In this document: positions 1-64,000 of the stretch, one piece after another
How positions within the stretch are numbered: position 1 is the stretch's first letter
How the letters are laid out: every line of letters starts with the position of its first letter
Program-made: the position numbers and the translations under genes
From: Candidatus Bathyarchaeota archaeon
GTDB lineage: Archaea; Thermoproteota; Bathyarchaeia; Bathyarchaeales; Bathycorpusculaceae
DNA length: 64,000 nucleotides
Reading direction: 5' to 3'
Assembly: GCA_963777155.1 (NCBI GenBank)
Contig: CAVZPM010000009.1
Location: 64,001 to 128,000 of the forward strand
Notes under the pieces: generated by a model
The model's database searches: none
The model's input: the letters and a program-made list of their open reading frames with translations, nothing else
What the model was told of the DNA's origin: nothing

Positions 1-10
1 ACGCCTTAAA

Positions 11-1144
11 GTGCTGGCAACGAACGGTTTTTCCAGAGAAGCGCGGGAAACGCTAAAACACTTGAAGAAGCGCCTGCCAAAAAACGAGACGGTTAAATGT
101 AGCCTCTGCGACGGAAAGTTCGAGATAGTTGACTGCCTAACCCAAAAAGCCCTCCAAGCCGTCGATGGCTTCGAGTTTACTACTTTTCTTGTCGGGATTG
201 AATTGCCACTGCAGATTGAGGAGCGTGAGGATGAGTTCAAAGCAGCCGTCAACGTTGGTTATGGCGAGAGTATGAAACATGAATTCGGGCGCTTACTTGG
301 CAAATCAGTTGCTAAGCATACATGCAAGGAAGCAGACTATCTAAAACCCGACATAGTTTTTGTTTTTAATCCTTTCTTAGAAACAGTTCGACTTCAAGTT
401 AACCCTCTTTTCGTCGCTGGTAGATACCGTAAACTAGTTCGCACTATTCCACAGTCGAAGTGGTTCTGTTCCAGCTGTCGAGGTAGAGGATGTGAGAAAT
501 GTGGTGGAACAGGAAAACTTTACCCTGAATCGGTAGAGGAGCTATCCTCTAAACCGCTGCTTGAGGCAACCGTGGGAGAGGAAGCATTTTTGCATGCTTC
601 CGGGCGAGAAGATATCGATGCACGGATGCTGGGTACCGGGAGGCCGTTTGTAATTGAAGTTTCGAAACCTAAGAAACGGTTTGTTGATTTAAATCATATT
701 GAAACTCAGGTCAATGTGAACGCAGTTGGAAAGGTAGAAGTTTCGGGTTTACATTTTACCACTAAGGATGTTGTAAGACACCTCAAGAATGGTGAGGGTG
801 CCCAGAAAGAATATCAACTGCTAGCGGAGTTTGAGAATGACCCATCAGAAAAAGATCTCCGTACCATCGAGGAGAAGCTATCGGGTATTTGTATTAGACA
901 GCAGACGCCTCTTCGCGTTTTGCATCGAAGGGCAGATTTAATCCGAGAAAAGTACATATATCAGGTTAAAGTTAAGAAGGTGTCGCTTAAGAGGGTCCTG
1001 ATGGAAATTCGTTGCCAAGGTGGACTCTACGTTAAAGAATTGGTATCTGGAGATGAAGGACGCACGAACCCAAACGTTTCGGATTTGCTCAACAACAGAG
1101 CGAAGACGCTTAAGCTTGACGTTCTCAACGTAATAATGGAATAG
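11..1144 (+). CDS. pus10: tRNA pseudouridine(54/55) synthase Pus10 (5' end probably outside the window)
   Basis: GRYRKLVRTIPQSKW, catalytic HASGREDIDARMLG, QQTPLRV and GGLYVKELVSGD motifs; conserved position upstream of rpl21e. Confidence 0.95.
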   Translation: MLATNGFSREARETLKHLKKRLPKNETVKCSLCDGKFEIVDCLTQKALQAVDGFEFTTFLVGIELPLQIEEREDEFKAAVNVGYGESMKHEFGRLLGKSVAKHTCKEADYLKPDIVFVFNPFLETVRLQVNPLFVAGRYRKLVRTIPQSKWFCSSCRGRGCEKCGGTGKLYPESVEELSSKPLLEATVGEEAFLHASGREDIDARMLGTGRPFVIEVSKPKKRFVDLNHIETQVNVNAVGKVEVSGLHFTTKDVVRHLKNGEGAQKEYQLLAEFENDPSEKDLRTIEEKLSGICIRQQTPLRVLHRRADLIREKYIYQVKVKKVSLKRVLMEIRCQGGLYVKELVSGDEGRTNPNVSDLLNNRAKTLKLDVLNVIME

Positions 1145-1160
1145 TTAAGGTGAAAATTAT

Positions 1161-1457
1161 ATGAGAGGTTCAAAAGGCTATTACACTGGTACTCGCAGTT
1201 TGCTTCGTAAGCCGACTCGCGAAAAAGGTAAACCAAACATTGGAAAGATACTTCAAGAGTACACTCCTGGTTCTCAAGTGATTATAAAGATGGATTCAAG
1301 CGTGCAGAAGAGTATGCCCCATAAACGGTTCCATGGCAAAATAGGGGTCATAGTAGAAAAACGGGGTCGTGGCTACGTCGTTAGCGTTCCCCAAGGCGAC
1401 GCCATTAAAGAAATTATTACCCGCTCAGAACATCTAGAGCCCTATACTGGTAAGTGA
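1161..1457 (+). CDS. rpl21e: 50S ribosomal protein L21e
   Basis: MPHKRFHGKIG motif; 98 aa; pus10-rpl21e-rpoF order. Confidence 0.97.
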   Translation: MRGSKGYYTGTRSLLRKPTREKGKPNIGKILQEYTPGSQVIIKMDSSVQKSMPHKRFHGKIGVIVEKRGRGYVVSVPQGDAIKEIITRSEHLEPYTGK

Positions 1458-1464
1458 GTCTGAA

Positions 1465-1803
1465 ATGAGCAAGAGAGAAGTAAGTGAAAGCCGTTTAACC
1501 CTTCCACAGGTTAAGAAGGTTCTGGCATCCATCGGAGAAGAAAACCTCGACCAGTTCCAACGCCGAACACTCGATTATGTAAGCAAATTCTCCAAGTGCG
1601 AACCAGAAAAAGCCGAAGAACTCTTGCAAAAACTCCTAAAAGAATATGAACTTGATGAGGCAGAAGCAGTTCAGATTATTAACTGCATGCCTGAAACCGT
1701 TGATGAATTGAGAATTTTTTTAGCAGGCGGACGCAAAATCATAGAAACCTCGAAACTGCACACAATTGTTGAACTTTTAAACGAGAATCGAACGTTAAAG
1801 TAG
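1465..1803 (+). CDS. rpoF: RNA polymerase subunit Rpo4 (F)
   Basis: QRRTLDYVSKFSK...EAVQIINCMPETVDELR pattern; synteny with rpl21e and DUF655. Confidence 0.93.
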   Translation: MSKREVSESRLTLPQVKKVLASIGEENLDQFQRRTLDYVSKFSKCEPEKAEELLQKLLKEYELDEAEAVQIINCMPETVDELRIFLAGGRKIIETSKLHTIVELLNENRTLK

Positions 1804-1870
1804 GCGCAAACTACTAAGTATTTTTAAGCAGTAAGCGAGAATAGTCTAGTTGACGGACCTAGTGACTGTT

Positions 1871-2437
1871 ATGGAAAAGCGGTATGAAGAGCATGCTTAC
1901 GTGTTAGATTTCCTTCAACACGGCAAGCCAGGATTTCGCCCCACAGGACGGGCAGGTTATCGAGCGGGAGCCCTTATTCAATGTGTGGGGGAAGAATTCT
2001 TTACTCTATTGGAGGCTTTAGTGAAAGAAGAGTTGATTCTCAAGCCTGGTGACCGCGTGTATGTAGGGAAAGACTCTCGTGAAGAAGTCACATACATTAT
2101 TGGTCGAATCGGGTATGAGGAGTTAACTGCCTCAGCCAAAGCCGAGCTCCCAAGCGTCATAAGCAAGATAGTTACGAACCGAGAAAAATGGTTCGTCAAT
2201 TTCTTCAATACCGCACGGGCAATTACTCCTCGGATGCACGCATTGGAGCTGGTTCCGGGAATCGGCAAAAAGTATATGTGGCAAGTCATCAACGACCGTG
2301 AACGCAAACCGTTTGAAAGCTTTGAGGATTTGCAGAAACGCACTGAACTGCCAAACCCGGTGAAACTGATTACCAAGCGGGTTATGGAAGAACTTGAGGG
2401 TGACAGCAAGTACCGATTATTTACGCGGACACAATAA
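1871..2437 (+). CDS. DUF655 family putative RNA-binding protein
   Basis: EEHAYVLDFL, FTLLE and HALELVPGIGKK (HhH) motifs; conserved between rpoF and rsmA; ATG at 1871 chosen as start. Confidence 0.9.
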   Translation: MEKRYEEHAYVLDFLQHGKPGFRPTGRAGYRAGALIQCVGEEFFTLLEALVKEELILKPGDRVYVGKDSREEVTYIIGRIGYEELTASAKAELPSVISKIVTNREKWFVNFFNTARAITPRMHALELVPGIGKKYMWQVINDRERKPFESFEDLQKRTELPNPVKLITKRVMEELEGDSKYRLFTRTQ

Positions 2438-2447
2438 GGCATAGCAG

Positions 2448-3266
2448 ATGATTCTTGAGAAAACAAAACAGCTGCTTCAAAACTACCACATCACTCCCAA
2501 CAAGCTTATGGGGCAAAACTTCATGGTTGAGCCCTCACTCTACCCTAAACTCTGTAGCTATGCAGCGCTAAGCAAAACAGATGTGGTGTTGGATGTAGGC
2601 GCAGGTTTCGGCTGGTTAACCTGTTTCTTAGCTGACAAATCCAAAGCGGTGGTGGCGGTCGAGAAAGACCCGAAGGTTGCGGCTGTTCTTTGTGAACAGA
2701 CAAATTACCTAAGCAATGTCACTGTAATTGAAGGCGACGTTTTAAAGGCAATGTTACCAGAATTCAATAAGGTCATCGCGGCTCCTCCCTACTATTTGTC
2801 TTCCCAATTAGTGACATGGCTTTTAGAGCAGAAAATTGATTGTGCGGTTTTGATTTTGCAGACTGAATTTGCTGACCGCCTTGCGGCACCTGTGGGCAAT
2901 GAAGAATATGGTTGGTTAACAGTTGTGACTTACCAAATGGCAGAGGTTGAACTATTGGAAAAAGTCCCCAAAGCTCTGTTCTATCCTCAACCTGAAGTTG
3001 ATTCTGTTGTCCTTTGCCTAAAACCGTGGCACACCAAACCCTTTGAGATAAAAGATCCAACGTTGTTTGTGCACTTGGTTAAGTGGCTATTTACCCAACG
3101 AAATAAAAAATTAGCCAAAGCTGTCTCGCCGTTCATTAGAAGCTATTATAAACTAACCAAACAGGAAGCGGATAAGCTAGCAATTGGCCTCCCTTACAGT
3201 GATAGACGCGTAAGAGAATTGCACCCTGAAGGTTTTGGAGCCATAGCAAATGCACTGTCCAAATAA
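2448..3266 (+). CDS. rsmA: 16S rRNA m6,2A dimethyltransferase RsmA/KsgA/Dim1
   Basis: MGQNF, LDVGAGFG SAM motif, PPYYLSS, FYPQPEVDS. Confidence 0.93.
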   Translation: MILEKTKQLLQNYHITPNKLMGQNFMVEPSLYPKLCSYAALSKTDVVLDVGAGFGWLTCFLADKSKAVVAVEKDPKVAAVLCEQTNYLSNVTVIEGDVLKAMLPEFNKVIAAPPYYLSSQLVTWLLEQKIDCAVLILQTEFADRLAAPVGNEEYGWLTVVTYQMAEVELLEKVPKALFYPQPEVDSVVLCLKPWHTKPFEIKDPTLFVHLVKWLFTQRNKKLAKAVSPFIRSYYKLTKQEADKLAIGLPYSDRRVRELHPEGFGAIANALSK

Positions 3267-3870
3267 GCGGACTCGCTTTGGCGATTATGTTTTTGATTTA
3301 TACGATGAGGTTTACAATCCAGCTGAGGACACATTCCTATTCGCGGAAAACCTCGAGTTAAAAGAAGGCGAGCGTGTTCTAGATTTGGGCACAGGCTGCG
3401 GAATACTTGGTATTCTCGTAGCAAAAAAGGCAGGTGAAGTGGTGGCGGTTGACTTAAACCCTTATGCAATTCGTTGCGCAAAGGAGAATTCAGCTCTCAA
3501 CGGTGTGCGAAATAAGATGGTTTTTATTCAAACAAGCATGTTTACGGCTCTAAACCCCTGCGTCACCTTTGACTTGATATTGTTTAACGCTCCTTACTTG
3601 CCCTCAGATGAGGGTGAAGATGCTTCTTGGATTGGACGTGCTTGGGCCGGAGGCACCAATGGAAGAGAAGTCATTGACCGCTTTATCTCCCAAGTCCCCG
3701 CCCATTTGAAACCTCAAGGTAGAGTCTTGTTAATGCAGTCTACGCTTACAGGTGTCGAAGAGACTCTCGATGGGTTCAACACTCAAGGTCTTACCGGATC
3801 GATTAAGGCTGAGCATAAGCTGCCTTTCTTTGAGACCTTGACACTTATAGAAGCTAAGGCTGGCTTGTAG
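3250..3870 (+). CDS. HemK2/Mtq2-family protein (release factor) glutamine methyltransferase
   Basis: VYNPAEDTFL, LDLGTGCG, FNAPY, WAGGTNGREVI. Confidence 0.88.
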   Translation: MHCPNKRTRFGDYVFDLYDEVYNPAEDTFLFAENLELKEGERVLDLGTGCGILGILVAKKAGEVVAVDLNPYAIRCAKENSALNGVRNKMVFIQTSMFTALNPCVTFDLILFNAPYLPSDEGEDASWIGRAWAGGTNGREVIDRFISQVPAHLKPQGRVLLMQSTLTGVEETLDGFNTQGLTGSIKAEHKLPFFETLTLIEAKAGL

Positions 3871-3906
3871 AAGAAACAATTTAAAGACAGAAACCAATTC
3901 ATTGTA

Positions 3907-4248
3907 TTGGTGTTAATTATGACGATTTGGTTCTATGTCAAAACAATTGAAGACCCAAAAGCTGTTGGGGACGTTGTTTGTGCTTTCAACTTCATGCAGG
4001 GGCAGCATCCTGAAGACAAGTACTCTTGGATTATTGAGGCTGGGAGAGATGAGCCTGGCTACTGGGAAATCAAGGGCAAATATGCTGCGTTAAAAGATGT
4101 TACAGTAATATGTATCGTCTACAGAATCGGCGATACAGTAGTTTTCGCGGAAATAGATGATGATTTATCCCCTAATTTCATCGACCCGCTGGTAACCAAG
4201 TATGGGTTCGACAACGTAAAATGGTTTGTCGTTCCAGCCAAAAGATAG
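3907..4248 (+). CDS. hypothetical protein
   Basis: 113-aa ORF with protein-like composition, preceded by an AT-rich TATA-like element; no recognisable motif. Confidence 0.6.
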   Translation: MVLIMTIWFYVKTIEDPKAVGDVVCAFNFMQGQHPEDKYSWIIEAGRDEPGYWEIKGKYAALKDVTVICIVYRIGDTVVFAEIDDDLSPNFIDPLVTKYGFDNVKWFVVPAKR

Positions 4249-4322
4249 TTTAAGGCTCTCTTGCTCAGAGAGTAAAATTCCCTTTTGTAAAGAATTTGTA
4301 AATTTATAATTAAATAGCTTGG

Positions 4323-4808
4323 TTATTGCTTATCGTACTTTTCGACTTCCGAATTCATAACGCAAAGCTCTATACCTGCTTGCTTGAACATTTCAATTGT
4401 GTCGGCGTCGGCGTGGTATCTTTTTTCACAAACCACCCGTTTGATTCCTGCGTTAATTATAATCATCGCACAGGTTCTGCATGGCGTCATCTTGCAGAAA
4501 AGCGTCGCTCCTTCAAGTGGAATACCGAACCTTGCAGCCTGAATTATTGCGTTTTGTTCGGCGTGAAGAGTTCGGACGCAGTGCTGGGTGACTTCCCCAT
4601 TAGAGTTGAATACTTTGCGTAGGTCGTGTCCTGCCTCATCACAATGCGGTAACCCTGCAGGTGCCCCAACGTAACCAGTTGTCATGATTCGTTTGTCTTT
4701 AACGATGACGCAGCCGCTTCTTCCACGGTCACATGTAGCGCGTCTAGCTACGGCTTCACACATGTCTAAGAAGTACCGATCCCAATTAGGTCTTGGATTA
4801 CTGCTCAA
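4323..4808 (-). CDS. dCMP deaminase (ComEB/cytidine-deoxycytidylate deaminase family)
   Basis: RPNWDRYF, HAEQNA and PCRTC zinc-binding motifs. Confidence 0.9.
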   Translation of the reverse strand: MSSNPRPNWDRYFLDMCEAVARRATCDRGRSGCVIVKDKRIMTTGYVGAPAGLPHCDEAGHDLRKVFNSNGEVTQHCVRTLHAEQNAIIQAARFGIPLEGATLFCKMTPCRTCAMIIINAGIKRVVCEKRYHADADTIEMFKQAGIELCVMNSEVEKYDKQ

Positions 4809-4879
4809 TATCTTTACCTCAACGGTTTCAGAGATAGTTCACTAAACAAATTAATAAATTATTTCCGCAGATTAACTAC

Positions 4880-6169
4880 CTATTTCTCGAGGATGTGGAT
4901 TTCTCGGCCGATTTTATGCCGCTCATCCATCTCGACAAATGAGGCAGAATGAGTTAATCGCCCAACATCCAAATTTTTACTAAACATTTCTGTGGAGAAA
5001 GAATAGATACGTTTGAATCCCGCGCTTTCAAGTCGGTCAACTATTGGCATTGTTACCGCTTCGTTGGAGCGAGTTTTAATGTAGGGCGTCACCAGTACCA
5101 AGTGGCCTTTTGGCTTTAGTGTTCTGTATGCTTCTTCGATGAACCCAAAGAACAATGGTTCTAGTTTTTCAATAATTTTCTGCGCGTAAGGACCTGTTGG
5201 GACCTCTCGGAGCGCGGGACCCAAATCAGGTTCAGAAACTATGCAATCTACGGATTCCAACCCAACCTTTTCAGCCATACTACCTACATCGCCCAGCAGA
5301 ACCCTAAAATCTGCATTGACAAGTTCGTATTCTCTGGTTACCCACTCAAGGTTTTCCTTAGTTGCCTTAACGCACCAAGGATTAACATCCATACCCACTA
5401 CCGTTGTCTTCTCCATTAGCGCTTCCTGCAGAATAGTGCCGACGCCGCAGAATGGGTCAAGCAAAGTTTTTCCCTCAGTACACGCCGACAGGTTAACCAT
5501 GATTCGTGCTAGTCTAGGCGGCATGGCAAAAATGACTCGTTGGTTCGGCTTGAAGACGTCTCTTTTCTGGAACTCAAAGGGGTTGTGCACAGCTATGGTT
5601 GTGGCAATCCAGGTTTCTGTTTTACCGATACAGAAAAGCACTTCGGCTTGGTTTTCCACCAGATTTTTCTTTAATACTTCTACATGGCTAAGCTGAGCTT
5701 GTTTTCGCTCGACCGAGTAACCCATGAAATTCGCCTTTTTACCTAAACCTGCCAATTCTTCTTTTACGGCGCTGCCGATAAAACGTTGCATTCGCCCTGA
5801 AACTGGGGAGAATGTGTTATCGGTGAAGTATACGCTTACTCCAAAAAGAAATTTTTTAGGTGTCATGTCGGCGGGGATGTTGCTTGTGGCTATTGTCTTG
5901 ATGATTTGTTTTTGAGCCTGCTTGTTTTTGTTAAGAAATGCCTCTTTGACGATTTGGGTTGGAAATGTGGTTTTTGGTTGACCGATTTTTATGGTTCCAC
6001 CTAAATCCGCTATAGCTGAAGGGGGTATGTTTTTTTCTAGGTTGATGACAAAGAATTCTCGGGAAAAATACTGTACTTCAAACTTGTTGTTTCTTGCGTT
6101 AAAGTATGCGGTTAGCTCCGCTAGTGAGAGTATCCAGTTTTTTCCTGAAATAAACAGGTATGTTGGCAT
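4880..6169 (-). CDS. Trm11/TrmG10-like tRNA (guanine-N2) methyltransferase
   Basis: MPPRLARIMVNL, LLDPFCGVGTI, SEPDLG in place of DPPY; long N-terminal THUMP-like region. Confidence 0.75.
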   Translation of the reverse strand: MPTYLFISGKNWILSLAELTAYFNARNNKFEVQYFSREFFVINLEKNIPPSAIADLGGTIKIGQPKTTFPTQIVKEAFLNKNKQAQKQIIKTIATSNIPADMTPKKFLFGVSVYFTDNTFSPVSGRMQRFIGSAVKEELAGLGKKANFMGYSVERKQAQLSHVEVLKKNLVENQAEVLFCIGKTETWIATTIAVHNPFEFQKRDVFKPNQRVIFAMPPRLARIMVNLSACTEGKTLLDPFCGVGTILQEALMEKTTVVGMDVNPWCVKATKENLEWVTREYELVNADFRVLLGDVGSMAEKVGLESVDCIVSEPDLGPALREVPTGPYAQKIIEKLEPLFFGFIEEAYRTLKPKGHLVLVTPYIKTRSNEAVTMPIVDRLESAGFKRIYSFSTEMFSKNLDVGRLTHSASFVEMDERHKIGREIHILEK

Positions 6170-6340
6170 TTGGGAATCAAAAAGTAAACCTGACTATATA
6201 AGTTGATAACAGTCAACAGCTTGAATTCGTTATTCTAAGTAAATGACTGGAACGTGGAAAATGCACGGAAGTATCGCCGCATATTTACAAATCGTTTAAA
6301 TATTGCTGGGCGCAAATCCCTTTTACAAAAGGGATGCTGC

Positions 6341-6883
6341 ATGCAAGCACGTAACTACAGGCACGTAAAAAATAGAGCCTATACGCGAAAGAAATACGCT
6401 AGAGGTTTTCCACCACCAAAAATTGTAAAGTTCACTATGGGCGATACAAAAGGTACCTTTGCGATTGAAGGGCAACTGATCGGTCAAGAACGTGCACAGA
6501 TACGTCACAGTGCCTTAGAAGCAGCACGTGTAGCTACCAACCGTATCCTTATGGATAAACTCATAAATGATTATCTTATGGTTGTTCATCCATACCCACA
6601 CATTATCCTGCGAGAAAACAAGATGATTTTTGGCGCTCACGCTGACAGACTACAACAGGGAATGAGACGTTCATTCGGAACAGCAATCGGTACCGCAGCA
6701 AAAGTAGAAGTGGGACAACCCATAATCACCGTCAAAGTGAAAGCTGGCCAAGAGGCAATAGCTAAAGAGTCTCTCAAACGAGGAAGCGCTAAACTTCCAA
6801 TACCATGCAAAATAGTCATCTCCAAAATCAAGATTTCTCCAATCATTACCGAAGCGGTTGAACCGGAGACGGAGACGACTTGA
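6341..6883 (+). CDS. rpl10e: 50S ribosomal protein uL16 (L10e)
   Basis: QIRHSALEAAR, YPHIILRENK, GAHADRLQQGMRRSFG; ATG at 6341. Confidence 0.97.
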   Translation: MQARNYRHVKNRAYTRKKYARGFPPPKIVKFTMGDTKGTFAIEGQLIGQERAQIRHSALEAARVATNRILMDKLINDYLMVVHPYPHIILRENKMIFGAHADRLQQGMRRSFGTAIGTAAKVEVGQPIITVKVKAGQEAIAKESLKRGSAKLPIPCKIVISKIKISPIITEAVEPETETT

Positions 6884-9303
6884 GCGTCAAAGAGAAAGAA
6901 TTGGTTTTATGGTTTGATAATTTAAGAAATACTGATGTTTCCATTGTTGGCGGCAAGAACGCCAGCCTTGGTGAAATGATTCATGCGGCACTACCTGTGC
7001 CTTTTGGTTTTGCCGTAACCGCATATTCTTATGAAAGATTTATTGTTGAGAAAAAAATCGCTGAACAAATCTACAAAATTATAACAGACACAGTAACTAA
7101 CCCAAACGACCCCAGACAGTACGATACTGCATCCAAAAAAATCCGTGAACTTATAGAAAAGACTCTAATGCCTAAAGACATTGAAACCGCCATAAGAAAC
7201 GCTTACGCCGAATTAAACAAACGTTTTAACTTAAAAGACACTTTTGTCGCGGTACGTTCAAGCGCAACTGCCGAAGACTTGCCTGACGCATCGTTTGCAG
7301 GTCAGCAGGAAACTTACCTAAACGTTAGAGGCGCAGACGACCTCATAGAAAAGGTTAGGAAATGCTGGTCTAGCCTCTTCACGCCAAGAGCAATCTTCTA
7401 TCGAACCGAGAAAGGCTTCCCACACGAAAAAGTTTTCATTAGCGTCGGCGTCCAAAAAATGGTAAACTCCCGCGCTGCAGGAGTCATGTTCACAATTAAT
7501 CCGGTTACAGGTAACAGAGACGAAATCGTAATCGAAGGCAACTTCGGCTTAGGCGAAACCGTAGTTTCAGGTGTCGTTAACCCTGACGATTTCGTTGTGG
7601 ACAAGAACTCGATGCTGATAAAAGAACGCCGTATCTCACGCAAAACTATCAAGTATATCCGTGACCCCAAAACAGGAAAAACAGTCCACATAGACATTCC
7701 TGAAGCTGAACAAAAAATAGTTTGCATAAGCGACCAAGAAATCGCTAAACTTACTGAACTTGCCAAGCGCATAGAGAAGCATTACGGTAAACCTATGGAT
7801 ATTGAATGGGCAATCGACCAGGATCTATCGTTCCCTGAAAACATGATGCTGGTTCAGGCTCGCCCAGAAACCGTTTTCGGATCAAAAACAGTGGAAGCGA
7901 CAAAAATGGAAGAAAATAAAGCTCAAGACCTAAAAGTTGTTGTTCGAGGTATCTCTGCCGGAAGAAGGGGTTACGGCGTAGGCAAAGCAAAAATTGTCCT
8001 AAACCCTGAAGATGCCCACAAAGAAATGCACAAGGGTGACGTTCTCGTCACAGGCATGACTGACCCTGATTTTGTTCCCTTCATGAAAATGGCAAGCGCA
8101 ATAGTTACCGATAAAGGTGGAATCACATCCCACGCAGCTATCGTCAGTCGAGAACTAAACATCCCATGTGTCGTTGGCACCGAAAACGCGACACAACTTA
8201 TGAAGACGGGTCAAGAATACACTGTAGATTCAAGAAACGGAGTAATTTATGACGGCATAATGGCGCAAGCAGTTGCTCCAACCGCAGTAAACAACGGCGG
8301 CGCAGTATTGATGGCAGAGGCAGCTCCCGTGACAGCCACCAAGATTTATATGAACCTCGGAACCCCCGAGATGATTGAACAATACAAGAACCTCCCGTTT
8401 GAAGGCATCGGGCTCATGCGTACCGAATTCATCTTAGCAAGCGCCATCGGACAGCACCCAATGGCGTTTGTTGATGCAGGCCAAAGCCAGCAATTCGTCG
8501 ATAAACTCGCCGATGGTATAGCAACAGTTGCAAGGGCAATCCAGCCAAAACCCGTCGTGGTTCGTTTAAGCGACTTTAAAACTAACGAATACCGAGGCTT
8601 GAAAGGCGGTGAAAAATACGAAATCATCGAAGAAAACCCCATGTTGGGTTGGAGAGGATGCAGCCGCTACATAAGCAAATGGTACGACAAAGCTTTCCGC
8701 CTGGAATGCCAAGCCATTGTAAAATGCCGCAAAGAGTGGGCGCTCAAAAACGTCTACGTTATGCTGCCCATGGTAAGAACCCTCTGGGAGGCTAAAGCAG
8801 TCCTTCAAATCATGAAAGAGGAAGGCTTAGAACGCAACAAAGACTTCAAAGTCTGGTTTATGGCAGAAACACCGTCCATCGGAATTATGGCTGATGAATT
8901 CAGCAAACTCGTTGACGGTTTCAGCATAGGCTCAAATGACATGACCCAAGGCGTGCTCATGATTGACCGCGACAGTGAACGCTTAGGGCAAATGGGCTAC
9001 TTTGATGAACGCGACCCAGCAGTCAAGCGCATAATTGCCCACCTAATCAAAGCTGCCCATGAAAACGGCTGTACTGTCAGCATCTGCGGAGAAGGGCCAT
9101 CTAACCTGCCAGACTTCGCAGAGTTTCTCGTTCGCGTCGGCATTGATAGCATATCCGTAAACAACGACGCCGTTGTCCAGACACGCAAACACGTGGCAAG
9201 TGTTGAACAAAAAATTATCCTAGAGCGATTGGCTGAGCAAGCCGCTTTAGCTCGGGGACAACCACTCAAGAAGCCAACGCAAGACTGGGAATGGTCACAC
9301 TAA
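6880..9303 (+). CDS. ppsA: phosphoenolpyruvate synthase (pyruvate,water dikinase)
   Basis: VGGKNASLGEM, VRSSATAEDLPDASFAGQQ, phospho-His motif GGITSHAAIVSRE, FSIGSND. Confidence 0.97.
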   Translation: MSVKEKELVLWFDNLRNTDVSIVGGKNASLGEMIHAALPVPFGFAVTAYSYERFIVEKKIAEQIYKIITDTVTNPNDPRQYDTASKKIRELIEKTLMPKDIETAIRNAYAELNKRFNLKDTFVAVRSSATAEDLPDASFAGQQETYLNVRGADDLIEKVRKCWSSLFTPRAIFYRTEKGFPHEKVFISVGVQKMVNSRAAGVMFTINPVTGNRDEIVIEGNFGLGETVVSGVVNPDDFVVDKNSMLIKERRISRKTIKYIRDPKTGKTVHIDIPEAEQKIVCISDQEIAKLTELAKRIEKHYGKPMDIEWAIDQDLSFPENMMLVQARPETVFGSKTVEATKMEENKAQDLKVVVRGISAGRRGYGVGKAKIVLNPEDAHKEMHKGDVLVTGMTDPDFVPFMKMASAIVTDKGGITSHAAIVSRELNIPCVVGTENATQLMKTGQEYTVDSRNGVIYDGIMAQAVAPTAVNNGGAVLMAEAAPVTATKIYMNLGTPEMIEQYKNLPFEGIGLMRTEFILASAIGQHPMAFVDAGQSQQFVDKLADGIATVARAIQPKPVVVRLSDFKTNEYRGLKGGEKYEIIEENPMLGWRGCSRYISKWYDKAFRLECQAIVKCRKEWALKNVYVMLPMVRTLWEAKAVLQIMKEEGLERNKDFKVWFMAETPSIGIMADEFSKLVDGFSIGSNDMTQGVLMIDRDSERLGQMGYFDERDPAVKRIIAHLIKAAHENGCTVSICGEGPSNLPDFAEFLVRVGIDSISVNNDAVVQTRKHVASVEQKIILERLAEQAALARGQPLKKPTQDWEWSH

Positions 9304-9372
9304 GACAAGATAGCTTTAGCCCCAAATCCTGTTTTCCTTTACTTTCTTGTATCTGTTGATTGAGGGTGGCTT

Positions 9373-10374
9373 ATGAAAGGGTTTGATTTTGAAGAGAAAA
9401 GAATAAAACAGGAAATCCTTAAACTTGGCGCCAAACGTGTTTTGCTTCAGATGCCTCAGGGATTGAAACCCCAAGCCACCGCCATAGCTAAAACTGTGGA
9501 GGCATGCGGTGCCGTCGCGGTTATTTCAGTCGACCCATGTTACGGTGCTTGTGATATATTGGTTAGTGAGGCGGAAGGTTTGGGTGCGGATTTGATTGTT
9601 CATTTTGGTCATGCTAAAATGGTCAGACAGACGCGGATTCCAACAGTGTACGTGGAGGCAAGGGCGAATGTTTCAGTCCACACGGCGGTGGTTCACGCAA
9701 TTCCTCTGTTGAATGACTACACCCGAATTGGTTTAACTACGTCAGTTCAGCACCTGGGAACGTTAAAGCAAGTGGAACAAATCCTTACAGGAGCGGGTAA
9801 AATGGTCCTAATTGGAAACGCTGGCCAACTGGAGTATGCGGGGCAAGTCATAGGTTGCAACTACAGCAACGCCAAAATTATAGCTGACCAAGTTGACGCG
9901 TTTCTCTTTATCGGCGGCGGAATGTTCCATGCCTTGGGTATCGCTTTAGGTGCTTCAAAGCCAACTATAATAGTGGACCCCTACGATAACAGGGCGTACT
10001 CAATCACCGACCAAGCCCGGCGGCTCCTAAAGCAACGATTCGCAAGCATCCAAGAAGCCGCAAACGCCAAAACCTTCGGTGTCCTCGTTGGGTTAAAACC
10101 AGGTCAACAACACCTTGACAGTGCGCTTAGGGTTAAAACGCTGGCGGAAAAGAATGGGCGAGAAGCGTTTATTTTGGCAGGCAGAGAGCTCACTCCTGAA
10201 ACCTTACTAGAGTTTCCAAGTATAGATACCTATGTAAACACGGCTTGCCCACGTATATCGCTTGACACACCTGGGAAATTCCAAAAACCCATCCTGACAG
10301 TCAACGAGTTTATGGTGGTTTGTGGCGAGGATTCATGGGAGAACATGCTCAAAAAAGGCTTATTCGAAAATTAG
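9373..10374 (+). CDS. dph2: diphthamide biosynthesis enzyme Dph2
   Basis: three Fe-S cysteines in PCYGACD, GQVIGC and TACPRI; LQMPQGLK. Confidence 0.93.
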   Translation: MKGFDFEEKRIKQEILKLGAKRVLLQMPQGLKPQATAIAKTVEACGAVAVISVDPCYGACDILVSEAEGLGADLIVHFGHAKMVRQTRIPTVYVEARANVSVHTAVVHAIPLLNDYTRIGLTTSVQHLGTLKQVEQILTGAGKMVLIGNAGQLEYAGQVIGCNYSNAKIIADQVDAFLFIGGGMFHALGIALGASKPTIIVDPYDNRAYSITDQARRLLKQRFASIQEAANAKTFGVLVGLKPGQQHLDSALRVKTLAEKNGREAFILAGRELTPETLLEFPSIDTYVNTACPRISLDTPGKFQKPILTVNEFMVVCGEDSWENMLKKGLFEN

Positions 10375-11033
10375 ACCTCGAACGTTTCTTATCTACGGTT
10401 GAGCCTCAACCTACACCCAAAGCCCATCTGGAACAATATACGACCTCTGAGCAGATCGCCGCCAACATGCTTTACATCGCTGCTTACTCGAACAGCGACA
10501 TCGTTGATAAGTCGGTGCTGGACCTAGGTTGCGGTACAGGTAGGCTTGCTTTGGGTGCCTGTTATCTTGGAGCAAAAGAAGTTATAGGCGTTGACGTCGA
10601 CTCGTTGGCCATTAAAACTGCCCATGAAAACTCTCACAATGCTGGTATGATGGATTGTATTCAATGGATTAACACCGATATTGGCTCGGTTGTGGGGTGT
10701 TTTGATACTGTTTTGATGAATCCGCCTTTTGGGGTTCAGACCCGAGAAGCTGACCGTGCGTTCTTGACCAAAGCTCTTGATGTTGGCAACGCAGTCTATT
10801 CGCTTCATAATCACCCAGAAGTTGACCAACGCTTGATTGGGCAGCTTAAGGGTAGTGGTGGGTTTTTGCAGGTGAAGTCTTCCCCGTTTCTGCAACGGTT
10901 CATCGAAAAAAATGGCGGTCTAGTCGTGGGTGTTTATGCTATGCTAATGACGATTCCCCGCATGTTTGATTTTCACAGAAAACTAAAGTATGATTTTGTC
11001 GTTGACTTATATATTATCCAAAAGAAATCTTAA
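10320..11033 (+). CDS. METTL5-family RNA methyltransferase
   Basis: LEQYTT, LDLGCGTGRL, MNPPFG, YSLH; conserved downstream of dph2. Confidence 0.9.
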   Translation: MWRGFMGEHAQKRLIRKLDLERFLSTVEPQPTPKAHLEQYTTSEQIAANMLYIAAYSNSDIVDKSVLDLGCGTGRLALGACYLGAKEVIGVDVDSLAIKTAHENSHNAGMMDCIQWINTDIGSVVGCFDTVLMNPPFGVQTREADRAFLTKALDVGNAVYSLHNHPEVDQRLIGQLKGSGGFLQVKSSPFLQRFIEKNGGLVVGVYAMLMTIPRMFDFHRKLKYDFVVDLYIIQKKS

Positions 11034-11147
11034 GCAACACCTGAAATTGTATTGTTGTTTAATAATCAAAAGGTTTATTGAGCAGAATGGAAACTAAGCA
11101 TATGCATTTATCAAAATCAAGCTTACTTTAAAGTAAAGGGAACCATC

Positions 11148-11729
11148 ATGAGTCTAAAATCTCCAGAAGAAAAAAGCGGTCATTTAGTGTTGCCTGGCGA
11201 ACGCTTAGGCGTTATTGAAGAATTTATTCCCGACGCTGGGACTTTTGTTAAAGACGGCGTTATCTATTCAAAGATAATTGGGCGGTCACTCGTAGATTTA
11301 CAGAACAGAAAAGTTTCGGTTTACCCCGTTGTTAAAGGCGTTGTTGTACCAAAAGTCTCCACCGTAGTAATTGGCCAAATTGGCAACGCTCAATCAGATA
11401 ACGTCTTGGTTAAAATCTTTAGAATTGGAGACAAAAGACTCTCAGGCAACTTCGGCGGCATCCTTCACGTTTCAGATGTCTCCGACAGATATGTTGACCA
11501 AATAAGTGACGTATGCAAACCAGGGGACATCATCAAAGCCAAAGTCATCAGCGAAAAAAACCAAGTCTTCCATCTATCAATGAACGACAAGGGCTTAGGT
11601 GTAGTGTATGGTTTCTGTTCGCGATGCGGAACCATGCTCGAACAACAAGGATACGACCTAAAATGCCCAAAAGACGGAAATATTGAAAGAAGAAAAATAG
11701 CTCCAGATTACGGCAAAGAACATCTCTAG
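11148..11729 (+). CDS. csl4: exosome RNA-binding subunit Csl4
   Basis: VLPGERLGVIEEF, S1 domain, LGVVYGFCSRCG zinc ribbon. Confidence 0.95.
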   Translation: MSLKSPEEKSGHLVLPGERLGVIEEFIPDAGTFVKDGVIYSKIIGRSLVDLQNRKVSVYPVVKGVVVPKVSTVVIGQIGNAQSDNVLVKIFRIGDKRLSGNFGGILHVSDVSDRYVDQISDVCKPGDIIKAKVISEKNQVFHLSMNDKGLGVVYGFCSRCGTMLEQQGYDLKCPKDGNIERRKIAPDYGKEHL

Positions 11730-11743
11730 GAAGGCGAAAAAGC

Positions 11744-12025
11744 ATGAAAATTAAAGTATTAAAGAAATCAGAAAATGAGCTAAAGATTGAAATCGAAGGC
11801 TCAAGTCATGGGCTTTGTAATCTTTTAGCTAAGCGACTTCTGGAAGACAAAAAAGTAGAGTTTGCAGGCTATGATGTGCCTCATCCTTTAGCTTCAAGCC
11901 CCATCATCTACCTTAGAATGAAAGGTGACAACAAGCCTGAGGAAGCTTTGATTGAGGCTACAGACAGAGTTCGGGAAGCGAATGACGCGTTCGGCAAAGA
12001 GTTGACCCGTGTTCTCAAAGCTTAA
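11744..12025 (+). CDS. rpoL: RNA polymerase subunit Rpo11 (L)
   Basis: GSSHGLCNLL, AGYDVPHPL; follows csl4. Confidence 0.95.
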   Translation: MKIKVLKKSENELKIEIEGSSHGLCNLLAKRLLEDKKVEFAGYDVPHPLASSPIIYLRMKGDNKPEEALIEATDRVREANDAFGKELTRVLKA

Positions 12026-12129
12026 CCCATTACATTTTTTCAATTCTCTTTATTTTATACATCTTTGAATTTGCTTAAAGGGCAGCGTGCTGCTATTTTT
12101 TTAATCCCCTACACTTTACTTATATTTAA

Positions 12130-12720
12130 GTGAAAAAGTTGGCCTGTCCAAAAAAGTTTCGAATAATAAAACCTGAAATCAGAGTGCTGGGCATAGATGA
12201 CGGAAAATTTATTCCGCGTTCCCAAGGCACGGTTATTGCAGTTGGCGTTGTTTTCCGAGGAGGCTGCTCCATTGATGGAGTCATGCATACAAACATTGTG
12301 ATTGACGGCTTAGAGGCCACAGAAAAGTTTGCCGCAATGATTAACAGTTCGCCTCACCACAAGCAACTGCGTCTAGTAATGTTAAACGGGATAACGTTTG
12401 CCGGTTTTAACATCGTTGATATCAAAAGATTGTATACTTCTACTGGTCTTCCTGTTTTAGCGTTGACTCACGACAAACCAGATATGGACGCGGTTTATGA
12501 AGCACTTAAAAACTTGCCAAATTCCGAGGAGCGTTGGAGATTGGTCGTCGAGGCAGGGGAAATATATGAAGTCATCAATAATGGGACTAAGATTTATCTG
12601 GAGTTAGCTGGAATTTCTCTTGCTGATGCACAAAAGATCATCCGATTAACTTCTACAAGGAGTTGTTTGCCTGAACCGCTACGGGTTGCTCATCTAATAG
12701 CTTCTGGAATTAGCCCTTAA
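12130..12720 (+). CDS. DUF99 family protein (endonuclease V-like fold)
   Basis: RVLGIDDG, GITFAGFNIVD, PEPLRVAHLIA. Confidence 0.9.
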   Translation: MKKLACPKKFRIIKPEIRVLGIDDGKFIPRSQGTVIAVGVVFRGGCSIDGVMHTNIVIDGLEATEKFAAMINSSPHHKQLRLVMLNGITFAGFNIVDIKRLYTSTGLPVLALTHDKPDMDAVYEALKNLPNSEERWRLVVEAGEIYEVINNGTKIYLELAGISLADAQKIIRLTSTRSCLPEPLRVAHLIASGISP

Positions 12721-12792
12721 CTAAGGCTAACCTAGAAAAAGTTTAAAAGGTACCATGCTAAGGGAATCCCAAAACGTTTGGAGTAACGGACT

Positions 12793-13149
12793 ATGGAATT
12801 CTGTCCAAAATGCGGTTCACGACTTGAGCCAAAGAAATCTAAAAGCGGTAAAGAAGCAACCTTAATTCTTGCCTGCCCTAAATGTGGTTATAAGAAGCCG
12901 GAAGCAGACAAAAAAGTCGAGCCTAAAGTGGCGCCCAAGGTAATTCAACATACTCCTCAGCAGTTTGTAGCTGTTATCGGCAAAGAGGAGCAGAAGCTGA
13001 GTACGTTACCGACGGTTCGTATCGAGTGCCCAAGATGTGGCAACAACACCGCTTATGTTTGGCAAGTGCAAACACGCGGCGCAGATGAATCTTCAACTCA
13101 ATTTCTACGTTGCACAAAATGCAATTACACCTATAGAGAATACAGCTAA
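12793..13149 (+). CDS. tfs: transcription factor S (TFS)
   Basis: MEFCPKCG N-terminal ribbon; CPRC...QTRGADES...CTKC C-terminal ribbon with the acidic DE hairpin. Confidence 0.95.
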   Translation: MEFCPKCGSRLEPKKSKSGKEATLILACPKCGYKKPEADKKVEPKVAPKVIQHTPQQFVAVIGKEEQKLSTLPTVRIECPRCGNNTAYVWQVQTRGADESSTQFLRCTKCNYTYREYS

Positions 13150-13246
13150 ACACTCTATTTTTCTCTCGTTTTTCTCTCGTCTTGCGGGACAGGTTTTAGT
13201 GTCGTTAGGCACATTGTTTTTTAAATTGACAATACATGGTTAATTT

Positions 13247-14311
13247 GTGCGCGGCATGAAAGACCCCATTTTACCCCAGAAAGACCATACGGCTATTTTC
13301 CTTAAACTTCTGCCGCTTATCGCATTCACGATTCCTTTGGTGCTTCTATTTATTCTAAACCCATTGGATCCATACCTAAACCTTTCCGCACAGGATTCTT
13401 TTCAGTCAATGTGGAAAGGACGAACTTTCCAATTATTCTTCATTTGGCTAGTAGCCCTCGAGTTTATTCTAAGTTGGGAAAACATTAAATTTACAATAAC
13501 CAAAAAGCAAAAAACAAGATTTGCTGCTTATGGTTTTGTTTTACTGCTTCCAACATTGTTTATTGTTTCAGAGTACTATTTAGGTTTGAATGGTGCCATT
13601 GCGACCCTGTCCGCACAAAACAGTGCTGCCTTTTCAGGCTCAATGCCTCTAGCTATTGAATACCTTGTCTTCTCACTTGTTTTTTGCCTGACTGTTTTTC
13701 TGTCTTTTGGGAAAAAAGGATTGACGGATTTTGTTTTACCCGCCCTGTTTGTTGGGATAGTCGGTTTCCTCTACACTATCGACAACTTTTTTCCTTATGG
13801 GCAGTTTACACCGTTTCAGTTGTTGGTTCCAACGACTGCTTCTTTTGCCGCGGGTTTTTTGAGTTTGATGGGGTACAATGTTATTTCGGGCACCGAGTTT
13901 GGAACTGGGATGCCGACTCTTCAGGTTACGGGTTCGTTGGGAACGGCGAAGTTTGCGATCGCATGGCCCTGTGCGGGCATAGAGAGTCTTCTTATCTTCA
14001 CGGCTGTGGCTTTGCTATTTTTGAAGAGGATGAACATTTCCTGGAAAGCAAAACTAAGTTTCTTTGTCTTCGGCGCAGTAGTAACATACTTCATTAATGT
14101 TTTGAGAATCGCAAATCTCTTCATCCTTGGAACCCAATATGGAGTAGAATCAAGTCAAGTGCAGTCATTCCACTTCTACCTTGGACCGCTCTACGCGATG
14201 GTATGGATTATCTCATACCCGATGATTATTCTCGCAAGCCTTGGTTTATGGGGAAAAATAAGAAGCAGAAATACTATGAAACCTCAACAAGTACAGCTAA
14301 ACCCTGCTTAA
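13247..14311 (+). CDS. archaeosortase/exosortase-family membrane transpeptidase
   Basis: multi-pass membrane protein with the Cys-Arg-His triad pattern: WPCAGIES, INVLRI, FHFYLG. Confidence 0.85.
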   Translation: MRGMKDPILPQKDHTAIFLKLLPLIAFTIPLVLLFILNPLDPYLNLSAQDSFQSMWKGRTFQLFFIWLVALEFILSWENIKFTITKKQKTRFAAYGFVLLLPTLFIVSEYYLGLNGAIATLSAQNSAAFSGSMPLAIEYLVFSLVFCLTVFLSFGKKGLTDFVLPALFVGIVGFLYTIDNFFPYGQFTPFQLLVPTTASFAAGFLSLMGYNVISGTEFGTGMPTLQVTGSLGTAKFAIAWPCAGIESLLIFTAVALLFLKRMNISWKAKLSFFVFGAVVTYFINVLRIANLFILGTQYGVESSQVQSFHFYLGPLYAMVWIISYPMIILASLGLWGKIRSRNTMKPQQVQLNPA

Positions 14312-14867
14312 CAAGTATCTGAGCGTTCTGAGGAGGAAGAGACGCAACATCCTCCGCTATAAAAGGACCATACGACTTCATATCTGCACCCATAATTGCG
14401 GGAATGCTCTTAAGAAACCGAATTGTAGACCGTTTGGAGACTATGGGAGAGGCATTTTCGGTTTTAACAACAATTCTTGAAGTCTTGTCTGGTTCAGTTA
14501 TTTGAGTAATTTGTCCCAGCATTAATTCGTCAGCGAATTTGTGGTAGGTTTTGGTGAAGTCGGCAAAGGTTTCAACCATCCGAGTCTCTTCGTTTGTCAG
14601 CAACCCAACTGGCGTTTTTTGGTTTTTGGTTATATTTTTGATGAGTTTTCGGTATCTTGTCTCAAGTAGTTCCTTTAGCATCCGTTCAACGTTAGCGGAC
14701 TCATGTAAAAGCAGGTTCATCTTAACGGATTTTTTGTCAAGAATTTTGTCTTCATCTTTTATATGCTGCAGGTACTCACTGATTTTAACATAGAAGTCAG
14801 GCGGTAGGGCTCCAAGTGTGGGGTCGTCGATTTCTCTTTGCCAAGCAGCGTAAAGTTGATTATACAT
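14274..14867 (-). CDS. gins51: GINS subunit Gins51 (Gins15)
   Basis: LPPDFY, RYRKL A-domain; C-terminal B-domain IPAIMGADMKSYGPF..EDVASLP..NA..LVKQG; downstream of priS. Confidence 0.9.
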   Translation of the reverse strand: MYNQLYAAWQREIDDPTLGALPPDFYVKISEYLQHIKDEDKILDKKSVKMNLLLHESANVERMLKELLETRYRKLIKNITKNQKTPVGLLTNEETRMVETFADFTKTYHKFADELMLGQITQITEPDKTSRIVVKTENASPIVSKRSTIRFLKSIPAIMGADMKSYGPFIAEDVASLPPQNAQILVKQGLAVLVEVS

Positions 14868-16093
14868 TACTTGGCCACCTCAGCTCTTCTCTTACAGATA
14901 AGCATAACAGCTGCAGCAGTCGGCAACTCAACAGTCTGATTCTTATATGGCCCCAATGTTTCCCCACTCAACTTGAACTCTGGCGCATCAAACACCAACA
15001 CTTTAGCTTTGCCCTTTTTAAAAGCTACCGCTCCCGTGAAGGGGTCAAAGTCCTGCAGGTTTTTGGCTGGGAGCTCAACTTTTTTAAGTCCTGTTTTTCC
15101 ATGCAAGGTGCCATTCATGCGGATTAGGCGGTGGATGTCGGTGGTGACGACGGTGTCGATCTTTGAAGATTGTTTCTCTCGGATGTGCTCGGCTAGTTTT
15201 AACCATGTTTGAACGCTTATGCCGTTGATGCTTTCCCACCTGCCCTCGTTTATGGCTCGCTTAATAATGGCGTTCTTGTTATCCATAAGCGATTTATTCT
15301 TTAAGCCAACAGCTCTGAGGTCTTCTTTTGTGGCGTTTAAAAGAAAATCCTGCATTCCCAGCTTCAGGCGTTTATTCCAACCGAAATTGTGCAAACTAAA
15401 CTTCTTGGTCGCGGAACGTTTTCCACGTTTTTCTCTGGCTTCTTTATCAAATATGTTAATACCCAGTCCTGTGACGTAGTCGACGATTTCTTTGCGTGCC
15501 ATCGCATCTAGCGACCTTACATTTTCAGTTTCAACGTGCACGTGATATCCTCGGTGCCCAGAAAAATAGACATGCAATTCATCTTGGGAAAACCCAAAAT
15601 CATTCTCTAGCATATCAAGCAGTTTGGCAGTTTCGTCACGGGCGGATTGAATACACAAATCGCAAGCCCAAATTTTGGTTTCAAACTTTGTTGCTTCACA
15701 GCATGGGCAAACTTCTGGGGTGATTCCTCTTCCTTCGAAACTGCATTTTACACATTTAAATTCATCGTGGATTTTGTTACATGTAGTTGGGATGTGGTCT
15801 GCGTCTATGTCGAAGACCAGATCGGAACCTATCCAACATTTTTTGTCCATGTCAAAGTCTGGGTTTTCATAGTAGGCGCAACTATGGTAGACGTCGGAGG
15901 GCACGGTTTCGGCAAGGGTTACTCTTAGGCTACTCATGCTACTGAACCTTCTGTGCCGAACCATGAAGCGCTCCTTGAACATGAGATAGCCGAATTCCCG
16001 TTGCTCAAGCATGGAGACAGCAGGAACTGTTGTTGAGGGATCCTGGTAATACTCCGTGAATTTTTGATAAACGTATTCTCGAGAAGCCTCCAT
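14867..16093 (-). CDS. priS: DNA primase catalytic subunit PriS
   Basis: QREFG, LVFDIDAD, YFSGHRGYHVH, IDTVVTTDIHRLIR..GTLHGKTG. Confidence 0.96.
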   Translation of the reverse strand: MEASREYVYQKFTEYYQDPSTTVPAVSMLEQREFGYLMFKERFMVRHRRFSSMSSLRVTLAETVPSDVYHSCAYYENPDFDMDKKCWIGSDLVFDIDADHIPTTCNKIHDEFKCVKCSFEGRGITPEVCPCCEATKFETKIWACDLCIQSARDETAKLLDMLENDFGFSQDELHVYFSGHRGYHVHVETENVRSLDAMARKEIVDYVTGLGINIFDKEAREKRGKRSATKKFSLHNFGWNKRLKLGMQDFLLNATKEDLRAVGLKNKSLMDNKNAIIKRAINEGRWESINGISVQTWLKLAEHIREKQSSKIDTVVTTDIHRLIRMNGTLHGKTGLKKVELPAKNLQDFDPFTGAVAFKKGKAKVLVFDAPEFKLSGETLGPYKNQTVELPTAAAVMLICKRRAEVAK

Positions 16094-16173
16094 ACCCTAC
16101 CCTCTTCTTAACACAGTAATACTCGATTGTCTTAAATTTAACCTATACCAAAAAAATCGTACTGCTCATCCCA

Positions 16174-17844
16174 CTATAATTTGGGTATTGTTTGGAAGGA
16201 ACCTAAAAACTGAATGGGATTACCACTGAAGCAGAGCATTAAGATCATAAAGATCAGCCAGAGGATGGTAACCTCGAACTCTTTTTTGCGTTGAGGAATC
16301 AACGCATAGACAAAAATATACGGTATATACCAGTATTGGAAGTAAGGCAGTATAAAACTGGGTAAAAGCAGGAAAATCGCTGATAAGGAAAGGAAACTGT
16401 TTTTGTTAAGCATGTAAGTTGCATAAATCAATGTGACTGCAAGGGTTATCAAAATACCTGCGGCTTGGTAGTTCCAGGCGAATTTAGAGTGAGGAGCGAA
16501 AGCGTTGATGGCATTCATGACTAACTCCGTTCTGGTTTGCATCATGAACGGTGCACTCAAGTAAGCCGTAAACCCACTGATCCCCAGTAGTATTATTCCT
16601 AAAAAAACCGCTTTGTTTCGGATGAAGCTTTCAAGATTGTTTTTTTCAAGCATTTTCATTAGACCAACGATAATGATTGGCAAGAGAAAAATGCCCGCCT
16701 GGTACTTGAAAAAGATAGAAATTCCAATGAGCAAAATGAAATAGTCGTAGTGTTCACCCAAAAACATAGTTACCGCAAGCAAGGCAAAGAGAAATGCTAT
16801 TGAATCATACATGCCGCCGGCGGCGTAAAGTACCAGCGACACGTAAATGATGTATAGGCCTGCTATTTTCCAGAATAAATGCGAATTTTTCTTAAGATAA
16901 GCGCTAAGGATGAAGTAGAGGCAAATGTGGGCGAAGAATAGGAAAAGGGCTATTTCAAGTTTGTAAACTAGAACGGGGTCTAAACCGTTCTGAAGCAGGA
17001 TGCCAAATGGCAGAAAAAGTAGGATGCTGCCCAAAGGGTATAGGTGTGGCATTTCTGGCCAAGTTACAAACATGTAGTGTGAGCTGTCTTGGCTTGATAA
17101 AGTTCCTAAAGGCTGGCTAAACACTGAAAAGCCATCTTTGAGAAACAGGGTGGAAACATAACTGTCTCTGACGTGGTCGGTATACCAATTATTGAATGTC
17201 GCAAGAGGATTGGTGTTTACTGATAAAAGAATAAGCCAAAGAACCAACGATAACAAGAGAAGAGCCAACAGGCGGTTGCGGAAGGTCTTGTTAGGAGATC
17301 GTGAAGAAGGCATGTCTTCTAATTTTTCTGTGAGCTTGGGATATGCCCATTTCAATAGGATAATCAGAGCGGAACCTGAGCTTAGTAGAAATATGATCTT
17401 TGCTGAAGTGGCAAGCCAGGAGAACGGGTAGAGGACTTGTGGTTTCTCAACTGTTGCTATAAGGTGGACCCAGCTCGCGTTTGATGTGTTAGAGTAGAAA
17501 ACTACTTCATCATAATTCGGACCTGCAATGAAGGAGTAGGTGATGTTTTGGTCTACTGAGTTTGAGTAGATTGTAGAGTTGGAGTTTACGATGGAAAAGT
17601 TTTTCATGAAGGAAGTAGGGCAGTCAATTGTTACTGTGATGTTTTCTCCGCCGTGGAACGCTCCTATGCCCTGTCTATACATTTCGTTTTGGCTTAATCT
17701 GAAAGAATAGTCTATAACCGTGTTTTTTTGATTGTTGCCTGTAACGACTGGAAACAGGCTTACGACCGACAGAACTATGCCTAGGGCCAAAAACACCAAA
17801 GCGACTAAAAGAAATATTTTAGCCAAGCTATGCCTCTTCGTCAA
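16174..17844 (-). CDS. multi-pass membrane protein, probable GT-C fold (lipid-phosphate-sugar dependent) glycosyltransferase with N-terminal extracytoplasmic domain
   Basis: about a dozen hydrophobic segments; loop motifs WYTDHVRDSY, HLYPLG, MYDS, FFKYQ typical of GT-C enzymes; co-oriented with the DPM1-like gene. Confidence 0.6.
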   Translation of the reverse strand: MTKRHSLAKIFLLVALVFLALGIVLSVVSLFPVVTGNNQKNTVIDYSFRLSQNEMYRQGIGAFHGGENITVTIDCPTSFMKNFSIVNSNSTIYSNSVDQNITYSFIAGPNYDEVVFYSNTSNASWVHLIATVEKPQVLYPFSWLATSAKIIFLLSSGSALIILLKWAYPKLTEKLEDMPSSRSPNKTFRNRLLALLLLSLVLWLILLSVNTNPLATFNNWYTDHVRDSYVSTLFLKDGFSVFSQPLGTLSSQDSSHYMFVTWPEMPHLYPLGSILLFLPFGILLQNGLDPVLVYKLEIALFLFFAHICLYFILSAYLKKNSHLFWKIAGLYIIYVSLVLYAAGGMYDSIAFLFALLAVTMFLGEHYDYFILLIGISIFFKYQAGIFLLPIIIVGLMKMLEKNNLESFIRNKAVFLGIILLGISGFTAYLSAPFMMQTRTELVMNAINAFAPHSKFAWNYQAAGILITLAVTLIYATYMLNKNSFLSLSAIFLLLPSFILPYFQYWYIPYIFVYALIPQRKKEFEVTILWLIFMILMLCFSGNPIQFLGSFQTIPKL

Positions 17845-17918
17845 ACTGCCCCCTTCATGGATAACAACTGTAGGTATTATTTTCTGCTATAAAAACAAAA
17901 AAGCGTTAACCCGTGGCA

Positions 17919-18683
17919 TTACGAGCGCCAGGCTGTCTTCATAGTATACGAAAGGTAGCTTTTCACTTCGGTCCATGAAAGCTTGGATTTTCCCCGTTTT
18001 CTGTTAACAAACAGAATAGGCGTTTCTTTCATGTTAAAATGTCTTAGCGATGCCTGTCTTATGGTCTCAATTTGGATTTCGTAGGTGTGGCTGTGCAGGT
18101 TGCTTATTGCTTCTTTAAGGAATTCTGTGGAGTAACAGCGAAATCCGCTTGTGCAATCCTTCAGTTTTAAACCAAGAGATGCTCTGGCGATGAAGTTGGC
18201 AGTTTTGCTAATTATTTTTCTCGAAAAGGGCCAACCAGTGATTTTGCCTCCCTTGACATATCTGCTGCCAATAACTATTGCGCAGTTGCATTCAGTCATT
18301 CTGGCTAGAAGCCGGGGTATATCTTGTGGATTATGGGAGTAATCGGCATCCATCGTAAAAACGTACCTAGGGGATTTTTCAGCTGACAGAAAGATTTTGA
18401 AGCCATCAGTTATAGCTGTGCCCAACCCTGTCTTTTTGGGTCGAACATGAAGCATGACGTTGGGGTATTGGTTCTGCTTTTGCTTTACAATATCGGCGGT
18501 TCCGTCGGGGCTGGAATCATCAATTACCAGAATCGACGCATTTATCTTTAAGTTTTCAATGTCGTCGATTAATTTCGCTATGTTTTCGGCCTCTCCATAA
18601 GTTGGAAGAATCACGCCGACCTGTGAGCTACTCATGGGGTTACCAATTAATGGATAAGACATAAAAAATTTTGCCATCCTCAC
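17919..18683 (-). CDS. polyprenol monophosphomannose synthase (DPM1-like GT2)
   Basis: ILPTYGEAENI, IDDSSPDGT, MDADYSHNP, IGSRYVKGG, DCTSGFRCY, RKRGKSKL. Confidence 0.9.
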   Translation of the reverse strand: MRMAKFFMSYPLIGNPMSSSQVGVILPTYGEAENIAKLIDDIENLKINASILVIDDSSPDGTADIVKQKQNQYPNVMLHVRPKKTGLGTAITDGFKIFLSAEKSPRYVFTMDADYSHNPQDIPRLLARMTECNCAIVIGSRYVKGGKITGWPFSRKIISKTANFIARASLGLKLKDCTSGFRCYSTEFLKEAISNLHSHTYEIQIETIRQASLRHFNMKETPILFVNRKRGKSKLSWTEVKSYLSYTMKTAWRS

Positions 18684-18715
18684 AAGAGTCTAATGACCCA
18701 ATAAATCCTAGCAAG

Positions 18716-19741
18716 TCACTCCACCTTAGACATCGTCTTTTGTTTTCTTTTATAATACTGCAACGGGTGATAAATCCGGCGGCACAGTTCATCCCGGTTT
18801 CTACATACGCTATGTGTTTGCAAAACTGAGCATTGGGGGCATATGTACTTTGTTCCTGACCCGCGTTCACCTGCTATGTGCTCAATTTGGTAGCGGGTTA
18901 AACGTTCGTTGTAATCTGAGAAGGTTCTAAACATGTCGTTTAACCCCTCAGGAGTCATCCCAATGTTCACTAGAAACGATGTTAAGGTGAAACGTCCGAT
19001 GTGGGAGAGATGATGGGCTTGGGCGGCATCTGCATAGAGCGCATTTATACATGGTGGAAAAGCCGCTTGGACAACAACTTTGGGCATTTCCTCGATTTCT
19101 TGGCCCATTATTTCCTGCGCCAACTTCAATAACGCTTCAGCGATCAAAGTAATTTCTTTGGGAAGATTTCTTATTTCTGAAACATCAAGCCTTTTCTCTA
19201 CCCGATCCTTTACTTCCTCCTGAAGCAGACGAACAACCTTATCTTTATTTAGATAAACCATGCCCTTATCCATGATTTGGTTAACAAGCTTCCATTCAGA
19301 ACCATGCATGTGAGCAGCATTTTTCAAGTAAAAATTAAAACCTACACGAAAATCCTTGCCCACAATTCCCTCACAAATGTCCCAATCAAAGTCTCGGGCA
19401 ATAGCGGAAATTTTTCCTTTACTTTCACCAAGCAATTGTCCATGTGTTGTTTTTGCAACAGCTAAAGCATATCTTTTTTTTATCCATGAATTCTTAGTCG
19501 CTATAACCAAAATTAGTGCTGCCGCAAAAGAGGAAATTTCAGCCCTTCTATCCCTAACTGCTTCTCCAGTATTAACTTCCAAGATTGCTTTTTCTACGCG
19601 TTCTTGGGCACGGTTAAAAACTGGCTCTTCTGAAGACAAGGTCCCAATCGTAAATTGAAGTTCTTCTATCTGTTTGGATGCTTGTTTTAAAAAAGGGTAT
19701 TTGGCAAAATCTTCAGAAGATAATGCCGATTCCATCTGCAA
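18716..19741 (-). CDS. priL: DNA primase large subunit PriL
   Basis: AKYPF, FPPCI, HLSHIGRF, YQIEHIAG, YICPQC....C Fe-S domain. Confidence 0.95.
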   Translation of the reverse strand: MQMESALSSEDFAKYPFLKQASKQIEELQFTIGTLSSEEPVFNRAQERVEKAILEVNTGEAVRDRRAEISSFAAALILVIATKNSWIKKRYALAVAKTTHGQLLGESKGKISAIARDFDWDICEGIVGKDFRVGFNFYLKNAAHMHGSEWKLVNQIMDKGMVYLNKDKVVRLLQEEVKDRVEKRLDVSEIRNLPKEITLIAEALLKLAQEIMGQEIEEMPKVVVQAAFPPCINALYADAAQAHHLSHIGRFTLTSFLVNIGMTPEGLNDMFRTFSDYNERLTRYQIEHIAGERGSGTKYICPQCSVLQTHSVCRNRDELCRRIYHPLQYYKRKQKTMSKVE

Positions 19742-19750
19742 TTGGCGTCA

Positions 19751-20506
19751 TTACTCGGTTTCGATTCTTGGCGCCAAGAAGAAAGTTAACTTTCCCTCTT
19801 TTGTCTGCTGGAAGTCTATTCTCACGGGCATGTCGGAGGAGAACTCGAGGGTTGCGATGTCTGAGGTTGCTGAAGCTGCTTTTATTATTTCGGAGAGGTA
19901 GCTTAAGCTGAATGTTGCCTTAGCTTTCTCTTTAACTTCCAAATCGAGCAGTGCGTCGTTGCCTTTCTGCAAAGTGATGGTTGCACCCATTAAGTCGCCT
20001 GAAGCGCTGAGCGTCAGTTTTTCTGGCTCCGCCTCAATCTTAACGTGGTCGCTTACGAGCTGAGCGTCTTCGATTGCTTGGCTTAACCCTTGGGTTGTGG
20101 TTTTAGCTTTAACGTTGAAGCTTATTTTTGGAGTGGGAACTTCTTCTTCGGAGGCTTCAAGTGTTGGCATCGTAAAGTTTCTGCTGTACTTGCCAGTTAT
20201 CGCTACTAGTAATCGTCCTGTTTTGTCGTCAAGGGCAAGTTCAACGGCTTCTTCTTTGCCTGCACGTTTGAGGAGTTTTAGAAGCTCGCTTATGTTGAGA
20301 CAGATTTTTGTTGGCTCGGTGCAGATGAATTCTTGGAAGATGGATTTTGGCCATTCAAAATCAATCATGGCGACGCGTGATGGGTCCATTGCGCGGAGTT
20401 TTAAGCCTTCAAGGTCGATTTTAAAAGTTGCTTCGTCAACTAGAATTGAGATGGCGGTTGCCATGTCTCTTAGGAGTTTTGCGTCAGACACTTTAAGCTT
20501 GAACAT
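19751..20506 (-). CDS. pcn: DNA polymerase sliding clamp PCNA
   Basis: RAMDPSRVAMID, FSLSYL, C-terminal FFLAPRIE. Confidence 0.97.
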   Translation of the reverse strand: MFKLKVSDAKLLRDMATAISILVDEATFKIDLEGLKLRAMDPSRVAMIDFEWPKSIFQEFICTEPTKICLNISELLKLLKRAGKEEAVELALDDKTGRLLVAITGKYSRNFTMPTLEASEEEVPTPKISFNVKAKTTTQGLSQAIEDAQLVSDHVKIEAEPEKLTLSASGDLMGATITLQKGNDALLDLEVKEKAKATFSLSYLSEIIKAASATSDIATLEFSSDMPVRIDFQQTKEGKLTFFLAPRIETE

Positions 20507-20614
20507 ATAACTCTTCCTCGTTCTAATGCATACAGGTCAGTTATATTAGTTTATCATTACACTCTTTGTTTATAAATTTGCCCTAATAAAACTTGCAAAC
20601 ATGTGCTTAAGCTG

Positions 20615-20853
20615 AAACAATTTTGCCTTACACTTCAGTTGGGTATCCGACATCGCGGGTAAATTCATAGTTTACGTAACCTTCTTGCTGGATTAAATGT
20701 TTACTACGGATCAGCTGCTGCGAATTCTTTCATGTTAACGAAACAACGGAGGCAATTTGGCAATACTTCGTACCCGCAATCGCAGGTCTTCTAGTTGCAA
20801 TAATCGTCATTGGCTTAGTATTAGCGCTATTGATAATGAAAAAACGAGCATAA
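20615..20853 (+). pseudogene. frameshifted 3' remnant of a membrane-anchored surface protein
   Basis: manual translation across frames: FSWVSDIAGKFIVYVTF / AGLNVYYGSAAANSF / VNETTEAIWQYFVPAIAGLLVAIIVIGLVLALLIMKKRA* (TM helix plus basic tail), then a T-rich terminator; no start or upstream body. Confidence 0.6.
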
Positions 20854-21177
20854 CTCAACCCCTATTTTCTTTTTTTGTTTATTATCAGTTTTCCAAAAAC
20901 TCAAGCAACAGACTCGAATGAAAAATATTTTTGTGTTTACGAAAACTCTTTGGGCTCCTTTAATTGTTTAAGCAGCTTTAGTAGTGTTTACTTGAGTCAA
21001 ACTAAGAAACAAGAAAGCGCTGTCTCTCAAACTGTTGGTTGATGTACTTAAGGAGGATTTGGTAATAACTTCTGTGGAAAAAACTTAGCCAACGCGTTAG
21101 AAGCTGCTGGTTTTTGCTTTAAAAGTCATAAAGTATAAGAATGCGTATGTTTCTTTTATGCAAAGCTGGTTGAAATC

Positions 21178-21453
21178 GTGAACGTTCCCAAAGAAGTAAA
21201 GACTTACTGTCCAAAATGTAAAGTTCATCAAATTCACAGTGTAACCCTCTACAAGGCAGGAAAACGTCGAGCATTGGCCAGAGGCGAAAGACACCACGAA
21301 CGCGAGAAGGAAGGTTACGGCGGACAGAAATATCCTCTGCAACATGAATTCGCTAAAACAACCAAAAAACAAACCTTGCGCCTAAAATGCAAAGTTTGCA
21401 ATTACATGCGTCACAAAGACGGCATCCGCCTAAGAAAATTAGCCATACAATAA
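21178..21453 (+). CDS. rpl44e: 50S ribosomal protein L44e (eL42)
   Basis: TYCPKC..H, GYGGQKYP, AKTTKKQTLRLKC..C. Confidence 0.97.
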   Translation: MNVPKEVKTYCPKCKVHQIHSVTLYKAGKRRALARGERHHEREKEGYGGQKYPLQHEFAKTTKKQTLRLKCKVCNYMRHKDGIRLRKLAIQ

Positions 21454-21475
21454 AATTAACGGAGTTTGAAAAAAT

Positions 21476-21673
21476 ATGTCTGACTGGAACAAACTTATTC
21501 CAAAACCAAGAAGCGTCTTCCTAAGGGTTAAATGCCAAAAATGCGGCAACGAACAACTCATCTTCAGCAACGCCGTCAATAAGATAGTCTGCAATGTATG
21601 CGGAGAAACCTTGGCTGAACCTTCGGGTGGAAGAGCAAAGATTAACGGTGACGTCCAAGCAGTTCTCGAGTAA
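21476..21673 (+). CDS. rps27e: 30S ribosomal protein S27e
   Basis: PRSVFLRVKCQKCGNEQ...CNVCG..LAEPSGG. Confidence 0.97.
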   Translation: MSDWNKLIPKPRSVFLRVKCQKCGNEQLIFSNAVNKIVCNVCGETLAEPSGGRAKINGDVQAVLE

Positions 21674-21688
21674 GAGATGAATTCCCAA

Positions 21689-21745
21689 ATGGCTGAGCGT
21701 AAGCTAAAGCTGCGACGACTTGGCACTTTTAGAAGGGATAAATGA
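21689..21745 (+). pseudogene. collapsed remnant of translation initiation factor aIF2-alpha (first and last codons only)
   Basis: 18-aa mini-ORF MAERKLKLRRLGTFRRDK* fills the rps27e-nop10 slot normally held by aIF2-alpha; its stop abuts the nop10 start; identification rests on synteny and recalled terminal sequences, not an alignment. Confidence 0.65.
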
Positions 21746-21916
21746 TTGGTTTGGCAACTGCGCAAATGCGTAAACTGCGAAAAATACACTTTGAATAAAA
21801 CTAGTTGCCCCTACTGTGGTGGAGCTGTGAGAATTCCACATCCGCCCAAATTTTCTCCAGACGACAAATACCTAAAGTACCGAATGGCTATGAAAAGGAG
21901 CGCTGAAACCCAATGA
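21746..21916 (+). CDS. nop10: H/ACA RNP protein Nop10 (missed by the ORF track)
   Basis: manual translation from TTG: MVWQLRKCVNCEKYTLNKTSCPYCGGAVRIPHPPKFSPDDKYLKYRMAMKRSAETQ*; CxxC-YTL-CPxCG-HPPKFSPDDKY signature. Confidence 0.95.
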   Translation: MVWQLRKCVNCEKYTLNKTSCPYCGGAVRIPHPPKFSPDDKYLKYRMAMKRSAETQ

Positions 21917-22684
21917 AAGAAACCTACATCAAAGAATTTGTTGAAATCCAACCAAACAACCCCGTACTTATCGAAGGGTTACCCGGACTTAGGTCTTGTG
22001 GGAAAAATTGCTTTGCGATACCTAATCAAACAGCTAAAACCCAAAAAAATCGCTTATCTTTATTCACCGCACTTTCCATACTTCGTTTTGGTCAACAAGA
22101 AAGGAAACGTAAGACTTTTGCGAGGAGCATTCTACTACTATCAAAACCCCAAAGGAAACGACATAATTCTCTTCACAGGCGACAGCCAAAGTCAAACCAT
22201 AGAAGGACAATATGAAATTGCCGATCGCATGCTAGACTTCAGTGAAAAACACGGCGTTAAAACAATCGCTACCATCGGCGGCTACCGCATGGAATCCAAA
22301 GAAAAACCCAAAGTCTTCATAGCCGCCACCAGCCAAGACCTCTTACAGAAGGCAATCCAATCAGGCGCATCATTAAGTACATCAGGGAGTCCAATCGTGG
22401 GTACCGCAGGATTAATTCTTGGACTAGCTAAATTCAAGAAAATCGATGCTATTTGCCTGTTGGGTGAAACACGTGGTTATCTGCCTGATCCTTTGGCGGC
22501 TAAAAGCGTTTTGGAAGTGCTGAAGTCAACGTTTAACTTTGACTTGGACCTGGCTGGTTTGAACGAAGAGATAGCTAAAGCAGAAACGATGGTGACACGC
22601 CTACAGCAAATAGAGGAAAAACGAGCGGTGCAAGCTGAAGAAACCCGAAAGCAAGAAGACAAAAAAACAACCTACATTTCTTAA
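21913..22684 (+). CDS. PAC2-family proteasome assembly chaperone (one +1 frameshift near 21990, probably sequencing error)
   Basis: LIEGLPGL (frame 1) joins GLVGKIA...LYSPHFP...GTAGLILG...CLLGETRGYLPDP (frame 2); follows nop10. Confidence 0.88.
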
Positions 22685-22897
22685 ATAAAATCTTTCCTTA
22701 TCACTTCGACAGTTTTCGTTGCAGCTGTGCCATCCCCAATTGGAGACACAGAGGCATTTTTTTCTTTTCCTTGAGGGCTTGGTGCATGGCAGCTAAAATA
22801 TTGCTCTTTTCGGTTCCAACCAACTTGGGGCTCGGATAACAGGTGCCATCTTGATTATTTCAGGTCTGCTTCCTGTAACTACAACAACTGGTTTCAA
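22681..22897 (-). pseudogene. wecB: internally deleted UDP-N-acetylglucosamine 2-epimerase (wecB) remnant
   Basis: reverse-strand translation: N-terminus MKPVVVVTGSRPEIIKMAPVIRA joined out of frame to C-terminus KLVGTEKSNILAAMHQAL...SPIGDGTAATKTVEVIRKDFI*. Confidence 0.85.
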
Positions 22898-22912
22898 ACC
22901 CTGAATCAACGC

Positions 22913-24946
22913 CTAAGTCTTTTTTAGGCATCCTTCTCGAGGCTCATAAATCGTTCCTTCCCGCAGAAGCTGCCCGATCATGCGTTCAACTTCGCCTCTT
23001 GGAATCTTGTGTTTGGTTTCCAACTCGTTAACCAGGGCGTCTTTCTCCACGATACCCGTTACCTTCTCCATATCCATCAGTGTAGACAACACAATCGATA
23101 ATCTGTCGCGGATGCTCTTTGGTCGACCAGTCATGATTAGGTCAATGTCCACTTTGTAGCTGGACATGTCGATTCCAACTTCCTCCAATGACCGCTTCAT
23201 AATTGCAATGGCAGCGTCTGCATCTGCCGCCGTAACTTCCTTGCGCAACGCAACTCTTGCTCTAGCTTCTGCAACTCGAACCAAAGATTCCAGTTGACGC
23301 GCCGTAATTGCAACGGGTGAACCTTCGGTTTCGCTTGCGGAACGCATCGCTAAGTAAAAGTCGCTGAGGCGGTTTAATGCATCCATGCTAAGTTCTGGTT
23401 GGATGCTTTTGGCAAAACTGACATATTTGCGCAGAAGTTCAGCATCGACTTGTGCTTCAACGGGGCTTACTCCTCTTCTATGGATCTCCAGTATGTGCCG
23501 GGACATTTTGCTGTCGGATTCTTTGTTTGGTACGTCTCGGAGGACGAAGATTAGGTCGAAACGTGAGAGGATGGTTACTGGTAGGGATATGTTTTCTGCA
23601 ACGGTTCGGTTGGGTTCATACCTGCCCAACGATGGGTTCGCTGCGGCTAGGACCGCTGTTCTCGCGTTTAATGTGGCGACGATGCCTCCTTTTGCAACTG
23701 AAACAGTATGTTGCTCCATGGCTTCGTGTATGGCAACGCGGTCTTCGGGACGCATTTTATCCATTTCGTCGATGCATGCAATGCCCTTGTCTGCAAGCAC
23801 CAATGCACCTGCTTCAAGACTCATGCTTCCACCCTTCTCTCGAACAACTGCAGCGGTTAAACCTGCTGCTGTCGTGCCTCTGCCTGAAGTGTAGAGACCT
23901 CTTGGCGCTATTCTTGCAACATACTGCAATAGCTGTGATTTAGCGGTTCCTGGGTCACCAATGAGCAAAGCGTTCATCTCGCCTCTAACGTTCACGTCTG
24001 GTAGGCTTTTTGAAACACCACCAAAGAGCAAGTACATTATTGCTTCTTTGATATGCTCTAAACCAAAGATTGATGGCGCGATGGATGTCATGATTTTGCG
24101 ATGTACTTCCGGATCTTTGGATAATGCGACCATTTTCGCTTCTTCTTCAGGTGTGGGTGGCGAGGTTTCTGGTTCTTTACCTAAAACTTCTATGGAATTT
24201 GCGTCCAGTTGAAGAATGAAAGTGCGAAGCTTTCCCATGCCCATAAGTGAAGGTGCAAAAGCGCGTACTGTACCAACGATGGAAACATGATCTCCTGGCC
24301 TAGCTACATCGACTATTTCATCGCCTACAAGCTTCACCGCTAATACGCGCGGAAGCTGTCCGGGAGGTAAATCTTCAGGTTTTTCTTGCAACCTTAGGTC
24401 TTGTGAATCGATGAATGTAGATTCTTCTTGGCTGAACTCGAATGGTCCATCCCTACCACAGTCTGGAGCTACACAAACTGATGGCGCTTTCAAAAACTGC
24501 CCCGTTTGCTCGACTAGATTCATGGTGCCGCACCGTTTGCATTTGAAAGCTCCTAATTGAACCATCGGCCGCACAGGTGTTGCTCTCACAACGATACCTT
24601 CAATCATGACCAGTTTGCTCATTTGTCTTGAGCCAAGCTTCCGGAGCACCTCTTTACCCAGAAGCTTAACGATTCTTACAATGACCTTCTCTATTTTTTC
24701 CGCGTACTCCGCATCTTCGATACGAAGCTGTTCGTAAGCTCCTTTGCCTGCGTGTTGCAGATATTCTTCAGGTTTGTTGAGCAAAAGTTCCGAGAGAGCT
24801 TGATCGAACCCGTAGAGTTCCTCAAAATCAATTGTTAATGATCCTTTTCCTGTGATGGCTAACTGGGCAATTTTCTGGCGGTACTTTTCTTTCTTGAAGA
24901 ATTCTTGAAAACGCTGCTGAGGATCTATGGTTTCGAGTTTAGCCAT
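22913..24946 (-). CDS. mcm: replicative helicase MCM
   Basis: CKRC..C..C zinc finger, Walker A GDPGTAKS, Walker B IDEMDKM, arginine finger SRFD; no intein. Confidence 0.98.
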   Translation of the reverse strand: MAKLETIDPQQRFQEFFKKEKYRQKIAQLAITGKGSLTIDFEELYGFDQALSELLLNKPEEYLQHAGKGAYEQLRIEDAEYAEKIEKVIVRIVKLLGKEVLRKLGSRQMSKLVMIEGIVVRATPVRPMVQLGAFKCKRCGTMNLVEQTGQFLKAPSVCVAPDCGRDGPFEFSQEESTFIDSQDLRLQEKPEDLPPGQLPRVLAVKLVGDEIVDVARPGDHVSIVGTVRAFAPSLMGMGKLRTFILQLDANSIEVLGKEPETSPPTPEEEAKMVALSKDPEVHRKIMTSIAPSIFGLEHIKEAIMYLLFGGVSKSLPDVNVRGEMNALLIGDPGTAKSQLLQYVARIAPRGLYTSGRGTTAAGLTAAVVREKGGSMSLEAGALVLADKGIACIDEMDKMRPEDRVAIHEAMEQHTVSVAKGGIVATLNARTAVLAAANPSLGRYEPNRTVAENISLPVTILSRFDLIFVLRDVPNKESDSKMSRHILEIHRRGVSPVEAQVDAELLRKYVSFAKSIQPELSMDALNRLSDFYLAMRSASETEGSPVAITARQLESLVRVAEARARVALRKEVTAADADAAIAIMKRSLEEVGIDMSSYKVDIDLIMTGRPKSIRDRLSIVLSTLMDMEKVTGIVEKDALVNELETKHKIPRGEVERMIGQLLREGTIYEPREGCLKKT

Positions 24947-24948
24947 CT

Positions 24949-25521
24949 TTACTTTTCTCCAGCGTTTTCTAATATCGTGGTTTTCCATTCAGAGATGATT
25001 TTGACTAGTTGCTCGTAGACGAGGCGTTCTTCACTCGTGAATTTCTTTAGAACCTGGTCGCTCTGGGCTGGAGCGGCGGATATGGCAACTATTTTTTTTA
25101 ATCTTGAATTCACGATGTCGCGTGCTAACTGTTTTGCTCGGTCGTATTCTTGGTATTTCTCGGATTGTTTTTGCGATTGATCTCTTAAGTCAGCGATGAA
25201 CCTGCGTAGTTTAGGGTAGAAGTCTCCTGGCAGCTCTGAGATTTGCCCTGGAATTTGCACACCTTCCTTCCACTGTACCTTAAACAACTTCGTGGCATCA
25301 AGGGTTTCATCTTCCCGGAAATGTACAATTCCATTTACGGCGAGTTCTCTAGCTACCCAAAAATAAACTTCGTATTCGTTTCCTTCATCGAATGGACCAA
25401 CAGTGAGTCCTGCAAGCTTGATTTCTGGGCAGTTGCGGTTCGCTACGATTTTAACCATAGAGTTCTCGTAGCAGAAGTCCAATGTGCATATTTTCGACGC
25501 CACTCCCAGTTTCCCTCTCAA
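24949..25521 (-). CDS. gins23: GINS subunit Gins23
   Basis: VYFWVAREL, ELPGDFYPKLR, RLKKIV, FTSEERLVY; directly upstream of mcm. Confidence 0.85.
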   Translation of the reverse strand: MRGKLGVASKICTLDFCYENSMVKIVANRNCPEIKLAGLTVGPFDEGNEYEVYFWVARELAVNGIVHFREDETLDATKLFKVQWKEGVQIPGQISELPGDFYPKLRRFIADLRDQSQKQSEKYQEYDRAKQLARDIVNSRLKKIVAISAAPAQSDQVLKKFTSEERLVYEQLVKIISEWKTTILENAGEK

Positions 25522-26149
25522 TCTGTTTGCCTTTAACGGGATTCAACACATATGGCGAAAGGGGTTTTAAGGGTTTGCACTAGAGTTTTTTTACCGCTTA
25601 AGATTCAATATAAGGTGTTTTCGCTTGTAGTGGTTTTGTTTCTACTCGCAGAAGTTGATAAAGCCCTTCTTCTCGGCAGTTATCTTACAATAAACCCTAT
25701 TGTGGTGTGGCTGACCGTCTCGATTTGCCGATTTTTGTCAATATATTTTTTTAACAGTGTCTTTTCTCTCTTTGTGTGGGTGTGGGGCTATAAAATTGCA
25801 CACTACACTTGAGGCTTTGGAAAGGGGTACCTTTTTAGTTTGGGTTGTTTTCCTCTTTTGGTTTGAGTGTGGGGAGGGTGGATTGTTCCACTCAGTCATC
25901 ATGGGTTCCATGTTGAGTTGTGTGGATGTGAGTGTGGGAGTATGTTGGCGGTTCTATTCCTGTCTCGATGGACTTTTGTCGTGCAGTTCTGGTTTTTGAG
26001 TTTTTTAGAGATTGCTTTGGAATAATGGCCTGGTTGCTGATTTTATACTCTGAAGGATTCAAGCTTTTGATGCATTGCTGAAGAGTTTTAAAGTATGACT
26101 TGGGAGGTTTGCTGCAACCTGTACTCGACAATTAAAGAAATAAATCAGG

Positions 26150-27400
26150 TTATGGCCAAAGTCCCAGTGTTTTAATGGCGTTTGCTACTCTGCCAACTCC
26201 CAGCATCAGCGCACCTGTGCGCATATCACTATCTTCTTTTACAACAATCGCTTCTACATCATTGAATGCTTTAGTCATCTTCGCTTCAAGCTTAGTGTTG
26301 ACTGTTTCCAGCGGCCACTGCTCCCGAGTCAAATTCTGCACCCACTCAAAATAGCTCACGGTAACGCCGCCACTATTGGCAAGAATGTCTGGGATAAGGC
26401 AGATTTCTTTTTCGTAGAGGATTATGTCGGCTTCAGGCGTGGTCGGTCCGTTTGCGGCTTCTGCAACCACTTTTGCCTTGATTTTGTCAGCGTTTTTTTG
26501 GGTGATTTGGTTTTCTAAGGCTGCAGGAATAAGCACGTCGCATGGCAGTTCGAGGAGTTCTTGGTTAGTTATGTTCTTGCAACCCTTGTAGTTTTGCACT
26601 GTTTTGGTTTTTTCTTTGTGTGCCAAAACAGCCTCAGGGTTTAAGCCATCGGGGCAGTAGATCCCACCCGACGAGTCGCTAACAGCTATCACTTTGCATC
26701 CAATTTCCCTTGCCGCTGTTGCAGCGTGGTAACCGACGTTGCCAAAGCCCTGGATCACTACGGAGGCATTCTTTAGTTTTAAACAGTTGTTTTTGGATGC
26801 TTGCTTAACGCAATGGATGACACCTCGCCCTGTGGCTTCCGTTCTTCCCCATGAACCACCAATCTCGACCGGTTTGCCAGTGGCGCTTTCGGGTATTCTG
26901 TAGCCTTTGAGTTGGCTGTAGGTATCCATTATCCATGCCATGGTTTGGGCGTCAGTGTACATGTCGGGCGCTGGGATGTCCATGTGCGGACCAAGGTACT
27001 CTGAGATTAAGCTTACATACCGTCTTGTTAAGCGTTCCAGCTCGTGTTTGCTGAGTTTTTTACTGTCCACACAAACCCCGCCTTTTGCCCCGCCGAATGG
27101 AATATCCGCGATGGCGCACTTCCAAGTCATTAACATAGCTAACGCAGTAACTTCGTCAAGCGTGATGTTTGGATAGAAGCGGATTCCTCCCTTGAAGGGT
27201 CCACGTGCATCCCAATGCTGCACACGAATACCGTTGAAAACACCCACTGAGCCATTGTCCATCCGGATGTCTATGCTTACTGAGATGGAGCGTTTGGGAT
27301 AACTGAGCATTTTTTGCATTCCATGATCAAGCTCGAGCTTTTTGGATGCAAGTTTAAGTTGGGTTAGGGCAACGCTAAGTGCTGTATGTTCTTCCGCCAT
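26150..27400 (-). CDS. gdhA: glutamate dehydrogenase (Glu/Leu/Phe/Val dehydrogenase family)
   Basis: GPFKGGIRF, MTWKCA, PFGGAKGG, DIPAPD, QGFGNVG, EAANGP, SYFEWVQN. Confidence 0.95.
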   Translation of the reverse strand: MAEEHTALSVALTQLKLASKKLELDHGMQKMLSYPKRSISVSIDIRMDNGSVGVFNGIRVQHWDARGPFKGGIRFYPNITLDEVTALAMLMTWKCAIADIPFGGAKGGVCVDSKKLSKHELERLTRRYVSLISEYLGPHMDIPAPDMYTDAQTMAWIMDTYSQLKGYRIPESATGKPVEIGGSWGRTEATGRGVIHCVKQASKNNCLKLKNASVVIQGFGNVGYHAATAAREIGCKVIAVSDSSGGIYCPDGLNPEAVLAHKEKTKTVQNYKGCKNITNQELLELPCDVLIPAALENQITQKNADKIKAKVVAEAANGPTTPEADIILYEKEICLIPDILANSGGVTVSYFEWVQNLTREQWPLETVNTKLEAKMTKAFNDVEAIVVKEDSDMRTGALMLGVGRVANAIKTLGLWP

Positions 27401-27651
27401 AAAGTGACGCCTTGTACATTTTGTAAAGTTGGAATGGCTAGATAAGAATTGCCTTTGCCTGTTTTTGTATGGGTTTGGTTGATGCTTCCGTATACAAAAA
27501 CGTCTAATTCTCTTTTAACCTACCCTCACTACATTGAGAAACACTGCGATCGATAAACAGCCGTCAAATTGCATCAAACACTAACATTATTGGCTCAAAC
27601 AGAGCGTAATTAACAATTTAGTTAAAAAAACAACCAAATAAAAAAGAAGGT

Positions 27652-29262
27652 TTAGTAGTCAAGAATTTTCTTGACTACGTCGTTTTCCACTTCATGTGCC
27701 AACGGAATTCCCGTGACTTGCGTAGCTATTGTGCTAAGGCTCATCAGGTCACCTCTGGTAAGCAAACCAAGGTTCCATTTGCGGTTGCCAGCCATCAACT
27801 GCTTCAACCCAACCCCGACCCTATCGGTCAAGTACGTATAGACGCCGATGCTTTCCAATGGGATTTCGCCAAAGCGCTTGCCATATTTTGCCCTAAGTTC
27901 CGGTGTAGCGATGAAGAATTTGTCTGGTGTCGCACCGAATTTGTCGGTGAAGTTCTTTGGAAGTTTTCCTTGGGCGGCAAGTTGCTTGAAGTAGCTTGCT
28001 TTCATGGCCGCAGTGATTGGTGAGCGCCCCATCAAGACTGCTTTAACGAGGGGGCCTTCTCCAAAGTTGCTCATGGCAATAGTTTTGAATATGGATGTTT
28101 CTTCGATGAATCCACCTGCCATAACCAAGTCTGGAACGTACTTTCCTTTCTTTTTGAGGATTTGGGCACACTGCATTACCAGCACTTGCAGGAAGAGTGT
28201 AGGGATGCTCATTTCATCCATCATGGGTACGGGGCTCATGCCTGTTCCACCGCCTGCTCCGTCAAAGCTCAGAGCGTCGATTTTGGCTTCTGAAGCAAAC
28301 TTCATAGTGTATGCGACTGCTGAGGGTCGGTATGCGCCTGTTTTGAGGAACACTTTTTTGGCGCCTGATTTACGCAACCACTCGATGTCTTCGAGAAAGC
28401 TCTTTTCTTTAGGTATGCCGACTCTGCTGTGTCGTTCAAAAGTGTTGAAGACCCCCTCTTTGAATGCTTGTTGAACCACTGGGTCTTCAGGGTCTGGGAT
28501 TACGATGTAGCCGCGTTTTTTAAGCAGGATGGCTTTTTCGATGTCTTTGAGGCGTACTTCTCCACCTATGGCTTTTGCTCCTTGTCCCCACTTGCGCTCG
28601 ATGATGTTGACCTCCAGCTTGGACAACGCGTATGCGTCTATGCCCAGTCGTTGGTCTTCAACGTTTGTTTGCACGATAACATCGCCGTATTTTTTGTCCC
28701 AGAACTTACGGAACGAATCCACTCTGCGTTTAAGTTCGGGTGAATGGGTAATTTTGCCGCCTGTTAGGGTGGCTTGTACATCCATCCCGGCTATGTTTTC
28801 TCCGACGGTTACTGAAACGCCTGAAAGTGCGGCACCGATTGCTAAACCATCCCAGTTTACCCGCGCCACCTCGGTAGAGCCGAAAGCTCCTGTTAGAATT
28901 GGCAGTTTTAATGGCATTCCGCCTACGACTGTTTCGACGTTAGCTTTGGGAAATATGGCCGCCTCTGAAGTTTCAGGTATGCCTTGTGCGTCAAAGAGTC
29001 CTGCTTGGATGCTGAAGTGTGACCAGTCTAAGCCGAAGTTTTTGAGAGCTCCTGCGGTGCTAGTTCCGAACTGTGCTGGTTCGGGATAGAGAGCCTCTCT
29101 TCCGCGGAAGGCTGAGAGACTAATTTCGCACATGACTGGGCAATCGCGGATGCAGATAGGGCACATACCGCTGATTGTAGAGGTGTCTTTTAGTCGGGTG
29201 TTTGTCCCGACGGTTGATTTTCCGTTTAGGTATGAACTGTTTCTGTGTATTCTTTCACTCAT
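27652..29262 (-). CDS. stand-alone FMN-binding glutamate synthase family protein
   Basis: SGMCPICIRDC...CE Cys cluster, ERKWGQGAKAIGGE, LKTGAY, DGAGGGTGMSP, MAGGF. Confidence 0.88.
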   Translation of the reverse strand: MSERIHRNSSYLNGKSTVGTNTRLKDTSTISGMCPICIRDCPVMCEISLSAFRGREALYPEPAQFGTSTAGALKNFGLDWSHFSIQAGLFDAQGIPETSEAAIFPKANVETVVGGMPLKLPILTGAFGSTEVARVNWDGLAIGAALSGVSVTVGENIAGMDVQATLTGGKITHSPELKRRVDSFRKFWDKKYGDVIVQTNVEDQRLGIDAYALSKLEVNIIERKWGQGAKAIGGEVRLKDIEKAILLKKRGYIVIPDPEDPVVQQAFKEGVFNTFERHSRVGIPKEKSFLEDIEWLRKSGAKKVFLKTGAYRPSAVAYTMKFASEAKIDALSFDGAGGGTGMSPVPMMDEMSIPTLFLQVLVMQCAQILKKKGKYVPDLVMAGGFIEETSIFKTIAMSNFGEGPLVKAVLMGRSPITAAMKASYFKQLAAQGKLPKNFTDKFGATPDKFFIATPELRAKYGKRFGEIPLESIGVYTYLTDRVGVGLKQLMAGNRKWNLGLLTRGDLMSLSTIATQVTGIPLAHEVENDVVKKILDY

Positions 29263-29445
29263 TTGTCCAAATCTCCAAGTTCCACTAACGCTAAATTGGA
29301 TTCCAGTGCGTTTGTTTAGTATTTAACATTATGCTAAAGCATTTATGTGAAAAAAACGTAAATTATACGAAATAAACGAAACAACCGTTCAGCACTAGAC
29401 GTATGGTAATGCACAAAAAGTCGTCAGTTGCTACTGAACAACTGT

Positions 29446-29784
29446 TTAGAATTTCTCGAGAAACTCTTCAAAATTCTTCCTATCACGCAGACACTTGGGG
29501 CATACACAGCTAAACGGCAAATTCTTAGTCGTGCAAACCTCGTAATACTTGCAGTTAGCGCAAGGAAAGTCTTTACCGCATCGGGTGCAGCTTTGAAGAA
29601 AAACCACTTCGCTACCCAAAATGGCGCTGGTGGCTTCCATGATTTTTTCGATGTTGTTGCAGCTCTTTATGGAGAAGGTGCCTTGGTCACGGTTATAATC
29701 CAGCCCTAGGTGCATCAGCGAGACAAATTTTTCTTTCTCCAGCCGCGGAAGCTTGAAAGCTTTGCTGTTCAAAACCAAAACCAT
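29446..29784 (-). CDS. hypothetical protein with C-terminal Cys-rich (8 Cys) putative metal-binding domain
   Basis: CTRC....CANC....C.......CVCPKC; 2 bp downstream of rfcL. Confidence 0.7.
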   Translation of the reverse strand: MVLVLNSKAFKLPRLEKEKFVSLMHLGLDYNRDQGTFSIKSCNNIEKIMEATSAILGSEVVFLQSCTRCGKDFPCANCKYYEVCTTKNLPFSCVCPKCLRDRKNFEEFLEKF

Positions 29785-29786
29785 GC

Positions 29787-31025
29787 TTAATACCTGCTCA
29801 TTTTGATTAGGAAATCCACTTCTTCAGCCGTAAACTTAAACCAATCAATAAGGATGTTGGATTTTTGTCTTTGAAGTATCATCTTGATGTAGGGCACAAA
29901 GTCGTGTTTGGCAATTTCGTGAGATACATGGCATTGGGCGCCGATTTTTCCACAGATGGCGTCCAGCATGCTTCTTTTTCCTTTGGTCCAAAACAGCGTA
30001 ATGATGCGAATTGGGGGCGAGATGAACTCGAATTGTTTGTAGGATTGGGGGTTTACTGCGGCTGCCTGCGCTAACTCATTGAAGAAGTATTTTAGGAGGT
30101 GCCAGTTTTCTGTGCCTATTCTGCCTCGGTACATGTCTGCTTGGGACACAAAATCGTACGCCTCCGCAAGTTCTCTCGGGTCGGTGTATCGACGTGGCAA
30201 GTTGTCGCTGACAGAAAGCAGGAAATCGTCGTAGTCGATGCTTGAATAGCTAAGCAGGCTTGTAACTTCAGCTATTGATTGAGCCGAAAAATACCGTCTT
30301 AGGGTTTCGTCCATGCTGATGTCTTTGTTTCTGGAGCTCAACATCACGGTGTCCTGCAAGGTTAAAGAATGGTTTTCTTCGCTTAGACTCTGCAGGTCGT
30401 TTATGGCTGAACGCACATCGCCCCGGCTGTTCTGCGCGATTCGCTCCAGCGCTTCAAACTCCGCTTTCACGTGTTCAAGCAGGCATATTTTTTGTAGTAA
30501 AGCAATTATCAGAGGAATACGCACTTGCTGAAAACGAACAAGCAAACACAACTTCTTAAGCGGACGAAGTTTGTCGATATCAGGGTCGTTTGCAGCCATA
30601 ATGACCGGGACAAGCGATTCATCTATAATTTTCATTATTGCGTTTACGCCACCTCGGTCTTCGTTGCCTGCTATGCCATCAACCTCATCAAGGAAGAGCA
30701 TGTTGCCGCTTTTTTTGGGCACCCCAGAGAAATTATCTAACGCCATGTAAGAGGTAGCCGGTTTGGCAACCGCGTTAACAGCTTTCTCTGAACGCGTATC
30801 GCTAGCGTTCATCTCTATTATCGTAAAACCAAATTCTTTTGCGGCGGCATTGGCCAGCGCAGTTTTTCCAACGCCGGGCGGACCGTACAACAAAACAGCT
30901 TTTTTAGTATGCCTCTTATTCTTAAGCCATTCAACGAGAAGTGACTTGGCTTCTTCGTTGCCCACTATGTCTTCCATCTTTTTTGGGCGGTATTTTTCAA
31001 CCCAGAGCAGGTCATTTCGCAGCAT
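29787..31025 (-). CDS. rfcL: replication factor C large subunit
   Basis: WVEKYRP, GPPGVGKT, EMNASD, LDEVDG, GDVRSAINDLQ. Confidence 0.95.
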   Translation of the reverse strand: MLRNDLLWVEKYRPKKMEDIVGNEEAKSLLVEWLKNKRHTKKAVLLYGPPGVGKTALANAAAKEFGFTIIEMNASDTRSEKAVNAVAKPATSYMALDNFSGVPKKSGNMLFLDEVDGIAGNEDRGGVNAIMKIIDESLVPVIMAANDPDIDKLRPLKKLCLLVRFQQVRIPLIIALLQKICLLEHVKAEFEALERIAQNSRGDVRSAINDLQSLSEENHSLTLQDTVMLSSRNKDISMDETLRRYFSAQSIAEVTSLLSYSSIDYDDFLLSVSDNLPRRYTDPRELAEAYDFVSQADMYRGRIGTENWHLLKYFFNELAQAAAVNPQSYKQFEFISPPIRIITLFWTKGKRSMLDAICGKIGAQCHVSHEIAKHDFVPYIKMILQRQKSNILIDWFKFTAEEVDFLIKMSRY

Positions 31026-32019
31026 ACTTTTCCTCTATACCTTTCCCAAACTTCGCAAACTGAGCCAAGAGTGCGCTTAGCTGGATGTCGCTGTTGGCAC
31101 CTTGTGTTAAGCGGTAGTCATATTCGCCGATGATGCTGGAGAGGTCAGCTTTCTGTTCCGGCGTGAGGTCGGACATTTTGAAGATTTCCCGTTGGACTTG
31201 TCGGATGATTTCATTGCCTGAAAAGCCAAAGGAGCCCATTATTTCATACATTGTTTTTCTGGCTTCGGTAAAGTCGCCGTAGAGGGCTTTTCGAATCATT
31301 TTTTGGACCTGCATGGGGCTGGCTTCGCCGATGACCATTGACACCGTCTTCTCGTCCACACAGCCTTCCTTGTAGACAGAGGCGGTTTGCAGGGCATTTA
31401 TTGCATGCCGCAGGTCGCCTTCTGAGTAATCTACGATTCTTTCGGCGGCGGTAGGTTCAAGCGTTACATTCTCTTTTTTGGCTATCCATTGCAAATGGTC
31501 TTTCATTGCTTGTTTATCTAATCGGGAGAAGCGGAAGATGGCGCAGCGGCTTTGGATGGGCTCAATGATTTTGCTGGACTGGTTACATATTAGGATGAAT
31601 CTTGATGTGCGGCTGCTGGTTTCCATGATGCGCCTAAGCGCTGTTTGAGCTGGACCTGTCATCTGGTCGCATTCATCCAGAATGATTAGTGCAAAGGGGA
31701 TGTCGCCAAAGCCTGAGCGGCTGTAACGAGAGAAATCTTTAATTCGGTCCCGCACAGTGTCGATGCCTCTCTCGTCGGAAGCGTTAAGTTCAAGAGTGAA
31801 ATTTCTCCAGTTTGCTCCGTAAAGTTCGTGGGCTATGGCTAATGCGATGGTGGTTTTACCTGTACCTGGAATGCCTGCAAGCATAAGGTGAGGCATGGTT
31901 TTTGGTTTCTTCATAAATGCTTTCAGGCTCTCAGTGATGTCTTTTAAGCCCACGACGTCGTCGAGAGTTTTAGGGCGGTATTTCTCGACCCACATAAGTG
32001 CTTCTTCATTAACGGACAT
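31012..32019 (-). CDS. rfcS: replication factor C small subunit
   Basis: WVEKYRP, GIPGTGKT, ELNASDERG, LDECD, AQTALRR, IQSRC; no intein. Confidence 0.97.
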   Translation of the reverse strand: MSVNEEALMWVEKYRPKTLDDVVGLKDITESLKAFMKKPKTMPHLMLAGIPGTGKTTIALAIAHELYGANWRNFTLELNASDERGIDTVRDRIKDFSRYSRSGFGDIPFALIILDECDQMTGPAQTALRRIMETSSRTSRFILICNQSSKIIEPIQSRCAIFRFSRLDKQAMKDHLQWIAKKENVTLEPTAAERIVDYSEGDLRHAINALQTASVYKEGCVDEKTVSMVIGEASPMQVQKMIRKALYGDFTEARKTMYEIMGSFGFSGNEIIRQVQREIFKMSDLTPEQKADLSSIIGEYDYRLTQGANSDIQLSALLAQFAKFGKGIEEKYAAK

Positions 32020-32101
32020 TAGTTAACCTTCCACAATAAATTATACAGTAACTTGCTCTAATTACTATTTTATCTTTCTCTAGAAAAAAGAATTAGCGAA
32101 G

Positions 32102-32449
32102 TTAGCCGATTTTGCTGCCTTCAGCGATGTCTTTTTCTGGCTGCAACACCGAAACATTGCCTGTCGCGTCCTCAGCGGCTAAAATCATGCATTGCGATTC
32201 GATACCCGCAATCATTCGCCTCTGCAAGTTAAGCAGAAAAACACATTTTTTGCCCACCAACTCCTCGGGCTTATAGTACTTGAGTAAACCTGCAACTGCC
32301 TGACGTTTCTCCGACCCAAAATCCACAATTAGTTTAATCAATTTTTTCGATTCAGGAACTTGGATTGCTTCAACTATTTTTCCTATGCGTAGCTCATTTT
32401 TTTCAAAATCAGCGAACGTTATTTCATCAGCCATATACTTCACGCCCAA
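32102..32449 (-). CDS. stand-alone tRNA-binding OB-fold protein (MetRS C-terminal/Trbp111/CsaA family)
   Basis: ITFADFEKNELRIGKI, KLIKLIVDFG, NLQRRMIAGIESQCMIL. Confidence 0.88.
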   Translation of the reverse strand: MGVKYMADEITFADFEKNELRIGKIVEAIQVPESKKLIKLIVDFGSEKRQAVAGLLKYYKPEELVGKKCVFLLNLQRRMIAGIESQCMILAAEDATGNVSVLQPEKDIAEGSKIG

Positions 32450-32595
32450 ATGGTAGTTTACGACGTGTTTAGATATTTACTTTACTTTCGAGGACAAGAT
32501 ATCCCTATGAATCTTCTCAAATTAGTTCTTATGATAAGCAGAATGGTGAGTTGCGGGCTTTTAAAAGAAAAATTCTTGGTTCACTTTGGATACTT

Positions 32596-33259
32596 TCATG
32601 CCTTACTCTTGGTTGGTTTACGTTTGATTATGCGTTTTGCGGGTTCAAACCGTTTTAGCTCGTCCTCAAGCGATTTCCTGCGAACTTCTAAAGTTATATC
32701 GCCTCGTGTGCTTTCGATGATTCTTCGGGCGATGTCTGATTTATGGCGGAGTCCGGGTACGAGCATGTAGGCTTCATCAAGTGCCAGCAGTTGAATGAAG
32801 ACTTCATCCATAATTTGGAGGCATCTTTCACCCTTCTCTACTGAACCTACTCGAAGATTATCAAGCGCCAAACGTCTATATTCACCAATAACGTCGGCTA
32901 AACCCAGCACATAATCCACAGAGGGCACATTAATTTCGGATGGTGTCACAAACCGCCCTTCCTTAACCAAGACTAAGGAAAATGTTGGCTTCCGAATACT
33001 CTTGGAATGCAGCGCTCAACATACCGCCATAGATGATTTCGGGATACTGTTTAGCTTGAGTTTGGAGACTTGCAATTTTTTCTTTTGCAATCTCAACCAT
33101 TTCTTCCGCCTCATTTAGTCTTTTTTGGTGAACAAGCAAAATAGACTGCTTCGATAGGCTTGTGGCTTTCCGCATGCTCTCATGGGTTTCTTCACGTATC
33201 TGGTTTTTCGCCATAAGCTCGATCTTTACTTCATGTATTACTGCTTCTAAAGTGGACAA
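32596..33259 (-). CDS. translin/Trax-family protein (one +1 frameshift near 32967, probably sequencing error)
   Basis: QEYSEA (upstream frame) joins YVLGLADVIGEYRR...GLRHKSD (downstream frame). Confidence 0.85.
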
Positions 33260-33319
33260 AACTGCACCTACAAGAAAGACTGTTTTGGTTGTTTATTTCA
33301 ATTTCTCAAGCTAAATAGC

Positions 33320-33514
33320 TTATGGCTGTTTAGAGTCTACCCATTTCTCAACCAGTAATTTGCTGTCACCTAATGCGAAGCTTACTTTGACAAAAATCGT
33401 GTCGCTGCCTTTGAACGGAAACATGCTATCTTCGGCTAAGTCTTTTGGAAGGTAGACTAAGTATTTGCCGTCTTTTCTTCGGAATAGTCGACCTCTTCCT
33501 TCGCTCACCATCAA
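33320..33514 (-). CDS. small hypothetical protein, possibly AbrB/SpoVT-like DNA-binding
   Basis: GRLFRRKDGKYLVYLPKDLAEDSMFPF looped-hinge-like pattern; own TATA-like element upstream. Confidence 0.6.
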   Translation of the reverse strand: MMVSEGRGRLFRRKDGKYLVYLPKDLAEDSMFPFKGSDTIFVKVSFALGDSKLLVEKWVDSKQP

Positions 33515-33665
33515 GTAATCGCTTGGTTGAAGAAGGGCAGAAAATAAGTATTTAAATTTATACCAACTTAGGCGTTTTCATTTTTGGAGTAAATAGGTTC
33601 ATCAAAGCAGAAACTGGAGAGAGGCTGTTCTATTGTCCAATTTCGTATCGATAGCATATAAACAA

Positions 33666-34637
33666 CTAGTTGTTCCCAACCTGCATTGGCTTATCTAGAC
33701 GACTCAGAAGAACTACTCGGCTCTCAGGTGCCTCATTGATGATTTTATACCCTGTTTTCTCGGCTAGATGGGCAGCAAAATCCTTGACTTCTCCATGTTG
33801 AGGCATGCAATCAAAACCCAAACGCAGATTTGAGAAACCGATGTGCATGTAGGCTTTTGCTTCAATATAGGTGGGATTGGCATTTTCAACAAGTTTGGCA
33901 TATTGATCAATTAGGTTCATGTTGTGTTCCTTAACCAGAGTCATTCGGACAACGGTTGGGCAGCGGAAACTCTGTAGTAAACCCAGCGTTTCGTTTAGTT
34001 TTGTCCAAGCGCCAGGGAAGAGGGGGCGGCAAACTTGTTTGTAGACCTGCTCGTTTGGTGCACATACGGATATGTAAAGTTGGGTTGGTTCGTGGTTTAG
34101 CCTGGAGAGTCTGGAAGGCAAAGTGCCGTTTGAAACTAAGAAGGTAGTTAATCCTTTTTGGTGGAAGGTGCGAATAAGTTCGCCCAGCGGCTCATAGAGC
34201 GTAGGTTCACCCGTCAAGCTTATCGCCACCTGTTTAGGTTGTTGAGCTTCTTGGAATTTGCGCCAATTTGCCTTTTCGTTACCCTTGTAGCCGCTCAAGA
34301 TTCTTTCTTGCGCCCTGAAACAACCCTCAATAATCTCTTCGGGCGTGTCTTTAGAGGGGTTTTTCATCTCATCCCATGTAACCTCTAGATCGCCGCTCTG
34401 CGCTCTCCAACAAAACAGACATTGATGCGTGCAGGAGTAGAGAGACGGCGTCATCTGAATGCATCTGTGCGATTGGATGCCATAGAACTTTTGTTTATAG
34501 CATACTCTCCCGTTAACTATGGATTCATAGAGCCATTTACACCTTTTAACTGCTGAGTGACTGCCAATCAAGTGGTATTTTTGTTTCTTTAGGGCATCTA
34601 AAAGAGGTGAGGCAGAGTTGTTTTCCAAGATGTACAC
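33666..34637 (-). CDS. taw1: 4-demethylwyosine synthase Taw1/TYW1 (radical SAM)
   Basis: HSAVKRCKW, CYKQKFYGIQSHRC, CTHQCLFCWR, ISLTGEP, IEAKAY. Confidence 0.96.
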   Translation of the reverse strand: MYILENNSASPLLDALKKQKYHLIGSHSAVKRCKWLYESIVNGRVCYKQKFYGIQSHRCIQMTPSLYSCTHQCLFCWRAQSGDLEVTWDEMKNPSKDTPEEIIEGCFRAQERILSGYKGNEKANWRKFQEAQQPKQVAISLTGEPTLYEPLGELIRTFHQKGLTTFLVSNGTLPSRLSRLNHEPTQLYISVCAPNEQVYKQVCRPLFPGAWTKLNETLGLLQSFRCPTVVRMTLVKEHNMNLIDQYAKLVENANPTYIEAKAYMHIGFSNLRLGFDCMPQHGEVKDFAAHLAEKTGYKIINEAPESRVVLLSRLDKPMQVGNN

Positions 34638-34838
34638 CGAGTTTCTGTAATGAATAGGAAAGGCGTCTTTTAAAAATCCCTCTGCCTATGAGCCGTCTGT
34701 CTGCGCGGACATGTGGTTTAACTGTTTTTCCGTCCCTTCGACGGGGCGACTGTTTAAAAGGTAAGGTTTAAAATCATCTCTTAGTTAAATCATCAGCATC
34801 AAGGATATCGGCTGTCTGTTTAGGAGTGCAGAATTGAT

Positions 34839-36928
34839 TTGAACAGAAAAATTACTACAGTTTCCATCCTATTGCTTATGGCGTTTGCTGTGGTGGCTAT
34901 GCCCCTTGAAGTTTTTGCCCAGAACACCAACCTGGGTGTATCCATTATCCAGTTATCCCCTAACACGGGAACTGGAACAGTGGGTAGCCACGTGACCCTT
35001 CAAGGAACAATCTACCAAGCAAATGGTACATACCAGGTGATACTTGGAAAAGTTGTCGTTGACAGCGGCAAAGCCCAAGGGTACTATGTTAATTCGAACT
35101 TTACTATCCCTGAACTTCCCAGCGGCTCATATTCATTAATCCTTAGAGATTTCAGTGTCAATGTTAATGCTTCCCAGTCATTTAGTGTTTCAACAGCATA
35201 CTTGATAAGTCCCAGTCAGACTTCTATTCCAAGAAGGAGCCAGCGTAAGCTTAACCGTCAGCGTAACGGGCGGTCAAACAGGAATTTCATATGGCGCAAA
35301 CGTCGCGGTTGTTTTCCCGAGTCCACTTGGCTCAATCTACACAAAAACCGTCAGTCTGGGAACCCCTAACAATAAGGGAACAGCAAGTGTGACGGTAACT
35401 TTCCCAGATAGCAGTTTTTCTCCCAGTGGTTCACTTACTGACTATGCTGGAACGTATACGGTTTACTTTAACCAGTCTCAATCTCTTGCCCAAAATACCT
35501 TCAGAGTCGGCTTTATCGATAAAAGCACATATCATCGAGGCGAAACTGTGACTGTACGGGCGACAGGTTACCAACCTAACGTGGCTGCAACTCTTACCGT
35601 AGCAAGCGTTAGTTCTGGTTCAACTCTTGATACTGCTTCTGTAACTTCTTCAGCAGAGGGTATAATCAGCACAACCTGGGTAGTTTCCTCCAGTGCTGAC
35701 GTTGGCGACTATACAATAAGGCTGTCAGCACAAACTAATTCTAAAACGTTACAGGATGCAGAAAACTTCACTGTTACGGGTTACGCAATTAATATTCGAA
35801 CAACCAACCTGGCAGGACAAATTGTCCCCGTCGTATCACTTCAAGCCAAGGATGCAGCAAGCGGCACAGTGCATAATGCGGTAAGTGACTCAAACGGTGT
35901 TGCTAACTTAAGACTTGAAAAAGGCACGAGCACAATAACCGCGTTATGGAACGGTGCTAACGTTGGAGAAAGTAACATCACAGTTAGCGGGGATGGGACC
36001 TTTACCATAAGTTGCCAGTTAATTAATTTGAAGATTAACGTCAAAAACACAGCAGGTATAGTAATGCCCTTTGTCGACTTAAACATAACCTACCAATATC
36101 AAAGTAGTAGCGGAACAAAAACAGGAAACTCCGCCGGTCAAACTGACGCTTCAGGAAGCTACACGTTAACCTCAACTCTGCCGGCAGCAAGCTATACGAT
36201 TGACGCCTCAGTTTACGGTCAAATCTTCAATGCAGGCAACAATACCGTCAGCAATCTTCCAACTTATGCAACAGCTCAGGTGTATCATTATTGCTCCAAG
36301 CGAAACCTTGACCCTAAATGTGGTTGGTTATAACCAAGAGGCAATTTCGAATGCCCGTATAGAATTAGTAGGGTTATCAAATGGCTTGTTCTATTCAGCC
36401 ACAACCGATACTAACGGTGCGGCTACGATTCAAGCTACATTTGGAATGTATCGCGCCCGAATCTATAAAGACAACATACTTGTCAACGAAACAAACTTGG
36501 AGATTTTCAGCACAAGCCACCAACAAATTCACTGCACATTGTTTGGCATCCAACTCACCGTTACTGTCGTTGACTTCTTTGGTACACCTATCTCAAATGT
36601 TAACGTGACACTAAATGGACTAGAAAGAATATCTGCCCAGACGCAAAGCAACGGAAAAGCCACTTTCAACGACATCATTGGCGGTAACATGCAAATAATA
36701 GCTCAAGCTTCAGGAATACAAGACGCTTATCAAGCGGTGACACTAACCGTTAACCAGCCTGATGCATTACAGATAAAAATCGACAAATACGTTACTATCG
36801 GCTCACTATTAATACCAGCTAGCTTGCTAATCTCAATCCTGATTGTATTGGCAGCTGTAATCGCGTTGCTCCTTGTCGAGGTTTACTGGCGAAGAAGAAC
36901 CAAACATGTATCTGCTAACGCCACCTAA
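34839..36928 (+). CDS. large secreted Ser/Thr-rich beta-sandwich repeat surface protein with C-terminal TM anchor (two +1 frameshifts near 35230 and 36281, probably sequencing errors)
   Basis: signal peptide; repeated 'TD..G' carboxypeptidase-regulatory-like modules; many N-x-S/T sequons; TM plus RRRTK tail; three ORF pieces join in frame on removing two single bases. Confidence 0.75.
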
Positions 36929-37013
36929 TTTTCCTCTTTTTCTAGAAAAAAGTTTATATGGCTTCCAAATCACATAGAGAAAACTAAAGACGGACAATAA
37001 ACAAAATTTTGAA

Positions 37014-37325
37014 TTGACAATTGAGGTGTATCTGTTGGCTCAATCAAAAGCTTGTTCTCCAACGTGTCAATCCTTTAAATGCACAAAAAATGCAGCGATA
37101 TTCCGACGGGACTCAGTGTGGTGCAGAGAAGCTGAAGAGAATTGCAACGTAGCAAAATGCACCTACTCTATGTGCTTTAAGCGTCGTTACCTACCCGGAG
37201 GCGTCTGTGGCGAAACAGTCAAACGCAAAACTGTTGAGCGTGAAATTGACGATGGCTTCCCTGAGGAATCAGTTAAACTCAAGGGAAAAGCATTGCGCAA
37301 ACTCGGAGACCAAGACTTCTACTAA
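37014..37325 (+). CDS. small Cys-rich hypothetical protein
   Basis: CSPTCQSFKC...WC....C....C....C........C (8 Cys); TATA-like element upstream. Confidence 0.65.
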   Translation: MTIEVYLLAQSKACSPTCQSFKCTKNAAIFRRDSVWCREAEENCNVAKCTYSMCFKRRYLPGGVCGETVKRKTVEREIDDGFPEESVKLKGKALRKLGDQDFY

Positions 37326-37375
37326 AGAATTCTTTAAAAACAAGATGGCTCGTGCAATAACACGAGTTTTTCTTT

Positions 37376-37537
37376 TTATTTCGATTTAACCCGTTTAACT
37401 ACTGGCGGCTTAACTTTCTTTAGAATTCTGTACCCGCAAATGATGCATTTGGTTTCTCCGCCCCGTAGCTCTAACTCTTCGGATGGCACTCTTGAGCCGC
37501 ATCTCATGCATTCATAAACAATTCCAGATTTTTCCAT
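37376..37537 (-). CDS. rpoP: RNA polymerase subunit Rpo12 (P)
   Basis: YECMRCG...KCIICGYRILKKVKPPVVKRVK. Confidence 0.93.
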   Translation of the reverse strand: MEKSGIVYECMRCGSRVPSEELELRGGETKCIICGYRILKKVKPPVVKRVKSK

Positions 37538-37614
37538 AGGAACGCCTGTTCCTACAAAGAAAAGCATTTTACTTTTAAACATTTCCAATACTTGCTAGCA
37601 ATGAGGATGGTTAG

Positions 37615-38475
37615 TTGAGAAAACGACTCCGCGACAAGGTTTCAGATGCTCTATCGAGCGAACAATTGAGCAGAGTCTACAGTTCCTTTGATATTGTAGG
37701 CGACATTGCAATCGTTAAGCATAACAATGTCCAAAACCCAGAAGTTGTGGCTAAGCAAATCATGACTATCCATAAAAGGGTAAAAGCAGTTTTCAGCCCG
37801 GTCACCCGCATAAAGGGCGATTACAGAGTTAGGGCGTTGAGGCTTTTATCGGGAGAATATAAGACTACGACAGTTCACAAGGAGTGGGGGTGCACTTTTA
37901 GGGTTGATGTTGAAAAATGCTATTTTTCGCCCCGTCTCTCTTTTGAGCATAAACGTATAGCTGGGTTTGTGGGTGTGGGTGAGGTAGTTGTCAACATGTT
38001 TGCGGGTGTGGGTTGCTTTAGTATTCTCATCGCTAAAAACGCATGTCAAAGCAAGGTTTATTCGATTGACGTTAACCCAACCGCAGTGGAGTACATGAGT
38101 GAAAACGTTAAAGCGAATAGTGTTTCCAACCAAGTCTTTCCCTTGCTTGGTGACTCAAAAGAAATAATCCAAACTCAACTACAAGGCGTCGCTGACCGTG
38201 TTCTTATGCCTCTGCCCGAGAAAGCCCTCGTGTATTTGCCGTTTGCACTTTCAGCGCTCAAAAGTACGGGTGGTTGGATACATTATTATGATTTTCAACA
38301 TGTACAAAGGAAAGAGGATCCCGTGGAAAAAACAAAAATTAAAGTAGCTGAAAAACTCGACGAATTAGGATTCAAGTATGTGTTTGCCAATTCACGTGTT
38401 ATTCGTCCCACGGGTCCAAACTGGTACCAAACCGTCTTAGATATACACGTTACCTGTTTACCGGGCAAGTTTTAA
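37615..38475 (+). CDS. Trm5/Taw2 (Met-10)-family tRNA methyltransferase, Trm5a/Taw22-like
   Basis: SFDIVGDIA, YFSPRLSFEH, NMFAGVG, RVLMPLP; lacks the N-terminal D1 domain. Confidence 0.85.
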   Translation: MRKRLRDKVSDALSSEQLSRVYSSFDIVGDIAIVKHNNVQNPEVVAKQIMTIHKRVKAVFSPVTRIKGDYRVRALRLLSGEYKTTTVHKEWGCTFRVDVEKCYFSPRLSFEHKRIAGFVGVGEVVVNMFAGVGCFSILIAKNACQSKVYSIDVNPTAVEYMSENVKANSVSNQVFPLLGDSKEIIQTQLQGVADRVLMPLPEKALVYLPFALSALKSTGGWIHYYDFQHVQRKEDPVEKTKIKVAEKLDELGFKYVFANSRVIRPTGPNWYQTVLDIHVTCLPGKF

Positions 38476-38515
38476 TAACATAACGCCCAACTATTCTATT
38501 CCGTGGAATACAAGT

Positions 38516-38785
38516 ATGAAACGAAAACTGATGGAAATCCTTGCTTGCCCGATCGACAAATACCATCCCCTTGAACTTTATGTCTTTGAAGAAAAAGATG
38601 AGATAGTTGAAGGCTTAATCGTTTGCCCTAAATGTCAAAGATGGTATCCAATTCGTGACGAAATTCCAGAAATGTTGCCTGATGAATTGCGAAAAGAAGC
38701 AGATGATTTGCCCTTTCTAAAGAAGTGGAAGGCTAAGGTTTCCCCGAAAATCGTTTCTGAAGGCAAACCTTTCAACCTAAAATAA
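38516..38785 (+). CDS. trm112: Trm112-family methyltransferase activator
   Basis: LMEILACPIDK..PL...EGLIVCPKC.RWYPIRDEIPEMLP. Confidence 0.92.
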   Translation: MKRKLMEILACPIDKYHPLELYVFEEKDEIVEGLIVCPKCQRWYPIRDEIPEMLPDELRKEADDLPFLKKWKAKVSPKIVSEGKPFNLK

Positions 38786-38789
38786 TTTT

Positions 38790-39740
38790 TTAGTTTTTTA
38801 TCTGTACTGCTTTGTTTCTTATTGAGGATTCAATAGCTGCTGTTGCGACTGCCAAGGCTCTTACGCCATCTTCACCTGTGACGATGGGCTTTTTCTTCTC
38901 CACTATGCAGTCAACGAAGTGTTGTAGCTCTGCTTTTAATGGTTCTTGGAAGGGGTAGCGTGGCTGGACGCTTTGGGTTTGCTGTTCAATCCAAAGGTCC
39001 TGTGTAATGTAATCGAGCCGCATGATGGCATCGCTACCTGTAACTGTCAACGTTCGGGTTTTATAGGGTGTTAGCCAATTGGTTTCTATAAACGCGCTTT
39101 TCCCGTCAGCGTACGTGAGCATTATGTGGGCGTAATCTTCGAATTTTTTAATGCGCATACTACCCATCTTTGCATAAACCGAAATTGGATCAGCACCCGA
39201 AATAAATCGCATAACATCGATATCGTGAATCGCCGTATCCTTGACAACACCAACGTCTCCTATGCGTTCAGGCCATTGTGAAACACGTTTGGCTGTTGCG
39301 CAAACCAGTTCACCGATTTTTTTGTCTCCAACTGATTGGCGAATTATCTGTAAACCTGGAATGAACCTCATAAGGAAACCAACAGTCAAATGCAACCCGT
39401 TCTCCTGGGCCGTTTTGACTAGTTTCTGTGCTTGTTGTGGTGTGGTTGCCATTGGTTTCTCTACCAGAACATGTTTTCCCGCGTTTAGTGCCTTCATTGC
39501 TTCTTGAGCCAGGATTGTTGACCATGTGCAAACATTCACGGCTTGGATCGTCTTGTCCTTAAGCATCTCTGTGCTGTCTGAATATGCTCTTACGCCGTAC
39601 TGCGCCGCCATAGCTTTAGCTCTTTCAGAATTAACGTCACATACCGCAACCAACTCTGTTGATGGCAGTTCTTTGTAGACTCTTGCATGGTTCTTTCCCC
39701 ATTGACCCGTTCCAATTACTGCTACTCCAAGCTTAGTCAA
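38790..39740 (-). CDS. Gfo/Idh/MocA-family oxidoreductase (probable UDP-sugar 3-dehydrogenase)
   Basis: VIGTGQWG, HVLVEKP, DVGVVKDTAIHDID, NWLTPYK. Confidence 0.88.
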   Translation of the reverse strand: MTKLGVAVIGTGQWGKNHARVYKELPSTELVAVCDVNSERAKAMAAQYGVRAYSDSTEMLKDKTIQAVNVCTWSTILAQEAMKALNAGKHVLVEKPMATTPQQAQKLVKTAQENGLHLTVGFLMRFIPGLQIIRQSVGDKKIGELVCATAKRVSQWPERIGDVGVVKDTAIHDIDVMRFISGADPISVYAKMGSMRIKKFEDYAHIMLTYADGKSAFIETNWLTPYKTRTLTVTGSDAIMRLDYITQDLWIEQQTQSVQPRYPFQEPLKAELQHFVDCIVEKKKPIVTGEDGVRALAVATAAIESSIRNKAVQIKN

Positions 39741-41065
39741 TTTTTATCAATTCCTCTTCCTAACCCATAGTATTTGAAGCCTTCTGCCTCAATTTTTTTT
39801 GGATCATAGATACCCGTTAAATCAATAATAGCTGAGGGTGTTTTCATTAGGGGTTTTAGTTTCTTTAGGATAATATTCTTGAACTGATCTTGCCCTGTCA
39901 ATATGACTATGCAGTCGGCACCTTCAACTGCCTCATTCAAACTGGGTTTTACCACGCTCCATTCCTGTGATAGCGTTTTTAAATCGGGGTCGTAAAGTGT
40001 AGGTTTGGCGCCCTTCTGTTCTAGCATTTTAACAAAGACCCCTGTAGCTGTTGTCGGGTTAGCAGTTCCTAAAATGGCGACTCTTGCCCTCCGCAAAGGT
40101 TTGCCACTGTTTCGCAGAGCATCCTGGGTCAAATTAACCGCATGTTTCACCATATCCTCATTAATTTGCCTAGCCAACGATGGAAGTCTAAGCTTGACAT
40201 TCAAGTTTTCAGCGCAGTCAAGGAGCAAGTAAGCTTCATTTCTGTTTTCTTCTTCTGCAGTTGACGGCAAAAAACTTGGTTCGTTGATACCGAGGCATTT
40301 TATTGCTTTAAAGTAGTCAATTTTTGCGTTTTCGCAAAAAATCGCCAGTTCGTTGGCTAATGCTCTATTTGCATCCTGCTTTGCAGCAGCAAAAAGAGCT
40401 GCTGTCTCTGCGGATTTTATATCGTCGATTTCTTTTACTTTTTTTGTTATTGTTCTTAAGAGAGTTGATGACACGGTTAAGCTTGTTTGGTCTGTGGCTG
40501 CAACCTTTAGCTCTGTATCTACGACTGATGCTTCCGTGGTGAGGATAGGGTTGTATGCCAAACCGAAATCTGTTCCTGCCTTGAGTCCTGAAGTGTTCTC
40601 CAATGTTTCTTTCACTGTGTCCTCGGTAAAACCGATGCCCGCGACGCCGGAGTAAATGACTAACGCGCCTTTTTGTAGACCTGCCCCAACTTGCTTGCAT
40701 GCGCTGACTATTTGGGAGAAATCGGTTTTTTTCTGTTTGTCAACCTTTGCCCCAATGGCAATGAGAACAACATCGCTTTGGGAAACGGCTTTATTACGTT
40801 CAGAACTGACGCTTATTTTCCCAGAGGTGATGTAGCTTTTAAGTTTAGCTTCAACTTGAGATGAGGAACTCCCCGTTCTTCCTTTTGAAACCTTCTTTAT
40901 TACTGTTGGATCCGCATCCGTGCAGATGACTCTATAGCCTGCTTCAGCAAAAGCGTTGCCGTAAAAAATTCCCTTATGTCCGCAACCAATAACACTCACC
41001 GTATATTTTGCGCGTTTCTCGTTGGTGTCTACCTCTTCGGGTTTTAAGTTTAGAATAGGGGACAT
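39737..41065 (-). CDS. UDP-glucose/GDP-mannose (WecC-like) dehydrogenase homolog with degenerate catalytic motifs
   Basis: overall WecC layout (SGLKAGTDFGLAYNP, ALANELA, ARQINEDM, YDP, EAVEGADCIVILT); GCGHKG replaces GxGYVG and no GGxC motif is present. Confidence 0.75.
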   Translation of the reverse strand: MSPILNLKPEEVDTNEKRAKYTVSVIGCGHKGIFYGNAFAEAGYRVICTDADPTVIKKVSKGRTGSSSSQVEAKLKSYITSGKISVSSERNKAVSQSDVVLIAIGAKVDKQKKTDFSQIVSACKQVGAGLQKGALVIYSGVAGIGFTEDTVKETLENTSGLKAGTDFGLAYNPILTTEASVVDTELKVAATDQTSLTVSSTLLRTITKKVKEIDDIKSAETAALFAAAKQDANRALANELAIFCENAKIDYFKAIKCLGINEPSFLPSTAEEENRNEAYLLLDCAENLNVKLRLPSLARQINEDMVKHAVNLTQDALRNSGKPLRRARVAILGTANPTTATGVFVKMLEQKGAKPTLYDPDLKTLSQEWSVVKPSLNEAVEGADCIVILTGQDQFKNIILKKLKPLMKTPSAIIDLTGIYDPKKIEAEGFKYYGLGRGIDKN

Positions 41066-41096
41066 AGGCTTCTCTTCCCAACAAGGATTGGGGTTG

Positions 41097-42467
41097 CTAT
41101 ATGGTTTGGAGGATTTTCTTAAGCCTTGCGCTGTAGTCATCAACTAGTTGTAATGCTTTTTGCTGATTTTTTGCTTCAGCATACAACCGGAAGACTGGTT
41201 CAGTCCCACTTGGACGAATCAGGATGGCGCTAGCGTCGCTAAACCAAATTTTAACTCCATCGATGGTACTGACGTTTTCGCTCTTAACCTGCTCGTAGAT
41301 TTTCTGTTGTAGAATCGCTTTTTTATTATCTGGGCACTCGATTTTTCCTTTCTCGATAAAGTACTGCGGTTGCTCTGCAACGAGTTGAGCAAGAGACTTT
41401 CCGGTATCTGCCATGATGTTTAGCAGAAGCGCTGTTGTCATAGCTCCGTCGCGGACTGCTTGATGGGGGCGATAGAATATTCCGCCATTTTCTTCGCCGC
41501 CCAAATCGGCATTCTCTGCTTTCATGGTCTGCGAAACAGTTACACTACCGACTTTGGTCCAGATTAGTTTGCCTTTGTAGGTTTCTACAGTGTCTTTGAT
41601 TAGGGTGGATGAGCTGACAGGTGTTACAATTTTTGTACCCGGGTTCTTGAGAAGATATTGCTTAATCACTACCGCGAATGTTTTGTCGCCCCAGTAAATC
41701 GTGCCATTGGAGTCGGTGAAAATAGACCGATCAGCGTCTCCATCGAAAGCGACACCCATGTCACCCCCAATGGCTTTAACAGTTGCTGATAAGTCGCCGA
41801 GGCTTTCGGGGCGGGGTTCAGGAAGCCTTCCTGGGAATGTGCCGTCAATATTTGCGTTTATGGTTGTGACTTTGCAGCCGATTTCCCTTAAAAGTATGGG
41901 TAGAGCTATTCCTCCGACGCTATTCGCGGCGTCGACTACTACATGGAAATGTTTGGCTGCTATTTTTTCGGTGTCAACGTGTTTTTTTATGGCGTCTTTG
42001 TATTCATCGTTGATTCCTTGCAGCTTACGTTTCGCACCCAATTTATCCCACGGAGCATAAACGATTTCGTTGTCAAAGTAAATGTCCTCTATCTCTGTTT
42101 CTTGTTCATGTGATGTTTCAATACCGTCGCTCCAAATCACTTTAATGCCGTTGTATTCTGGCGGGTTATGAGATGCCGAGATTATTACGCCTCCGTCCAT
42201 CTTGTGATTCTTAGTTGCAAACTGAATAGCTGGAGTCGATGCCATACCCGCGAAATACACGTTGCAGCCTGCCGCATTTATCCCGGAGATTACAGCTCTC
42301 GCGAACATAGGACCGCTGGTTCGGGCATCATAACCCAGAAGCACATTTTTGTTTTTTCCAAAAAAAGTTCCTATGCATGCTCCAACTTTGATGGCCATTT
42401 CGGGAGTTAATTCTACATTAACGAGTCCTCGAATTCCGTTAGTTCCAAAAAGTTTTCTTGTGCTCAT
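41097..42467 (-). CDS. glmM: phosphoglucosamine mutase / phosphohexomutase
   Basis: LFGTNGIRG, ISASHNP, FDGDADR, GGEENGG, IRPSGTEP. Confidence 0.92.
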   Translation of the reverse strand: MSTRKLFGTNGIRGLVNVELTPEMAIKVGACIGTFFGKNKNVLLGYDARTSGPMFARAVISGINAAGCNVYFAGMASTPAIQFATKNHKMDGGVIISASHNPPEYNGIKVIWSDGIETSHEQETEIEDIYFDNEIVYAPWDKLGAKRKLQGINDEYKDAIKKHVDTEKIAAKHFHVVVDAANSVGGIALPILLREIGCKVTTINANIDGTFPGRLPEPRPESLGDLSATVKAIGGDMGVAFDGDADRSIFTDSNGTIYWGDKTFAVVIKQYLLKNPGTKIVTPVSSSTLIKDTVETYKGKLIWTKVGSVTVSQTMKAENADLGGEENGGIFYRPHQAVRDGAMTTALLLNIMADTGKSLAQLVAEQPQYFIEKGKIECPDNKKAILQQKIYEQVKSENVSTIDGVKIWFSDASAILIRPSGTEPVFRLYAEAKNQQKALQLVDDYSARLKKILQTI

Positions 42468-42510
42468 GTCAAAGTCAACTCAGTACCTATTTAACAAAAC
42501 AGTCTAGGTT

Positions 42511-43581
42511 TTAAAACGTTTCAGTGACTTCTTTTGCAGGACACACCACTTGGTCATTATGCATGTGAACGCTGTCTTTGACTTTAGCAAGGTCGCCTAC
42601 AACGCAGCCTTTGGGAAGTTTTACACCTTTGCCTATTTTTGCTGCTTCACCTACGATGGCTCCGTTGAGGATGGCTCCGTCGGCTATGTGGGCTTCCGCA
42701 AAGATAACTGAATTGGAGATTTGTACGTTTGCACCGACTTTGACGTTTTTACCTATGATTGCATATGGACCAATTATTGATTTCTCTCCCACTATTACTC
42801 CGGTGTCTATTGCAACGGGGCTCTTAACGAATGGTCCATGGCTCACTTGCTTAGTGTCTTTTGCTAATGAATCAAGGACTATTTTGTTTGCCTCTAAGTA
42901 TTCCTGGGGTTTGCCAATATCTATCCATAGGCCATCGATGCAGTGACCGCTTAACTTACCCTCCTCTGCCAGCTTGGGAAACACTTCTCGCTCGATAGAA
43001 ACTGCTCTTCCCTCAGGAATGTATGCGAAGACTTCGGGGCTAAGAATGTATACCCCCGCGTTTATGAGGTTGCTTGGTGCATGGCCTCTGGCTGGTTTCT
43101 CAACGAACCGTCTGATGCTGCTGCCTTGGAGTTCAGCTACACCAAAACTACATGGATCCTCAACTTTGCAGAGTGCAATCGTGGCTAACGCCCCAGTTTT
43201 CTTGTGTACCTCAAGGAGTTCTCGGTAGTTTATGTCAGCGTATATGTCCCCGTTCAACATGATAAATGGCCCTTCATGTCCTATCAGTTTCTCCGCTTTC
43301 TTCAGCGGGCCTCCTGTTCCCAGTGGCGTCTTGGGTGGATCTACAGAGAATCGAACTCGAAGACCACATTTTGACGGTTTATGTTGCTGAATATAAAACT
43401 TCGTTATCGCGTTGACTGCGAGGATGGCTTCGTCCACGCCGCTGTCAGCTAAGTGTTCAAAAGTCCACTGCAGAAGAGGCTTGTTTACTAGGGGGAAAAG
43501 AGTCTTTGGTCTAGAACAACTCAGCGGTCGGAGCCTTGTTGCAAAGCCACCTGCTAGAATCAATGCTTTCAGAGAGGTCAC
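42511..43581 (-). CDS. NDP-sugar pyrophosphorylase (mannose-1-phosphate guanylyltransferase-like) with left-handed beta-helix
   Basis: ILAGGFATRLRPL, PLGTGG, NGD, FVEKP, WIDIG, hexapeptide repeats. Confidence 0.9.
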   Translation of the reverse strand: MTSLKALILAGGFATRLRPLSCSRPKTLFPLVNKPLLQWTFEHLADSGVDEAILAVNAITKFYIQQHKPSKCGLRVRFSVDPPKTPLGTGGPLKKAEKLIGHEGPFIMLNGDIYADINYRELLEVHKKTGALATIALCKVEDPCSFGVAELQGSSIRRFVEKPARGHAPSNLINAGVYILSPEVFAYIPEGRAVSIEREVFPKLAEEGKLSGHCIDGLWIDIGKPQEYLEANKIVLDSLAKDTKQVSHGPFVKSPVAIDTGVIVGEKSIIGPYAIIGKNVKVGANVQISNSVIFAEAHIADGAILNGAIVGEAAKIGKGVKLPKGCVVGDLAKVKDSVHMHNDQVVCPAKEVTETF

Positions 43582-43677
43582 CTGGATATGCAGTAACTTA
43601 TTGCCTCTTTTTTATATATAAACAATTATGGACTTGAATTATGGGTAAAGTATGAGCTTAATGGTGTTTCTAGGAAT

Positions 43678-45228
43678 CTATTCCCACTCAATTGTCGCTG
43701 GTGGCTTATGGGTGATATCGTAAACTACGCGTGTAACCTGTGGAATCTCATTTGTTATCCTGGTGGACATCTTTTCTAGGACAGAATAAGGTAGCTTAGC
43801 AAAGCTTGCGGTCATAGCTTCTCGACTTTCCATTGCCCGCACCGCAACAACATAACCATACGCGCGTGCATCGCCTTTAACGCCAGTAGCTTTCGTATTG
43901 GTCACAACCGCAAAGTATTGCCAAAGACTCTCTGAAAGACCATTCTTTTCAATCTCTTCCCGAACAATCTTATCCGCTCTCTTGGCAATGGCGACTTTTT
44001 CGTCAGTTAAAGGTCCAATTATCCGTACTGCTAACCCGGGTCCTGGGAATGGTTGGCGATTAACGATTTCTTGGGGCAAATCCAGCATTCTTGCGACTTT
44101 ACGGACTTCATCTTTGTAGAGGTCACGGAGAGGTTCGAGGATTTTCTTAAATTTTATTTTTTCAGGTAGCCCTGCTACGTTATGATGGCTTTTGATCTTG
44201 TCAGAGTTTTTGCGGAATCCTGACTCGATTCTGTCTGGGTAGATGGTGCCTTGAATTAGGTATTCGGCTCCTGATTCATTGGCGATTTCCTCAAAAACCC
44301 TGATGAATTCTTCACCCATGATTTTGCGTTTAGTTTCAGGTTCTGTGACGCCTCTTAGTTTAGCCATGAAACGTTCTTGAGTGTTGGCGACGATGAAGCG
44401 GATTGGGAATTTTTGGAAGGCTTCTCGAATTTGCTCTGTTTCACCTTCCCGCATAAATCCATGATCAACGTAGACTGCGATTAACTTTTCACCGAGCGCC
44501 TTGGCTGCCAAAGCTGTTGCGACACTGGAGTCTATGCCTCCGCTTAGCCCGATTATAGCTCTGGCACCGTTCGTTTCTGTTTGTAGTTCTTTAACCATTT
44601 TTCCGATGAGGTCTTCCATCTGCCAGTTGGCTTGGCACTTGCAAACTTGGAAGATAAAATTCTGCAACATGCGCATGCCTTTTTCGGTGTGTATGACTTC
44701 AGGATGCCATTGGAGCCCGTAGATGGGCTTGGTTTTATGGCGGAAAGCTGCGACAGGGCAGTTTTCAGTGTGTGCCAAGGCTTCGAACTCAGGTGGGGGA
44801 GCAAAGACTGTGTCGCCGTGGCTCATCCAAACCTGTTCTTTTTCACTTAACCCTTCCAGTACTCCGACAGGTTTGTCGATGGCTACCTGAGCGATGCCGT
44901 ATTCCTTACATGTAGCAGGTTCAACTTTGCTGCCGGTTAGTTGAGCCAAAAGCTGATGGCCATAACATAAACCGAGGATTGGTAGGTCTACCTCTAAGAT
45001 GCGTGGGTGTAGTTTAGGCGCGTTTGGTTCATATACGCTTGAGGGTCCGCCTGAAAATATTAGTCCTTTAACGTTAAATTTTTCGTTCAGAGCCGCTATT
45101 TCTTCGGGGGAAACGTCGTGGGGTACGATTTCCGAGTAAACGCCGTTTTCTCTGATTCTTCTGCCGATGAGGTGGCAGTATTGTCCGCCGAAGTCCAAGA
45201 CGAGGATGGTGTCGTATTTTGCCTGCAT
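43678..45228 (-). CDS. guaA: GMP synthase (glutamine-hydrolysing), fused
   Basis: LDFGGQY, GLCYGHQ, QWHPEV, LSGGIDS, IKSHHNV, KPPATIEWE. Confidence 0.98.
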   Translation of the reverse strand: MQAKYDTILVLDFGGQYCHLIGRRIRENGVYSEIVPHDVSPEEIAALNEKFNVKGLIFSGGPSSVYEPNAPKLHPRILEVDLPILGLCYGHQLLAQLTGSKVEPATCKEYGIAQVAIDKPVGVLEGLSEKEQVWMSHGDTVFAPPPEFEALAHTENCPVAAFRHKTKPIYGLQWHPEVIHTEKGMRMLQNFIFQVCKCQANWQMEDLIGKMVKELQTETNGARAIIGLSGGIDSSVATALAAKALGEKLIAVYVDHGFMREGETEQIREAFQKFPIRFIVANTQERFMAKLRGVTEPETKRKIMGEEFIRVFEEIANESGAEYLIQGTIYPDRIESGFRKNSDKIKSHHNVAGLPEKIKFKKILEPLRDLYKDEVRKVARMLDLPQEIVNRQPFPGPGLAVRIIGPLTDEKVAIAKRADKIVREEIEKNGLSESLWQYFAVVTNTKATGVKGDARAYGYVVAVRAMESREAMTASFAKLPYSVLEKMSTRITNEIPQVTRVVYDITHKPPATIEWE

Positions 45229-45439
45229 TTTTGTGGCTCAGGAACTATTGGGGTTTCGCGTCTAATTTAAGATTGCTATCTTTTTTCGTCAAAAAGCAAT
45301 TTTCGGCTTTTTCTTACGATGTTATTTAATTATCTGTCTTATCATGGATACTAAACTTTTATTAGCTTAATCAACTGATTATCAGAAAGATGTCCCGAAA
45401 AAGCCAGTTTGATTGGAAAAACGTACAGGATAGATAATT

Positions 45440-45883
45440 ATGGAATTAAATGAAACTGATGCAAAAATCCTTAAAGGTCTCTTAGAAGACGCCAGATTCT
45501 CCAGCAGACAAATCGCAAAAAACGTCGGCGTCTCCGTTGGCACAGTCTTATCAAGGATAAAAAAGATGGAAGAAGAAGGACTAATCAAAGGATACTCAGT
45601 TATCTTAAACCATGAAAAACTAGGTTACCAACTAACTGTTGTTACCGAAATCACCGTTTCTAAAGGCAGACTTGTTGACACTGAAAATGAAATAGCTAAA
45701 ATCCCAAACGTTTGCGGAGTCTATGATGTCACAGGCTTAACCGACGCCATAATCATCGCCAAATTCAAGAGTCGAGAAGACCTTGGAGCATTCACCAAAA
45801 AACTGCTCTCCCTCCCATACATAGAACGTACAAACACCCACGTCGTCCTAACCACGGTGAAAGAAAACTTCCGTCTACTCTAA
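45440..45883 (+). CDS. Lrp/AsnC-family transcriptional regulator
   Basis: DAKILKGLLEDAR.S..QIA..VGVS.GTV..RIK HTH; VYDVTG..D RAM domain. Confidence 0.93.
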   Translation: MELNETDAKILKGLLEDARFSSRQIAKNVGVSVGTVLSRIKKMEEEGLIKGYSVILNHEKLGYQLTVVTEITVSKGRLVDTENEIAKIPNVCGVYDVTGLTDAIIIAKFKSREDLGAFTKKLLSLPYIERTNTHVVLTTVKENFRLL

Positions 45884-45900
45884 AGCAAAAGCCAGAAAAA

Positions 45901-46986
45901 TTAAGGCTTAGCTTTTTCTGAGTGATGATTTTCCATCTTATATTTTTGTTCCGGTTGGGCTATGGTAATTTTTGTTCCTGACGCCACAGGGCCAGTTATC
46001 CAGACGTTTCCACCAATGACCACATTATCCCCGATCACAGTCTCCGCCCCGAGTAGGGTTGCACCGGAGTAGATGACGACATTGTTGCCGACTGTTGGGT
46101 GGCGTTTGCGTCCTTTGATGATGTTGCCTTTCTCGTCTTTTGGAAAACTAAGTGCACCCAAGGTTACACCTTGGTAGAGTTTGACATTGTCCCCGATTTC
46201 TGCGGTTTCGCCTATGACGACACCTGTACCGTGATCGATGAAGAAGTTTTTACCGATCTTTGCGCCTGGATGAATGTCGATGCCAGTTAGGGAGTGCATG
46301 TGCTCACTCATAATCCGTGGAATCAGCGGGACACCGCTTAAGTATAGTTCATGTGCTATTCTGTAGGTGGCGATTGCCAGTACGCAGGGGTAGCTCAGAA
46401 TTACTTCTTCAGTGCTGACGGCTGCTGGGTCGCCGCTGTAAGCTGCTTGGATGTCGCCGCTTAGCATTGAGCGTATTTCTGGTAATCTCTCTAGAAACTC
46501 CTTAACTACGACGTGCGCCCGTTTTAGGCATACGTCTTGTGGGCATTCGCTGATCTTTCGGCAGATGTACTTGAGGCTTTTCTCAACCTCGTTGGTGAGC
46601 CGAGTGTAAACCGAAGTTAATTTTGTGCCCAGATGGTATTTGACGTTGGCTTTGGTGATTTCTGATTCACCCAAATAGCCTGGGAAAAGAATCGTGAACA
46701 GGTCTTCTAAGACTTCAGTGACGACTTTTTTGGATGGTAAATCTCTTCCTTCAAGGTGGTCCATGCCGCCAAACTGTTCGTAGCTGCCCATTATATTGTC
46801 TACAAGTTTAGGTAATCCCTTTTCGACCCAATCCTGCTCTACCTTGTCGTTGTTACGCATAAGAGTTTCAAGCATGCGGTCTGGATTCCAGCAATCAAGC
46901 TCCCTGTTCTTTTCTTTGCATTCTTGGCAATCTTTCGGTAGAGGTTGGTTTGGGTTTGTAGGCATGTATCTTCCCTTTTTACTCAA
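45901..46986 (-). CDS. cysE: serine O-acetyltransferase (long EpsC-type)
   Basis: [40 protein letters not shown]. Confidence 0.93.
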
Positions 46987-47038
46987 TATGTGGAAAGGGG
47001 GAATATAAGAAAAGCGTCTTTTGGACGCAGTTTATATG

Positions 47039-47968
47039 TTAGGCTGTTGGCTCTTGGAACAAAACCGTGCTTAGGTAACGTTCGCCTGTGTCTGGAAGGA
47101 TGACGACTATTAGTTTGCCCTTGTTCTCTTTTCTTTTAGCGATTTCTATAGCGGCGTATGCGGCTGCTCCGGACGATATACCAACAAGTAAGCCTTCCTT
47201 CTGGGCAAGTTGTCTTGCGGTTTGCAACGCCTGGTCGTCGGTGACTTTGAAAATTTCGTCCACCAACTCCATCTTTAACACGTCGGGTTTGAAGCCTGCG
47301 CCTATGCCTTGGATTTTATGGGGTCCTTTCTGTCCGCCGCTTAGCACTGGGGATCCTGCTGGTTCGACTGCAACGGTTTTAAACTCGGGTTTTTGCGGCT
47401 TAATGAACTGCGCGATGCCTGTTATGGTTCCGCCTGTGCCCACACCCGCGACAAGAATGTCTACTTTGCCGTCGGTGTCTTCCCAGATTTCTGGTCCGGT
47501 GGTTTCTTTGTGAACTTTGGGGTTGGCGAGGTTTTTGAATTGTTGGGGCATGAAGCTGTTTGGGGTGGCTGCGATGAGTTCTTCAGCTTTTTTGATTGCT
47601 CCGCCCATGCCGTCGGGTCCTGGTGTTAGTACTAGCTGTGCTCCGTAGGCTTTGAGGAGGTTGCGGCGTTCTAAGCTCATGGTTTCAGGCATGGTTAGGA
47701 TGAGTTTGTAACCTTTAACGGCTGCTACCATGGCCAAGCCGATGCCTGTGTTGCCCGAGGTAGGCTCTATCAAGGTGCCGCCGGGTTTGAGGCCTATTTT
47801 TTCTGCTTCTTCAATCATACTCTTGCAGATGCGATCTTTGACGCTGCCACCTGGGTTTCTGGCTTCCATTTTGGCGACTACGGTAGCGTTGGCGCCTTTT
47901 GTCAATTTGTTTATTTGAATGAGGGGTGTTTTTCCGATTGTTTCAAGGACGTTTTTGTTAATTTTCAT
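47039..47968 (-). CDS. cysK: cysteine synthase A (O-acetylserine sulfhydrylase)
   Basis: NPGGSVKDR (PLP lysine), [31 protein letters not shown]. Confidence 0.97.
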
Positions 47969-47985
47969 TTTAACACCTTATTATT

Positions 47986-47998
47986 ATAACAGTGTTAT
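47986..47998. promoter_or_regulatory. perfect 6-1-6 palindrome ATAACA-G-TGTTAT, candidate operator of cysK-cysE
   Basis: lies between a minus-strand BRE/TATA-like element (aaaagttataat, ~48009-48020) and the cysK ATG. Confidence 0.45.
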
Positions 47999-48136
47999 GG
48001 TCAGCTCTATTATAACTTTTGGCACGACTCACTAGCACTTGTAAATCACTATAACGCATTAAACCTAAAACACTTACGCCCGACACAAAAGTAAAGCCTT
48101 TAAATGAGCCCTGTTCCTATATTTCCGCAACACAGC

Positions 48137-48224
48137 GCGGAGGTCGCCCAGCATGGCCAAAGGCGTAGGACTGAGGCTCCTATCCCGCAGGGGTTCGTGG
48201 GTTCAAATCCCACCCTCCGCACCA
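48137..48224 (+). tRNA. tRNA-Leu (anticodon GAG), intron-less, CCA encoded
   Basis: acceptor GCGGAGG/CCTCCGC, anticodon arm TAGGA-CTGAGGC-TCCTA, long variable arm, T-arm GTGGG-TTCAAAT-CCCAC, discriminator A plus CCA; TATA tttaaat at 48099-48105. Confidence 0.97.
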
Positions 48225-48297
48225 CCTACTCACAAAATTTTTTAAACAGCACAAAAGTAAAATAATTGTTTTTCACACTTGACAATCGGCGACTCGT

Positions 48298-48765
48298 ATG
48301 CCCTTATCTGTTAGGTATCATTTTACTCAATCTTTTGCTGTCTCCGCTCAAGAAGCCTTCGACTGGTGCACAGACTTCGACTCACAAGACAACCTATTGA
48401 TGGGAGATAAGACGGCTGAACGGCAAATTATTCGTCTTGCCGCTGGTACTGTTATTCTCAAAGATACCTTCCATGGGGCTGCAGGGATAATAGAGAAGCA
48501 GAAAATCGTACACATCTACCCTGACCAATGCAAATGGACATCAACACATTTGACAGGTCCAAACAAGCACTCCCAATTTCTCTATCAGATTACGCCACAA
48601 GGTAAGGATACTTCAGTTTTGACTTTTATCGCCCTTCACTTAGAGTATGATGAAAAGACAGATGCTAAATTACTTGCCGAGCGGTTATGCAAAGAAGATG
48701 CTTATGCTTGGAAGCTTTTAACGGCTGCAATGGTTGAAGACAAGAAAAATATTGGCACACTGTAA
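48298..48765 (+). CDS. hypothetical protein, possibly SRPBCC/START-like
   Basis: VSAQEAFDWCTDF N-terminal pattern and C-terminal helix resemble SRPBCC proteins. Confidence 0.55.
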   Translation: MPLSVRYHFTQSFAVSAQEAFDWCTDFDSQDNLLMGDKTAERQIIRLAAGTVILKDTFHGAAGIIEKQKIVHIYPDQCKWTSTHLTGPNKHSQFLYQITPQGKDTSVLTFIALHLEYDEKTDAKLLAERLCKEDAYAWKLLTAAMVEDKKNIGTL

Positions 48766-48989
48766 AAACAGCCTCGACAGGATTAAAGACCAGACCACTA
48801 GCGAAAGGTGTATCCTTCTTTGGGCACTAACAGAAATAATTCTTAAACTGGCTCGTCCTTCAGCCCTTTGAGCCTACATACAAAAAGAGCTAGATTATCC
48901 GAATTATGGAGTAAAGCAATGTTGGTCCTTGGATTTTTCCATGGATTTGATTTTTTCTATAAGTAACGGTTAAAAGCTAATGATGCACA

Positions 48990-49004
48990 GTGATAATTTA
49001 TCAC
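48990..49004. promoter_or_regulatory. perfect 7-1-7 palindrome GTGATAA-T-TTATCAC, candidate operator
   Basis: between a TATA-like gttaaaa (~48969-48975) and the start of the 4Fe-4S gene. Confidence 0.45.
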
Positions 49005-49014
49005 CAAGAAAGGT

Positions 49015-49632
49015 TTGGTAACGATGTCTGCTCAAACTCAACAGAGAAAATTCATTTCGGTTGACCCAGGCAAATGCATTGGATGCGGAATCTGCGAGTA
49101 CGCTTGCACTGTAGAAAAAGGTGAAAACACTTGGAATCCAATCCGCTCCAGAATCAGAGTAGTTCGCATGGCACCAGTACTCAACTTTGCATTATCTTGC
49201 AGAGGATGCAAAGATGCAAAATGTGTAAAAGCATGTCCGGAACGGGCGCTCTCCCAAGCAGAAGATACAGGTCTACTATTAGTTGATGAAAATAAATGCA
49301 AAGGTTGCGATTGGTGTGTTCAAGCTTGTGATCACGGGGGAATAACTATACACGCCGACACAGGAAAGGCAATCGCATGTGATCTTTGTAAAGGTGAACC
49401 ACAATGCCTTGCGTCTTGCCCCGAAGAGGCATTGGCGATAGTGAGTTCAGATGAGGAAGCAGAAAAACGTTTTAACGACGCACTAGCGGTTTTGTCACAA
49501 CAAATTGAGAAAATAACTGTCAGCATTAAAAATAAGGATTGGAAACCATTTCTGGCTATTGCAGAAAAACGTTCAGGCGTAATAACAGAAAAACTCGAAG
49601 CTTTGAACAAGAAAGTAAAAGCAAAGAAATAG
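49015..49632 (+). CDS. 4Fe-4S dicluster (HydN/DmsB-like) electron-transfer protein with C-terminal helical extension
   Basis: CIGCGICEYAC, CRGC....CVKACP, CKGCDWCVQAC, CDLC.GEPQC..SCP. Confidence 0.92.
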   Translation: MVTMSAQTQQRKFISVDPGKCIGCGICEYACTVEKGENTWNPIRSRIRVVRMAPVLNFALSCRGCKDAKCVKACPERALSQAEDTGLLLVDENKCKGCDWCVQACDHGGITIHADTGKAIACDLCKGEPQCLASCPEEALAIVSSDEEAEKRFNDALAVLSQQIEKITVSIKNKDWKPFLAIAEKRSGVITEKLEALNKKVKAKK

Positions 49633-49646
49633 TAGCAATACTTTTC

Positions 49647-50522
49647 TCATACTTTCATGTTTTCTTCAAAACCCCTCAAAAAACTATCGATGTCCAACCC
49701 AATCTTTTCACCCACGTAACCACCTTCCAATACAAAAAATGCGGGTTTTTTAAGTTGGGCAACTCTTTTTCCAATCTCAAAATAATCCTTGTCAAGTAAG
49801 CCTAAGGTTGCTAAATCGCCCTGATGGGTATCGAAACCAGCGGAAACGGCAACTGCCTCAAACTTGGCTAAATCAACCATGCTTAACGCGGTGTCAAGCG
49901 TTTCTAGGTACTGTTTTCCACCCAAGTTACTTGGTAAAGTAAAGTTTATGCAGTTACCTTCAGTGAAGTTGCCTGTTCCAGGGTAATTAGGCGATTGATG
50001 AAGCGACACGTAAGAGACTTTTTCGTTTCCTTGAAAGATTTCTTGTGTACCGTTGCCGTGGTGTCCATCGATATCTAAGATTAATGTTCTTTTTCCTGAT
50101 TCCTTTACCGCTACTGCGATGTTGTTTAGGTAGCAGAAACCACGAGTTGAAGATCCTAACGCTGCACCAGATTTTCCTGCATGGTGTCCTGGTGGGCGCA
50201 TCAGGGAAAAACCGTTTATTTTGCTGGCTAATAGCGCTCCGCCTACTGAGAGTCTCGCAAACTCGTAGATGTTTTGGTACGCAGGGGTATCGGAATCCTC
50301 CGCTAACCCTTTCTTTACGTTAAAAACATAATCTGGGTCATGTACAGAAAAGATTTCTTCATCGTTTGCTGGTTTTGGCTCGACAAACACGTAACCCTTC
50401 GCTTTCAAAATGTCATGTGCAATTTTTACTCGTTGTGGGCCTTCAATGTGCCAGGTGCCGTAGCCTAAACATTTTTCTGAATAGACTATCTTTGTCTTCA
50501 TCGCTAACTGCATCCAGTACAC
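49647..50522 (-). CDS. histone deacetylase-family amidohydrolase (AcuC/AphA-like)
   Basis: RPPGHHA, GFCYLNN, LDIDGHHGNGTQ, SAGFD, LEGGY. Confidence 0.92.
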   Translation of the reverse strand: MYWMQLAMKTKIVYSEKCLGYGTWHIEGPQRVKIAHDILKAKGYVFVEPKPANDEEIFSVHDPDYVFNVKKGLAEDSDTPAYQNIYEFARLSVGGALLASKINGFSLMRPPGHHAGKSGAALGSSTRGFCYLNNIAVAVKESGKRTLILDIDGHHGNGTQEIFQGNEKVSYVSLHQSPNYPGTGNFTEGNCINFTLPSNLGGKQYLETLDTALSMVDLAKFEAVAVSAGFDTHQGDLATLGLLDKDYFEIGKRVAQLKKPAFFVLEGGYVGEKIGLDIDSFLRGFEENMKV

Positions 50523-50600
50523 ACATAAATACGGTTACACATTAAAAACATAACCCAGCCAAAGTAATCCTAGAAATGGATAATTGGAGAGAAAAAAACA

Positions 50601-52547
50601 GTGGTTTCACAGAATCCATTCGACCAATTCCGTCATGAATGTCAAGCTGCGTTAGCAAAAGCCCTAAACAAGGCACTGCGAGCAGAAAAGCCAACAATTA
50701 CATTAAACAAGACACCTAACATTGAATATGGCCAGTTAGCCTCTTCACTTTGTTTTGAGTTGGCAAAAAAAACTAAACAGAAACCTCTCGCTTTAGCCCA
50801 ACAACTTGTTGACGCCATAGACAAGTCGAGCTTTAACCTAATAGAGAAGGTTGCACCTGCAGGTGCAGGTTATATAAACTTCCACGTTGACTTTACCAAG
50901 TTTTCCAAGCTAACCCTAGAAGCGGTTAAGAATTTGGGTTCTGACTATGGTTTTGTCAAGGTTGATGAACCTAAAAAAATTATTGTTGAACACACCAGCG
51001 TTAACCCGCTACATCCCATACATATTGGTCAAGCCAGAAACCCTATGCTTGGGGATGCTTTAGCCCGGATTCTCCAGTGTCGAGGGCACACGGTTTCGCG
51101 TCACTACTACATCGACGATGTAGGTAGGCAATCCTCGGTTGTCGCATATGGTTACGCTAAACTAGGTAAACCGAAACCCACTGAGAAATCTGACCTTTTC
51201 GTGGGAAAAATCTACACTGTCACTAGTTGCCTTGTGGAGATCAATCGCCAAAAGAGAGCCCGCGAACTTGCAATCTCGGTCCAGTCAGCCGATGACTTGG
51301 CAAAAGCAAACAAGGAAATCGACGAATGGATGTCCATCGCAGTAGAGCTCAAAGAGAAGTATCCTGTGCTTTTTGAAGCTTTAACGGCGAAGATAGGCGA
51401 AGATGAGAACCCTGAAGAAGAAATCAACCGGTTAAACCGCGCTTACGAAGACGGCGAACCCAACGCAAAGCAACTCGTCCGCGAAGTCAGCGATCTGTGC
51501 CTTGAAGGTTTTAGAGAAACCATGAAGCGTGTTGGCGTGACCTATGATTCTTGGGATTGGGAAAGCGACTTTGTTTGGAGTACTCAGGTCAGCGAGGTTT
51601 TGGCGAAGCTTAAGGATTCACCGTTTGTCCACAATGAAAAGGGTGTTTTAGCGTTTGAGGCTGAGAAAGTCGTGGAAGCACTTGGCTTAAAATCAAAGTT
51701 GGGATTAAGCCAGAACAATGAGGTTCCACCGTTGACGCTTGGTCGAGCTGACGGCACAACCCTCTATACCACACGCGACATCGCTTACACATTATGGAAG
51801 TTCAAGTATGCGCAGAAAGTCATCAACGTGATCGGTATGGAGCAGTCGTTGGCGCAGTTGCAGCTCAAGATTGCTCTCTATGCAATGGGTTATGAAGAAA
51901 ATGCGACAAATCTGGTTCATTTTGCCTATAACTTAGTTACTTTGCCAGGCTATAAGATGAGTAGCAGAAGAGGACACTACATCACTTTTGACGAGGTTTT
52001 AACTGAAGCGGTTCAACGTGCATACGAAGAGGTTTCGAAGCGTTCTCCACTTCTCTGCGAAGAGGAGAAACGCAAAATCGCCGATTTTGTTGGTTTGGGC
52101 GCTGTTCGGTATGCACTCGTTGATGTGGATTCCTCCAAACCCGTGATGTTCACTTGGGAACGCGTGCTTAACTTCGAAACCAACAGTGCGCCATACGTTC
52201 AGTACACTCACGCCAGAGCTTGTAGCATCCTGCGTAAAGCGGCACGTGAACCAGAAAACCCTGACTTTGGACTACTTACCGAAAAACTCGAGCGGGAACT
52301 CATCTTGAGCCTTGCAGGTTTCCCTGAAATGTTCATCGAAGCCACAGAATACCTAAAACCCAACATGATAGCCGACTACACAAATGTGCTCGCTGACAAA
52401 TTCAACACCTTCTACAACGCTTACCCCGTGATAAAGGCTGATTCGCAAGAGCTCAGTGATGCACGCATAGCCTTGACGCAAGCTATAAAAACCGTGATGC
52501 ATAACGCATTGAACTTGATTGGTGTGGTTGCCCCCGAAAAAATGTAG
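50601..52547 (+). CDS. argS: arginine--tRNA ligase
   Basis: EHTSVNPLHPIHIGQ (HIGH), KMSSRRG, PYVQYTHARACSIL, C-terminal ...EKM. Confidence 0.97.
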   Translation: MVSQNPFDQFRHECQAALAKALNKALRAEKPTITLNKTPNIEYGQLASSLCFELAKKTKQKPLALAQQLVDAIDKSSFNLIEKVAPAGAGYINFHVDFTKFSKLTLEAVKNLGSDYGFVKVDEPKKIIVEHTSVNPLHPIHIGQARNPMLGDALARILQCRGHTVSRHYYIDDVGRQSSVVAYGYAKLGKPKPTEKSDLFVGKIYTVTSCLVEINRQKRARELAISVQSADDLAKANKEIDEWMSIAVELKEKYPVLFEALTAKIGEDENPEEEINRLNRAYEDGEPNAKQLVREVSDLCLEGFRETMKRVGVTYDSWDWESDFVWSTQVSEVLAKLKDSPFVHNEKGVLAFEAEKVVEALGLKSKLGLSQNNEVPPLTLGRADGTTLYTTRDIAYTLWKFKYAQKVINVIGMEQSLAQLQLKIALYAMGYEENATNLVHFAYNLVTLPGYKMSSRRGHYITFDEVLTEAVQRAYEEVSKRSPLLCEEEKRKIADFVGLGAVRYALVDVDSSKPVMFTWERVLNFETNSAPYVQYTHARACSILRKAAREPENPDFGLLTEKLERELILSLAGFPEMFIEATEYLKPNMIADYTNVLADKFNTFYNAYPVIKADSQELSDARIALTQAIKTVMHNALNLIGVVAPEKM

Positions 52548-52723
52548 ACCTGACTCTCTTACATTCCCCTTTAACGTAAACAAAATTCTAAATATTGACG
52601 GTGTTTAGGTTAATTAGAGCCATAAAACAATACGTTCGTGGTATGTTTGCCGTAACATTCAAGAACAACCGTGTTTCCCTTTGATATAATTTTTCCACAA
52701 AGAAGAAGAAAACAGGAGCTTGG

Positions 52724-53413
52724 ATGATGGGGGCAAAAGCTACACACTGCTGGATAATATGCAAAAAAGTATTTAGCGTAACCCTAGTCTTCAACGCGCT
52801 TGTATCAATAGGCTGCGCAGCAGGAATCCTGTCAGGCTATTATTGGCGCTATCAGAATTGGCAGCCATTTGCACCCTACCTTGCAAGCGCTAGCCTCTTT
52901 TGGGTACTAATCGCCACTGCAGTCATCAACATATTTCCTAGCGCTGGACTTGGACGCTCCCTGCACACCGGCAGACTATTCTTTCACCACTACTTCTACG
53001 GCTTTCTGGTTTTAATTTTTTCATCAATCTATATCGTATTTTTTACACCTGTGTCTTTGCTAAACATCTTTTTTGTGAACAACACTAGTATCCAAGTTAA
53101 TGTTGGGAGAGTTTTCCTGCTAGGTGGCTTAGCTTTGGTTTTAGATGACCTGCCCGATGTGCATGGGAAAATTGAATCTTCCTTAAACTGGCTAAAAACA
53201 AAAGCAGGTCAGGGTGGAAAAGTCATCTCTGCAGTTCATATAATAACTGGGGCATTTACGTTCTATATTTTTGTCGCAATGACTTTGGCTATGATAGAAA
53301 ACGCATCTTATGTCACGGTGGCTAATTTGGTTGTACTTGTTTCCGCCTTCATTACGGGCTTTACCTCGTTTATTTTTATTAAAAGAAGTGTTTGGCTAAA
53401 AATCAAGGTCTAA
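52724..53413 (+). CDS. hypothetical membrane protein
   Basis: about 6 hydrophobic segments; LFFHHYFYG and GGLALVLDDLPD motifs suggest metal binding. Confidence 0.7.
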   Translation: MMGAKATHCWIICKKVFSVTLVFNALVSIGCAAGILSGYYWRYQNWQPFAPYLASASLFWVLIATAVINIFPSAGLGRSLHTGRLFFHHYFYGFLVLIFSSIYIVFFTPVSLLNIFFVNNTSIQVNVGRVFLLGGLALVLDDLPDVHGKIESSLNWLKTKAGQGGKVISAVHIITGAFTFYIFVAMTLAMIENASYVTVANLVVLVSAFITGFTSFIFIKRSVWLKIKV

Positions 53414-53503
53414 AAACCAACCAGCACAACACTTGTTAGACTTTCCAGCAACAACAAATTTCATATACAAGCCCAATAATCTAAAAGCGAGGCGTGCATC
53501 CTG

Positions 53504-54580
53504 ATGAGTAATGATTCATATTTCAGTAAGAAGCTTGAACCAATCAAAGTTACCAAACAAAAACCAATCTCACAACTTCTAAAAGAAATGGGCAAGACCG
53601 CCTATCAAGGGCGCAAACTGGGCGAAGCAGTTGATGTTTGGGAGAACATGATCAATTCAAAAGACACCGTTATCGCTATGGGCTTTGCAGGTTCAATGAG
53701 TACTGCGGGGCAATGGACAATAATTAATTGGCTTATGGAAAATCGTTTCATTGACGTTTTGGTTTCTACTGGCGCAAACGTCAGCGAAGACATCGTGGAC
53801 GCCATGGGACTCGGCTACTATCAGGGTAGCCACATGGTCGATGACTCTCAACTGCTCCATGACGACGTCAACCGGTACTACGACGTCTATGGCAAAGAAA
53901 CCGATTACCGTAAAATGGAAGATGTCGTCACAGATTACGTTATGACTTGTAAAGAAGACTTCATGTACACTTCAGCAGAATTCCTATATGGATTGGGCAA
54001 GTACCTTGGCAAGAAAAAAATCCCTGCCATATCTGCAGTTGCTGCAGCCAACGGCGTCCCAATCTTTAGCCCAGCCATGGTTGATAGTGCATACGGCGAA
54101 ACCTTCCTCCTCGCAAAGAACAAAGGTCACAACGTCCACATCGACAGCGTAAAAGAATTTGACCAATTTGTAAGCATAGGAACCAAAACTAAGGAAGTCG
54201 GCGTCGTCTACATCGGTGGCGGCGTTCCCAAAGATCTAACGCAGCTCATCGCCATATCTGTTTCACCCATGACCGAAGACCAGGGCGTTAAGGGCAGAAA
54301 AGGCGGTTTGCGCAAGAGCCTACAAGAATACTACTACCCCCACAAATACGCCATTCAAATCACCACAGATTCACCCCAATGGGGCGGTTTAAGTGGTTGC
54401 ACTTTGGAAGAAGCGATTAGCTGGGGTAAAATCAATAGCCAAACTGGTTCACGCGCGGTCTGCTACTGTGATGCGACAATTGCGTTGCCACTCATTTGCC
54501 ACGCGTTGGCTGAGCGTGTTCCAGAAAAACGGAAAGGTCCAGACATGAGCTGGATCTTCAAAGATGTGCCAAAGGCATAA
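53504..54580 (+). CDS. deoxyhypusine synthase-like protein (homospermidine-synthesis/SpeY-like branch)
   Basis: VSTGAN, GGGVPKD, QITTDSPQWGGLSGCTLEEAISWGK. Confidence 0.88.
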   Translation: MSNDSYFSKKLEPIKVTKQKPISQLLKEMGKTAYQGRKLGEAVDVWENMINSKDTVIAMGFAGSMSTAGQWTIINWLMENRFIDVLVSTGANVSEDIVDAMGLGYYQGSHMVDDSQLLHDDVNRYYDVYGKETDYRKMEDVVTDYVMTCKEDFMYTSAEFLYGLGKYLGKKKIPAISAVAAANGVPIFSPAMVDSAYGETFLLAKNKGHNVHIDSVKEFDQFVSIGTKTKEVGVVYIGGGVPKDLTQLIAISVSPMTEDQGVKGRKGGLRKSLQEYYYPHKYAIQITTDSPQWGGLSGCTLEEAISWGKINSQTGSRAVCYCDATIALPLICHALAERVPEKRKGPDMSWIFKDVPKA

Positions 54581-54595
54581 AAAAAGAATTATTTT

Positions 54596-55567
54596 TTATT
54601 TTTTCTTCTTTTTGCTTAATCTATCAATTAATGCGCTTGTCATTACAGGCATAACCATTGTGGCGTCGCCTTCAATCATTATGCGTCTGGCTTTTTCGTT
54701 GATTTTTCCCCAGGAGACCGCTTCGCGTGGTCTGGCGCCGCTAAGGCTTCCGTCCCACTCATCTGCGGTGCTGATGTAGACGACGTAGTCTAAGCCATCT
54801 TTGAATTGGTTCCACCAAATCACATGATGCTTGCTGATACCTCCTCCAACGATAAGGGCCCCCGTTTGCTTGGCATCAAAAACTATGTTGTTTAAGTCAT
54901 CTTCGTCCTTTAGCAGGTTAACTCTGAAATCTTTGTGGTCTTGGCTAAAGAACCAAAGTTGGTAGCCTACTGAACCATCGGTTATGCCTGGAACGAAAAC
55001 GGGGATGTTGTTTTTGGCTGCCCAATAAAGAATTGAGCTCTCGTTGCAACAGCGTAGGCCGATTTCTCTGCATAATTCAGTGGTTGAGAGTTCTTTTTTG
55101 CCCTCTTTGTACAGTTCCTCAAGCATGCCTATTATTTTCTTCTCAATAATGATGCCATAACTGTCGTTTGGCACCAGTACGTTGCCGAGGCGGTTTACGC
55201 CTTCCTGATGTAGCTTGGAATCGTTCATTATGAAGCTGCCTTTGTAATAGTCTTTCCAGCAGCGAGCAACATCATGGTCAAGTGTGCCGCAAGTTGTGAT
55301 AACGAGGTCGACAAGTTTGCGTTTTACAAGTTCTCGTATTACTCCCCGTGTGCCTGTTGCAACGATGTCAGCGGTGAACGAGAGGAATTTGACGCAGCCT
55401 TTAGCGTTTATCATCTCTTCCATTATGCTAACGCCGGTGGCAAGCTTGCCCGCAGTAAAACCCCATGCGTCGTCCATTTGTTTGACAAGCTCGTCAACGG
55501 ACATTTTTTCGGTAAACTGGTAATCTTTAACTGGAATTTTATGTGAAACCTTAGGCATAACCAACAA
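54596..55567 (-). CDS. dys: deoxyhypusine synthase (canonical archaeal type)
   Basis: LSFTADIVATG, NRLGN, PGITDGSVG, GGGISKHH, DGSLSGARPREAVSWGK. Confidence 0.93.
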   Translation of the reverse strand: MLVMPKVSHKIPVKDYQFTEKMSVDELVKQMDDAWGFTAGKLATGVSIMEEMINAKGCVKFLSFTADIVATGTRGVIRELVKRKLVDLVITTCGTLDHDVARCWKDYYKGSFIMNDSKLHQEGVNRLGNVLVPNDSYGIIIEKKIIGMLEELYKEGKKELSTTELCREIGLRCCNESSILYWAAKNNIPVFVPGITDGSVGYQLWFFSQDHKDFRVNLLKDEDDLNNIVFDAKQTGALIVGGGISKHHVIWWNQFKDGLDYVVYISTADEWDGSLSGARPREAVSWGKINEKARRIMIEGDATMVMPVMTSALIDRLSKKKKK

Positions 55568-55624
55568 CTCCTGTTCACTGGGATAAAATGTGTGTTAAAA
55601 TAAATACGTGTCGAAATCTAAGGG

Positions 55625-56515
55625 CTATTCTGACAGGTAGCTGATGATTCTTTGGTAAATGTCGCCGTCGGATGAGTCTTCGTAACCCGCGTAGATGCTT
55701 GGGTTATCGTTAACTTCCACGACCACGTATTGACCGTCAACTTCTTTTATGTCCACGCCATACAGGCCTTTGCCAACTACGCTGCAGGCTTTCAAAGCAA
55801 CTTCTCTAAGGCGCGCTGGCATCTCTTGTTTATGCAGGCTCACTGTTCTTCCCCAAATCACCGTTGGTTTACCCCGCAGCTTGGCGCCGTGCTTCCATTT
55901 GCCCTTAGGAATCATGTATTTGCAGACATACAACACATCGTTGTTTAGGACACCGACTCTCCAATCAAACGCTGTTGGCGTAAACTTTTGGATGGCCAAA
56001 ACATCAGATTTCTTAAAGAACCGTTTCGCAACGTCACGGAAGCTTGTTTCGCAAGCAGCTTTCTCAACGTAACGGGAGAAGCTAGTGTATGGAGCCTTTA
56101 TGACAACTGGTTTTCCAAGATCTTCAAAGATATCGTTGATTTTTTTGTGGTGCAGCTCATCCTTATTTAGGAACACCGTAGGGATGTGTGGAACATTGTA
56201 TTTTTCAAAGAGTGCGTATTGGTGGATTTTGTTGCCGCATACCGTGATGGATTCTGGGTCGTCGATGACTTTCATTCCTAGCTCCCATGCGGTTTTGGAA
56301 ACCACATACGCCGTGTTTAGAGGGTCTGTTGTTGCCCTAATGAAGACGGAATCGTATTTTGGCACATCAGAAATGTTTTCACGGAATAGGAAACTGAATT
56401 GGTTGCCTGATTCCTCGGCGGCTAACTTGAAATTGGCGAGCGCCCCTTCCTCACGAGGATCAGTAAAATTATATTTTTCAACAAAACAAGCGATCTTAGA
56501 CACCGAAGGGTACAC
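55625..56515 (-). CDS. RimK-family ATP-grasp amide ligase
   Basis: VIDDPESI..CGNK, PVVIKAP..SFS, QKFTPTAFDWRVGVL, YGVDIKE, EVNDNPSI. Confidence 0.92.
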   Translation of the reverse strand: MYPSVSKIACFVEKYNFTDPREEGALANFKLAAEESGNQFSFLFRENISDVPKYDSVFIRATTDPLNTAYVVSKTAWELGMKVIDDPESITVCGNKIHQYALFEKYNVPHIPTVFLNKDELHHKKINDIFEDLGKPVVIKAPYTSFSRYVEKAACETSFRDVAKRFFKKSDVLAIQKFTPTAFDWRVGVLNNDVLYVCKYMIPKGKWKHGAKLRGKPTVIWGRTVSLHKQEMPARLREVALKACSVVGKGLYGVDIKEVDGQYVVVEVNDNPSIYAGYEDSSDGDIYQRIISYLSE

Positions 56516-57197
56516 CCTGCTCAGAAATGAGCAAAACCTCTTTGGATATTGTTTGCAAGTCCTCTCTGGAGAGCTCCTCTTTCTCTACGGGTTGCAGTCC
56601 ACACAAATAAGCTTTATCTACATTTTTTTGTATGTGAAGTTTGCAAACTGGGATTTTGAAAGTATCATACACCTTTTTTGCGATTGCTTCTATCCCTGGC
56701 TCAGCGCTGGCAACCTTGCCGAAAAAGCTTTTAACAGTTAACAATTCACCTTTGAGTGGTTGAGCGCAAACAGCGAATTTATAATTCATGCCCAAGCTTT
56801 TCATAGCGCGATATAACGCGCTTTTATTCTGGGCAATTTTAAAGCCATCATAAATGAATGGGTTAACCGCGAATAAGATTACTGGAAGGCCAAGCTCTGT
56901 TATGATTTTTTTGACTGAATCGGTGACGAGGCTGGGTAAGGTTGGAACTCCCGCTTTTGCTGCACGGAGCAGAAGCAGCGGGGTTCGGCTTGAATCAATG
57001 ATATTTTCGCACGATGGAATAACACGGTTGCCTAAAACCTCCGCATGCATAGAAACATAATAGCCTGCTTTCATGTAGCGATATTCATTGCTGATGTTGA
57101 GTGTTGGTTCTTTGATCTTGGATTCTAAAAACAACGCGGGCTTCATTACTTGAAGATTAGCTGTTAGGTCGATGTTTGAGACGACCAACACGTTCAT
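56496..57197 (-). CDS. RimK-like ATP-grasp N-terminal (RLAN) domain protein with degenerate grasp-like C-terminal part
   Basis: NISNEYRYMKAGYYVSMHAEVLGNRVIPS matches the RLAN signature; overlaps the ATP-grasp start. Confidence 0.82.
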   Translation of the reverse strand: MNVLVVSNIDLTANLQVMKPALFLESKIKEPTLNISNEYRYMKAGYYVSMHAEVLGNRVIPSCENIIDSSRTPLLLLRAAKAGVPTLPSLVTDSVKKIITELGLPVILFAVNPFIYDGFKIAQNKSALYRAMKSLGMNYKFAVCAQPLKGELLTVKSFFGKVASAEPGIEAIAKKVYDTFKIPVCKLHIQKNVDKAYLCGLQPVEKEELSREDLQTISKEVLLISEQGVPFGV

Positions 57198-57211
57198 GAG
57201 ACACCAGGTAA

Positions 57212-58492
57212 TTGAGAGGCGTTATTCGTGCAGTTATATTTAAAATTAACTATGCACTAAACACACATCGCAAGTCAGAGATAAACAGAAAAGAGGCAAA
57301 AGTAACGTACAAACCACTCGAAGTCCTTGGACCAGAACATGAATTCTCACTGGTAGACAAAAACCTGAATATTCTACCAGTCGCTGATAAAATCATCAAA
57401 GAATACTGCGGACGAATAGTCAACTTCATTGAATTGCCCAATTTCACTTTTGGAAAAGAAATGCAACTGCACGTGATGGAGATAAAGACTAATCAACCAT
57501 TCAAGTCGCCTGGTGAATTTGAGGAAACTATACATGCTGCGGTCATTTCTCTCAGCGGAATTGTTGAAAAGTATGGCGCCAGCCTTCTTGGTACAGGAAT
57601 GCACCCCCTGATGGGCCTCAAAGATACCGCCGTGTGGCCTCACTACCACAGAAAAATCTACCATGAGTACAGCAAAATCTTCAACCTAAACCAACATGGT
57701 TGGCTAAACATACAAAGCTTCCACCTGAACTTGCCCTATCAAAAGGAAGCCGACGCCATCCAGATCCACAACCAACTCGCCAACCTATGTGCTTATCTGC
57801 CTGCTATATCCGCTTCCTCACCAATATTCGAAGGCAAAAACGGTCCCGACCGAGACAACCGCCTGCAATTTTACAAGGTAAACCAGAAAGAAGTGTCCTC
57901 AGTAACGGGAAATGTTATTCCAGAATATACATCATCACTTAGCGCGTACAAACGAGATGTGATCGAACAGTACTCCATGGATTTAGCGAAGGCGGGTGCA
58001 GACAAAACGTTGCTACATCGGGAATGGGTTAACTCCCGAGGCGTGATCTTCAGGTTTGACCGCCATGCCCTCGAGGTCAGGGTGATGGATGAGCAGGAGT
58101 GTATAAAGTCGGATGTGGCGCTGGCATGTTTCGTGCGGGCTGCCCTGCGAGGCTTAATCGCATCTAACGCTAAGCTTTTACCCCATGACGTTTTAGTAAA
58201 AGACTTCAATTCAGTAATTGCAGATGGTTTAGACGCTAAAGTCTCAAATCCGAACGGGAAAACTGCACGGCAAGTATGCCAAAACTACCTTAACTTAGCC
58301 AAGGAGAACGCTATTGAGGACGAGAAAAAGTATTTGTGGCTCATCAAACGTCGAATTGACGAAGGTTGCCTCTCGGAGCTCATACGTGCAAGGATCTTGC
58401 GGCGCGCGGAAAAAACCGATTTCCATCAGGCAATAATCGATGTCTATTCAACGCTTATTAAGTGCCTTCAGGATAATCAACCCTACTTCTAG
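57212..58492 (+). CDS. glutamate--cysteine ligase family 2 (GCS2) carboxylate-amine ligase
   Basis: LGPEHEF, QLHVMEIKT, GMHP, QSFHLN, SASSP..EG, VNSRG.IFRF.R.ALEVRVMD; true start uncertain. Confidence 0.9.
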   Translation: MRGVIRAVIFKINYALNTHRKSEINRKEAKVTYKPLEVLGPEHEFSLVDKNLNILPVADKIIKEYCGRIVNFIELPNFTFGKEMQLHVMEIKTNQPFKSPGEFEETIHAAVISLSGIVEKYGASLLGTGMHPLMGLKDTAVWPHYHRKIYHEYSKIFNLNQHGWLNIQSFHLNLPYQKEADAIQIHNQLANLCAYLPAISASSPIFEGKNGPDRDNRLQFYKVNQKEVSSVTGNVIPEYTSSLSAYKRDVIEQYSMDLAKAGADKTLLHREWVNSRGVIFRFDRHALEVRVMDEQECIKSDVALACFVRAALRGLIASNAKLLPHDVLVKDFNSVIADGLDAKVSNPNGKTARQVCQNYLNLAKENAIEDEKKYLWLIKRRIDEGCLSELIRARILRRAEKTDFHQAIIDVYSTLIKCLQDNQPYF

Positions 58493-58500
58493 GTGCCCTA

Positions 58501-59043
58501 ATGCCCGAAGACAACAACGGAACAACCTACTCATTTGACGTATGTAGCCAATGCAAAAGCATCTGTTGTCAAGACGCCAAACCACCATTGAGCGAAAAAC
58601 GGATAAAAATCCTCCAGGAATACCTAATAAAACAAAAAATAAGCATCACCGAACCATTTGCTAAAAACGATTACTCTTACCCAGCTGTCGATGAAGATAT
58701 TTACTGCAGATTATTCAGCAGGCAAACGGGTAAATGTATGGTTCATCCTGTGAAGCCTGAAACTTGTGTAAGTGGACCCATTACTTTCGATATTAACTTT
58801 AGAACAAAAAAGGTTGAATGGTTCTTGAAGACCTCTACACTCTGCGCTTACGCAGGAGACCTCTACAAAAACAAGGCTGGTTTTAAAGAGCATTTTGAAG
58901 TGGCTAAAGAACAAATTACCGCTCTAATTAAACAGTTAAGTGCCGACGAGTTGAGGGCAATTGTCAAAATCGATGAGCCCCAAACCTTCAAGGTAGGCGA
59001 AGATGATTTGCCCACTGAAGTGGTTAAAAAACTCGGCTTATAG
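58501..59043 (+). CDS. YkgJ-family (CxxCxxCC) cysteine-cluster protein
   Basis: CSQCKSICC ... YCRLF....GKCMVHPVKPETCVSGP. Confidence 0.88.
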   Translation: MPEDNNGTTYSFDVCSQCKSICCQDAKPPLSEKRIKILQEYLIKQKISITEPFAKNDYSYPAVDEDIYCRLFSRQTGKCMVHPVKPETCVSGPITFDINFRTKKVEWFLKTSTLCAYAGDLYKNKAGFKEHFEVAKEQITALIKQLSADELRAIVKIDEPQTFKVGEDDLPTEVVKKLGL

Positions 59044-59403
59044 AAAACCTGCATCCCTTAATTTGAGTGCGACACCTATATTGCCTTTGAACTGAACTCT
59101 TCCTGTGAAGAAGGCTTTTTCAGCACTCAACCTTCCGTTAACCATATCTAAGAAGTCATTCTCGTTCATCTTTAAAGTAACCGTTGGCGACGGATGGGTT
59201 CCTTCAGTCACCTGAAGCTTTAGATCTTTTATGGTCACTATCCAGTTGCCTCCCTCTGGTCCAGTTACATTTATCTGTGCTACGACATCGATGCCTGAAG
59301 CTTTTTCGGGTTTAAACCGCGCGGGCAGCGCTTTTTCGAAGAACTCTAAAGGGGTATTTGTCTCCATCATTTCAACCCATTGATTTTCAGCTATTTTACG
59401 CAT
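59038..59403 (-). CDS. SCP2 sterol/lipid-binding domain protein
   Basis: GPEGGNW, PTVTLKM...DF, AFFTGRVQFKGN...ALKL. Confidence 0.88.
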   Translation of the reverse strand: MRKIAENQWVEMMETNTPLEFFEKALPARFKPEKASGIDVVAQINVTGPEGGNWIVTIKDLKLQVTEGTHPSPTVTLKMNENDFLDMVNGRLSAEKAFFTGRVQFKGNIGVALKLRDAGFL

Positions 59404-59427
59404 TTAGGTTATTGAAGCTTTGGTAAA

Positions 59428-60186
59428 TTACCTAAAGAGGTCTTTTTCTTTGGCTCTGGTAAGAGGTGTCATAGCTGCATTTTCATCGATTTGATATTTG
59501 TATCCCCGTATTATAGCGGCTGGAATACCCTCGTTTGCTTGTCCAATCACAAGTTCCGCTGCAGAAGCAAGCTCATCGGCGATGGCGGTCTGCTTAATTC
59601 TAAGAACATAACCGAACAAATCCTTTTCACCCCGCCTATCCCTTATAGGTTTAAACCCAGCCACGCCAACAGCCACATTAATCTCGCCCAACCTAAAAGG
59701 TCTGCCATGGGTATCAGAAACGATAACTGCCACATTTACTCCAGTTAGACGCTTAATTTCTTTACGGATGTTTTCTGCTGACTCGTTTGGGTTTTTTGGC
59801 AGGGGAACGACGTTTCTATTGCCTGAAACGTTTGAGCGATCGATTCCAGCATTGGCGCAAATTATGCCGCTGACGGTTTCAGTTATGATGCTGTTTTGAC
59901 CTACACGAACGATGTCTTTGGTTTCTTGAAGAATAACTTCGACTAACGCTGGATCTTTGTTGGTTTTCTGTGCAATTTCCTTTGCCTTCTCCGATGGCTT
60001 GACTAGGTCAAGGTTGATTACGTTTCCTTCAGCCTTCGACACCACTACATGGGTAACGACGATTACGTCGTTTGCTTGGATGGGGTTGCCCTGATTTTTG
60101 GCGGCTTCAACGATTAGCTTACCTAGGTTGTCTGCTTTTTTTATTAATGGTAAATTTTCGACAGCGAATACTTGAACAGGATTCAC
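59428..60186 (-). CDS. cofE: coenzyme F420-0:L-glutamate ligase
   Basis: VVSKAEG, ANAGIDRSN, VSDTHGRPFRLG, IADELASAA, DLFR. Confidence 0.93.
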   Translation of the reverse strand: MNPVQVFAVENLPLIKKADNLGKLIVEAAKNQGNPIQANDVIVVTHVVVSKAEGNVINLDLVKPSEKAKEIAQKTNKDPALVEVILQETKDIVRVGQNSIITETVSGIICANAGIDRSNVSGNRNVVPLPKNPNESAENIRKEIKRLTGVNVAVIVSDTHGRPFRLGEINVAVGVAGFKPIRDRRGEKDLFGYVLRIKQTAIADELASAAELVIGQANEGIPAAIIRGYKYQIDENAAMTPLTRAKEKDLFR

Positions 60187-60319
60187 GCTATTTGCCTCAT
60201 CTATGGTTGCTAATTAATCGATAGAACTTAAATTTATCTAGCAAAATGCTGTAAAACAAAAAAATGAAAAATGTTGTTGGAAAACATAGAAAGAGACCGT
60301 TAAGGTCTCGATGGATATT

Positions 60320-61045
60320 TTAGCTTCTGAATTTCTGCAGTTTCTGTAGCATCAGTTTGTCGCCTTCGGCGTCACCTGCGCATGTTGCGATGATGCCATC
60401 GACTAATCCGACAAGTTTTGATGCTTTTTCTTCAACTGTTTCCATGGTTGCAGCGGTTGGCCACCCGATCATTTTGACGGTTTCAACGTTTTTGGATGTT
60501 CCAACTAGGAAGTATGCGAACAGAGGTTTGTTGAGTTTCTTGCATTCGGCTGATACTGCTTTGAGGGCCTCGAATGAGTCGTCGGTTAGCCTCATGAAGT
60601 ATACGAAGTCCCATGGTTCACGTACACGTTGAAGTGTCTCTTCAATTGAGCGTCTTGCGGTTAGTAAGCAACCGAGTTTTAGGTTTTTGGTTTTGACTGA
60701 GTTGCGTATAAAGTCTCTTGCTTCCTCGGATGAGGGCAGCATCGTTATGGGTTGGCCAAACTTTGGGTTGTCTCCCATTGTGACTGCTAAGCCGTCTAAT
60801 CCGACGATGTCTGATGCTAGAGCTAAGCCTCCTACTTCAACTGGACCTTTATATTTCAAAATGAAGATTGGGCAGACATATTTTTCTGGGTACTTGTATT
60901 TGAGTAAGCAGCTAACTACTACGCCGCTTGGAGCTGGGAAACCTGCTGCGCCGTCAGTTACGTTCCATCCATCGACTAAATCTTTGAGTTCATCTGCAAG
61001 CTTTAAGAATTTTCGTGTTGGCACAAATTCATTTAGTATTTTCAT
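60320..61045 (-). CDS. methylenetetrahydrofolate reductase (MetF)-like TIM-barrel protein, divergent
   Basis: EFVP, WNVTDGAAG and LAVTMGDNP resemble the MetF E..PP, .vTD and LalxGD motifs; only 241 aa. Confidence 0.55.
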   Translation of the reverse strand: MKILNEFVPTRKFLKLADELKDLVDGWNVTDGAAGFPAPSGVVVSCLLKYKYPEKYVCPIFILKYKGPVEVGGLALASDIVGLDGLAVTMGDNPKFGQPITMLPSSEEARDFIRNSVKTKNLKLGCLLTARRSIEETLQRVREPWDFVYFMRLTDDSFEALKAVSAECKKLNKPLFAYFLVGTSKNVETVKMIGWPTAATMETVEEKASKLVGLVDGIIATCAGDAEGDKLMLQKLQKFRS

Positions 61046-61164
61046 GGAGAGTTCATCTCAGGTTAAAGAGGTGAGGGGTTTGGGTTAAAAAGGCTTTTGC
61101 ATACTCAAAATTTGGCACTATAGTCTGATGTTTTTTCCCATTGGCAACATAATAAAATCAAGTT

Positions 61165-62021
61165 TTAATTATGGTTGTTTGGCGCAGAGGTTTTTTTGGC
61201 GCGTTCCCTTTTAAACTTCGATAATCTGGAGACTTCTTGCATATTCGCCACCTCTTTGGTTAGATCGAGGTTTTCTATGAGCTTTTTACCCACGTCCGAT
61301 CTAACGATTACAGTGGAGTAACCCTGCTTGCTGCCCACAGAACCCACTGAAACATCGGCGAACTTAGCTGTAAAATCATCACAAAAACCGCAAGCCTTCT
61401 CGGCTGCGCCTTCGAGGTCTTTTACCTTGCAGCCATACTCTTTCCCATCAACTTGCACTAAAAACTTGCCCGCGCGCACTTGGGTTTTGTCAGCCTTATC
61501 CAAATCAACGCCTAGTCTGCACCTTAACTTCTTCTTTTAGCTTAGTTTGGTTGAAGGCTTCAAAGCAGAACAATCCAAGGACAGTAATCTGGCAGTCTTT
61601 ATTGAGAGCCTGCTGAATCTTTCGAACCGCCTTAGCCTCACAGGGAGTGCAGACGATAGCTATCCGTTTTTTGCCCTGACCTATCAGCTCCCGAAGTTTT
61701 TTCGTGACATTGACTTTGAGGTACTTGGTTCCTTTCGCAGCCAAAACATCACTATCATTCATGGCGACTACGGCTTCTGCGCTGTAGCCTTCCAAACGTC
61801 GAACAACTATGGCAGCATCAAACAGACCTTCCCTAAAACCCTTAACTAAAAGCGCCGAAACAACTCCACCATCTTGCCCCACTATGCTTACTTTTTGCAG
61901 AAAACAAGTCACAATAAACGCCAAGGTCCTCATTTTTTGTGCCCTTCAAAAACTCCTCTTCGATCTTAGCTTCATCTTCAGCCTTTAAGGTTTGGCGCTT
62001 TTCCGTTTGATTCTCTGCCAT
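61165..62021 (-). CDS. coenzyme F420 hydrogenase/dehydrogenase beta-subunit (FrhB) family protein (two +1 frameshifts near 61890 and 61515, probably sequencing errors)
   Basis: joined reading: MAENQ...DLGVYCDLFSAKS / GQDGGVVSALL...AAKGTKY...CTPCE...GLFCFE / LGVDLD...ACGFCDDF.AKFADVSVGSVGS..GYSTVIVRS. Confidence 0.85.
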
Positions 62022-62108
62022 TCTGAAACTTCAACCGATTTCTGATTGATTTAGCAAGGTTTTCAGGCAAATAAAGTTTTAAACCTTAAAGCGGTGATTA
62101 AAAGATAA

Positions 62109-62624
62109 GTGGCTGGCTGGCATTTGGTAAATAAACACGAAATCAAATACATCGAAGGCGACGAAGCGTTACTTGACCAAATTAAGCCCCTTTGGGAAGC
62201 ATTAAACAGGTATCATTTGGGTCTATCGTTGAATTTTAAGCAGTATTATCTTGACATGACTTTTCCGAAAAGAAAAGCAGACTTGTTAAAAAAAGCAGCA
62301 CTTGGAAAAATGAGAATCAGTATAGCCATTGATGAGGTAAGTGGGCAAAATGTGGGCTATTGCATAAGCGGTATAAACAACGAAAGGATGGGCGAAATCA
62401 AATCAATCTTCGTCTCCGAGACTTATAGGCGTAAAGGCATCGGCGATGTTTTAATGCAGAAAGCGTTAGATTGGTTGGAGAAGCAAGGGGCGCTAGAAAA
62501 AATTGTTGAGGTGGCAGCTGGCAACGAAAAAGCATGGGCTTTCTATGCTCATTACGGTTTTTTACCCAGAAAAACCATGCTTAAACAAGTAAAAAAGCCT
62601 AAGACGCCAAATTCAACATGCTAA
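62109..62624 (+). CDS. GNAT-family N-acetyltransferase
   Basis: SIFVSETYRRKGIGDVLM acetyl-CoA motif A; GNEKAWAFYAHYGF. Confidence 0.9.
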   Translation: MAGWHLVNKHEIKYIEGDEALLDQIKPLWEALNRYHLGLSLNFKQYYLDMTFPKRKADLLKKAALGKMRISIAIDEVSGQNVGYCISGINNERMGEIKSIFVSETYRRKGIGDVLMQKALDWLEKQGALEKIVEVAAGNEKAWAFYAHYGFLPRKTMLKQVKKPKTPNSTC

Positions 62625-62802
62625 TGTTATCAAATATCGTTCATAGGACCTTGAGCCCTTTAGAGACGGGCATTTTTATTGTTTTTACAATGTTTCTCTA
62701 TTAGGTTTCAAATATGGTGGCGCCTGCTTGTCTTGGGATGTTGTATTGCAGTTTTTTTTGAGAAACGTAAATTAATTTGGCAAACGCTAATTTTGTTAGT
62801 TT

Positions 62803-63588
62803 GTGATTTGTATGAAGGTTGCTGTTTCTGGTAAAGGCGGCGTTGGCAAGACTTTGATTGCTGGTGGTTTAGCGAGCGGTTTTGTTGAGCGCGGCTTAAA
62901 AACTATTGCAATTGACGCTGATTCTTCTCCAAATCTCGGTTTAACGTTGGGATTGTCGGCTGAGGAAACCCGCAAAATAGTTCCCATTACAGAAAATAAG
63001 CCGTTGGTGGAGTCTAAAACCAGCACTGGTTTCAATAGCGTTTACAATTTAAATTTCACGGTTGACGACATAGTTAGAGACTATTCTATATCCACTCCGT
63101 TGGGTGTGAACCTGATTGTTATGGGTACCGTGCAAGCTATGGAAGCGGGTTGCATGTGTGCACCAAACGCCGTTATCCGCGCCCTACTAAGACACCTTGT
63201 TGTCGACCGCAATGAAGCGGTTGTTATGGATTTAGAAGCAGGCGTAGAACACATCGGAAGAGGCACCGCAAGACAAGTCGACGCATTACTAATTGTTGCC
63301 GACTCCAATCTAAAATCGCTGGAAATTGCAAAACACATCCACGACCTGGCATCTGCAGCAGGAATGAAAAAGCTCTACCTCATCGGAAACAGAGTAATGA
63401 ACGACGCCCAAAAAGAAGCAATCCAAACGTTCGCAGACAAAAACGGGCTTAACCTGCTTGCTTTAGTGCCCTTCGACCAAAAAGTAATCGAAGCAGACAT
63501 GCTCGGTATAACTCCGCTTAAAAACAAGGAAATCGCCGCAGTTAAAACCATAGACCATATATGCGAGCTTTTGTTGAAGACAACATAA
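62803..63588 (+). CDS. cooC: CooC/AcsF-type nickel-insertion ATPase for CODH/ACS
   Basis: SGKGGVGKT, IDADSSPNL, GCMC (CxC), DLEAGVEHIGRG. Confidence 0.9.
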   Translation: MICMKVAVSGKGGVGKTLIAGGLASGFVERGLKTIAIDADSSPNLGLTLGLSAEETRKIVPITENKPLVESKTSTGFNSVYNLNFTVDDIVRDYSISTPLGVNLIVMGTVQAMEAGCMCAPNAVIRALLRHLVVDRNEAVVMDLEAGVEHIGRGTARQVDALLIVADSNLKSLEIAKHIHDLASAAGMKKLYLIGNRVMNDAQKEAIQTFADKNGLNLLALVPFDQKVIEADMLGITPLKNKEIAAVKTIDHICELLLKTT

Positions 63589-63712
63589 CATCCTTCAGCA
63601 CAATTTAGTAGAAGAAGAAAGAATTTGGGGTTCCACAAAAACCGATTTTTTCTTCTTTCAATTTATCGGAATTGTAAAAAGGCGTTTTTTTGTTATAACG
63701 ATAAATAACGAT

Positions 63713-63901
63713 TTAACAGTGGTCTTGACCGCAACTACAGTTGTGACTTGACGCGTTTCCACCGATGTATTTTTGGGGGTTTGCTTCGAAGGATTTTTTG
63801 CATCCTGGAGCGCAGAAATAGTAGTATTTGCCTTGGTAGATTGTTTTGTATTTTGCAGTTTTCTCATCAACATCCATGTTGCATACCAAATCTTTAGCCA
63901 T
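63713..63901 (-). CDS. YHS/TRASH domain protein with Cys/His-rich tail
   Basis: KDLVCNMDV...YQGKYYYFCAPGCKKSF..NPQKY; tail HNCSCGQDHC. Confidence 0.88.
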   Translation of the reverse strand: MAKDLVCNMDVDEKTAKYKTIYQGKYYYFCAPGCKKSFEANPQKYIGGNASSHNCSCGQDHC

Positions 63902-64000
63902 ACTTTTTTCACCTCCCCAATATCTGCTTAATTTTGTGTGACTATATTTTTGGTTTAAATCTTCTAAGAAGTGAAGCGTTGGTAACTACAGTTACTGAGC

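Follow-up and report, generated by a model that had tools for sequence, protein, structure and literature searches.

A conserved archaeal gene cluster in Bathyarchaeia carries a 72-nt remnant of aIF2-alpha, possibly kept as a translational relay into nop10

The window analysed here is the whole stretch of 64,000 nucleotides taken from contig CAVZPM010000009.1 (positions 64,001 to 128,000) of a Candidatus Bathyarchaeota archaeon, whose assembly (GCA_963777155.1, hereafter G000) measures 2.29 Mb in 39 contigs and is 90.6% complete. It contains the genes rpl44e, rps27e and nop10 and a PAC2-family gene in a row (Table 1). An earlier note, made from the sequence alone, had reported that 72 bp separate rps27e from nop10 and that they hold a mini-ORF whose stop lies against the nop10 TTG. 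The coordinates confirm both points, the TGA and the TTG at 21746 being 0 nt apart. Read from an in-frame ATG at 21677, the same ORF has 22 codons (MNSQMAERK...), and this is the version that the earlier note had delimited.

Table 1. Coordinates of the features at and around the rps27e-nop10 junction in the window
Feature	Position	Strand	Description
rpl44e	21178..21453	+	Pfam Ribosomal_L44, E 6.9e-26; first gene of the L44e-S27e-(aIF2-alpha)-Nop10 cluster
rps27e	21476..21673	+	Pfam Ribosomal_S27e, E 1.4e-20; stop TAA 21671-21673
Scar, remainder of the ancestral aIF2-alpha gene of the operon (copy A)	21674..21745	+	72 nt
GAGATGA, Shine-Dalgarno-like leader of the former aIF2-alpha gene	21674..21680	+	8 nt before ATG
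Mini-ORF MAERKLKLRRLGTFRRDK*	21689..21745	+	ancestral ATG, 18 codons, TGA 21743-21745
Degenerate middle stretch (taaagctgcgacgacttggcac)	21705..21726	+	derived from N-terminal E-A-G-D-L codons and the deletion junction
3' remnant of aIF2-alpha (...GTFRRDK*)	21722..21745	+	21/24 positions identical to reference 777-800 of G003
SD-like AGAAGG within the 3' remnant	21731-21736	+	9 nt before nop10 TTG
nop10	21746..21916	+	Pfam Nop10p, E 2e-23, profile positions 1-50 from residue 1; TTG start
PAC2-family gene	21913..22684	+	Pfam PAC2, E 1.5e-44; frame split in G000
PCNA	19751-20506	-	upstream of rpl44e
Primase large subunit	18716-19741	-	upstream of rpl44e

Berthon et al. (2008, Genome Biol 9:R71, PMC2643942) describe a cluster of L44E, S27E, aIF-2alpha and Nop10 (LSIN) beside PCNA/PriS/Gins. 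The window matches that arrangement, with PCNA and the primase large subunit upstream, the order L44e-S27e-...-Nop10-PAC2, and MCM downstream of the cluster; the suggestion in the earlier note that this is the conserved archaeal cluster found near pcna/priS/gins fits the published description. The difference from LSIN, as described there, is that the slot of aIF2-alpha is occupied only by the 72-nt scar, which leaves the series of four genes incomplete, and that the factor comes from a paralogue elsewhere. The position of the nop10 start is supported by the alternation of TTG (46 genomes), GTG (10) and ATG (4) at one codon across the genus, this codon having the same position in 60 of 61 genomes; the 61st, G035, is an assembly full of single-base breaks. 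Two further observations concern the flanks. Between the divergent PCNA and rpl44e genes lies a 670-bp gene-free stretch (20507-21177) that is indel-rich relative to the genome G056 and in which no Rfam match at gathering score was found. On the other side, the PAC2 gene of G000 has one extra base near 21988 (CCCGG[A]CTTAGG) that is absent from 10 relatives and shifts the frame of ATG 21913 to the 21938 frame, the true N-terminus being MKETYIKEF...IEGLPGLGLVGKIA, read from the ATG that overlaps the nop10 stop.

Comparison of nop10 neighbourhoods in 61 genomes of the genus, G000 included, reveals a full aIF2-alpha gene in a spacer of 795-812 nt between rps27e and nop10 in 33 of them, and a stub of 59-299 nt in the other 28. 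The stubs form a graded series, with lengths of 299, 258, 231-232 (3 genomes), 178-181 (3), 155, 141-143 (2), 120 (6), 80-81 (2), 70-73 (7, including G000) and 59 nt (2). Among genomes from other families of the order, nop10 was found in 11, and in all of these it is immediately preceded by a full aIF2-alpha gene; no nop10 match was obtained in G025, a 76% complete genome of another family. Full genes of genus-mates start with MAERKPEWPEAGDLVIAT... and end with ...AGGQGTFRREK*, followed by the nop10 start, and the stubs begin with the ancestral 5' end MAERKPEWPEAGDL... and finish with the ancestral 3' end ...GGQGTFRREK*. When mapped onto the 800-nt full spacer of G003, every stub consists of a 5' block (reference position 1 to 30-205) fused to a 3' block (723-782 to 800), and the scar of G000 retains positions 1-30 and 777-800. 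A scan of named public relatives (Candidatus Bathyarchaeota/Bathyarchaeia MAGs, with two genus members named Candidatus Bathycorpusculum) yielded 19 further distinct stubs of 62-231 nt, and in a sister genus (G101) a stub of 159 nt occupies the syntenic position, which brings the set to 48 distinct stubs. A proxy tree of L44e, S27e, Nop10 and PAC2 (72 rows of 455 columns) requires a minimum of three changes to account for the stub state, two of them forced by well-supported branches, and the nesting of larger stubs among smaller ones implies many secondary deletions.

With 18-22 codons, as opposed to about 260 residues with S1 and EIF_2_alpha domains, the scar is not itself a member of the aIF2-alpha family, and no Pfam match was found for its 22-residue ORF. 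What distinguishes the mini-ORF from a chance ORF is not the ORF itself; it is the homology of its flanking sequences to full genes together with the graded stubs. Both ends of the scar are homologous to the ends of the aIF2-alpha genes that relatives carry there, and the 72-bp spacer is accordingly identified, by sequence comparison, as an in-place remnant left by in-frame internal deletion of the operon gene, which we call copy A. The earlier note had proposed that nearly the whole aIF2-alpha gene was deleted, that MAERK and GTFRRDK* are its termini, and that start, stop and juxtaposition to nop10 were kept. The graded stubs, the matching ends of the genus-mates' full genes and the junction map bear out each of these proposals, and its suggestion to look for the scar in relatives returned homologous stubs in 47 other genomes.

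One detail of that note is not supported. The stretch aaagctgcgacgacttggc had been taken for decayed K-A-G-G-L-G codons, and direct comparison of the 22-nt middle stretch with full genes remains at chance level, with scores of 8-9 for the N-terminal part, 6 for the C-terminal part and 7-8 for the best interior match. The same stretch aligned with the 81-nt stub of G053 scores 14 (18 matches, 2 gaps), and that stub reads M-A-G-R-K-L-D-W-P-E-A-G-D-L-A-L-L-R-R-D-H*. Further back in the series, the 141-nt stub of G072 retains 31 N-terminal residues, and the stubs in the clade of G000 can be ordered as 141 to 81 (-60) to 72 nt (-9), and 141 to 120 nt (-21), every step being in frame. Given that direct alignment is at chance, only the route through intermediates is informative, and the G053 intermediate identifies the middle stretch as a descendant of N-terminal (P)E-A-G-D-L codons joined to 3' GCACTTTT.

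A Pfam EIF_2_alpha search of the whole G000 assembly detected one locus, on contig C38, which we call copy B. Its product has an S1 domain (E 1.8e-12) and an EIF_2_alpha domain (63.5 bits, and 74 bits in another search, for a cut-off of 22.8); binding to aIF2-gamma and delivery of initiator tRNA are its predicted roles. The earlier note had recommended a genome-wide search for the alpha, beta and gamma subunits, and all three were found, aIF2-beta on contig C8 and aIF2-gamma on contig C9 with an open frame of 430 codons. Copy B is 76-96% identical over its first ~155 residues across the genus sample, and no genus genome at least 66% complete was found to lack both aIF2-alpha copies. A lineage that initiates translation without aIF2-alpha, which that note had entertained, is ruled out.

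Loss of one member of a duplicated gene pair, through reciprocal loss or paralogue displacement, is a familiar process. The distribution of the two paralogues resembles it: copy A alone occurs in 14 of the 33 genomes with a full operon gene and both copies in the other 19, and 25 of the 28 genomes with a copy A stub have copy B, the remaining three being 52, 58 and 65% complete. The present case differs in that the gene is a core initiation factor within a highly conserved archaeal cluster, and in that the lost copy leaves a structured remnant.

The age of the duplication was addressed with two trees. In the first, a quick IQ-TREE reconstruction of 86 sequences that left out copy A of G023, of G071 and of the frame-broken G065 (missed by a motif filter), the genus copies form one clade (SH-aLRT 100) against 10 out-group families, and within it the copy B clade has a support of 99 and a stem of 0.30, and the copy A clade a support of 87. 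A wider sample of the family (60 genera, one genome each) contains five other genera with matches that are 78-88% identical in their first 155 residues. In four of them a B-type copy lies outside the operon; three of the four retain the syntenic copy too, and in the fourth (G101) the syntenic copy is the 159-nt stub. The fifth (G081, g21) has a single gene at the syntenic position, which groups with the syntenic copies. In an extended tree of 93 rows, without the second copy of G119, the B-type copies, including those of three sister genera, all fall on one side of a branch with an SH-aLRT of 100. Because the B-type copies of sister genera group with copy B of the genus, copy B is identified, from these phylogenies, as an old in-lineage duplicate that predates the genus, and neither as an import nor as a simple relocation. 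The alternative offered by the earlier note, that the factor had moved elsewhere, was thus right about a second locus, on C38, and wrong about how it arose: the trees point to an older duplication with subsequent loss of the operon copy.

The 48 stubs differ widely inside and little at their ends. In 39 of them, an ATG-started ORF ends exactly at the nop10 start, abutting it or overlapping it by 1 nt; in seven, the ORF ends at the TAG of TTTTAGAAGG, 12-13 nt upstream of that start; and in two (G059 and G060) it overshoots the start of a nop10 gene that is itself intact. This count takes the 22-codon in-frame ORFs of G012, L213 and G035, not their longer off-frame ORFs. The ORFs range from 14 to 80 codons, and among 28 stubs the stop is TAA in 16, TAG in five and TGA in three, at a constant position. 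The 5' leader and first codons are present in all 48 stubs, and the ancestral start codon in 46; G056 and L135 use an upstream ATG instead, the old ATG of L135 having become ATA and the upstream in-frame ATG maintaining its ORF. Even the shortest forms (14-15 codons), which occur in two clades, retain the SD-like motif, the ATG and the stop. Conservation is mostly 70-90%, in full and stub genomes alike, over the initial 17 nt of the ORF and over the ~25 nt that lead up to nop10, and stub interiors diverge freely.

No 16S rRNA was found in the G000 assembly, and the 16S 3' end of three closed genus-mates (...GGATCACCTCCT) was used to define the anti-SD sequence. The leader GAGATGA, conserved in the stubs, matches GAGGTGA, the complement of that 3' end, at 6 of 7 positions, and the AGAAGG before the nop10 TTG matches the SD core at 5 of 6. 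Among 10 out-group families, a motif like AGAAGG is found in eight, and in seven the aIF2-alpha stop overlaps the nop10 ATG as TAATG. About 10 of 14 stub architectures are in frame (binomial P about 0.004 against p = 1/3), a value that is only rough, as the stubs are phylogenetically nested and the events are not independent. Two of the three reading frames terminate within 13 nt of the nop10 start, so a looser definition of coupling would be satisfied by chance in two thirds of deletions. An RNA element in the spacer was considered separately and rejected: the predicted fold of 21655-21765 is unremarkable, with a z of -0.28, and an Rfam search of 21000-22100 found nothing at E <= 1. The only feature returned by a gathering-score Rfam scan of the whole window was a tRNA.

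The exact endings in 39 of 48 stubs, the fixed stop position, the conserved ends, the TTG starts and the TAATG overlaps of the out-groups together suggest that the scar persists as a translated relay ORF for termination-reinitiation coupling of nop10, an interpretation to which we give somewhat better than even odds. In G000, the upstream stop lies directly at the downstream start, as expected of a coupled pair, and the SD-like GAGATGA with the retained start, frame and stop would be consistent with translation of the upstream ORF and with dependence of nop10 on it. This organization resembles the termination-reinitiation pairs studied experimentally by Huber et al. (2023, Front Microbiol 14:1291523, PMC10666635), in that stop and start are 0 nt apart (with a 1-nt overlap in some relatives) and an SD-like motif lies inside the upstream ORF. 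In that study, a spacing of ~20 nt nearly abolishes termination-reinitiation and the last 15 nt of the upstream gene are enough for it; the natural stubs likewise hold at least the last ~20 nt. The difference is that the upstream "gene" in the window is a dead remnant devoid of protein function, and its coupling is proposed from comparative data.

We propose the following history. A duplication older than the genus gave a second aIF2-alpha gene, copy B. As copy B could serve in its place, copy A disappeared from several lineages through successive internal deletions, and what survives is the old ribosome-binding site with its ATG, the first ~5 codons, and the last ~7 codons with AGAAGG. The surviving stop sits directly against the weak TTG start of nop10, whose translation may depend, at least in part, on ribosomes that have just completed the upstream ORF. 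Only deletions that spare start, frame and stop would then be tolerated, leaving in the shortest forms a relay ORF of 14-22 codons. As an overall account, a copy A remnant, a takeover by copy B and a stub held in place by coupling to nop10 form the best explanation, with a probability of about 0.8; within it, the genome comparisons show directly that the scar is a remnant, that the deletions form a series, that a paralogue exists and that its origin is older. The fully specified version, in which copy A was whittled down independently in several lineages of Bathyarchaeia to a relay ORF of 14-22 codons selected only for the hand-over to nop10, we consider an even bet.

Some observations count against coupling. 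In nine of the 48 stubs the ORF terminates elsewhere than at the nop10 start; nop10 has an SD-like motif of its own, and de novo initiation may suffice; and G065 has a full-length copy A with at least three frame breaks, although PAC2 is also broken there. A different reading, which we regard as less likely, is neutral decay caught part-way, with a functionless ORF, ends spared by the rps27e stop and the nop10 ribosome-binding site, and an incidental frame. It would explain why the 3' 25 nt, which contain the SD-like motif of nop10, are conserved whether the gene is intact or not, why stub interiors change freely, and why the nine stubs without exact termination have no visible damage to nop10. 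Yet the nop10 binding site needs only the 3' part, and all 48 stubs hold the 5' leader and first codons. The persistence of the ancestral start in 46 stubs, with G056 and L135 retaining the ORF through an upstream ATG, is also unexpected under decay alone. So are the retention of SD, ATG and stop in the shortest forms of two clades, a proportion of in-frame outcomes above the one third expected, and a stop codon that varies in identity and not in place.

Copy B itself presents a difficulty in G000, where one extra base relative to five relatives splits the gene into parts of 155 and 102 codons. Elsewhere in the genus sample, 44 B-type genes have open frames of at least 263 codons. Among public sequencing runs, the best contain just about half the words sampled from the copy B locus (L001, contig C38). 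A single contig covers the site, at a depth of about 3: it comes from the RNA library X17 (record 10, 195 nt, 4 differences, 98% identical), is without base L001:1735, and reads V-L-T-K-L-N-I-P-D in frame. Downstream of copy B, all covering contigs in four runs are one base shorter than G000, at L001 1387 or 1390, which may be strain variation and may also hint, weakly, at extra bases in G000. The RNA-library contig and the other single-base breaks of G000 lead us to regard the copy B frameshift as probably a sequencing or assembly error, or else a rare variant, so that the organism would have a working aIF2-alpha.

It is much less probable that the frameshift is real and that G000 has only a broken or split aIF2-alpha, or one rescued by +1 recoding at CCC-TGA. 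The extra base is present in the assembly, the one contig covering the site is from the RNA library and none is from DNA, and the shifted frame ends in CCC TGA, a context in which +1 slippage is a recognized mechanism and where it would restore the frame with three residues changed. Against this stand the in-frame contig of 98% identity, the 44 open B-type genes and the other isolated single-base breaks in the assembly; moreover, past the break, the first start codon is an ATG 35 codons downstream. A working copy B with a spurious or rare base remains our preferred reading.

The quality of single bases varies among assemblies of the genus. Within 44 kb of G000, frame breaks affect a translin-family gene and, three times, a ~700-residue protein. 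The former, at 32605-33277 on the reverse strand, is split over two frames when compared with G012 and G035. The latter, at 34772-36925 on the forward strand, contains MG2, CarboxypepD_reg and Ig-like domains and is unbroken in G056 (717 residues) and G012 (695 residues). G056 and G012 differ in frame from one another in only 1-2 of 32-38 genes; in G035 (L121/L122), frame breaks occur in 12-17 of about 20 genes compared. G065 (L096) has breaks in PAC2 and in its full-length copy A (the latter with at least three), and this copy A is only a possible case of a pseudogene caught mid-decay, PAC2 of the same assembly being broken too. Some genomes of the genus are thus noisy at single bases, and apparent pseudogenes in G000 and similar assemblies need read support.

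Two other explanations of the scar fare worse. That the mini-ORF encodes a functional micropeptide would agree with its retention in most genomes and is nonetheless very improbable: its interior is unconserved (KLKLRRLG and KLKGWQLS within the 72-nt group alone), its length varies from 14 to 80 codons, conservation is limited to the terminal nucleotides, and no Pfam match was found. A collapse during assembly that hides a full aIF2-alpha gene at this position is next to impossible, given that 47 other, independently assembled genomes have stubs there, that at least 20 of these are 70-75 nt long and homologous to the scar of G000, and that substitutions and small indels separate the scar from its nearest relatives; the preference of the earlier note for real decay over such a collapse was well founded.

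L44e-S27e-aIF2alpha-Nop10 is among the most conserved gene arrangements of archaea, and here a paralogue has displaced its initiation-factor member, which was erased where it stood. None of the elements (paralogue replacement, gene remnants, stop-start coupling) is new by itself; their combination is. Our literature search found no title or abstract on aIF2-alpha paralogues of Bathyarchaeia or on a remnant kept as a coupling ORF, with the proviso that exceptions to LSIN may sit in supplements. The deletion series in 48 genomes, from 299 down to 59 nt, would record how operon architecture, probably through translational coupling, constrains gene loss. If this is true, it amounts to a natural deletion-mapping experiment in which coupling dictates how an operon gene may die, and it would reveal the smallest upstream ORF that termination-reinitiation requires in uncultured archaea. 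For annotation, such mini-ORFs are to be treated as remnants and not as new genes.

The many genomes with two aIF2-alpha paralogues raise the question of whether the copies differ in function, and the surroundings of copy B offer two observations of their own. In G000, a 124-residue ORF (contig C38, L001:1010-1384, minus strand) starts 14 nt after the copy B stop; no Pfam family was found for it, and an ESM Atlas look-up returned no usable match. Of 45 copy B loci, 32 have it immediately after copy B, at 58-93% identity, and it is absent from one subclade of 11 genomes, from G066, where the locus ends soon after the gene, and from G069; it may be a partner of the paralogue. Finally, G056 has copy B twice, on contigs C9 and C8, in nearly identical loci (96% and 95% identity to G000) that share their neighbours, which may represent a strain duplication in the bin, given its listed contamination of 6%.
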